A stretch of DNA of 51,100 bases from Ionaspis alba. Its lineage: Eukaryota. This document shows positions 1 to 51,100 of the stretch, one piece after another (within the stretch, counting starts at the first letter, position 1; each line of letters opens with the position of its first letter). The notes under the pieces were generated by a model that was not told where the DNA came from, did not search any database, and saw only the letters and a program-made list of their open reading frames with translations. The DNA lies in the NCBI GenBank assembly GCA_964255285.1, contig CAXUUL010000003.1, forward strand, positions 62,001 to 113,100, given 5' to 3'. The position numbers were made by a program, and so were the translations under genes.

Positions 1-2712
1 CTCAACTTCCCAAGTACGAGCGCTGACGTTCAAAGATACAATGTTTCGTACCCAATATACATGGGCTCCAAATATGATGCTTCGACCACCAACCTGACAT
101 ACCTTCTCCNNNNNNNNNNNNNNNNNNNNNNNNNNNNNNNNNNNNNNNNNNNNNNNNNNNNNNNNNNNNNNNNNNNNNNNNNNNNNNNNNNNNNNNNNNN
201 NNNNNNNNNATATACATGGGCTCCAAATATGATGCTTCGACCACCAACCTGACATACCTTCTCCCGGCTCCTCCCACATATCCCAAAAGTACCGAGGATG
301 TTAAGGTCGTGCTCTCCTTCCTCTCGCCCATCACGCCTACATCGACCCTTCGTCAATCCATACCCGCGTCATACTTGACAGTTTTTGTGACCGGGACTTT
401 CGATGTGGATATCTACGTTGATGTCAACGGTCAATGGGTAACTGGTGATCGAGGCAACAAGATCGTTTGGGATCTCCACCAGTCCGAGTCTGCGGACAAG
501 AAGACGGGGCTTAAGACGTGGCGGGTAAAGAGGCAGACGGAACAGCTGTTGACCGAGTACAACGACAGAGCGGAGTGGGGCACTCTACATTTCACGGCTC
601 CATCCGTAGGTGTTCTCACAATGCTTCGAGGGCTACGGACTAACGGACGATAGGATGTGCGCCATGAGGCCGGAACCTCTGCGCAGCTTCGGCAGCGATT
701 CTCGAGCACGCGCACACTCCAGAATACTGTGGATGACAGGTATCGAGGTGTCATGGAGGACGAACCGGTCTTTGCATTTGCCAAGTCCTTCAATTTGAGC
801 TCGACGCCCTCGACTTCGAGTCCACCGCAAGACAGTGTCGTATTCTCCATAGCCCTGCTCCAGGATCCCGTCATGCAATATGCCTCCGCCCGAGGCTTGA
901 CTCTCATGAGACCGCTCTGGGCGTCATGGTTTCCGACTGACGAAGATCTCCTGACCTTTCACCATCTCGACTACGAGAACGCCGCGAGACTTGCCACCAA
1001 TTATTCCATTCAGCTTGCCAAGGACGCATTCGAGTCCGGTGCCTCGGACTATGTCGATATTGTCGCACTTTCTGCGCGCCAGGCGTTGGGCGGGACGACG
1101 TTTTCGGGTACTCCGGAGGACCCCATACTGTTTTTGAAAGAAATTTCGTCGGACGGCAACTGTCAGACCATCGATGTCATCTTCCCAGCTTTCCCATTCT
1201 TCCTGTACACAAACCCTCGATGGCTCGCATATCTACTTGAGCCTCTGATTGAACATATGCTCAGCGGACAATATCCCAACACATATGCCATGCACGACCT
1301 TGGATCTCACTTCCCCAATGCTACCGGTCATCCAGACGGTCGCGAGGAGTACATGCCTGTTGAAGAATGCGGAAACATTCTTATCATGGGTCTTGCGATT
1401 GTCAATAGTTTGAAATACGACACCGAGGACGCTGCGGGTTCTGTTTGGTCGAGCCTTGGATCGGATTCTTTCGACTCGCATCCAGGAAGCAGTGCGTTCG
1501 CTCTCACTCAACTAGGTTCTGACGGTGATGTCTTCGGCCTTGATGATAGCTGGGGAGGGTCTACCAAAGGATTGAAGCAGGCGAAGAAGTGGGTGGAGAG
1601 GAGTTATCGACTTTGGAAACAATGGACAGGATATCTCGTTGAATTTACACTAGAGCCCGAAAATCAACGTGCGCTCCCCCGCCCTAATGAACTCGATTGC
1701 CATGCTGACGCTGCCAAGTATCCACGGACGACTTTGCTGGTTGGCTCGCTCTGCAAACCAACCTCGCTCTCAAGGGTATCATCGGTATCAAAGCAATGAG
1801 CGAGATTGCTGCTACTATCGACAACGTCGAGGACGCCGCTTACTACAAGGTAAGCTGATCTCATTCCTTTGTTCCATTATACTAACCACCCCATCACCAT
1901 CAGAACATTTCCTCGACCTACATTTCCAAATGGGAAGATTTCGCCATCTCTCGCGACGGTACTCACGCCAAGCTCGCTTACAATTGGTACGGCTCGTGGA
2001 CCACCTTGTACAATCTCTACGCCGATTCTCTTCTCTGCTTCCGTCTCGAGAACTCGACCACCAAAACCTCTTCTCCTTCCCTAAACTCAATCCCCAGCAT
2101 CCAAGGTGGTGGCGACCAGAAACCCATCAATCCTGGTCCGCCAAAGGACGTCACGGGTTTTGTGCCCCAATATATCTATCAACTGCAAAGCGATTGGTAT
2201 CATGCTGTACGCCAAAAATACGGTCTTCCTCTAGATAGTAGACATCTCTATACAAAGAGCGATTGGGAGTTCTTTGCGATGGCAGTCGCCAGCGAGAAAA
2301 CAAGAGCAGAAATTTTGGAGAGCGTAGCGCTTTGGTTGAATGAAACTAGTACCGGTATGTGCAACCTTCTCTCAGTCTGTACCTCATACACCCCTCGCGG
2401 TTCCCACTTCTCCCTCATCTTGCAACCTATCGCAGGCTTGCCTTATGCGGACATGATATTAATGCGTTAAATGCGATAGATCGGCCACTTACAGATCTGT
2501 ACAAGACGGAAGAAGATGGCGGATTCCCGGGTCCGAACTTCTTTGCCAGACCCGTCGTCGGTGGGCATTTCGCATTTTTGACGCTCGGCCGTGCATGTGG
2601 TGGGAAGGCGATGGAAGGGTTGAGTTTCTTGGATGCCAAGGATACAGGTGGGAGAGCAGCAGCGATGAAAGCTGTAGCAGAGTGGGCACATACATACGGA
2701 GATGAATTGTAA
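1..2712 (+). CDS. gtaA: Glutaminase GtaA-family protein (DUF1793/DUF4965-type), 5'-partial, at least 4 introns
   Basis: Motifs FLSPITP, FLKEISSDGNCQTIDVIFP, YAMHDLG, MPVEECGN, QLSTDDFAG (across a splice junction), YTKSDWE, ARPVVGGHF. Introns 606-653, 1669-1718, 1850-1903 and 2355-2479 restore the frame; stop TAA at 2710-2712. Confidence 0.88.
110..209. other. Scaffold gap (100 N) with ~55 bp duplicated on both flanks
   Basis: atatacatgggctcc...ccttctcc occurs at 55-109 and again at 210-264. Confidence 0.95.
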
Positions 2713-3109
2713 GAGGATGAAATGAGGAGATCATGGGAGAAAGAGGTGGAAGTTTGTAAGAGGGGACTTTTGGGGGAATCATTGGGATGGGAACTGTAAG
2801 TAGGAGCTCATATACCCACCGTCATTCGTTATACATGTCTGGCATATGCCGACTTCGCCTTTCTCCTCTCATATTACACGGTTCTGGCCTACATGGTTGC
2901 TAAAGCTGTCGCTTCTAAAAAACCATACATGTCTCCAGGAAAGCACTGCAACACGCACAGATCTTGCCCAACAATCTACACATGGCCCGCAGGTGTCTTC
3001 TTCCAGGATCTACACAGAGTCTCCGTGTCCTTCTCCTATATCACGCGACCTGCAACCAAATCCATTGTCAGTCTCTCCTTACAGCCCCACACGAACCACC
3101 TTCTACTCC

Positions 3110-4905
3110 TCAAACACCTCCCGGCCCAAACAACCCATCCCTAGTGACAGCCACTATCCTCCGCTCCTTCCCCTTGTCTCCATTGCCCCTCCACTCACCA
3201 TTCCCCGTCCCATCCACTAAATCATCATTCCCTCCACCTCCCTCACTCCTCCCTCGTCTTCTCATTGCACTATCCAAAGCTCCCTTCAGCACACTCAGGC
3301 TCTTCAATCTGCTGCCTGCTCTCGGCTCGGCGCTTGACGGTCGCGTGTTCTCATCAGAGCGCGAGTCGATGGATAAGCGCAGTGGTGGAGGCTCGAGCCG
3401 GATTAGTTCTGCTACTCGGGAGGTGAACTCGGCACGTCTGGTGCTGGGGCTGGACGGATGGCTTTGGAGTGGCCGTGGTAGAGGACTTGTCGATCGAGCT
3501 GGCGGAGAGTGAATGGGTTTCAAGGTTTGCTTAGTTGGGCTGAGGTTTGGAGGTAGGGCGAGCCTTACAGGAGCGAGATCCTGTAAGGAGGGCAGGCGGA
3601 GGGGTGAAGATGAGTCCGGAGAGTGCACCCGTCGGTGAGTGTCTGAAGGGGTATGAATTGTGGGGGTTGGGACGGAAGTGGTGTTCGTTGGCTCGAGTAT
3701 GTTGGGTGGCGAGACGGAGGCTTTAAAGGGAACGAAAAGATCTGGAAGGGAAAATGTGCTTATGTTTTGGGGATTGCGGGGCGGTGAAGTAGTGGATTGT
3801 TCAAGCACGGTTTCGTCGACTCTGGAGTTGGCGGTGATGTTTTGGGGTGTACTGGGTGGCGATGAGGAGCGCTTCGGAAGAGCGTCGTCATGGATTAGGG
3901 AGGTTGTACTTGTATTTCTTGGTGTGCCTGATGGTGAAGGGGATATTGGTGGTGGCTCCTCGCAATTGACAGCGGAGGCAGTGCTCGAGGTATCCGAGAA
4001 AAGGTCTGCTGTGCTTGTTGTGGTCGTTGAGTACATGGAGACGTCTGCTTCAGAGGAATTGAGGGTTTGTTGCGGACTTTTTACACCCATTCGTTGCAAT
4101 TGCTCTAGATTGCAATATCGAAGTCAGTTCAGCGCACTCGCTACTAGGGACGATCTTGATCTGGAGCAGAAGCTGATGCTAAGAGACATACCCCAGGATC
4201 GACAATAGAAGCGGAAAGTTGCATACGGTGCATCAAGAGGATCGATCAAGGCATACTTGTATTGTCTCTTTGGTGCTTTCAGTCGGAGGTTACCTTGGGG
4301 GACAATTCTGAGGACGATTAGGGCTTGAGGTTCGAGGCGGTCAAAGGTGTTGAGTCTGCTTACTTGATGCCTTTATTCTTATCGTCATCATCTTCGCTAT
4401 CGAGTTGTCCAGCAGCACTTTGTTGGAACACCTCTAGTTCTGGCTGTATCCTTCTCCTACCCTTGGATCGATATACCCTCACCTCCATCATACCATCCAC
4501 GTTGGTGTGGGCAGTTTCCTGCCTAGTGAAGCAAAACGCTCGTCTCTCGATTCCATTTCCCTCTTCCTTATCGAACAAGCCAAACATGGTCTTGCCTTTA
4601 TAGTTTTCAGCAGCGCCAACACCCCAGCTGACCACGTGGGCTTCATTGATGAATAGTTTGAAATAGTACAGCGCATTGGGTGGATGCGGAGGCAAGACGC
4701 TGTATGAGATCCAAAATTGAGAGAGGGGATAGGTAGGGACAAAGACAGAGATGGTGGAGCTGCAAGGGTCGATAAGAGGGGGAATTGATGGTGTGGATGA
4801 GAACGGATCACTCGTCTCAGAAAGCGTGGGAGGTATGTATTCGCGAATTGTCAGGATTCCCAATTGGGAAATGAGGGATACGTCGAGGTTGCGGTAGGAA
4901 GGCAT
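3110..4905 (-). CDS. Fungal hypothetical protein: N-terminal globular domain and long Ser/Pro/Thr-rich disordered tail, 2 introns
   Basis: MPSYRNLDVSL...YYFKLFINEAHVVSWG...MEVRVYRSKGRRR. A spliced middle exon reads ...YKYALIDPLDAPYATFRFYCRSW and joins ORF 3110..4099 via GTAAGC and GTATGT donors. Confidence 0.7.
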
Positions 4906-5178
4906 TGTCAAGTGGTGGTCCAAGGCAGAAGTACCTTGTGGTAACTCCAAGCCATTGAGAGGTCTGGTGAGGTATGTGGATGTGGTGAATGATACTTCCT
5001 GTTTTGTGAATCACGTTTGTTGACTTGTGTTAGCTGATAATCCCTGTCCATGCCGCACTAAGTTAGCAAACCCTAGTTAACAACAATCCGTCCTAACTTA
5101 AGTAGGCCATTTGACTTTTCACAGCAACACACAATACTCATAAGCTTTGTTTGCTCCTGTCTTGGCCTTACTTCATAT

Positions 5179-5278
5179 NNNNNNNNNNNNNNNNNNNNNN
5201 NNNNNNNNNNNNNNNNNNNNNNNNNNNNNNNNNNNNNNNNNNNNNNNNNNNNNNNNNNNNNNNNNNNNNNNNNNNNNN
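5179..5278. other. Scaffold gap (100 N) with duplicated flanks
   Basis: gcaacacacaatactcataagc...cttcatat appears on both sides of the gap. Confidence 0.95.
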
Positions 5279-5800
5279 GCAACACACAATACTCATAAGC
5301 TTTGTTTGCTCCTGTCTTGGCCTTACTTCATATGGCGTATTCCGCTCTGATCGCGGTGATCGATGATGTGTTTACGAGAAGGGAAGTGTTGTTAGTGCCG
5401 CGGCTTCCTTATATATACAGGGTGAATCAGTTTTGTGACCCTTCCCGTGGAAGCTTGTGCCTGTCTTATGTATTGTTGAAGAATTTTCTTTCATTCATGA
5501 AGTCAATGTCTTCCTACATGATCCTGATACCTTCATCGCCGTACTTACAAGGTTCTCACTTACGTGAACAGACCCCTGTGACTCTTGCTATCTCCAGTCA
5601 CTCAAGATTCATTAGTCTTTGTGCTGTACGGCCCACCAGCACTGCCTGTATCTAGGCCGCCACCATTTGTTCTTCCTTCCTCTCCACTCAGCTTCACTTG
5701 CATTACCAAGTTCCTCCCTTCTGCTTCGATTACTGCTCAAAGAATAGCTTGCTACCTTTCATCTCTTAGCACGACATTTTTTCCTTGTCTCATGGTTACA

Positions 5801-7153
5801 ATGCCTCTCGTTTTTGCGGATGACTACAAGCCCGCTGAACTTGCGTCCTTGCCCACTAAGCTGTCCGAAGTCGATTCTCCGGATATCCCGGTGAGTGCTG
5901 GCCAATACTGACTCATGCCTTGACTTTTTAGTGACTGCTGATAGCTGCTTGTGGCACCGAACCAGCCTGCTGAAGAGCCTTCACTAGAGTTGGTCGAGAA
6001 GTCTTCGCCTCTGACCTCTAGCTCTATTACCACAACGACATACAGTACCATCCCACCGACTCTGAAGCTGGCTTCGACATCCTGCATCTATGTGACTGCT
6101 AAAGAGCATACTGTCGTGGGACCGAGACCTGTTTATCCCATAACTGGTACCAAGCTCAAAGGGTACGTTAGCAACGGTAAGGAGAAGCACTGATGACACA
6201 AGTCCGCTCATATATGTAATTCTAGATTACTGCGGGGTCAGCTGATCAATCTTTATGTCGGAGAACCGGGTAGCCTCGAATACATCTTTCCGATCTCGCT
6301 GCGGCTTCTGGCATACTTTGCACCGTCTCTCAAGGCTTCTCTACTCGGCCTAAAGGCCCACGACCAAGCAGTCGTCGTTATTCCCAACACACATCGTAAA
6401 GTGGCTAGCTGGTTAGGTCAGTGGATGTGCGCAGGTGGTGGTGAGAGGAAATACCTAAACGCGCCATTGACTTCTGATGATCCGGTTGTCACTCTCATCC
6501 GAAGGATCAATCTTGTGATCCATCTCGAAATTGGTGGTCGCCTCGAATCACGGCTCCTCTCAGAATTGCATGTCCTGATTTTCAAGGGCTTGGTGGATTA
6601 CAATCACATCAAACACATCTACGATTCTCCTGCTCCAAGTACAGATCGTTCTCTAGGTAAAATCGTAGCCCGCGATATCGTCAGGGAAATACTCAACGGC
6701 GAAAAGTACGTTATACGTGGAGCTCCTGCCCACAAGCAGTTCAAGAAAGACGTTAGCGACGCTCTTGCTGCTAGATCAGGCCAAATCCATTACATGCAGA
6801 GCCTAAACGGAGTACCTCTGACCATACTTCAGCTGAAGACCGTCTACGCCTTCGCGGCAGACAACAGCAAGCTCACGAAGACTGTGGCGCATGATCTTCT
6901 GTCATTGCTGAATAGGAGGCTCGTTTCGGTGCCCGAGTTGTACAAGGATTATAGGGCGATGAATGAAGCGTTCAACCAGGACATGTCCGCTGCTGAGGAA
7001 GTTAAAGCTCGTCGAAAAGCACGCAGGGACAACGCTCGTAACAATATCGCAGGAGCCAACAGTCTGTTCAAATCAAAGACATCTCTAACGCCCTGCAAAG
7101 GAGTTCAACATTCCAAGAAACAGAGCCAGCAGGGGCAGCTTCCTGAACAGTAA
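5801..7153 (+). CDS. Hypothetical protein with a divergent BTB/POZ-like segment, 2 introns
   Basis: Introns ~5891-5944 (GTGAGT..TAG) and ~6163-6224 (GTACGT..TAG) join exons into ...LLRGQLINLYVGEPGSLEYIFPISLRLLAYFAPSLK..., continuing into ORF 6401..7153. BTB resemblance is by eye only. Confidence 0.55.
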
Positions 7154-8343
7154 CAAGCTGCTCCTTTACAGGGTAACCACATTGTGTCTGGCAACAAGTT
7201 TGGAACGTCTGAGCCACAAAGCCGGCGAGCACGCGGCCAACTTCGTGCCAATCCCCAGAATCACACCGGGAAACGTCCAGTCAACCGCAAGCAAGGCCCA
7301 ATTAGCTCCAAGCTGATCGCGAGTTTTGGTGCCGTGAACGCATCTGCTCCTCCCGTGAACAAGAACACAGATATCTCCATTGCGGAAGCCGAGCCCCCTT
7401 TAATTCCCAAGGCTTCTGCAGCTTCGAAGGTCGAACTAGTGGTCATTCTTGCTAAGCGCATCCACAGCACGACCATTTTGTCGATTATGGGCGATGGAAG
7501 TGTGGGGAGAGAGCGCTAAGTGGTGATTGGCCTACAATCTGGACACGAAGAGTGGTCGACCATTCGAGTTCAAGAGGGAGAGATTGAGGATGTGCTTTAA
7601 ACGCATGCACTTGTTTTTCATGGTGACTTTCCTGGATGCTCTTGGATCAGTGGGTACATTCGGATGGGGCATGAGCCTTTCCATCCGATCTTGCTACCAG
7701 GAGCACTGATTTCTTGATCCGGCTTAGATTAGCATTTCCATCAGTAGAAGCTAAATGTCACGACTCTCATTCTGAGAGGTAAAATAAATGTAGTCAAATC
7801 CCATCCGGGGAGTGCGATGGTTGTGATGAGATCGGGAGGTACAGGTCTCTACGGCATCGTCCAGAGGACTACTGCACAGATCTACCAGTGCGCCCACAGC
7901 CATACGAAAAGCCAATCCTTCCACGAGGCTTTAGTTGTAGCCACCAGAGAATGAACCACTAACGAAGGGTCAAAAGAACTGCAGTTTCCCCAGGCCAACC
8001 TATTTGTCCGTCTAGCGAGTTTGCACTTTCAACCTGAGATCATTCTATTTATGTAGTACAAGTCGAAAGGAATACAGGATCGAGGTCAGTAAAATTGCGT
8101 CGACGGCCACCACTACCTTCGGCTCCTTCAACCAGCAGTCAGTCCAATACATGGCACGTTGAAGCTCTCCCCTTTCCGCACACCAACATCGGCAAAGCAA
8201 CTAAACCGAGACTCCCTCATATCTTCCGACAGACATGTTCCACCCTGAATACGGTGCTTGAAATTCGAGTAGAGTGGAGGTAGTTAAGAGGTCAAACAGG
8301 ATATCAACTAATGCCCATTCAACAAATTGGTGGAACGCCGTAT

Positions 8344-10642
8344 TCAAGCCCCTGGAGGTGGCGGTGGGGGAGGCTGGTCGCTCGGAGGCTATGAAAGAAG
8401 TGAGCACGTGTCAGGATTATGGGTGTAGAGGTAGAGGTGGCTTACCGGTGGAGGAGGAGCATCACCTGGGGGTGGGGGAGGTGGAGGACTTCCGGCAGGC
8501 CCATTGCCACTGTAGTGCTGGAACAGAGCTCCGAGACCAGGGGGAGCGCCAAGACCACCAGCGCCTCCACCGAGTCCTGGAGGAGCACCCATACCTTGCG
8601 GAGCAGGGTACCCGCCAGCGGAATCGCCATAACCACCAGGATATCCACCATACCCACCGTAGCCTGGTTGACCGCCGGGAGGAGGTGGTGGTGGAGCTTG
8701 TTGATGCCATGGAGCAGCACCACCCGGAGGTCCTGGTGGAGGAGCACCGTAACCGCTGTTTGCTTGATACCCATAGCTATCTCCACCACGAACACCTGCT
8801 GCCCAGGGAGGAGCCGAACCACTGTCATGCCCGCCGTAATCGTCACGTCGTCCACGATCATCCGCCCCCCGTTGCCATGGTGCTGCTGCGCCAGTGGGTC
8901 CACGCTGCCATGGTTTGAGATCACGGTCACCTTCCCCATAGCCATCGGCGCTCCCATTCTGATACCCTCCAGGTCCGGCTTCGATACGTTGTGGCGCTTG
9001 GCCGTTGGCGGGTGCGCCTCCGGAGAGTTCTTGCATAAGTTGCTAGGGAAACTAGTTAGGACAAATTATTAGCTGGGAGGATGAGACTAACCTCGTATTC
9101 TCGGTCGACAGCATCACCTCCGCCGATACGTCCTGGTGCAGGGCGGCCTGGTACTCCTCCAGGAGCATCGTTGCGCCAATTGGCTCCACGTTGTCGATCG
9201 GGGCAGTCCCTTGCCATATGACCAGCATTCCCGCAAACTCGACAGATGATATTCGCGGTAAAGTTGCGCTGCTCTGGACAGTCATATTTGCGATGACCGA
9301 TTTGACCACCTGTAGTAGTTAGTAGCTGGATAGAATTACAGCTTCTCAGTCTACTTACAGTTCTGACACGCCTGATTTTCGTCATCACGCAGAGTTCCAT
9401 TGAGAGCTGCCAACTCGCGGAGTTGATTACGTTTGAGCTCGTTTTGTCCTTCAGGAATAGAAGCAGCCTATGGCAAGTAAGCTTCGTTTTGTCTTGAGAG
9501 TAACTGGGACCATAAACGTACCGTCTCAATGACATTGTGAATGAGTTTCTTTGCCTTGTTGACCTTTTCCTCCGTGTCGGCCATGATCAAACAATGAAGA
9601 TCTTCCTCCTGGTTGCTGGTATGAGCAGCGTCAGAACGACCTTTTCCTTCCTTCACAGAACCCTTCCCACGGATGGCGATCTTCGCTTGTGATTCTGTTT
9701 CCATCTTTTTCAAAGTATTGCCTCGGGGCCCGATAAGTAGGCCAACTTTAGTACAGAAAAGCAAGCTAAGTGTTAGTCTCTGTAGATCAATAGTATAGCA
9801 ACGTTCGTGTAATGATTTTGGAGGTTAGCGGCAAGACATACTACATCCTCCGAAGGATGCCGCACGCATCACCAAATAGGAAAATGCAAGAAATCGAGAA
9901 ACAAGGTTAGGAGTTAGAGGGTTAGTTATCATACTGAAGTTAATCTCTGGATAGTCATTGACAGGTACGTAGACCTTTTCCTGTGTCTTAGTAGGACGTC
10001 TGTAATCCGAAGGCGGGTGATAGTTAGGGATAATCTTCATGGCCTTTTCAATCTGCTTGTGACGTTCATCTTCAAGACGCTTGCGATAACGGTACTCCCG
10101 AGTGTTTACACGACGACCAAAGTTGTCATATTGTGGTGGTGGAGATGGGGACCTGAGTGTGTTTAGCTCGCTAGAATTGTACGCGCAGAAGTGCGAGCTT
10201 ACCTGTCACCATCGGCCGGAACGACGTCGTTGATACGAAGCTTCTCGCTGATTTCCTGGATACGAAGATGAAGTGTATAAGCTTCTAGCTGCTCGTTGGT
10301 CATGTTGGCCTTGATCATGGTAGGCAGGCCCATCAAGCCAGCGGCCTTGTTCTCTGCTGCATCACCCCATCGATTCCTCTTCTTACGCCTCCTCTCACCT
10401 GCCTCGACAGGCTCCGCTAGCATATCATCAGCAAGACATTAAGGGTGGAGATAGAGGATAATCTCACGTCGCTCTGGACTACGTCCACGTTTGTAGCCAT
10501 CAGAAGCGCCACCTGTCGAAGAGTAGGACGGGTTATAGCCACCATCGTCAACTGGAGGAGTTGAATCGCCCCCACCGAACTTACGACGATTTCCCAAAGG
10601 TATGTTGTTCGAGCCAGTGATGCCTTGATTACGCCAAGCCAT
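8344..10642 (-). CDS. MSL5: Branchpoint-bridging protein / splicing factor 1 (KH-QUA2, two CCHC zinc knuckles, Pro-rich tail)
   Basis: RRRKKRNRW (ULM), [50 protein letters not shown], CxxC...[21 protein letters not shown] and a Pro-rich C-terminus; multiple canonical introns. Confidence 0.97.
9746..9934 (-). promoter_or_regulatory. KH-domain intron of BBP with five CTAAC motifs, an alternative in-frame 5' splice site and a stem-loop
   Basis: Minus strand reads GTATGAtaACTAACccTCTAACtCCTAAC...; second donor GTATGT at 9841; GCTAAC at 9824-9829; ACTAAC at 9772-9777; acceptor AAG at 9746. Confidence 0.7.
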
Positions 10643-11295
10643 ATTGCTGAAGTAATTTGAGAACTTCTTGAGGTTGATTTCTGGTTAGTGAAGCAGGACC
10701 AAGGGATAACTAATGGGTGGAAACGAAGCAGAGAGCTCGAGTTGACTAATACGCTTTAAAAATGCCAAGCACCGACCACGCGGAACGGCTCTGGGCCAAA
10801 ATGAGTGGAAGTGGTTCTGCTCATTACTACGATTAACTTATCCTTCGACCAATTTAAGAAAGAGGGACTGCTGGCATCTCTTGCAGAGTAAAGCATCCAA
10901 ATACTCGTATAGAATGTCCTGCTGCTCCAGGGTGCGGTGCTGCGAAAGTTGGGTCACCTAGAATAACTAAGTCGACAAAGTATAAAACTCGGTATGCTCA
11001 TCCTTATTATCGACTGCTTCACGATTTCCTATTCAATGGAGCCGATGAAGAACTATGTTAGGGTGGGTCGGTCTATCCGCGGAATCATGCTTCTCAATAT
11101 CAAGATTGTACGACCTGGAATGATCAGCCTGCTGCTGCATCATGAGATCTTGATGTCCACAAGACCATCCTTTCATCTACCGCTCTTTCCCCAATTCCTT
11201 CCTTCACCGCTCCTCTTGTCAACTCGGAAGTAGCGCTTTCTTAGGATATTGTTCGTTTGCCCATAACTATTGACTATCATCCTATCTTTTTCAAC

Positions 11296-13004
11296 ATGAA
11301 GGCTTTTCTCAACAACATTAAGCTCCCCCGTGCGAAGTCCGAAGACAAACCTCACGCTCGTTCATACTTACGTTCCCTATCTTTTCAGAGCAGACTTAAA
11401 AAACCCATCAAGAAAGGTGAAGACCCTCAACACAAAGAGACGGCACATACCATGCAGAGTCCGTCGGAGAAAGACGTCTTTCGCTATCGTTATAATTACG
11501 GTGCGAATCTTGGCGGCATATTTGTTCTTGAGCGATGGATGTTCGGAAGCATGTTCGATGCTACTTCCAATGCTGGTAGTGAGCTTGACGCTGTGAAAGC
11601 GTATAGGAACCACCCAGTTCTCGATTTGGCAGAGATCTCTAATGGCCATTCAGTTCCCTTGCAAACCGAGGGCTTGGGGCTACCAGAGAGAAATGGCAGG
11701 CCCACTGGTCCTCTGCCCTTACAGATGCGGACATATCCTTCTTAGCCAACGTAGCACATTGCACTGCAATTCGTCTTCCAATAGGTTATTTCACTCTTGG
11801 GCCAGCATACACAGCTTCCACTCCTTTCGCTGGGGACCCTGCGTCTGTGTATACATCTGCATGGTCTGCCGTCCTCAACCTATGTACGCGTCTCCATGCT
11901 GCCGGTATCGGCACCCTATTGGATCTACATGCTCTGCCGGGGGGTGCCAACAAAGACGAACACTCAGGCACATCTTCCGGTCGTCCTGACCTCTGGAATA
12001 ATGCTTCGAACTTAGCGCTAGCTAAGAAGTGCCTTATCTTTCTGGCGGAAGAAGTTCATGCCGGCCATGTTCCTGGCTGCATTGGTATCCAGCTTTGTAA
12101 TGAGGCCATAGCCAATGCTCCTGGTATGTACAGCTTCTACTCTGACGTACTCCACGCAATATCCGCTATCGACTCCTCGATTCCAATTTACATCAGCGAC
12201 GGATGGGATTTGACCACTGCACTCAACTGGACCGTCGCCCAAAACATCCTTTCCTCGAGCACCAATCCGGTAATCATTGATAATCACCGCTACTACACCT
12301 TTTCTGAAGCTGACAAGGCTCAATCACCTCAACAAATTATTGGTCGCATTCCAAATGAGTTAGGCGAAGTATCTCCAAAATCAGGCAACGTCACCGACCA
12401 TGGCGCCGCTCAAGTTTTTATTGGCGAATACAGTTGCGTCCTCGACGGCAAAACCTGGTCTCGTGTTGGCGAGTCCGAGAAACCCGCCCTAGTGCGCCAA
12501 TTTGGCCATGCACAGACAGACCGTTGGCATGCCACATCTTCTGGGTGCACGTTCTGGACAGCCAAGATGGACTGGATGGATGGGGGCGAATGGGGGTTTT
12601 ATGCCATGAGCAAGGCTGGCGACATAGCGCCTCCTGCCAACTTGACAATCTCGTATAACGATGTACGAGGAAAGATCACGAACGCACAGGGCCAAAGAGA
12701 AGCGCTCAAGTCTAGGGATGTCAATGCGCACAAAGCCTACTGGGATCGCAGCAGTCCGGGAACACCCTTCGAGCACTGGCGGTATGCCGCGGGGTGGGAT
12801 GTTGGTTGGGGAGATGCTATTACGTTCTTTGCAATGCGTGCCAATAGTGGAAGAGGTGGGAGTGGCGGTGATAGTATTGGAGCTCTGGAGATTTGGATCA
12901 GGAAGAGAATCAAGGAGTCAGGCTCCACGGGGAAATTTGTGTGGGAGTGGGAACAGGGGTTCAGGGCTGCGGTGGCAGCTTCTCGCGGTCTCTTAGGGAC
13001 CTGA
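11296..13004 (+). CDS. Glycoside hydrolase family 5 (exo-1,3-beta-glucanase-like), no obvious signal peptide, 1 intron
   Basis: YGANLGGIFVLERWM, IRLPIGYF, LLDLHALPGGAN, acid/base CNEA, DNHRYY, nucleophile GEYS, FWT, GEWGF. Confidence 0.9.
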
Positions 13005-13359
13005 AAGTGATGCTGGCGAAGTGGCTGAGATGCATCTTGACGTCCTTCATCAAAATCCTATACTCGTTGATGGGATTAGGGGCTTCTCGCTATTCTTAAT
13101 AGAGACCTAACAAATTCCTGTCGGAAAAGGTATTCGCCTCCCTTGAATATATGTGCATGCTTTTTCAGTGATCCCGGCTGCTCACAGTCTCTATGTTACA
13201 CAACCCCTCATGTCCCCACACCACTTCTCTCATTCATAGATGCTCTCGTCCCGTACAATCCAGCCCATCGGTCTATTCCAACTTCACGTCTACCACCTCA
13301 GTCCTGCTTCATTTTAATCTTCAGTCTTGTCAACCCCCCGCTACTACTAGATCAATAAT

Positions 13360-14256
13360 ATGACCATGCGTAGCCTCATCCTCAAAACGACAACAGTCCT
13401 GGTACGTCCCACTTTCCGTCCACCACCATGTTTACCGCCCAGCTATGCTAAACTCCTCAGTTCACTCTCGCCCTCCTTATCCTCGCAATATACACCACCA
13501 CCCAAAGAGCACTTCTCTCCCTTCCCACTTCCCCACTCCTTCACGTCTTGAGCATCATCCTTCCGCCTCTGAATGTTACCGCCTTCTTCTTCTTCTCCCT
13601 TCGTGGGCAAAAGACTCCCTCACCCTTTTTCCTCCGCCAGACCGGTCCATCCCTTCTTTTCTTCCTTGACGCCGTTCTCCTAACACTTGCGGCCACTTCC
13701 TTGCATCCGCAGACACTGCAATGTGCCCTTGAGCAAAAATGGCGAGCTATGTTCGTGCATAAGAATGAAAGAGCTATTCGGGCAATCCAAGATGCATTGG
13801 AGTGCTGTGGACTTAGGAGCTTGAGAGACGATGCATGGCCTTTCCCCGGAGATGGAAGGGGGGCGGGCGCTTGTGTGGAGATGTATGGGCGGACTAGAGC
13901 TTGTGAGGGGCCTTGGATGGGGAGGAGTAGGATGGTACTGGGTACGGCAGTTGGGATTGCCGTTGTGATGGTTGTGGGAAAGGCAAATCGACTCTAGGTT
14001 GATAGTCGTAGGAGACAAGCTGATATTGTGATAGGTAATTGTTTACGTGCTTGTCATGAGACGCCCAGCATGGTTTCAGCAAGGAGGAGCGAGGGACCGG
14101 TATGGGGTGCAAGGGAGGATCGAGGCAGATGAAGGGGAGGATGTTGTGAGAGGCGGGTACTTGGATGTGCCGCAGGCAGAAGTAGTGATTGGGAACAGCG
14201 GAGAAACGGAGGATGGAGTCCTTGAAAATAGGGTCAGAAGCTCTGGGCGCGACTGA
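13360..14256 (+). CDS. Tetraspanin-like (Tsp3-type) membrane protein
   Basis: Hydrophobic helices and the loop motif AIRAIQDALECCGLRSLRDDAWPFP...C..MYGRTRACEGPW. Introns 13402-13460 (GT-AG) and 13983-14034 (GC-AG). Confidence 0.7.
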
Positions 14257-14558
14257 AAGGGCTGTGAATGATTTGTATTTTCTTGATGGCAATCTGGGCA
14301 AGGAGGACATCCCAGTACTTGTTTTGGCCAGTGAGAACTAAAGGCGTCTAAAAGTCTCCATATACCAGAAGACGTAGCCTTGCTGCACCTTGCACTGAAC
14401 AGAATGACAAAGGCTCCAAATAATCTTTGCTTCACCTCAACTACCAATATCCTTGGCCAGTGATCATTCTCGGGACCCGGCGCTCTGTATTCCAGAGAGA
14501 ACAATTAAACTGGGTGCTAGTCACTGACGCTCCAAGCCTCGCTTTGGGAGCACGACGC

Positions 14559-15020
14559 TCAGTCTTGCACCTGCATTTGTGTCAATCCAAGATCTCTAGG
14601 AGTATTTCAGAACAGCATAGCTTACTTCCGGAGGCTTGCCCACAGGCTGTATCATTTTCTGTAGCACTTCTTAGCAACAGTCCGCACGAAACGCCGAAGA
14701 ACCAAACACTGACCTCAATCATCATTGCCCTGACCTTCTCCTTTGGCTCACCCATCCCAATTGCCATATACTCCAGAAGCGGTGGATGTCCCACGTATGA
14801 TGCGTAAGAGTCCCGATGTATGTTTGATGCCCACTCGAATTTTGTTGTGTCCGCATGGCCAGTACCTACATAGCGAGCCTGAAGCTGCTCGAGCTGTTGC
14901 TGGGTACGGAGCTTATCGGCCTAGCAATTAAAGTATCAGCGCCGCTCTGTGTATCTTTGTACGTCCGTACAAGCTTTCAACGGTAGTCACTTGGCACGCG
15001 AGCGGTTGTGTACTTACCAT
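14559..15020 (-). CDS. YSF3: Splicing factor 3B subunit 5 (SF3b10/Ysf3)
   Basis: Spliced product M|ADKLRTQQQLEQLQARYVGTGHADTTKFEWASNIHRDSYASYVGHPPLLEYMAIGMGEPKEKVRAMMIE|KMIQPVGKPPE|VQD*. The first coding exon is ATG only, and the gene is largely missed by the ORF track. Confidence 0.92.
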
Positions 15021-15217
15021 GGCTTCTTCAAGCTTGACTACGTGAAGAACAGAAAGCTTCGAGCATTTGATGTTCTTCTTGGGAAATGTTCCCATTCGCT
15101 AACGGCTGAGACTGGTTAGTCTCGGACTTAAGCGCTCTCAAGCTCCGCTTCATGCTCTTTCCATCGTTCCTCCGCAGCGTATTTCCGCAAGTCTAGCTTC
15201 GACAGCCAATAAACGAT

Positions 15218-15613
15218 ATGTCACCACGACCGGAGATCCCGTTAGACTCTCCGCTACGTACTCATCCCAAGCGTGATCTTCCCCAGTCTTTAGCCTCCAC
15301 TTATCCACATGGCCACATATCAGGCCACCCCCGGTCACCGGCAGAACAACGCGCTTTCGAAGCGCGCAAAACAACTATACTACGTTCTATGAATGCCGAG
15401 CAGATTGAGGCAGCGTATCAGGATACAGTGAAGAGAGTCGTATCTGTCTTGGACGATGACCGGAAAAAGAATGAGGAAGTTGATAGGGAGGTGGAAAAGG
15501 CAACAAAGCAGCGCGAGATGGAGCGGAAGATTTTCTGGAAGATGAAGGGGGAGAATGAGAAGATCGATGGGAAGGGAGATGCTTCGAGTGTCAAGGAAGA
15601 GGGAGAATCATGA
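15218..15613 (+). CDS. Small hypothetical protein with charged coiled-coil C-terminus (131 aa)
   Basis: Intronless ATG-initiated ORF with coding-like composition, divergent from SF3B5 with a 197 bp gap. Confidence 0.6.
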   Translation: MSPRPEIPLDSPLRTHPKRDLPQSLASTYPHGHISGHPRSPAEQRAFEARKTTILRSMNAEQIEAAYQDTVKRVVSVLDDDRKKNEEVDREVEKATKQREMERKIFWKMKGENEKIDGKGDASSVKEEGES

Positions 15614-15911
15614 AAACAGGCCGGTCTTTGCAGACTTCTTCTCTTTCGTGGTTTCCACAGCCACAACATCCAGCTGATGTGTTAACATGGACGAATATAA
15701 GCGTTGCTATCGCGCTCTATCGATCACTGTGATCTGTTCTTGGGTCACCCAACAACTTCAGGAAAACAGTGTCACGAACGGCCAATGGCGGCCATTGCCT
15801 TCGAACTGTGATCGGTCTCCTCAGTCTCCTCGCATGTTGCACAGGACACTGGTTAAATCCTTTCGTTGGGGAAGAACTACGCGCCTCTGTCTTGATGGAT
15901 GCTGTACTTGA

Positions 15912-17310
15912 CTAATAAACATCGTTATCATAGCCAGAATCTAGCTCGAAGGCATCCCTTTCATTTGGCACCCATCCGTTCAATGCTCCTTTCCTGACCT
16001 CTCTCTTGACTCTCCTACGAGAATCTAGAAGTGTCGAGGCCTCAAGGTTACTAGAGCTCGAGTTAGAAAGGATATGCGTGAAAGCAGGCAATGCCAATAA
16101 GGTCAAGGTCTCCAAGACTAGCTTCCATGTCCGAATCCTACAGACGGCACTCGCACCTTTGGGATCGGTCTGTTTCCTTCCTTGCAAAACCCCATTGATG
16201 AGAGTTTCGTGCATTCTCGGATTCCAGGCTGTGGCTATGTTCGAGCTCTTTGGCACTACGTTCGGAAACCCAGTGTTGCGTTTCGAAAAGGCAAATTCAC
16301 GACTAGTTTGTTTGATCTCAAAGGGTTTGAATGCATACCCACCTGACCATTGCTTTCCGCTCACGGCTTGCATTCGACCCTCAGGGCTGAAGGCTCGCTG
16401 ACAAGCAGAAGGCACATACTGAGAGGAGGGCAGGATTAAATCATGCAGATATGCATTCTCCGGTGACACGAGAAGAGACGCAGGTGACGAAAGGAGAGAG
16501 GTACACTGTTTCATTGAAAGCTTATCTGAGCAAGATTTGGACAAAGTTGGGGGGCTGTCTCCTCGTGCTATGACCTTGCCTCAGCGTCTTTCGCTGCTGA
16601 TCGACCAGATTATACTTACAAGGTTTTCGTCGGACGATTCCAAGCTCCGAAAAATATCCTCGGCCTTTGAGGCCGCCTTGCGAGGCATTGTCTCGGTCAG
16701 AAGAGGCTGGACTTGCCCATGGGGTGGGGTCGTTTTGTGCAGCCATAGTGAGCTCCATGCTAGCATCTCCACATGGTACTTCGGAGCAATATATGTGGAT
16801 CTTGACGTCTTCTTGGAGGGCAAACGGCTGAGGTGTTTGGGAGGCAGAAATCTCGTCCACGTAACGGCGCCGGATATACTGAGAAGTCATGGAGCTGGAG
16901 TTGGCAAGGTCGTAACATTCTTGAATGAGAAAGTGGTTGAAACATCGAATTGCCAAGATCTCGGCATGCCAGTCATGGAGGACGAGCCCGTGAGCTTTAG
17001 AGATCAAGTCGACAGGAAGGCATTTCATGCCCGTCCTTTTATGTATCAGCCGCATGACCTTTCTTCTCCAGTTTCATACAATACGCTAGAGACAAGCAGT
17101 CAAACTCATTATTGCCTGCAAAGGAAGTTATCAGTTATCAATTTTTGGAGAGCCAATTCTTCATAGAAAACGTTGCTGCATACCTCTGACAGCCACAATA
17201 CCGGCCATAGGGACCCAATCGTAGATCCCATCTCCGTGGACAGCCGGCTTACTTCTTCTTGGTAGCCTTTCAAACCGAGAGAGGACTTCATCAGCTATTC
17301 TATCTTCCAT
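15912..17310 (-). CDS. TAD1: tRNA-specific adenosine deaminase 1 (ADAT1/Tad1)
   Basis: MEDRIADEVL...WVPMAGIV, TGMKCLP, LHDWHAEILAIR (HAE), PCGDASM, GIVRRKP, SKSCSDKL, ETLINGVLQG. Confidence 0.92.
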
Positions 17311-17490
17311 TGTGAAAACCAACAAAGACTAGATTGAGCTTTGAAATCAGACTTGGGGCACCTCAAGACGTAGAACGCTAGACCAAATCAGGCAATGTCT
17401 TCAATTTCACAAGCTTGCGGTACAACGGTCGTCCACGACATCCGATGAAGCGGAACCATCATTTGATGTTGTGAGTGTCGAGCAAGTAAG

Positions 17491-18994
17491 ATGCAGGCAT
17501 TTGGTAGGCTGCAGCGATCGGCAAGGTCAAGGATATACTGATCAAGGATATACTGATCTCGGACCATAGTGCCGAAGACTCGAAAGGTGCGACATGNNNN
17601 NNNNNNNNNNNNNNNNNNNNNNNNNNNNNNNNNNNNNNNNNNNNNNNNNNNNNNNNNNNNNNNNNNNNNNNNNNNNNNNNNNNNNNNNNNNNNNNNTCAA
17701 GGATATACTGATCTCGGACCATAGTGCCGAAGACTCGAAAGGTGCGACATGAGTGTGACAAGCATATGTGGTGGTCTAATTGATGCTTTGTCCAGCCCAA
17801 GTTCGAATTGGTACTAAAGGTCAGTGAGTCTTCATATTGTCAACATCAACATCTCAGCCCAAGAAGACAATATCTAATGTTATCGTAGATTATCGATCTC
17901 AACAACGTCCCACTCGTCTCTGGTACATCCTACATCAAATGGCATCTTCCCTCCTCTGCCTCAGCGGAGCACCGCGGCCGCACCATGAAATCCGTGATCA
18001 AGGAACACAAAGTAATCTGGGATTACGAAAAGACTATATCATTCCGAATGACGGCTGACCGACATGGCATGCTCCAAGATTTTGAGATACACTTCGAAGT
18101 ACTCCAAGAGTACTCTTCTGGGGCTCGAGGGGAAAGGATCGCTCTTGGAAATGTCAGGTTGAATCTTGCTGAGTATGTGGAAGGGAGTGATGATGTGGAT
18201 GACGGCATCACAAGGAGATATCTTATGCAGGAGAGCAAGATCAATAGTACACTTAAGGTTGGTTGGTTTCGACCCTCATGCATGATCACCTGTTGACGAG
18301 GGCAAAGATTTCGATCTTGATGAAGCAGATCGACGGAGAAAGGAATTTTATAGCGTTAGAAGCGATTCACTTAATCTCTGTTTAATATACTAATGCGACC
18401 AGACCACCTCTCAAGACTGCCCCTATGTTCGGCGGCATCGCTGGTATCATGACATCCGAGCAAGGAGAACCGGACGATCTTGGGCACATGCCGTCAATGT
18501 CTAGTAAGACTCGCGAGCTTGGTGAGTTACAAGACATATATCGCAAGACCCTGGCTGCATCCTGGACCTGTCATCAGGGCGAACTACCCGCGGACGAGTG
18601 CATCGAGAACATATTTGCAGGTGGTGATGGATGGCGACTTGGGGAACAGAAATCTGGCAGCTTGCTGGCGTTGCCAACAGTCAAGAGAGTAGAGGACAGC
18701 ACAGAAGATGGTGAGAGTGAAGGCGAGTCGCGTCGTACAAGCGGACACATGAGACGCTTTTCGGGATACAGACACGGCGCAGCCGAGAAACACAAGGGCC
18801 ACGTGAGAACCAGCAGCAAACCGGAGGAAACTCTGACGACCGCCGATGCAGTTAGTGGTCGAGCGAGTATTGAGCAACAAGTTCATTTGAGCCAGAGTGA
18901 AAAGAAGAGGAAAAGTCATAGGCGTATGCATGAGGTAGATGAGTCCGAAGCGAGGGAGGACATGAGGAGTTGGGAGATCTCCGCCAGATGTTGA
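17491..18994 (+). CDS. NT-C2 (EEIG1/EHBP1 N-terminal C2) domain protein, multi-intron, spans a gap
   Basis: MQAF|VPKTRK|PKFELVLK|IIDLNNVPLVSGTSYIKWHL, LGNVRLNLAEYV, RRYLMQESKINSTLK, PADECIENIFAGGDGW. Confidence 0.85.
17597..17696. other. Scaffold gap (100 N) with duplicated flanks
   Basis: tcaaggatatactgatctcggacc...gcgacatg occurs both before and after the gap. Confidence 0.95.
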
Positions 18995-19034
18995 TCTGCA
19001 CTTTCAACTTTTCTTTACTCGTTTCCTCCGCGCA

Positions 19035-20209
19035 CTATCCTTCATAACCTCTAAGCCCCAGCCCATCTCTCATCTCAAAGGCTCCCCACCTACCCTCTCT
19101 TGCACCCAGACGATCTTTCAGCACCTCGAAGATCCCCACATCTTGCCACTGCCGCTTGTCTCCTTGCCCTTGCCCATATGCTGTTTCTGCATCCTTCCTT
19201 GTCTTAGGCACCTGAGATAAGAAAATCGATGTATCAACCAAATAAGCGTATGTTTTCCCAAGCGCGGGCTTCCCTTTCGTCGAAGCGAAAATTGACACAT
19301 TCTCTTCGGGGCGTCTGGGATAGTGCGAAGAGGCGAGCCCAACCGCAGCGTTTACCACGATTGTGCACAGATCATGTGTCATGGTCAAAAGTCGCAGTGA
19401 ACGGAACGAAGTTGTGAGGAGTGCTTGCGCTTCAGTCTGGTTCTGAGACATCACGGCGCTGACAGGATTGGCAATGTTGTCAATTATGATCATGCCTATA
19501 CCTGCATGTTGTACTGTCGACTGGGGTGGAGACGTATTGTTTTCGTCATCGTCGATGCCCACGTTATCGTCCAGTTGACTACTAGCTATCTCATTCAATT
19601 CCGGCTGGACTTTGGTTCCCTCCTCTGCTCGAGCGAGCTTCTCCCGTTCAGTCTCTTCACACAGTGTACCAACTTCGCCAATCGCTTCAATCACACCAGC
19701 AAAGTCAAAGACACGCATCACCTTCACACGGTCGAGCATCCTAGCCGCCCTCTCACGAGAATACTGCAGTGACTCTGTTTTGGCTTTGTCTGGGATTTTT
19801 GAGTAGACGTAGCCGGAGTGTTGATAGTTCACCGGGGTTGAAGGGACGTCATTGAGGCGAAGAACAATGACTTCGAGGAGTCGAACAGGTGAGAAGGAGC
19901 CGGTGGTATCGATCAAAGCGACTTCATTGGTCGGGTGGGCAATGAGTTGGCTGGCTGCGGCATGAAGGGCAATCTGGTAGATACTTTAGCCAATTGAAGG
20001 CAAATTAAGACCAAAGCTGCGTCTACAAGTGTCTTGCCTGTTCCACTCGCTCCTGCTATTGATGTTATCTCTCCATATCGAATGCCAGATTGTAGTGCTC
20101 GTTCAATTGTCGAACATCCAAGAGGCAGAAGTGCCTTCTCAGTCTTCCATTTAGCTTGGGCCGCGGCGAGAAGGGTAGTCCCTAGGATGGCCGAAGCTGG
20201 GTCTGTCAT
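19035..20209 (-). CDS. RecA-fold Rad51 paralog (Rad55/Rad51D-like), 1 intron
   Basis: LPLGCSTIERALQSGIRYGEITSIAGASGTGKT (Walker A), IDTTGSFSPVRL, Walker B-like MIIIDNI, KPALGKTYAYLVDTSIFL. Confidence 0.8.
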
Positions 20210-20862
20210 GATTGAGCTCTTTAAGTTCAAGGCTATTTATAAGAAACTATCGTACTAGCGTGGACATCACGGAAGAATGAACAGTGTTGCGTGATGGCTA
20301 AAACCAAGCATATTTCAACATTGAGAGCGATGGAGGGTAGAGCATAGTGCAGATACTTTGAAGAGAGCTTGATCAACATTTATAAGACCACGTCAAGGTT
20401 ACACGATTTTGCGGGACTGCTCTTTGTAAAGACAGCACTAGGCTAGCAAGTCTTCTATATGTTGAGACCGGGTCATTTCTCGGTTGTAGGGCAATGTACT
20501 GGAGTCGGTAGAGGCAGCGATTTGTAAGGCCAAAGTAGAGGCAGCCCGAGGCGCATGAACAGATTGCGTTACTGAGCATTTTTAGCACAATTGGGGAGGA
20601 GGCCGGGGACTTGTTAGGGGGTGGTCCCTTATTCTACCCTACCCAGGTCCCCAGTTGGAGGGCCCGGGGGGATTTTTAGCTACAAATATGCTAATTATGC
20701 TCGCCAGCGAAATCTGTCCATGCGCCTCGGCCTCGGATGCTGCAACATACACGACCTCGCGTGAATTGCCTTCTTAAGCTTCCAATAATTTCAGATTGGC
20801 TGTTTTGAAGAACTCGAACTTCCTACGAGGTCGCAACGAATCCTGTCGTCCCCCATTAACAC

Positions 20863-23569
20863 ATGTTCAGCTTTATCTCTACAACGCAAGATGCTTCTAC
20901 CTGTTTGAGATACCAGCTTCAGCTTGCCGGGCGCAGAAGAGTCAGTCCAAATCAACGAACATTACAATATCCACCATGGCGGCTTTATTTGTCCTCGACC
21001 GTTGGTCGCCAGCAAACTCATCACCAATCGGTTGAGGAATTTCCTGTCAACGACCACCTGCACGCCTTCTTCTCGCCTCTCGAAACATCTCGAAAGCCCG
21101 ACCAAATCGTTTTTCGACGACTGCGGCTCGGACAACAAATAGTCCCGTTAGGCGTGGATACATTGGGTCAACCTGCTCACATACGTATCTTACGTGAAAG
21201 GGAGGACCTAGAAAGGGCAGATGTGCACTCTCCACCAGCCAAAGAGGAATCCTTGGATCAGGGTTTGAGTCCTGACGAGCTTCTAAGTGCCATAAGTGCA
21301 GAAGCAGAGGCGAAAGATGATGATCCATCTAAAAATATTGAAGAACTACGGAGAGCTTTTACCTACAACAGCGGCATAGTTGATACTCCTACAGCCGTTC
21401 AATGCCATGAGGTAGCTCAAGAACTGCATGATGGCTTCACCATCCAGCAGCTCGAACAATATCTCAAGAATACGAAGTCTGATACAGCGACTGATCACCG
21501 AGACTTGGAACGCCGCTTCGAGAACACGTTGTTCACAAGATCCGCATGGTTTACAGGGGTCTCGGACTTTCCTCAGCACGCCATGCTGCGATTATATCCT
21601 GGAGAATCCATTAGGAAGCGTGAACGTTATATCATCGGTATAAATCCTGTCCAAGAAAGCAAGCAGAGTAGGAAACAGAGGATAGTGGAGGATGTGCTGC
21701 GTAAGTCCTGGAGAATTCGATGCAAAGAAGAGAAACTTCGTGAAGGGGAGATCGATATTCGTCTAGGACCAGAACATCTGACCCTTCTGTTGAATCACAG
21801 TGAGTCTTCTCTCTTTACTGCACCAATGCTGTGCTAAGGATTGGTCAGGGACGGATATCTTTGGCAAGATTTCGGAACAGTTGGGAACTAAGATCGACAT
21901 TTCACAGTCTCAACGTATCATCCGCGTTACAGGCGATTACGCTACCTGCTCGGAAGTCTCCCATATGATTTACACCGTACTTGGGGAGGTTCAATTCAAG
22001 GACCTAGATTTACAATTGGCTAGTGAGCCACAGAAGCTGACCACAGAATCAACCTCAACTACCAGTTTAGACGCAATTGAGGACAAAATACTCTTCGAGC
22101 GTATTGAGAAGCTGACTAGTACGCATATGGTTCCATCTATGTCCTTGCCAAATGATTCACGTGTCACTAAGGTAATTGTAGTATCGTCCTGTTTGCTACT
22201 GTGCTAACACCTCTTCCAGTTGAGAGTATACTATCTGGGCCCAGATCAAACTGATTTGGAAGACGTCCAACGACTGATATTACAAGTTTTGAAGCCCGAT
22301 GCGAGCAAGAAAATTCAGGTACAGCACGAGCAAATAGGTATTTCCGCATCTATATTAAAAGTTCCAGTCGAGGTCGGGTCGACATTGCCATGGACGGAAA
22401 GAGTAAATAAATGGGTTAGATGGAAAGTTGGCAGCAAGGCCAAACCCGCTCCCGTGGAGGGTGTGGATCTGGCCAGGAAGACCGACATTGCCATATTTGA
22501 TCCTGCCAAAAGCCAGCACGTAATGACAACCATTGCAAGCTTCCTGTTGAATGGCAGAGCATCGTACATTGACAAGGAAAATGGCGAACATCCATCCGAG
22601 AGAGAAGGCGAGCATTGGGAGCGGACGGAGAGACATGCCATAAACGCAACTCTTGGCCACCTGGCATACCCAGCATCATTGAAGCAATCCAAAACCCCAT
22701 TGTCGCAAGGTTCAAATCCAGTGTCCAAGGTCGAAAGACGTGATCAAGTGCGGCAGACTTTTCTCGACACAATGCAAGATCGTCGGATTCTCGTTACAAG
22801 TCTTCCTGAGAACTTTCCCGCGTTGAGATACCATGCATACAAACAGAATCCGAATGTTCGGCATGAGCTCTGTGTGCTACTCAATCCCAACAGAGTAGAG
22901 ACGGATCGCCAAATCGGTCTCGGTAGTCTTCCTAATCTCTACCTCCGTCTCGCCCTCCACAATAAATCACAATCTGTCGAACTCAGCGACGTCCGACTGG
23001 TAGTCGATGAGCGAGAGTCCGACCTTTTGTTACTTCGGGAGGTCGCCGACATTAGGTTCAAAGCTCATTCATTCTTGTCAGGGATATCGAACGTGGACCC
23101 GAAAATTCGTCATTTCATCGCCGAGAGTAATTTCGACATATGGGGAAAAGAAAGACTGAAGACCCCACCAAGACTGCGTCTTTCTATACCAGGGACTGCT
23201 TGTCGAATGGCTCCAGCATTGGGAGCAGAGCCCTCAGGAGAACTGGTCCCAAAAGACATCGAGGTCGAATATGCGTTCTCCCGGCTGGAGCACCATTCAC
23301 ACATGTCCGTTCTCTACCAGGGTCTCAGAACCTCTTATAACACTATCGAAGGGGGCAAGACAGGTGGAAGACGTAATGAAATCTGCTTGGATTCTCCAAT
23401 CGTAGATATTGGTCAGAATGGCCCATCCAGTGTTGACGCCTTCTCCCCATTCTTCAATAGCGTTCGGGAGTATGTTGCTCGGATGGACCAATCATCGATG
23501 GACGTGGAAATAGAGCTAGACGGTGAACACCAACCATCGAACTTGATCAAGCAGGCTCCTGTAAGATAA
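20863..23569 (+). CDS. SLS1: Mitochondrial inner-membrane regulator Sls1-like (SLS domain), 2 introns
   Basis: Mitochondrial-type N-terminus, LGVDTLGQPAHIRILR, LHDGFTIQQLEQYL, YNTIEGGKTGGRR. Introns ~21801-21848 and ~22172-22219. Confidence 0.7.
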
Positions 23570-23627
23570 GCTCGTTGCTCTGGAGACCGCTTCTAAGTGT
23601 GATTCATTGGCTATTGGTCCTCGGCTG

Positions 23628-25587
23628 TCAAAACCATTCTTGCACGAAAGATTGGGTCATGGACTGCATGTCCCATATTGACCCGCTTTGTGCTGTCTGC
23701 GAAGCCTCGAAGGTACTTCCTCCAATATAAGCCAAGAGCGTCTCTTCTATCGCTCTCCATGTGGTCTGCCCTATATTCATCGTCATCATCACAACATCCG
23801 CAACATACCACCACCTCCATGGTTTCTCCAGAGCGATTCGATCGTGTTGCAGTAAGATCATCATAAGTATCTCCAGTGATCGCGACCACAAGGTTGTGAT
23901 TCCCACCAGGTCTGATTTGAGCTTCCGAACGTAACGACCTGGAGGATCGGGAGAATCGAAGATCTCTTTAATGGCCACATCGACAAATAGCAAAACAGCA
24001 AGGCGGCAGCATCGTCTTGACAGATATGAACGGCCATTTGGATCGTCGAGGTCAACAGGTCCTTTAGAGAGCAGTTGCGTAACGGCACAGGACAGCAAAT
24101 CTTTGAGCGAGATGTTCAACCTCACGAAGGGATTTCGTGCAGTAGATCCGAGGAGCTCCATCAGGTCTTCTAAGCCGTGGACAAGCACAAGAGCGTCTTC
24201 GCAGTGCCTATAGGATTCCTGCTGGGTTTTGTCAATATCGGGATCCATCACTTGGCCAATATCATTTTGTGGTATGCTAATAGCCAATGGACGCATTGTC
24301 TGGACGCTCGAATAAGATGGGTACCTAGGGCTCGATATAGCCATATAAGCACGGATTACATCTAGTCTAGCAAGAGTTTGTCAGTCACCCTCTTGAAGCA
24401 GTCCCATCCGCCATCGTAACTGTCCTTCTGACTCACCTTATCATCGGGTTTTCCAATGGGCTTCCCGCCAAACCGACCATGCCGCCTCTCAGATCAACGA
24501 GCCGCCACAGTCCGGCCATGTGCAACGCAAACATTTCCGAGTTGTTGTCCATCAACTAACACGACTTAGCAGTGAATCCATACTTGGAAATTGGCAAGCA
24601 CTCACCTCACAGCCAGCTAAGCACATCACGCCTCCCAGTGTAGCATCACTCGTGGATTCCCACGGATTCTCTATACGCTGATGTATCATCTGTAACGCTT
24701 TGGCCTTGTGTGTGATAGCAGAGGGTGGCTCCTGAATACCGCGAAGCCGAGCCATGTGCGCAATATTGGAACCGAGAATGGCGTGCAGCGGTGTTGGATC
24801 ATGGACAGCGAAGCAGGAAAACCCGAAGCCGATGCGATTGAAAGATCTCCCAGTGACCAACTCGTCCATTCTGCCAGGGCGAACCCAAGCGTCTATTCTC
24901 ATTAGCATGTTATCGGTCGTGATATACCTTCGCATTAAGCAAAGGCAGGAGCGCAATCGTGAGAAGAGAGGATCCTTACAGTGGTGCAAGACGGCTTGCG
25001 CCGCTGGTCCACAGTCGGCAAATGCTCTCGAGAACGGATCGAGATTTGAAGCTGCAATGGCTGCCCAGGGATCCGCTGCATACCACCAAATCAGCTTTGC
25101 CTCGTTCGAGGCCTAGAGCCGAGTTGTGTGTATCGTTCGACGTACTACCAAAGGATTCAATACTGTCAAGCTCTACTCCCGGACCCATAGCTCTGGGACG
25201 CTTCGCATTCGTCAATTGCGAAGAGCCTATTTCCTCATTCCTTGCCTCATAAGCAGCAGCATCAGCGTACAGTGTCTGACCCTCATTGCTTCTCGACCGT
25301 TCTTTAACTTCCGGTTCTACCTTCTTATTCCTCCCTTTCGAGGAAGGGCTCTTCGGTCCAAGTGGCTTCGCCTTGCTACTCTGTTCCCACCGTTCCCGCC
25401 GCCGATACTCTCGCATAACGTGCTTCCGGACCGTCAAACGTGCTTGAGCTGGTGACGAGGAATTGACTATGAACTTAAAGGACGGTTTGAAAGGGGATGG
25501 CAATCTTTCCACTGCTTGCCCGTTCTCCCCAACCCCGCCGTGATCTCGAGAGGTTGAGTTCTCGTAACCCTCGGCCTGCGCCTCCAT
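23628..25587 (-). CDS. Fungal-specific transcription-factor-like protein (Fungal_trans_2-type) lacking a Zn2Cys6 cluster
   Basis: N-terminal FKFIVNSSSPAQARLTVRKHVMREYRRRERW motif; DPTPLHAIL...HKAKALQMIHQRI...SDATLGGVMCLA; HMAGL..L..LRGG; multi-exon. Confidence 0.7.
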
Positions 25588-26533
25588 ATCCTCCGTCCAC
25601 TCACCCCCGAGTATTCCTTCCCACAAAGCGAATAGCCAGTAAGATAGAACAACCTCGGTTCCAGCTGTCCTTGGCAAGTATAGCACTAAAGCTTATGTAC
25701 CCCTATTCATACGAATCCTATCCTCACGGAAGGGTACGCTAGCTCGATTGAGACACTGCTGTTGATTTCCAAGAGTTGCGTACGTAGATTCGGGACCTTG
25801 AGGTGTATCTTCGGGCTGTCGTACCAGGTCTTACGCCAGTCGAGCCGCTTCGAACGTGGGCAGATACCAAAGCGGAAAGCTGGGAGCTGCTGATGGGAAA
25901 AAGAGGGCGAATCTTAGAGCGGATGCTACGGAAACCATATATTGATTTAATGATGCAATTTTTTCTCTTTGAAAGAGTCCAGAAGGCTTGAGAATGTCTT
26001 TGCATGTTCGACGTTGCAGAGTCGAATTTCGTGATGCAGGGAGGGGTTACTGTCCTCTGATTACTGATATACACGATTTACCTCAACGGCATAAGCCAAC
26101 TTTTTGCGAGGTTCTATGCAAAGTTCGAGATTTGGCCAATCGGTGTCATTCCCACGCACCCGAAGAGAGCCAATTCGAAACACTTCTTGCCAGCACAGTG
26201 GCGGTCTTGCTGACAGCATTCTGTATATTTGGAATGTGAAAATGCCAAGTTGCTTTTCCAATTTCTTGTCATCTTGGCTATATTTGTTCTGCTTACATGA
26301 TTTGCTGATAAATACGGCTTATCCATGACCACAGTTACGATTTGCTAAAATACAAACTCATAGGAAAGGCATTGTTTCTCATTTTTCGCTGAGTCCCCGG
26401 TTCAAGCTATGCTTATTAACGAACAATGAACGCCGTTTGAGCGCCATGCTATATCGCAGAGGTGAGTAGGTACAAGAAGTCATCGATACCATATGTCGTC
26501 TCGCCCACGACGATAAGCTCCTTTCACCTATCT

Positions 26534-28947
26534 TCAGAGCTCTCGGATCTGAGTACTCTCAGTACTGGTGTCTACTGCAATATTGCCAGCGTCACGCTTC
26601 TCCCCACCCTCTGAGCTCTCGAGGAATCTCAATATCGCCCTCTCATTTAAGCCCTTCTCCTCCTCCTCCAATTTCCGCATCGCCTGCCTCCCCTCCTCCT
26701 TTTCAAAAGCTATCTCCTGTTGCTGCAACTTATACCACGTTTTATGCCGTTCGCATCGCTTTTTTTGACAGATACCTTTCCCAATCTCCTCAGCATCTCC
26801 ATTTACCATTTTGTCTCCTCCATCATCGCCCTTGGCGAGGGAGGACGAGACCGGCAGATGAAGCAAGTCAGTTTCCAGCGCCTTCTTCCCTTCAGCTGAA
26901 TGGCGCCAGGCATAGAATTCCTCGTCCGACCAGCTAAGCCGCGAGTCAAAGCCACATATGTCCTTTGCGCCTTCCCTTTTCTTCAGCTCTTCAAGCACAC
27001 TCTTTGCCCGCGCTTTCACCAAGCCTAGGAATTTCTCACGATCGTCTAAAGCCGAGCGTTTACGCTTCAAGTCCACTTTCTTTGTAGCGATTTCGGCAAG
27101 CTGCGTACTTTCTTCGACAGTGTAGACAACCTTTGGTTGGTGATCCGTAGGACTCGTGATGTCGGGACTAGCTGTTCGCGGCGGGCTGAGAACGCCTTCC
27201 CCTAACTTTTTGAACTCGGATAGAGAGGTCACGCCGCTGGTCAGGGCTTTGAGTTCGGGAGGGCGAAGAACGCCCCCCCGGAGGTAGGCCTGATCGTCGG
27301 CTTCATCACGGGTGGGGGGATCGTTATTACCATTCGCAGTGTGATCTGTAAGATTGTCCTTTCGTCGCTTTTTTGCAGAGCTGGCTTTGCTGGGATCATT
27401 GCGCTTGGCATCTTTACCTAAGGCGCGCAAAGCCATGTATTGCTCGCCGTGTTCGTCACTACAGTATTTGGAGGGATTGGAACCCGTTGCACGAGCTGGT
27501 TCGCGACAACTCTCAAGTCGACACATCGGTTTCCAGGTTGTTTGTCCTACGCCTTTCTCTTTGCAATTCGGGCCTAAGGATTGGTTGTCAGTACCTTGAT
27601 CGCAATCATAGCAACGAAGGGCGTCGTACAAATATACTTATCGATCAAGTTTCCGTCTCTTTCGTTCATACCCACACATCTACCGTGAAACCAGTCCTCA
27701 CAACCACCATCACACCCGATCATCCATGTGTGGTCATCCGGCTTGCGACAGATGCAGAAGAGTTCGGAGTCGTCCTCGTCCATGTCTTCGTCTTCTTGTC
27801 CTTCAGTCTCTTTCAATGATGGAGGAGGAGAGCTCTGGGCTGGTGTACTCGACCCTTGCTTGCGATTTCTCGGCGCTGGTGTCTTACTTGCACGGCTGGA
27901 GACTGGAGTTCCGGAGCGTTGAGAGAAGGGAGTCCCGTCCATGCTGCCATCGTCAATCTTGCGTTTCTTGGCAGCAGGCTTCTTGATCGTGGTAGCAGTC
28001 CCTTTCTTCTTGTCCGCCTTTGGTGCCGGTCGTTTCTTAGACTCACTTCGCTGTAAAGCTGATTGGGTATCCTTGACCGGTGACGATGGTTGCCCGTCGA
28101 GCATGGCGTCCTGCGTGCTATTTTCATGCTTCACCTCGGCGACTGATGCCCGACTGTCGTTGTCATTTGAATTTTGCGTCGGAAAGGTCATAGTCGTCGT
28201 TTGCTTACTAGCCGCCGCAGAAAAATTGTGACTTGGATCTGTTGAATTTACCGCGCCGTTTTCCACTTCCAGTTTCACCTCGGCACGAGCACTAGATGGT
28301 GATTCGCGTCGAGGCTGATCCACAACTCTGCTAGGGTTTATTGTAGTGATGTGAGGTAGACTTTTCTCAGAATTGTGAACACCTGCATGGACATCCTGTT
28401 CTACACTGAGAGCTTTTGGCAAAGATTCTAGTTGATGTGATTGCGCGTCTCCACTCGAATCGCGTTGTTCTCCGTTCAGTAAACCTCTCTCTGTTGCTGT
28501 CGTCCCTCCCAGGTCACTTTCATTCGGAATCGATCGCCTTAGTGGGGGAAGCTCTCGCGATCCTCCGTCGACGATGTCTGAGAGCGCCCTTCCATTGCTG
28601 TCCCCGTGATGTTGTGTCGAATGATCGTAGGATGAGGTGAACGGTTGTGGTGGATGGGTAAGCGTATGAGGCATAGGAAGAGAAAAATGGCTGGAGCTCG
28701 GACGTGACGATGAGTTCGAAAAAGTGTGCGGGTGATCGGTGGGTGATGCGAGAGGTGCTATCGATGTGTAAGTTGGAGACAGGGTAGGCGGACTACTCGT
28801 TGCGGCGAGTGCTAGAGCTTCGAGGGGTGAAGTCAAGGACGGATTACGGTTGTGGTAATTGCGTCCCCCTCCATCAATGGATTGTCCATTAGTGGAGGCT
28901 TGCTCTGAGCTCGGCGCGGGATTGAGAAGTTCGGAAAGCTTCGACAT
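26534..28947 (-). CDS. SPP1: COMPASS/Set1C subunit Spp1/Cps40 (PHD finger)
   Basis: FCICRKPDDHTWMIGCDGGCEDWFHGRCV...YIC|PNC, SKYCSDEHG, ICGFDSRL, CQKKRCERHKTW; one intron at ~27574-27629. Confidence 0.9.
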
Positions 28948-29294
28948 GGTGACGTAGAGGTTGCTAGCATGCAAAGTGCTGGAAGTCTTGAACTCAGCTA
29001 TCAGTATTGCAGAGTCGATGCGACTCAGCTGAAGGAACGCGCATGGCCGATAGCGCGCTGTTGGAGGTGCAATTGAAAGAGACTGGGTGAACACATCCGC
29101 CAATTCCCACTGCCACTGAGTCGCAAACAGAGCTGGGGAAGGCTCGCAAGCCTCGGGCCGAGTGGGGTATGGAGCAGCCGGGACTGGGAGATCATGTGAC
29201 CTTCAAGGGAGCTTCCAACTTTCTACGTATTATTATCCAAGCTGTCCGGAAGAGCTCCGTAGATGGCTTTTAAAAGAACACTGTCAACTGTTCT

Positions 29295-32257
29295 ATGAAA
29301 GCAATGAGCAGATCAGCTCGGGATCCAGCTCATGTGATTTTGGAAGCTGTACAGCTCGCCACTGATGCTGATATAGCCGCATTTCGAAGGCTGGTGTCTT
29401 GCGAACCTGATACGCTAAAGCTCGATCTTGTCCTTCGGCTCTTGTTGACCTATCTTCCAGAGAGTACGGAACCGTCACTATATACTGCGTTCCTTCGCGA
29501 CGTTGTGTCTGGGGATCTCAATGCTCTAGACGCTTCTATTGCCTCCCCGAATACAGTTCCAGACATATCCAAACATGAAGCTCGCAGACGTGTTCGCAAG
29601 CTCCATCTCCTAACCCTCGGAGACCTCCCTACGCCCAGCAACGATATACCAGATCTTCTCACTCTCTTTCTCCTCAATCGAGCATACCGAATAGACAAGG
29701 AAACAGGATGCCTTCCTCTTCTGCAACAATTACTGGAGCCTTTCCTTGACCACTCCCCCTATCTGCAAAAATGGTTTATATCTACCGTCCTTCCACTACT
29801 TCGGCTGAACTATGAGTACTATCCGCAACGTGCTCCTGCCTATTCCTTGGAGTCTTTCGAGAAGCTTGAGGGACGCACGGCAGTCAATGCTTTGCTATCA
29901 GAAGCCGTTCGACAGGACGAGGATAACTGTGAGAGGAACATTGGCCGTGACCTCAGGGGTCTAGTTGGGCCATGGTTGTATGGGCATACACGAGAGAAGC
30001 GCCGAAAGATCGACGATGGCAGGAAAGGAAGCTTGGCTCAAGCCGGCAGTATTCTTCCGACTCCGGCCCCTGATGCTTCGCTCGATATTATCGCTTCCCC
30101 ATGGGCTCACGTTAATGGCTGGCTGCTGGATCTTTCCGTTCATCATTATCAGCAACTCACACAGGCGATCGAGCATTGGGACGGCCCAGGAGATGTTGAC
30201 TATGGAGGCTGGCGTAATGAAGAGGATAACGAAGATCAAGCTGGATTCGACGAAGCCATGAGTAATTATGGCCGAGCAGGTCTTGCAACGATCTATGCTA
30301 GTCAAGATGCAACGAGACAGACGTACCAAGAAATGCAGAGAGTGCTCGAACGGATTGCCTCCCTCCGAAGCATATCTATTTCCACCGAGCTTCGAGAGGC
30401 AGCATCTAGTCTTCCGGCTATTTCCGTGCCACAGGAATATGTTACTTCCCTTGCCCCAGCCCACCTCTTCCATGAGATTCTACTACTATCCACCAATCCG
30501 TTGACCAAGCCGTCCAAACATTCCATGGATTTAGCTTCTTTCCTACTCGGCTCTGCGTTCATTCTCGAGGCTTGGGGTCATCCACAGACTGTCAAGAAAA
30601 TTTTGCAATTAGCTTTGTTCGGCACAGCAACAGACCAGAAAGATGCTCTTCGGAGGGTCCTGTATTCTATCGAGGAAAAAGGTAATAAAAGTGATCAATC
30701 TTGGGCTAGGGATCGACAGCAATTACTCTGGCTACGTGATTGGCTTGCAGGTCCTAGTGCTCTAGGGAAAAAATCCCCAAAGGCGGCGCTCGGGCTGTTT
30801 AGCCAGATCCCTGCATTGGAGATGGAAATCGATATTTTGAAAGCGCTCTCGAATAATTCTCGTAGGTACCGATCAGGTATTCTCTTACAACGGTGCTGAA
30901 ATTCGTGATCAGGTCACAAACTGGTGGCTGACACCTACTGTGTACCAAACTCAAAGGCTCTGCCTCTCCATGAGGTAGAAAAGGCTCTTTTGGAGGTTGC
31001 TATGAAGTCGTACGACAACGCTAGTAATGGAAATCGGACTCGTGGTGGAGTTAAAAAAGCATCTGACATGTAAGCCTCTCTCCACTGAGTCACACGACAC
31101 AATCCTGACTCCTCACAGTATACGAAGCTTCGCCCAATATTTTCAGGCATCCAATTCCTTCAAGCAATTGGACGCTCTTTTGTCTGCCACCCACGCTTTG
31201 TCCTTCTATTCTCTTACTCTACAGCACGGAGTGCCGTTTCAGCCCGTGAACATAAGGGTGCAGTCTGACCCGTTGTCTCTAATTGACAAAGTGTTGAAGC
31301 AAAATCCAAGGAGCTACACCAAATTGGACGACCTCCTAGACATCGGTAGAAATCTCGTCAGAGCTGGCCTAGTGAACAACCAATCAGACCTCAATTCAGG
31401 AGCGGAGTCAGTAGATCGACAAATCATGCTTGTTCAAAGGCGAATCATCGCAAAAGCAATTGAAGCTGCACTTGCTGAGGACGACTTTGATACTGCCTAT
31501 TCCTACGTCATTACACGACTGTCGCCATCAGAGCCATCGACAGAGAGCACAAACAGAGCTCCTAGATCAAAAGGCGTACCGGAAGATGACATTACATGGC
31601 AAGCTGCTTATCAAGCTGGTCGGTCCAGTATCAGAAGCGTCACTGGATCATCGGAATTACGACGGCTTGAGCAAAGAATGGAATTACTCACTCAAGCACT
31701 CCTCCTGGCCCCACCGGTTTCTCTCAACGATGTGCTCATCACTTGGAGAAGCTGCGAAGAAGAGATGAACAGTGAAATCGCGAAAGAGCGCGACGAGGAG
31801 AAGCAATGGGATGACAGAAAGGCACAAAACCCTCCGGGAGGATTTTTTATTGATGATATCGATGCTATAGCACAAAATCCCAGGGAGCCAACGAGAGCAG
31901 CCATGAACGAAGAAGCACCTATGGGTCTGTTCGACGTAGCACGAGGCGCAGCCGCTGCACTCAGCAAGAGTGCCTTTCCTCTGAGAAGTCCAAACAGTAC
32001 ATTTATGGAAAACCCTATCAAATCATCGCAGCGGCGACCCGTTAGCTTGGTTGGATCAGATAGTGGAGGCGAAGGAAGTGCCAGCGGCGCTGATGGCGAA
32101 GGGAGAATCAGAAAGAGGGATATGGTGAGCAACATGGTGACTGGAGGATTGGCTTCGGGAATTGGATGGGTGCTTGGTAGGCGTAACTGCGGTCTTCCCC
32201 TCCTTGCTGGACTGGCTAAATCTAGAAACAGGTGCCCCTTCGATCAGGCAAGAATGA
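29295..32257 (+). CDS. SEC39: Sec39-domain protein (Dsl1 tethering complex), 3 introns
   Basis: LRLLLTYLPESTEP, IGRDLRGLVGPWLYG, SYDNASNGNRTRGGVKKA, ATHALSFYSLTLQHGVPFQPVNIR, PMGLFDVARGAA, VTGGLASGIGWVLG. Confidence 0.88.
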
Positions 32258-32757
32258 GAGGATGTTAGTGAAGCATAGGGTCTACATAGCTACCACACCG
32301 CATAGCGAAGGTGTTCGAAGGTGTTTATTGTTTTCAGCGGTCTGTATTCGAATGTTGCTTGGGTAAAAATAGACATCATAAGACAGCAATTCAGTTCCAT
32401 GCTTCACTTCAGCAACTCCACTCCATCATACTACGTATTGGGCTGCTCGTACCTGAAGGATTCACTGCAAGAGTCGTGTTGGGTTTGATTGAATGACACA
32501 GCTAGTGAGTCAGATGTAGTGAATGCGGCAAAACGGCGCTAGTGGAGAGAGCATATCTAGCTCGATTCCTCCGTCTCTCCTACAGATTTTTTCTTCTCCT
32601 TGTCAGCACGCAAGTCTTCCACCTAACCCCCTAACTTTGATCATCCATCACTAACTCGACCTCAGACCTCTTCACACTAAGCTGAAGTATCTGCAAACAA
32701 AACTTCTTCATCGACATCACAAACACATAATCCATCTCCCAACAACAATCGTCCACC

Positions 32758-34577
<1,820 letters not shown>

Positions 34578-35457
34578 ACAGGGCAGATTCGGTCTGGTGT
34601 TGCGGTTTGGCCGATTTGCTTGGTTTGCACTTAGATAGAGATGTAGGCTAGATAGACTTGAAAGGGTCTCACTCGCCTTACCCAAGCACTTGCAATCTTT
34701 CTCAGGTGAACTTGACAAGCCGATGCTCTTTAAGTCTGTTCCCAGACATTAGTAGCCTGTATAGTCCGTTCATCATGTACATCTCGAATAACAAGGAGAA
34801 GAACTGGATTGCGGCCTTCCTCAATCGGCTTGTGTTACAGCATGTGACCGTTTCCGTCGTCCTGTTAACCTGCTGGAAAGAATACCTTTGGAGGGCTGGT
34901 TGTGAGGGATTTTGCTCCCTGCTCCAATCGGATCCTCTGTCAGTATCAATACGAGTCTAAAATATCGGAGTTTCATCCTAAGCCATTCCTTCGTGGAACT
35001 TAGCCCTATGACAGAGCTTGTATAAGCATTGTAGGGGCCGGAGCTGTTATGGCGCAGTCGATGTGAACGAGGAATGCGATTCTAGCACTTGGCGCGCAAT
35101 GGATACGATTACTGACACTGGATATGACCTCTTTTTGCCGAACCTTGATCTGGGGAGCGTCAATAGATCATCGTCTTGACTCGCAACCTGTCATCATCTG
35201 ATCAAGATTGGAAGATAATGATATGAAGATTGCATATCGAAACCTATATGGAGTACCAATGGAAAATGAACTCTCTGCACATGCAATGTCATTGCATTTT
35301 GATGGCTAGATTAAGCTACTGTAGCTCTATGAACTGCAGAGTACCGGTAGTTCAATATTCAACACTGAGGTACCGTCGTGACACAGATCAGCAACTCCAG
35401 CTTCTTCTTCGCTTCCGAGCACAACCAGATCCCGAACTTACAAAAGGCTCGATGTTT

Positions 35458-36429
35458 CTAGTAGCCATACTCTGCCAACTGCTTCTTCGTCTTGTCGTCG
35501 ACCGTCGCCGTTTTCTGCGCCTCAGAGAGCTGTCTCCGGAACGCCTTCTTGCGCTCGTAGTATGCCGCACCCTTGAATTTTCTCCTCTCCTCCAATCTAC
35601 CACAAATTATCAGCCAAACATCCCTTGCACAATGGCTTGATAGATTTCTCATCTCGAGCCTTCGAGCAGTTACTGACCTCTCCACGACATCCTTATACTT
35701 CCAGCCAACCTCATGACTCAGACGTCCCACAGTACAATATTTCCTCCCCGGTTTCAACCTTAGGACTCGTAGTGCCTGTGGTACCACCATTCTCTTCTTC
35801 TTGTCGTATGGCGGAGGAACACCTTCGAAAACCTTGAGGCGCTCCATCGCGGCGGCTCCACGGGCAGTTTTGTGTGGGATCATACCACGAACGGTCTTGT
35901 AGAAAATTCGGGAGGGAGCGCGGAAATGGAAGGGACCTAGTAGCGAAATGAGTACCGTTCGTTCCATCTTGAGTAGCAATGTCTCAAGCTATGAAAAACA
36001 TACCGCCACGTGTAGGGTTGTACCGAGTCATCTTTCGGAGGTAGGCATGGTACTTTACTATAGACGCCCAACTTGTCAGTCATTGTTTTGCGTGATAGTG
36101 ATAGGATTTGGTTCTCCCGAAGACCTGTGCAAAGACTCTATTTCCCCAGATTTATAGGTGGGTGGGTGCTTACGCTTCGCGCGAAAGAAGTCACCGGAGA
36201 TGTTAAGAGCTTCGCATCGGACCACAACGATCTTTTGACCATTGAGCAGCTGCTTAGCGACGGTACTGGCTAGACGACCCAGAAGATGTCCCTTGCCATC
36301 GATCACGACCTAGGAGACAGACATGTGAGTTGAGTTTGAACCTTCAGATAACGATGTGCAGTTCAATCTTGGTAGCTGCAACGCCGAATAGGCGGTACTG
36401 AGACTTACGACAGGTTCAAAGGTCGACAT
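35458..36429 (-). CDS. RPL16: 60S ribosomal protein uL13 (L16/L13a)
   Basis: [22 protein letters not shown]...[36 protein letters not shown], ending LAEYGY*. Confidence 0.97.
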
Positions 36430-36940
36430 CCTCGTCTGCTACGCTCCGGAGCCTGCAGGAGTAGAGGAAATAGTCTCTGTTGCGCGTGGTAGTTGTTCTC
36501 GTTGTATATCAGATAGGCCTCCATAATTCGAGCTTGGTTTGTGTGCGCGCGCTAGGCCGGATGGCGCTAAGCCCAATTCAATCAAAACGCGGCGATTCTA
36601 GGATTCGCTCCGCCCTTGTCATATCTATGGCCATGTTTCGTGTGCTGGAGACAGTCTCCTGCTACTAGTGTTGAAATTTAATTATTTATTGCACATTCAT
36701 AGTTGTGCCATTTCCTCAAAGAATGTTGCCGGCTGCTCTTAAACATGGCAACGACTAGTTCTACAAAGATCTTTTCCATACAGGACCTTCCTTGCAAGTC
36801 GAGATACACATACCACATTACTCCATTGGCTGCCCAGCCCTTTCCGCCATAATTACAATCGCACCTCTGTCCTTGCCCGTCGGGTTCCTATCCTACATTT
36901 CCCCCTCGTGAATCTGAGTCCGTAAGACTACCGCCTCAGA

Positions 36941-39900
36941 TCAATAAGGCGGCCTTCCCATCCCTTTCCCGATCACACCCGTCATCCCCTTCTCACCGAC
37001 CTCAATCTCACTCAGAAGCATTTGAATCTTCGCCCTCTTCTCCCCTCCCACCATCTGGAGACTTCCTCGATCACTTCCCCTCCAGCTACCATCGCCTGTC
37101 GCTCGTAGTGAGTGCCGATCCCCTCTCTCAGTCACGGGTGCAGTGGTCGGTCGAGAGAAGTTCCCTGTTGAGCCTTTCGAGCTCAAACGGGTGCCGAGTT
37201 GCGTATTGGGGTGTCGGCTAAGACTTGCTGGTAGTGGTGGTACAGGTGGAACGTCCTCCTCTTCACTGACGCCACTGCCTCGACTCACGGGCGGTACTAG
37301 CTCTCCCTTCAGTGCGCGAGCATTAGCGTCAGGATCTTCTGACGCCGAGCTGCTCGTGCGTGGCCTGCCCTTACTGAGCTCACCACTGCTTGGTCTCCGT
37401 TCTCGAGCGCCGGAAGGACTGTGGTCAAACGGTCGGCGGGGAAGCTGCTGCAAGTACTCATCGGCCAGTGTGGTGCTGTCGAGTGCTGGCTGAGGAGGTG
37501 GTAAGGGGCGGCTAAGATCGCCTTCGCTAGCACTTTCGAAGCCCTCAGCGTCGACAACACTGTCACTACCAGCGCTGATGACACTGGTGTGATTGGTGCC
37601 GGAAGTGCCAAAGTCTTGATAAGCGGTACTACTATTGCGTAATGGCGATGCACCGCGAACGGAGGAAGTAGTCTTGCGACGAGACAGGGCATCGGCAAGA
37701 GCACCACCAGCCAGTACACGCTTGAGGTCGTCAATGCGCAACGTTGGCTGGTGGTCGGAGCTGCTGATTGGAGTGGGTGGTCCAGTATCTTGGATGCTGG
37801 ATCGTCGATAGGGGCCTTGGCTGAGAGGGAGGAGAGCAGGTGAGCCTAGAGCTGCTTGTGCTTCTTGGTTTTGGCGTTTGGCGATTGAGATCCGCGGTGA
37901 TGGATTAAAACCGGCGGGAGAGCTGTCCCTTGGCGTGTGGCCATTCGCTGTCAGGAGACCGTTACGAGGTGATCGGTTGGTACCACTACGGGAGCCATGA
38001 AGGGAGGCAGTGGGAGCATTTTCCTTCTCTACTGTTGCGATGCAGAGCTCTTTACTCCAGTCCGAGAGCATACTTTCTTTGAACACTGCAGGTAGCTCGT
38101 GCTTGGTAGATGATAAGGAACCTGTCGGAGATATTACAGGCAAACTGAAAACGCGACCCGGAGAGCTAGGAGGACTGGCTGGTGGTGATGAGACAGAATT
38201 GGCATACGCCAAGGCGATCTGTTCCACAAGAGCAGGATGCGAGTCGAACGGCTTTAGTGCTTCCTCTCTCACGACTTCGGGAGGTAGTTGTGGGGAGGAA
38301 GTCGGTACTGTCGAAACTATTTGTCCCAGCGGCAATGGCGGTATCCGAATTCCATCAAGCCACAGTCCGTGCTTCTGCCTCCTGGATATTTCACTATGAA
38401 TTTCGTATCCCACCATAGTAGATTCGAGCTCGAACTTCTCTGTGACCGCCCAAAAATTTCCGTGCACAAGACTGCCAATATTCATCTTTGCCGTTGGTGT
38501 GCTGACTAGGTCATCATCATTAATATCTTCTTGAAGTCTCCTTATCATGGGCAGACCGCTTTTGACGGCGTTCACTCCAAGTTTCTCCGTAAGGTGTGTT
38601 AGAAGGAGATGCAGTAGGAGAATGTCAGCTTCGGTTTCTGGAGATTCTAGTGCATTATCGTAGATAGCGAGATGCAGCAATTGTAGAAAAGTTGATCGAG
38701 GCGGTTTAGTGATCTTGCCCTTCTGAGATGCACTAGAAACAGCTCTTCTCGTGAGGCTTTCTGTTCGGTCCATATTAGTGTTTGTCTTGGATGTAACTGT
38801 TGGAATATGGCGTTTATCCTCAACGACACGGAGATCAGTTTTGCTCATCTCTAATCTTAGCCAGGTCAGGAGCGCATCTACATATGCTCGACGAACTCGA
38901 CGATCCTCATCCCGGAGCAGCCATTGCGTACCCTCCCAGACTTGTACGCTCACTCTATTTCTTCCCACGGCTGCCGCACCAGTAGCTGACCCTTTCAGAT
39001 TTGCAACGGTAAGAATCTCCTTGATTGCCATCAAAGCCGTAACACGAGCTGTGCCAAATGAGAAGAAATCGTCAGTATTCGGATCCTCTTGTAAGTTCAC
39101 AGAGTTGGAGATAGCTTGCGCAGCGGCCGCTGGACGCTCAATAGCCGCTGCGGTGCTGGAAATTCCAGATTGCGGTGAGGGCTTCAAGCGAAGAAGAATT
39201 GCGATAATCATGTCAGATATTTGGTCCGAGTAGTATATGTGCGTGGCAAGATCCCCGATGCACTTTTGCAGGCGTACAAGTAGCTCCTGGCGAGTCAGCG
39301 ATGGCGATACCGCATCCTTGGCACCGTTCTGATTTGCATTGCCTGTTGGTGAAGAAGCCGTGACGATAGCCTCGCTGTCTTTGAACAAATCAATCGCATC
39401 TGTCTGCTGAGGATGCGGCAGAACATTGGATCCCTTGCCGCCAAGTTGCAACAAGAGCAAAATATGTTGGACCAGGCCAAGGAGGACGTCCATAACACTG
39501 AGCCCGATCATGTTGATGTTCGAGCTCAGTAGTGATCCAATGAGACTAGCTAGGACTAACTGCTGCTCCAGATTCTCTTCCGAGATTGGGCTCCGTATCA
39601 AAGTCTCCATGGAAGTTACCAACATCACAAATCGATCCTGCACCGGCGTCCACCTGGCGAGTACCTCGAGTAAAGAAGTAGCCCAGCTAGCAGTTCCAAC
39701 CGATCTAGAGCTCCTGGCTGTAGCTGGCCTCGATGAGGTAACTTTGCTCAGGATGAATCGTAACATGGCAGCGGTTGATAATCTGATTTGGAGCCGATTG
39801 TTGACCTCGAAGAGTTGTTTCAAGCTCTGTAACGCCAGCAGCCCCACCTCTTCTTCGGCCAACCGGTCCGCATCTGCTGTGCTACCGGCAACAGCCGCTG

Positions 39901-40734
39901 TATCATTGTCCGGCTTCGTGTCTGAGGTTCGTACTGTGGCTATACTCATCCTCCTCTTGAGTGCCAGCTCCTTTTCCGACTTCTCGCTAGCATATGCGCG
40001 TTGCTGTAGAACGGCAAGATAATCTTCATGTTCGGAGTAAATGTTATGAAGGATCATTGGCACTATGGTCCCGAGTAATCTTCCACTGTCCACACCAACG
40101 GCCTCCGAGGAGCTCAAGGCCTTGATTGACTGCAGTGCAGCACTCTTCCATCGTATGGCAACCGGCGTACTAGGAGCACTCTTTGAAGCAGGGACTGTTA
40201 TCGCATATCCCGCATAAGATCTTATCACATCCTCAAATTGTCTGATATGCTGTTGGTCGGAAGCAAGTGTAGCCATATCATAGTGCTCGCAATACATTTC
40301 GAATGTCGGTATAGAATCCTCGACCATGTTCAGATCATGCGACTGAAGAATGAGTTTGAGAATGCGAAGAACGTAGGGAGAGTATAGAGGAAGATCTCGA
40401 GGAGATTTGTCAATCAATGCCCGGAGGATCTTAAGTGTCACCTGAACATTCCTGGTTTTGTCAGTTAGGAACAAGGAGTTGGTCAAAGATATGGAGCTGA
40501 GGTCTCTCCGATCAATCATCTCTAGACATACCCAATTCTACCCCGGTAGACATCGCTCCCGGCCTTCTTTTCCAAGAATGCCCCCACCTTCTGCACTTTG
40601 CTCCGACGCGTACTAGCATAGTAGCACAGATAGGAGAGCTCGCTTGCATTGGGTTTGACATCGACAACGTTCTTCTGGAATTTGGGATAGCACTTCAAAA
40701 CCAGGACCTGGTGTTTTGGGCGCACGGCGTTCAT
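36941..40734 (-). CDS. EFR3: Efr3 (plasma-membrane scaffold of the PI4-kinase complex)
   Basis: MNAVRPKHQVLVLKCYP...SELSYLCYYASTRRSKVQKVGAFLEKK, NVQVTLKIL, WTPVQDRF, NMIGLSVMDVL, LATHIYYSDQISDM; one intron at ~40453-40530. Confidence 0.93.
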
Positions 40735-41508
40735 TGGAGGGACGGAGTTGTTGAAATGTGTCCAGCAGAAGCTCACTATGAGATGCTTTGCGATAACATT
40801 GAAGTAATGATGAGAGGTTTGGCACGCGATTGTCAACTTCCACCCCGATCAGCCGGACTCCAGTCGTGCAGATACGGCATGCTATGAGCTTGGGAGAGTT
40901 GTCATCTCGGCGTTGGGAGATTGGTGAGCACCGAAACTTTGGAATGAATAACCGAAACGCGGCATGGCGCGGAGTCTGCCCAGCTTCTTAGCGAAACCGG
41001 TTTATTCCTGACCGCGACCTCAATCCAAGAACAACACCCTGTGCAAGCTGGAGAAGGGAGAGTCCCAAAGGAAACCTCCAGCGCCTCCGGCTTGGACCAT
41101 CCCTGCAATCCTACGAGAAGCAGGTAGTGACCCATTTCCCATTCCTGGACGGACTTCTGATGAGGTCCAGATCATGTCTTGGTTGCTAGGGGGATCCTGA
41201 CAGGCGGGAAAGTCACGTTCAAACTTCATCACAGCTGTTTTCATACATTACAAGCCTTTTTCTGCTGAGTTAGCTATGCCATATCGTCGACTTCTTGTCA
41301 TGAGTACAATTAATCATAGACTGTCTCTGTATCGCAAGGCCTGAATAAGTTTTCCTCTAAACGCTAGGGCAAGTTTTCGCCAAGCCATTCTAATAGGGCT
41401 GGCAGCGTTCTCGAACGCGTCTTCCCAGATCGCGTTTCCAATTCTCTGAAAAAGTTCTTTCAATTCTCATTTCCACTCACGACAGCAGCCGCCTTTGAGC
41501 CAGTCAAG

Positions 41509-42570
41509 ATGCCCAAACGCCGCGCAGTAAGCCCGCCTCCAGCCTCCCCGTCTCCACCACCGACCCGCCGTCGCGAAACTCCCTCCACGTCCGCCTCACG
41601 CTCCCTTTCCGCAGATCCTACCGCAACCTCAGAAGCACAGATGACCAAAAACCTAGTCCGCCTAGCACTTGCCACTGAATACGCTCGTCTTCCTCTCCGC
41701 CGCTCCGACATACTCGCTAAAGCCCTCGGTGGCTCGTCCTCCCGATCTTTCAAGTCCGTCTTCGCCGCCGCGCAAACGATCCTTCGCAAGAAATTTGGTA
41801 TGACGCTTTCGCCGCTACCGTCCAAAGAGAAAATCACTGTTGCGCAGAAGAGAGCGGCGCAGAGGTCTGGTGCGAGCCTGGGAAGCACTGCTCCTCAGGC
41901 TTATATTTTGACGTCGGTATTGCCAGCTGAATTAAGGACACCGATTATACTGGCGCCAAGCAAGGCACCGGGAGCTGCACACGAGGCGGCTTATACGGGA
42001 TTCTACAGTTTTGTGGTTGGAATCATCTATCTGTGCCAGGGACAAAGGTGTAGCGAGACTTTTCTGGAGACCAATTTGAGGAGGGTCAACGCGGATAATT
42101 TTCTGTTGGGCGACAAGACGGACAAACTACTAAAGAGGATGGAGAGGGAGGGGTACATAGTCAAGGTGCGTGAAAGGGAGGCAGGTGGGGAAGAGACTGT
42201 CGAGTGGGTCATTGGCCCGAGGGGTCGGGTGGAGATCGGAGAGGAAGGCATTGCGGGTCTGGTGAGAGGCGTATTTGGTAAAGAGACGGAGTTAGAGGCA
42301 AGACTAGAGCGGAGTTTGGGAGTGGGGACCTTCAGGAAGGAGGATGCAGAGGCTGATCGGGAGGGAGAGGCCGAAGGCGAAGAGGAAGAGGAAGACATGG
42401 GTGGGGAGGAGAATAGGGAGAGGCGGCCAGAGAGGAGGAGGTCTGGTAGAGGGAGGGCTCAGCAGGAAGATGGTGGGGAGGAAGAAGATGAAGACGAGGA
42501 AGAAGGCGGTGGAGAAGGCGAGGATGACGACGACGACGACGTTGATGGCGGTGAGGAGGAAGAAGAATAA
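41509..42570 (+). CDS. NSE3: MAGE-family Smc5/6 subunit Nse3
   Basis: MTKNLVRLALATEYARLPLRRSDI, LRKKFGMTL, YILTSVLP, EWVIGPRGRVEIG; acidic tail. Confidence 0.85.
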   Translation: MPKRRAVSPPPASPSPPPTRRRETPSTSASRSLSADPTATSEAQMTKNLVRLALATEYARLPLRRSDILAKALGGSSSRSFKSVFAAAQTILRKKFGMTLSPLPSKEKITVAQKRAAQRSGASLGSTAPQAYILTSVLPAELRTPIILAPSKAPGAAHEAAYTGFYSFVVGIIYLCQGQRCSETFLETNLRRVNADNFLLGDKTDKLLKRMEREGYIVKVREREAGGEETVEWVIGPRGRVEIGEEGIAGLVRGVFGKETELEARLERSLGVGTFRKEDAEADREGEAEGEEEEEDMGGEENRERRPERRRSGRGRAQQEDGGEEEDEDEEEGGGEGEDDDDDDVDGGEEEEE

Positions 42571-42835
42571 GAAGAAGGGGAAGATGATGACTAGGACTCG
42601 CATGTAGCAGTCCCTTCTTACACCGCATACAGCCTCTTTCTCTGATAACGACATAAATGTTGTTCAGATACATACATTGTGTATGTGAAGATGCTCAGCA
42701 CAATAAGCTGAAGCCCATCCTGGCTTACAGGCCCAGCCCTTCAAACTACTGCTCATCAGGAGTCTAATAATACTAGTGCTCGATCCAACGCCAAGCTATG
42801 CGGTCCATTTCATGATACATACGGTTTCATCCCTT

Positions 42836-43582
42836 TCATTCGCTATCACTTCCGCTACCTGTCGGGCCCTCATCTGCTTCAGCATCGCCGTTGACCACGT
42901 CGTTCCCTGCCATCTGAGCAAACTCTACTTTCTGTAACATGCTCCGGAGCTCGGTATTTCGTGGATCGACAAGTTCCATGGCCTTCAGTTTGGCTTTGTT
43001 CCGTACCCTGGATGTGGACAGGATTAGCGCTTGCAAGTAGATCAAGATTGGTACTGCCCAACGTAGTAATGACATGCCTAGGATCTGCGCCAGCGTCCAG
43101 GAGCAGTTCGACCAAAGAACTTCCCGCTTCCCATTCCGGCTTTGCCAGCTCGTTGACAAAGCGAACCGCCTTGTGTAAAGGTGTATCACCTTCCATACGA
43201 TCAACAGGATCAACTTCAAGTCCCTCTTGGTCTAGCAGGGTATCGAGAACATCATCTAAACATGGCGGGCTAAAATTAGCGACCCGTGAGCTTCTCACAC
43301 GCTGCTTCCCAAGGTTTGTAGACGTACAGCTGCCGTAACTAGCGGCAATATGTAGGCAGAAGTTTCCCAGGCCGTCCGTCGCAGTGTTCAGTAGCTGAGC
43401 AGTTGTTTCTGGTGACGATTGGGATGAGAGGACTTCGGTCAGGAGGGTGGTATTGTTGCGCCGGCAAGCTTCGAGAAGCAGCTCTCGAGGTGTCGCACCC
43501 TAGGACCGTTGACTGTCAGTACACAGCTTTGCGGTCAAGAGGTCTTTTCTGCGCTCTTCACTTGACCTACCTCATCAGCCAT
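42836..43582 (-). CDS. Small ankyrin-repeat protein (YCR051W-like), multi-intron
   Basis: MADE|GATPRELLLEACRRNNT, GNFCLHIAASYGS, DVLDTLLDQEGLEVDPVDRMEGDTPLHKAV, LLLDAGADPR|VRNKAKLK. Confidence 0.85.
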
Positions 43583-43937
43583 GGCAATGATTGATTTGAG
43601 ACTCCACGCCGCCAGCAATGCCCCCAAGTCGATGCGGCAATCAGAAATGCGTTATTGAGCCTTGTCAGAGCAGAGACAACCTATACTGGGCGAAGAAAAG
43701 CTCGATAAAAGTTCGCCCAGGCTTACCAGTTCCCAATTGTGCTCGTTGATACTGTCGGAGAATAGCATAAAAGACGTTATATTGAGGCTCAGGAACGCGT
43801 GGGATGTCTCAGCCCTGTGAAGTGACGCAAATAGATCCGAGAGTTCTAGACCCTATCACTCCTGTCAACAACTTCTTTTTCCCAGATTTTGACTGTTTTC
43901 AATTTTCGTCACTGGTCGCTTTGTGTAACTCTGAACC

Positions 43938-44542
43938 ATGATCGTTTGTTAGTATATCAACCCCCCCATGCCATAGTTCTGGCCTATGTTTCTGATATCT
44001 TCTCAGTCTGCCCTTACTGCAGCAATGCTCTCAATATCTGCAGGACACGCCCCACCAGCGGCGCTGTCGAAGAGCGAAATGCCATGGAATGCCGCACTTG
44101 CCCTTACCGGTTCGTCATTGACTCAAAGTACTACGACCGCAAGGAAATGAGAAGGAAAGAAGTCGAAGACGTTATGGGCGGGAAAGATGCCTGGGCGAAT
44201 GTGGATAAAACAGATGGTGTGTTCTTCAAAGCTGCAACTACATCGAAACCGAGACCTTCTCATACCGCTCTGGCTTCCGCTTGGACTGGACCACTCTTTA
44301 ACATGTTGTATGAATTAGGTAATATGGACTTGAAGCTAACCGTGGAATCACAGCACAATGTCCTCGAGACGGATGTGATGGATCACAAGCATTCTTCTAC
44401 CAGGTGCAGATACGAAGTGCCGACGAGCCCATGACTACTTTTTACAAGGTATCCAACTTATAAATGTCTGCGGCTTAAAGAGATAGTATATCTGACTACA
44501 TTCCAGTGTACGACTTGCGCGCAACGATGGAAGGAGAATTAG
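43938..44542 (+). CDS. RPC11: RNA polymerase III subunit C11, 3 introns
   Basis: MIVFCPYCSNAL, ECRTCPY, KEVEDVMGG..AWANVDKT, AFFYQVQIRSADEPMTTFYK|CTTCAQRWKEN*. Confidence 0.95.
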
Positions 44543-45142
44543 GCTAGCGAAATCTCTTTCGGAACGCCCTTTGGTCTCCTCTGATAGAGCTGGATTTTAC
44601 TGGCCACAATTCCGTGGTTGCGAATCTTCGAATCTGGCCCAGATTGCCTTCAAAATTGTCTGCTGCGCAATATACCGTATGGGACCCTACTGGACAAAGG
44701 AGATAAGGAACGGCCTGTGCATCGGGTTGCCGCAAGAATTGCGCATTCTTCTGATGCTCATTGTCCCTCTAGGTCGACCGGGTGAAGCAGTGGCAGGCCT
44801 TACAAGCTCGTGGAACGCGAAAAATAGCAGAACAGCTGTACGATGCCCTATAGAGCATGAAAAGCTTCTTCGCTGATGCTGTATCGATTTTGCCATTTGC
44901 GAAGAATCCCATCCATTGTGCGAGGCCAGGAATTTAGGAAGGGAAGGGAGCTCACATTGAGTAGTTGCTGTGGGTGAGAGACGTCCGCGCCTTAGAAAGC
45001 TCAGCCGGAGAATCGGCCTAACTACAGGCCGACCCAGCTCAAGCGGGGAATGCTAACGGAGCTTCACGAGGAGGCTGGATGTCAATATCTCAGTTGCCTT
45101 CATCTACTCCCTCCCTCGACAACTTCACTGCTTTCCAACGCC

Positions 45143-46552
45143 ATGGATTCATCACCTTTTGACTTTCTTCGTGTGATTGAGGCCTTGAAGAATACCCAAC
45201 GAAGAGGTTGGGTAATCCGAGGAATTCAATCTCCCGAGAGCGTCTGTGACCACATGTATCGTATGGCTGTGATGATTTGGGTGTTACCTGGAGCGCGTTC
45301 AGGCTCTCTACTGTCAAGCAACTATTAAAAGCCCATTAGGTTGATGCGATACGAATGAGGGCCATGAAGATGGCACTGGCGCATGACATGGGCGAGGCGA
45401 TAATTGGAGATATAGCTCCGTCCGATGGAATTCCAAAAGGTACAGTCTATTGGTAGCTCTCGATTCGAATTCTATTCTAACGACTCAGTAGAGAGAAGCT
45501 CCTCAAGGAACGCCTTGCCCTCAATTACCTTTCATGCCTCGTCAGATCCGTGAATCCAATCTTTGCAGTTGAAATAGTGGAACTCTGGTCAGAGTTTGAC
45601 ATGGGTGACAGCAAAGCTGCGCAGCTAGTTCGAGGAGTGGACTCTCTGGAATGTATGGATCAAGCTGTGATATACGAAGAGCGATCGCAGCTGGATGAAA
45701 ATCTGGGTGACCTTATGGAGCTACAATCAAACATCAGTGCACCAGAACTGAGAGGCTGGACAGCATGTCTGAAGCAAGAGAGAGAAGCAATACGGTCTAT
45801 GAATGGAGCTCACAATACGATGTTCGTATTCGTACTCGGTACGTGGTCCACTATCATAATTTCCCTCTTCGTCTTGTGCTTACCGTTGAATAGGAGGCCC
45901 GGGTGTGGGCAAAGGAACACAGTGTGCTCGAATTGGTCAAGATTTCACTTCTGTCCATATTTCAGTTGGCGACTTACTCCGTGAAGAAGCGAAGTCGCCT
46001 ACGTCTGTTTTCGCCGATTTCATCAGCGACAGTATTAGAAATTCGATTATCATTCCGGCAGATCTTTCCGTACGATTGATACAAAAGAGAGTAAGAAAAT
46101 CGATGGCGAATGAAAAGGGTATCATTGTTATGGATGGATTTCCAAGAAGCCTGGACCAAGCTCGCGCCTTTGAGGAAAAGGTTGTGCTTTCCACACGCCG
46201 CAGTAGGCTGGCTATCGCTGACTTTCAGTAGATCAGTCGACGATACCTCACGATCCTTCTGAACTGTTCCAGAGAGGTCCTGCTCAGCCGTTTGAAAGGA
46301 CGCGCGAACTCATCTGGTCGGATCGATGATAACGACGATTCTATCAAAAAACGCCTACAAACATTTTCTGACGAAAATTCGAAAGTAAAAGAGTATCTAC
46401 GAAATAGGGGGCCGTTTCAAACAGTAAATTACTTGAAGATGAACACATTACCAATAACTTAAAACCAGAAGATTGATGCAAATGGCTCTGTTGACGAAGT
46501 GTATACTTCTGTCAAGGTCATAGTGAAAGAGATTTCCAGTTCTGTCTACTGA
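45143..46552 (+). CDS. Fusion of an HD-domain 5'-deoxynucleotidase (HDDC2/YfbR-like) and an adenylate/UMP-CMP kinase domain, 5 introns
   Basis: HD part: LKNTQRRGWV, ESVCDHMYRMA, ALAHDMGEAIIGDI, VRGVDSLE. Kinase part: FVLG|GPGVGKGTQC, HISVGDLLREE, MDGFPRSLDQA, GRIDDN...KKRL, IDANGSVDEVY. The domain junction lies inside one exon. Confidence 0.8.
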
Positions 46553-47656
46553 CTCTTTATGCTCTCCGATTTCCAGCACGTCGCTCCAGTGGTATGCACC
46601 TGACGGTTTTGGTACAGTAAGAGTACCACATTTCCCATATCAGACTGCCGGAGCACGTCCGTTAGAGAATATCTCCCATGTCTGACTCTCCCATGTGGCG
46701 CTCTGGAGGGGAAAATGTTTGGAGGTCTTGAAAGATCCACCGATGTTCCCGTTCGCGGAGTGTTCACAAGGTCCACATGTGTCTGACGAACTCGCTACTC
46801 ATGGTCAATCTCAGCTACCTCTTAAAGGGGCATTGAATAATGAATGGAATGCTGCCAATACGTCACTCTGTCTTCAGGGCAGGGCTCTACGGGTTCCTCC
46901 TCTCATTTGATTGCCTCTCTTCGCCTCTTTGCATTTCCAATATTTTCATCACCTTTCCGTTTGCGAGCAGACAGTCCATTATCAACAAGATTACCTGTAA
47001 GAATGTGATCCAGCTCTGAGTCGCGATGGTGCACAAGGTTTTCCGCAACCTCAGTTAGCACAGTGGTAGATGGCTTTCTGGATATCGAATTTTCTTGTCT
47101 GCTGACATGAGTCAGCTTCGTAGTATTAGAAGGGTAGCCATGCCTTATTATTTAAGACTCTCAAGAGCATCTTCGAAGGCTTTGATAATTGAGTGGTTGA
47201 TCTGACTATCTCAGATAACGAACCGGCGATTCAGACGCCCGGTCAACCGCAAGACACCAGAGTTGCCATATCAAGGCGGCGACCACTTGTGTTTGATTTA
47301 ACGGCTGTGAAGGGTACGGCGATGTCCGGCGCATATTTGCGTTCGCAGCTTGTGGATGTGTATGTCTCTGTTTACCTTCTTCTGGAAGCGCCCTAAGGAG
47401 TTTCAGGTCATGTGCGGTGAATGCAGCTTAAAAGCATTTTCAGAGGCCGACCACAGCCGGATTTGTTTTGGTGTAAGGGGATGGTGTCCGCGATTTGACC
47501 ACTTTACAAAGGGCAAGCAGAGAGCACCGGAACTCTTTAGCCTGGAATGCGCGATCTGTATAGAAACGGCTGCGGAAAAATTTGACAATCCATCCAACCG
47601 TGCAAATCCGCAGAGCTATCCCGATTGCATGGTGGACTAGAATTTTCAAGTATCTC

Positions 47657-49162
<1,506 letters not shown>

Positions 49163-49239
49163 TCAAGCACACCAAGAGCAAAAATTCACTGTCAAGAACC
49201 CAGTCGGTACTGTAGGGTTCCAAATTTCATGAAAAAGAT

Positions 49240-49477
49240 AATCCGTACGGTAACTGTTACCAGGAGGTGAAAAGGTTACAAAGAACCCTGAAGATAATGT
49301 AAAAATATTATTATATAAGCTTGGCATTCACGTGATTATAGATTTGGCAATCACGTGCTTATATCTACTTTATTTTCCTAATTAAGTAAAGCCTGTTGAT
49401 CCGATTAAGTTAGACATATTTACTTTTACAGAAAAAGATAACCTTTACTGAAAATTCTAAAATCAATCCATACGGTA
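49240..49477. repeat. AT-rich tract flanked by a 13-bp near-direct repeat, containing a 23-bp-period duplication with two CACGTG boxes
   Basis: aatccgtacggta (49240-49252) and aatccatacggta (49465-49477); ttggcattcacgtgattata (49321-49340) and ttggcaatcacgtgcttata (49344-49363). Confidence 0.45.
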
Positions 49478-50057
49478 TTTTTTCAAGGGATCTTTTACAG
49501 GATCCCTAGCCGGTACTGGAGAGCCAGGTTGTCTGCTGGGAAGACCTTTTGACCAATCACCCCGAATCCTCTTTTGAATGGATGGCCTGGGGCTGAAACG
49601 CAGCTTGAAACACGACTGGCAAGTTCAGCCGAGCTCACAGGGTTCAAGCCTAGGCACCGATTGGACCGAAACTGGGCCCTGAACTGTCAAGTCGCTTGCT
49701 CAGCCACATGCTCAGACCCAGGTGATGGCCGTGCCAGGCTGCTCAGTCTCACCTCAGGCTAAAGCAGCGTCTGCTCGGTCTGGGAACCACAACCGAAGTG
49801 GAAAACATGTCCGACTATGCAGGTATCTGGTGTCGAGTTCGCGTGTTTTCACAATCGGCAGCTGTCAACCGTGCCTATGAGATCATAATGCATTCTCGAG
49901 TGTGGGGAGTGCCCTGCGTTACCGTGATTTGTCAGTCGAGCATTGCGCAACTTCTCTTACATCCCAATCCAAACAATTTCCACCGCACTTCCTCTCCAGG
50001 AGCCCTCAATTCATGTTTAATCGTCTAACCCAAATTCAGAATCACTTTACCAGCAAT

Positions 50058-50939
50058 ATGGCAGTCGTCGCAGAGACGCAAAAGCCCGATATCAATCTTT
50101 ATACGGCTCAAACTCCCAATGGAATCAAGATCTCAATGACTTTGGAGGAGCTCGGGTTCGTGGGACAGCGTCTCCTGTACGAGGTTTGCCATGACTAATG
50201 GACCTTCCAAGCCTACCATACAAAGTCCACAAAATAGACATGACCAAGAACACTCAGAAAGAGCCTTGGTTTCTCGAAATCAATCCGAACGGACGCATTC
50301 CTGCCCTCACAGACACCTTCTCAGATGGCAAACAGATTCGACTTTTCGAGTCGGGGTCTATCATGCAGTATCTTGTCGAGCAATATGATATCAAAGGGCT
50401 CATAAGCTACCCGAAGGGCTCTCGAGAGTCCTATGAAGTGAACAATTGGCTATTTTTCTTGAATGCTGGTGTAGGACCTATGCAAGTTTGTGCTCATATC
50501 CCGTCCGGTCCGTGTGACCTTACGTCTCATACATCGCTAGGGTCAAGCAAATCACTTCTTTCGCTATGCACCCGAAAAGATCGAATATGGCGTAAAACGT
50601 TATCAGAATGAAACCAGAAGGCTGTATGGAGTCCTCGACAAACACCTTTCAACATCTGCCTCCGGCTATCTTGTTGGCGAGAAATGCACCGTTGCAGATA
50701 TTGCGCACTGGGGATGGGTTGCCGCTGCGGGATGGGCCGGTGTCGATATCGAGGAATTCCCACATCTGAAGGCTTGGGAGGAGAGAATGGAGAAAAGACC
50801 AGGCACTGAGAAAGGGAGGCACGTCCCAGACATACACAAGGTCAAAGAGATGTTGAAGGATCCGGAGGCGACGAAGCGACATGCTGAGGCTTCAGCCAAG
50901 TGGGTGCAGGCCCAGCAGAAGGCGGATGCTGAAAAGTGA
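50058..50939 (+). CDS. Glutathione S-transferase (Ure2p/GstA-like), 2 introns
   Basis: LYTAQTPNGIKISMTLEELG, QKEPWFLEINPNGRIPALTD, FESGSIMQYL, GPMQ|GQANHFFRYAP, YLVGEKCTVADIAHWGW. Confidence 0.93.
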
Positions 50940-51100
50940 TTTTTTTTTTATTCTGGAAATGGCCGGATTGTTGCAAAACTCTCGACGAGTGTAAGTTATA
51001 TGGAGTGATCTCTAAGATGGCTTAATATTGAAATTTCTTCCCTCCATAATTCTGGTTTAGAAATCTACTGTAACACTACAGACAATCGGGATGATATTTT

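Follow-up and report, generated by a model that had tools for sequence, protein, structure and literature searches.

A conserved array of CUAAC motifs beside the 5′ splice site of intron 3 in a fungal SF1/BBP gene, a candidate element for splicing-factor autoregulation

In this study, we analysed the third intron of the gene for the branchpoint-binding protein (SF1/BBP), located in a window of 51,100 nt (the whole stretch of DNA under analysis), together with the orthologous introns of its closest relatives. Immediately after a weak 5′ splice site this intron carries tandem copies of CUAAC, described as the core site of BBP (PMC4338336, PMC3378887), and the arrangement is conserved over the orthologues. 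An array of this kind in BBP's own intron, combined with the frequent retention of that intron in transcript-like contigs, points to a self-regulating loop, and we consider it slightly more probable than not that the array constitutes a decoy branch-site module, through which surplus BBP would prevent its own pre-mRNA from being spliced productively. Since BBP/SF1 initiates branch-site recognition, a core early spliceosome factor would, if this holds true, join the self-limiting splicing regulators, and a general splicing signal, multiplied and misplaced, would serve as the brake.

The CUAAC array and its host gene

The coding region, modelled from sequence with eight exons and seven introns, spans positions 8344..10642 on the minus strand, to which all feature coordinates given here refer. 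Pfam domains were assigned exon by exon, yielding an SF1-HH domain (PF16275) on exon 2 (E 1e-12) and exon 3 (E 1.3e-23), a BBP-type KH domain with GPRG loop (PF22675, KH-I_KHDC4-BBP) on exon 4 (E 3.1e-20) and a CCHC zinc knuckle (zf-CCHC, PF00098) on exon 6 (E 5.2e-11). The QUA2 region, encoded by exon 5, was recognised by eye only, and a proline-rich C-terminus is apparent in the translation. Exon 3 (9935..10152) completes the SF1-HH domain and opens the KH domain, and exon 4 (9522..9745) encodes the KH core including the GPRG loop. The best PDB matches of exon 4 are yeast Msl5 KH-QUA2 (4WAL/4WAN, E 6e-21), a domain described in complex with branchpoint RNA in PMC4338336, and human SF1 (1K1G). 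Judged by these matches, the host gene is assigned as SF1/BBP of the Msl5/Bpb1 type, with a KH fold nearest to the Msl5 and SF1 structures.

In order of descending coordinate, the introns occupy 10467-10417, 10202-10153, 9934-9746, 9521-9468, 9358-9310, 9091-9043 and 8445-8389. Intron 3 (9746..9934; 189 nt, GT..AG, phase 1) interrupts the start of the KH domain (..EINF / IGLLIGPRG..), and the remaining six introns are 49-57 nt long with 0-1 CTAAC apiece. A preliminary description of this DNA had reported that intron 3 opens with GUAUGA-ua-ACUAAC-cc-UCUAAC-u-CCUAAC and holds five CUAAC in total, that its retention would bring in an in-frame TAA at 9825-9827, and that the early motifs are too near to the donor for branching. 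Our analysis agrees on each point and identifies this TAA as the first stop in frame upon retention. The five CUAAC are found at 9921-9925, 9913-9917, 9906-9910, 9824-9828 and 9772-9776. The branch-type adenosines of the early motifs ACUAAC (9921..9926), UCUAAC (9913..9918) and CCUAAC (9906..9911, differing between lineages in position and presence) are located at +13, +21 and +28, consistent with a placement too close for branching, as the branch-like adenosine of the gene's other introns, taken from the last such motif, has a median donor distance of 40 nt (5th percentile 36). Further downstream follow a mid-intron GCUAAC (9824..9829), which includes the UAA stop, and the distal ACUAACAC (9770..9777), the likely working branch site.

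Over the window as a whole CTAAC is not enriched (59 found vs 66.8 +/- 7.8 expected); a second cluster of the motif is located at the 3′ end of an apparent tef1 5′UTR intron. Of 300 first-order Markov simulations of the window, 4 gave three CTAAC starts within 16 nt, and none of 20,000 shuffles of intron 3 contained five CTAAC or three in the first 30 nt. Tandem pairs of the form CTAAC-N1-6-CTAAC occur 91 times in the 391,478 nt examined, a background made up of the window and locus flanks that is in large part syntenic, and 89 of these occurrences fall in intron 3. Among the gene's other introns, a CTAAC start within the first ~20 nt is seen in 1 of 157.

We regard the conservation of the array over orthologues as the decisive evidence against chance. 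The ortholog set consists of 60 distinct introns, namely that of the window and 59 from metagenome contigs, and the loci examined are the closest 80 of 411 relatives, the group to which our statements on spread apply; they are addressed as filamentous ascomycetes on the basis of intron style and of the label used in the preliminary description. An intron is present at the intron 3 site in 75 of 77 loci having both flanking exons, and with a median length of 188 nt it is ~3.5x longer than the gene's other introns (52-56 nt). It is stable in evolution, introns 4 and 5 being gained and lost between lineages. CTAAC starts at +6 to +10 in 56/60 distinct introns, with a register of +9/+10 from the donor in 55 of the 59 having an early motif, and at least two CTAAC are found within the first 30 nt in 53/60, spaced by 8 nt from first to second in 32 of these 53. 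At least three early copies (within 45 nt) are present in 23/60, the third motif being the least conserved of those named, and the extra early copy shifts by lineage between +24, +28 and +37 to +40 with the count maintained. Since the early copies move while their count is kept, the comparison points to selection on the CUAAC motif rather than on the exact sequence. Both the mid-intron and the distal CTAAC are likewise kept in 56/60.

An alignment of the orthologous intron had been proposed as a check on the array; in this alignment the first two motifs lie in columns conserved to 80-100% (columns 1-22 of the intron, with 90-100% for early motif 1), whereas the four-fold sites of exons 3 and 4 are near saturation at a mean identity of 0.42. 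Grouped at 85% exon identity, 12 of 14 sequence clusters carry the array. One locus (L064) has no intron at this site, and the sole orthologous intron without the array (L075) is 97 nt long, lacks CTAAC and begins with a consensus GTAAGT donor.

Splice sites and retention of intron 3

The donor GUAUGA (9929..9934) is non-consensus at +6, and this deviation is conserved: in 58 distinct orthologues +6 is A in 49, G in 5, C in 3 and U in 1, whereas the gene's other introns have U in 98/150 and a purine in 7/150. At the other end of the intron, in UACUAAAG (9746..9753), a branch-like ACUAA adjoins a weak AAG acceptor. Position -3 of the acceptor is A in 43 of 58 intron 3 orthologues, compared to 6 of 150 other introns, and among the 60 introns 21 end in TACTAAAG, 15 in ACTAACAG and 2 in CACTAAAG. 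Directly 3′ of the array follows a pyrimidine-rich tract (9871..9905) with no nearby AG. Over the orthologues, pyrimidines make up 75% of the 35 nt that follow the last early motif, compared to 59% of the remaining intron and 55% of other introns, and the first AG is met at a median of 42 nt downstream of the array, its position not being conserved (range 8-107 nt). Array and tract together look like the branch-site/polypyrimidine half of a 3′ splice site, put in a place where it would be unusable.

The productive 3′ end is built differently. The distal site is ACUAACAC throughout, flanked by A at -1 in 100%, A at +1 in 86% and C at +2 in 80%, and these flanks presumably extend the pairing with U2 snRNA. 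The early motifs have G or U at -1 in about half of the cases and C at +1, and look like weaker sites than the distal ACUAACAC. Located 8 nt past the branch adenosine and upstream of the productive acceptor is a YAG (UUAG, 9766..9769), which falls in conserved alignment columns.

Retention of intron 3 or use of another donor had been put forward as the two possible outcomes of a block at the productive donor. The former is found in RNA: intron 3 is kept in four out of five transcript-like contigs, which lack the other introns that they span, and the fifth is fully spliced. In L003, introns 1 and 2 are removed and intron 3 is kept, and the contig is 100% identical over 323 nt to the genomic L007, which has all of the introns absent from or kept in L003. 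L028, L029 and L066 are mRNA-sized contigs that keep intron 3 without any other intron; they have no same-species genomic counterpart in the set (nearest 85-90% identity), and an intron-loss lineage is conceivable for them. The fully spliced L043 is 100% identical to the genomic L052. In addition, a 162-nt contig from an RNA library crosses the unspliced exon 3/intron 3 junction of a near-identical sequence. Retention would be non-productive in 60/60 introns, due to an in-frame stop in 59 and a frameshift in 1. It should be noted that assembled contigs give no isoform ratios. A run search with the window sequence gave three sequencing runs and no RNA-seq of this species; one of the three, an RNA library, contained 0.05 of the sampled words, and no splice joints were seen in these runs, in which the uncovered parts of the gene are uninformative. 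A search for stray fungal copies in a prokaryote genome collection returned none. The second proposed outcome, alternative donor use, did not stand, since the internal GUAUGU (9836-9841) is not conserved and any internal GTRNGT occurs in 5/60 introns. A spliceosomal twin intron (stwintron) was considered separately and rejected, as these internal GTRNGT are found in those 5/60 only and at non-homologous places.

Proposed autoregulation and alternative explanations

Two features to be expected of autoregulation are present in this gene: the pre-mRNA contains the encoded protein's own motif in a non-coding segment that is conserved (CUAAC arrays in 56/60), and a non-productive isoform exists as RNA (four contigs, with stops in 59/60). 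We lean towards intron 3 being a conserved, deliberately inefficient intron that senses the BBP level. Two to four CUAAC copies and a pyrimidine tract would be presented directly 3′ of a weak donor GUAYGA, with the branch-type adenosines of the early copies 13-28 nt from the donor, and splicing would proceed from the distal ACUAACAC, ~25 nt from the weak AAG acceptor that is preceded by ACUAA. While BBP is scarce, mainly this best, distal site would be filled and intron 3 would be removed. Excess BBP, probably with its Mud2/U2AF partner, would also fill the weaker early sites and the site at the acceptor. The bound BBP may then clash with U1 snRNP, or U1 and BBP may be locked in a bridge too short for catalysis. 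Consequently, intron 3 would stay, a stop codon would interrupt the KH domain and functional BBP would not be made, which amounts to negative feedback. BBP and Mud2 have been linked to pre-mRNA being kept in the nucleus (PMC2377449).

What we observe directly are the features of the sequence and how deeply they are conserved, the weakness of both splice sites, the transcripts in which intron 3 alone is retained, and the stop codons. From these we infer that BBP is the factor that binds, in which direction the loop runs, which step is blocked, and what becomes of the retained RNA, for which decay or nuclear retention are candidates. The frequent unspliced appearance of intron 3 in transcript assemblies would thereby be explained for the purpose of genome annotation. 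More tentatively, and with slightly less than even confidence, we suggest a general reading in which this intron provides the earliest step of spliceosome assembly with a concentration sensor and has been maintained widely among filamentous ascomycetes: placed next to a weak donor, a decoy 3′ splice-site half would turn surplus BBP-Mud2/U2AF into a dead-end U1 bridge and would so set the capacity for branch-site recognition by feedback. A bolder extension is that the motif-rich intron, retained or excised, also acts in trans as a BBP sponge.

Retention could also reflect the passive slowness of a long intron with weak sites and not regulation. Weak splice sites and a long intron might need help, and the early CUAAC could act as a splicing enhancer that recruits BBP and U1-bridging factors to the donor, for which the reported BBP-Mud2 association with yeast U1 snRNP (PMC3378887) provides a basis; the link to the BBP level would then be positive or absent. 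We consider an enhancer unlikely, since it leaves unexplained why the weakness of the splice sites is conserved, why the BBP gene alone has the device within the 391 kb examined, and why intron 3 alone is kept in transcript-like contigs, and since positive feedback on an essential factor would be an unusual design. The early motifs might also be real distant branch points, which would be joined to an intron-internal AG or used with the donor of the previous intron to give an alternative non-productive form, similar to the distant branch-point clusters near a 5′ splice site by which mutually exclusive exons are controlled in animals. The pyrimidine tract and the AG-free stretch (median 42 nt) after the array would suit such a use, the adenosine of the third motif (+28) lies close to the lower end of the donor-to-branch distances that we infer for the other introns of the gene, and OGDH is described as having its branch points 25-41 nt from the donor (PMC7969005). 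However, the position of the first AG varies (8-107 nt), a strong canonical branch site is conserved near the true acceptor, the observed transcripts show either complete retention or normal splicing, and the gene has no duplicated exon pair, which renders branching from the array improbable.

It is similarly doubtful that the element is read by a factor other than BBP, be it a C-rich-strand or telomere-repeat-type protein acting on RNA or DNA, or U2 snRNA by pairing alone. A C follows the early and mid motifs in 73-90%, and this C-rich 3′ side (CUAACC) could suit another RNA-binding protein. The mid motif of one clade (that of L003) can be read as two telomere-like units, CTAACCC resembling the C-strand telomere repeat. 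The invariant core is nevertheless exactly CUAAC with varying flanks, the first motif keeps a fixed register relative to the donor (+9/+10 in 55/59), and the location in a gene that encodes a CUAAC-reading protein would have to be a coincidence. Finally, CTAAC is common in fungal introns and the window holds its second cluster at the 3′ end of the putative tef1 5′UTR intron, so that the array might be a product of chance or a neutral trait of a long intron. We hold this to be extremely improbable and already contradicted, because the array is conserved far above synonymous sites, its observed count was reached in 0/20,000 shuffles, and 89 of the 91 tandem pairs in 391 kb fall in intron 3.

Self-regulation by a BBP-sensing intron would have several relatives among known systems. 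The fungal SR-protein gene srp2 is described as being regulated through an NMD-sensitive intron of unusual length that is retained (PMC4379411), and both cases concern a splicing-factor gene with one unusually long retained intron containing in-frame stops, which persists in fungi with short introns. They differ in that the retained srp2 intron is described as not notably conserved in sequence among Aspergillus species (PMC4379411). In BBP intron 3, sharply conserved blocks are found, and their sequence corresponds to the binding motif of the very protein that the gene encodes. In autoregulation of the yeast RPL30 type, a protein binds its own pre-mRNA beside the 5′ splice site. The donor-near site and the stalling of spliceosome assembly on the own transcript by excess protein would be shared by BBP under our proposal; however, BBP is a core early spliceosome factor, and its site is a multiplied general splicing signal and not a special RNA structure. 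The STAR protein Quaking is reportedly subject to autogenous regulation through ACUAA elements, in work of Fagg et al. from 2017 (cited in PMC13004596). There, too, an ACUAA-reading KH-QUA2 protein acts on its own transcript, as is proposed here for BBP, although it is another protein in another lineage.

In OGDH, distant branch-point clusters near the 5′ splice site are followed by a long polypyrimidine tract (PMC7969005), so that several branch-site motifs below a proposed steric distance from the donor and a subsequent long pyrimidine tract are common to both introns. According to that account, branching in OGDH does take place at the clustered motifs, the stretch from there to the acceptor is free of AG, and the arrangement enforces mutually exclusive exons. 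BBP intron 3, in contrast, conserves a canonical branch site near the acceptor (56/60), has AGs in between and has no exon pair. A full-text literature search turned up no description of such an array, no report that a fungal BBP gene regulates itself and none of how the BBP level is set. With a short intron, tractable fungi and a clear read-out, the system would be convenient for tests of the minimum distance between branch site and donor and of the competition of BBP, U1 and U2 on one RNA.

Other elements within intron 3

Several elements of the intron had not been mentioned in the preliminary description, namely the weakness of both splice sites, the pyrimidine tract, the ACUAA at the acceptor and the mid-intron motif behind a hairpin. 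Regarding RNA structure, the Rfam 15 covariance models gave 0 matches at E <= 1 in window positions 9600-10100, hence no known RNA family or snoRNA, and the fold of the whole intron 3 is no more stable than that of shuffles (z 0.14). A TTGATCA block was considered as a general intron element and dismissed, as its frequency in the window shows no enrichment (13 found vs 11.2 expected). Signs of a donor-hiding helix, formed by CATAC-type complements upstream of the branch site, are weak (mean z -0.59; 5% level reached in 10/60). The hairpin (9829..9874) is predicted from the fold of the window sequence and ends at the mid-intron motif. Its support is modest: clade alignments display compensatory change in 3/20 and 4/12 pairs, and one clade has 92.9% paired cells, compared to 16-63% when the structure is slid along the alignment, with the covariation matched by 6/500 shuffles.

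The SF1/BBP gene and the array in its third intron

The coding region runs on the minus strand from the ATG at 10642 to the stop codon at 8344–8346 and is interrupted by seven GT..AG introns. Pfam scans, run exon by exon, assigned an SF1 helix-hairpin domain to exons 2 and 3, a BBP-type KH domain to exon 4 and, to exon 6, a CCHC zinc knuckle. Among solved structures, the yeast Msl5 KH-QUA2 domain (4WAL/4WAN) and human SF1 (1K1G) come closest to exon 4. From these domains and structural relatives, the gene can therefore be assigned to the branch-point binding protein (BBP). Intron 3 (9934–9746, minus strand), which interrupts the start of the KH domain, is 189 nt long; the other six introns measure 49–57 nt. 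The seventh (57 nt; 8389–8445, minus strand) falls within the proline-rich tail, where the unspliced reading frame terminates early, and its spliced form is backed by L028, a transcript-like contig of a relative. Among the metagenome loci carrying relatives of this gene (L001–L080), some lineages have introns 4 and 5 and others lack them, with gaps of 0–3 nt in the latter, and intron 1 is missing in a few. Unlike the variable introns 4 and 5, intron 3 is kept in the gene by nearly all lineages of the best 80 of 411 relatives.

As stated in the preliminary description, intron 3 begins GUAUGA-ua-ACUAAC-cc-UCUAAC-u-CCUAAC and holds five copies of CUAAC. Upon retention the first in-frame stop is the UAA at 9825–9827, which lies within the fourth copy. 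The motif is not enriched across the whole window (59 CTAAC observed, 66.8 expected). Markov simulations of the window produced three copies within 16 nt in 4 of 300 runs, and none of 20,000 shuffles of intron 3 reached a count of five or placed three copies in its first 30 nt. A chance origin of the array can be considered excluded for practical purposes. A second cluster of three copies is found at 32623–32655 (plus strand), just 5' of a CAG, with the start codon of a gene for translation elongation factor 1-alpha about 95 nt downstream. The site resembles the end of a 5'UTR intron carrying redundant branch sites; unlike the array of intron 3, this cluster is near the acceptor, where branch sites usually lie.

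Conservation of the array and of other intron 3 elements

Orthologues were obtained by searching the exon 4 peptide against metagenome contigs, and the best 80 of 411 relatives were used. An intron occupies the intron 3 site in 75 of the 77 of these loci with both flanking exons and is absent in two. Including the window, 60 distinct intron 3 sequences were compared, which form 14 clusters at an exon identity of 85%; all counts out of 60 below refer to this set. The orthologue check suggested for the array confirmed conservation of its first two motifs, while the third is variable: a CTAAC starts at +6 to +10 from the donor in 56/60 introns, 53/60 have at least two copies in the first 30 nt, and 23/60 at least three in the first 45 nt. 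The first two copies are spaced by 8 nt in 32 of the 53 orthologues with at least two early copies (best 80 of 411). Intron 3 carries on average 4.5 CTAAC, compared to 0.35–0.6 in the five other comparable introns of the gene, and only one of 157 other introns from these loci has a CTAAC starting within ~20 nt of its 5' end. Mean pairwise identity at the four-fold degenerate sites in exons 3 and 4 is 0.42; the alignment columns of intron 3 positions 1–22 are 80–100% conserved. CTAAC-N1-6-CTAAC pairs fall into intron 3 in 89 of 91 occurrences over 391,478 nt of largely syntenic sequence (window and loci, both strands). In L064, a 36-kb genomic contig, the site is intronless (L064:2782-3222), and introns 1 and 2 are longer, without arrays. 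In L075, intron 3 is a 97-nt intron with a consensus GTAAGT donor and zero CTAAC (L075:1576-1672).

As judged from sequence, the array is one component of a larger conserved device in intron 3. The donor is weak, with A, G, C and U at +6 in 49, 5, 3 and 1 of 58 orthologous introns (best 80 of 411), and the other introns of the gene carry U there in 98/150 and a purine in 7/150. The acceptor is weak as well, with A at −3 in 43/58 of the same orthologues versus 6/150 other introns, and ACUAA usually stands before it (TACTAAAG in 21/60, ACTAACAG in 15/60). The 35 nt following the last early motif are 75% pyrimidine, compared to 59% in the rest of intron 3 and 55% in other introns, and the first AG follows at a median of 42 nt. 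A mid-intron CUAAC (window 9824–9829), present in 56/60, sits at the base of a predicted hairpin, for which support from covariation is modest. In one clade (L003:229-243; also L007, L014, L054, L060) this motif reads CTAACCCTAACCC, two telomere C-strand repeat units.

The distal motif (window 9770–9777), likewise found in 56/60, is always ACUAAC and mostly ACUAACAC; roughly half of the early copies have G or U at −1, and they have C at +1. We regard the distal motif as the branch site in use and the early copies as poorer sites. The extra AC of the distal motif would presumably lengthen pairing with U2 snRNA. In other introns, the A of the last branch-like motif is separated from the donor by a median of 40 nt (5th percentile 36), and the early-motif A residues of the window's intron 3 lie at +13, +21 and +28. 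A YAG, mostly TTAG, is conserved 8 nt past the distal branch A (window 9766–9769, minus strand, and orthologues), upstream of the weak productive AAG acceptor; splicing to it would insert roughly 20 nt and change the reading frame. One clade (e.g. L010, L040, L004, L005) carries ..TCATAC, a donor complement, directly past the mid motif or immediately ahead of the distal branch site, which could hide the donor in a helix there. Over all 60 introns this signal is weak (mean z −0.59; 10/60 at the 5% level).

Retention of intron 3 in transcript-like contigs

A search for RNA-seq of the species itself returned none; RNA evidence comprises transcript-like metagenome contigs of relatives and one 162-nt RNA-library contig. 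The retention anticipated in the preliminary description is seen for exactly this intron in four of five transcript-like contigs, a contig count and not an isoform ratio. In L003, which is 100% identical over 323 nt to the genomic L007 with introns at all these sites, introns 1 and 2 are spliced out and intron 3 is kept. L043, 100% identical to the intron-bearing genomic L052, lacks all spanned introns including intron 3. The mRNA-sized L028, L029 and L066 (1.9–2.3 kb) end in untranslated regions and contain intron 3, with every other intron absent. Their transcript origin is very likely, short of proof because their closest genomic match in the set, at 85–90% identity, is not a same-species counterpart. 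The 162-nt contig spans the unspliced exon 3/intron 3 junction (9782–9943) with two differences from the window and may stem from DNA carry-over. Retention is non-productive throughout, leading to an in-frame stop in 59/60 and a frameshift in 1/60 introns.

L003:1-1068 is circularly permuted: partial exon 3, intron 3, exon 4 and 3–4 letters of intron 4 are followed by a jump to mid exon 1, then exon 2 and exon 3, with a terminal repeat of 120 nt. Since the join lies off an exon boundary, a circular RNA is less likely than an artefact of assembly or reverse transcription.

Proposed autoregulation and alternative readings

The array is very probably functional, under selection and part of a regulated intron. 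Weak conserved splice sites, conserved extra length, natural retention and a premature stop are marks of regulated unproductive splicing. We lean slightly towards self-regulation of BBP by intron 3 through a decoy branch-site module, for which we infer binding, dose response, loop direction and RNA fate. It is the most economical reading because the conserved elements repeat the core site that the encoded protein recognises and occur at both splice sites. Counting against it, the third motif is variable and two lineages, L064 and L075, do without the device. Next to the donor, the early motifs and the pyrimidine tract would serve BBP and its partner Mud2/U2AF as a decoy. With little BBP present, the distal site, being the best, would win and intron 3 would be removed, while with abundant BBP the poorer early copies as well as the acceptor ACUAA would become occupied and either hinder U1 or leave a U1–BBP bridge too short for catalysis, so that intron 3 stays. 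The retained RNA could undergo decay or nuclear holding; BBP and Mud2 have been linked to nuclear pre-mRNA retention in yeast (PMC2377449).

That the early motifs instead aid the splicing of a long, weak intron is unlikely, since the conserved weakness of the splice sites and the location in the BBP gene would remain unexplained. They could also be genuine distant branch points serving an internal acceptor or exon skipping, of the OGDH/tropomyosin type (PMC7969005). However, the position of the first AG is not conserved while the canonical branch site is, and the transcript-like contigs display only full retention or normal splicing, rendering this reading very unlikely. Recognition by another factor of the C-rich CUAACC(C), which resembles a telomere C-strand unit, is similarly improbable. 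The suggested use of another donor did not hold, since GUAUGU at 9836–9841 is not conserved and any internal GTRNGT occurs in only 5/60 introns, which rules out a twin intron too. The intron 3 region matched no Rfam family.

Within the full-text literature covered, which includes PMC4379411, PMC13004596, bioRxiv 10.1101/2021.11.08.467853, PMC6547761 and PMC3061054, no description of this intron or of self-regulation of a fungal BBP/SF1 gene was found. The closest fungal precedent therein is the SR-protein gene srp2, which shares an unusually long retained intron, reported as NMD-sensitive and not notably conserved in sequence (PMC4379411). Unlike srp2 as described there, BBP intron 3 carries sharply conserved copies of the encoded protein's own site directly against the donor.
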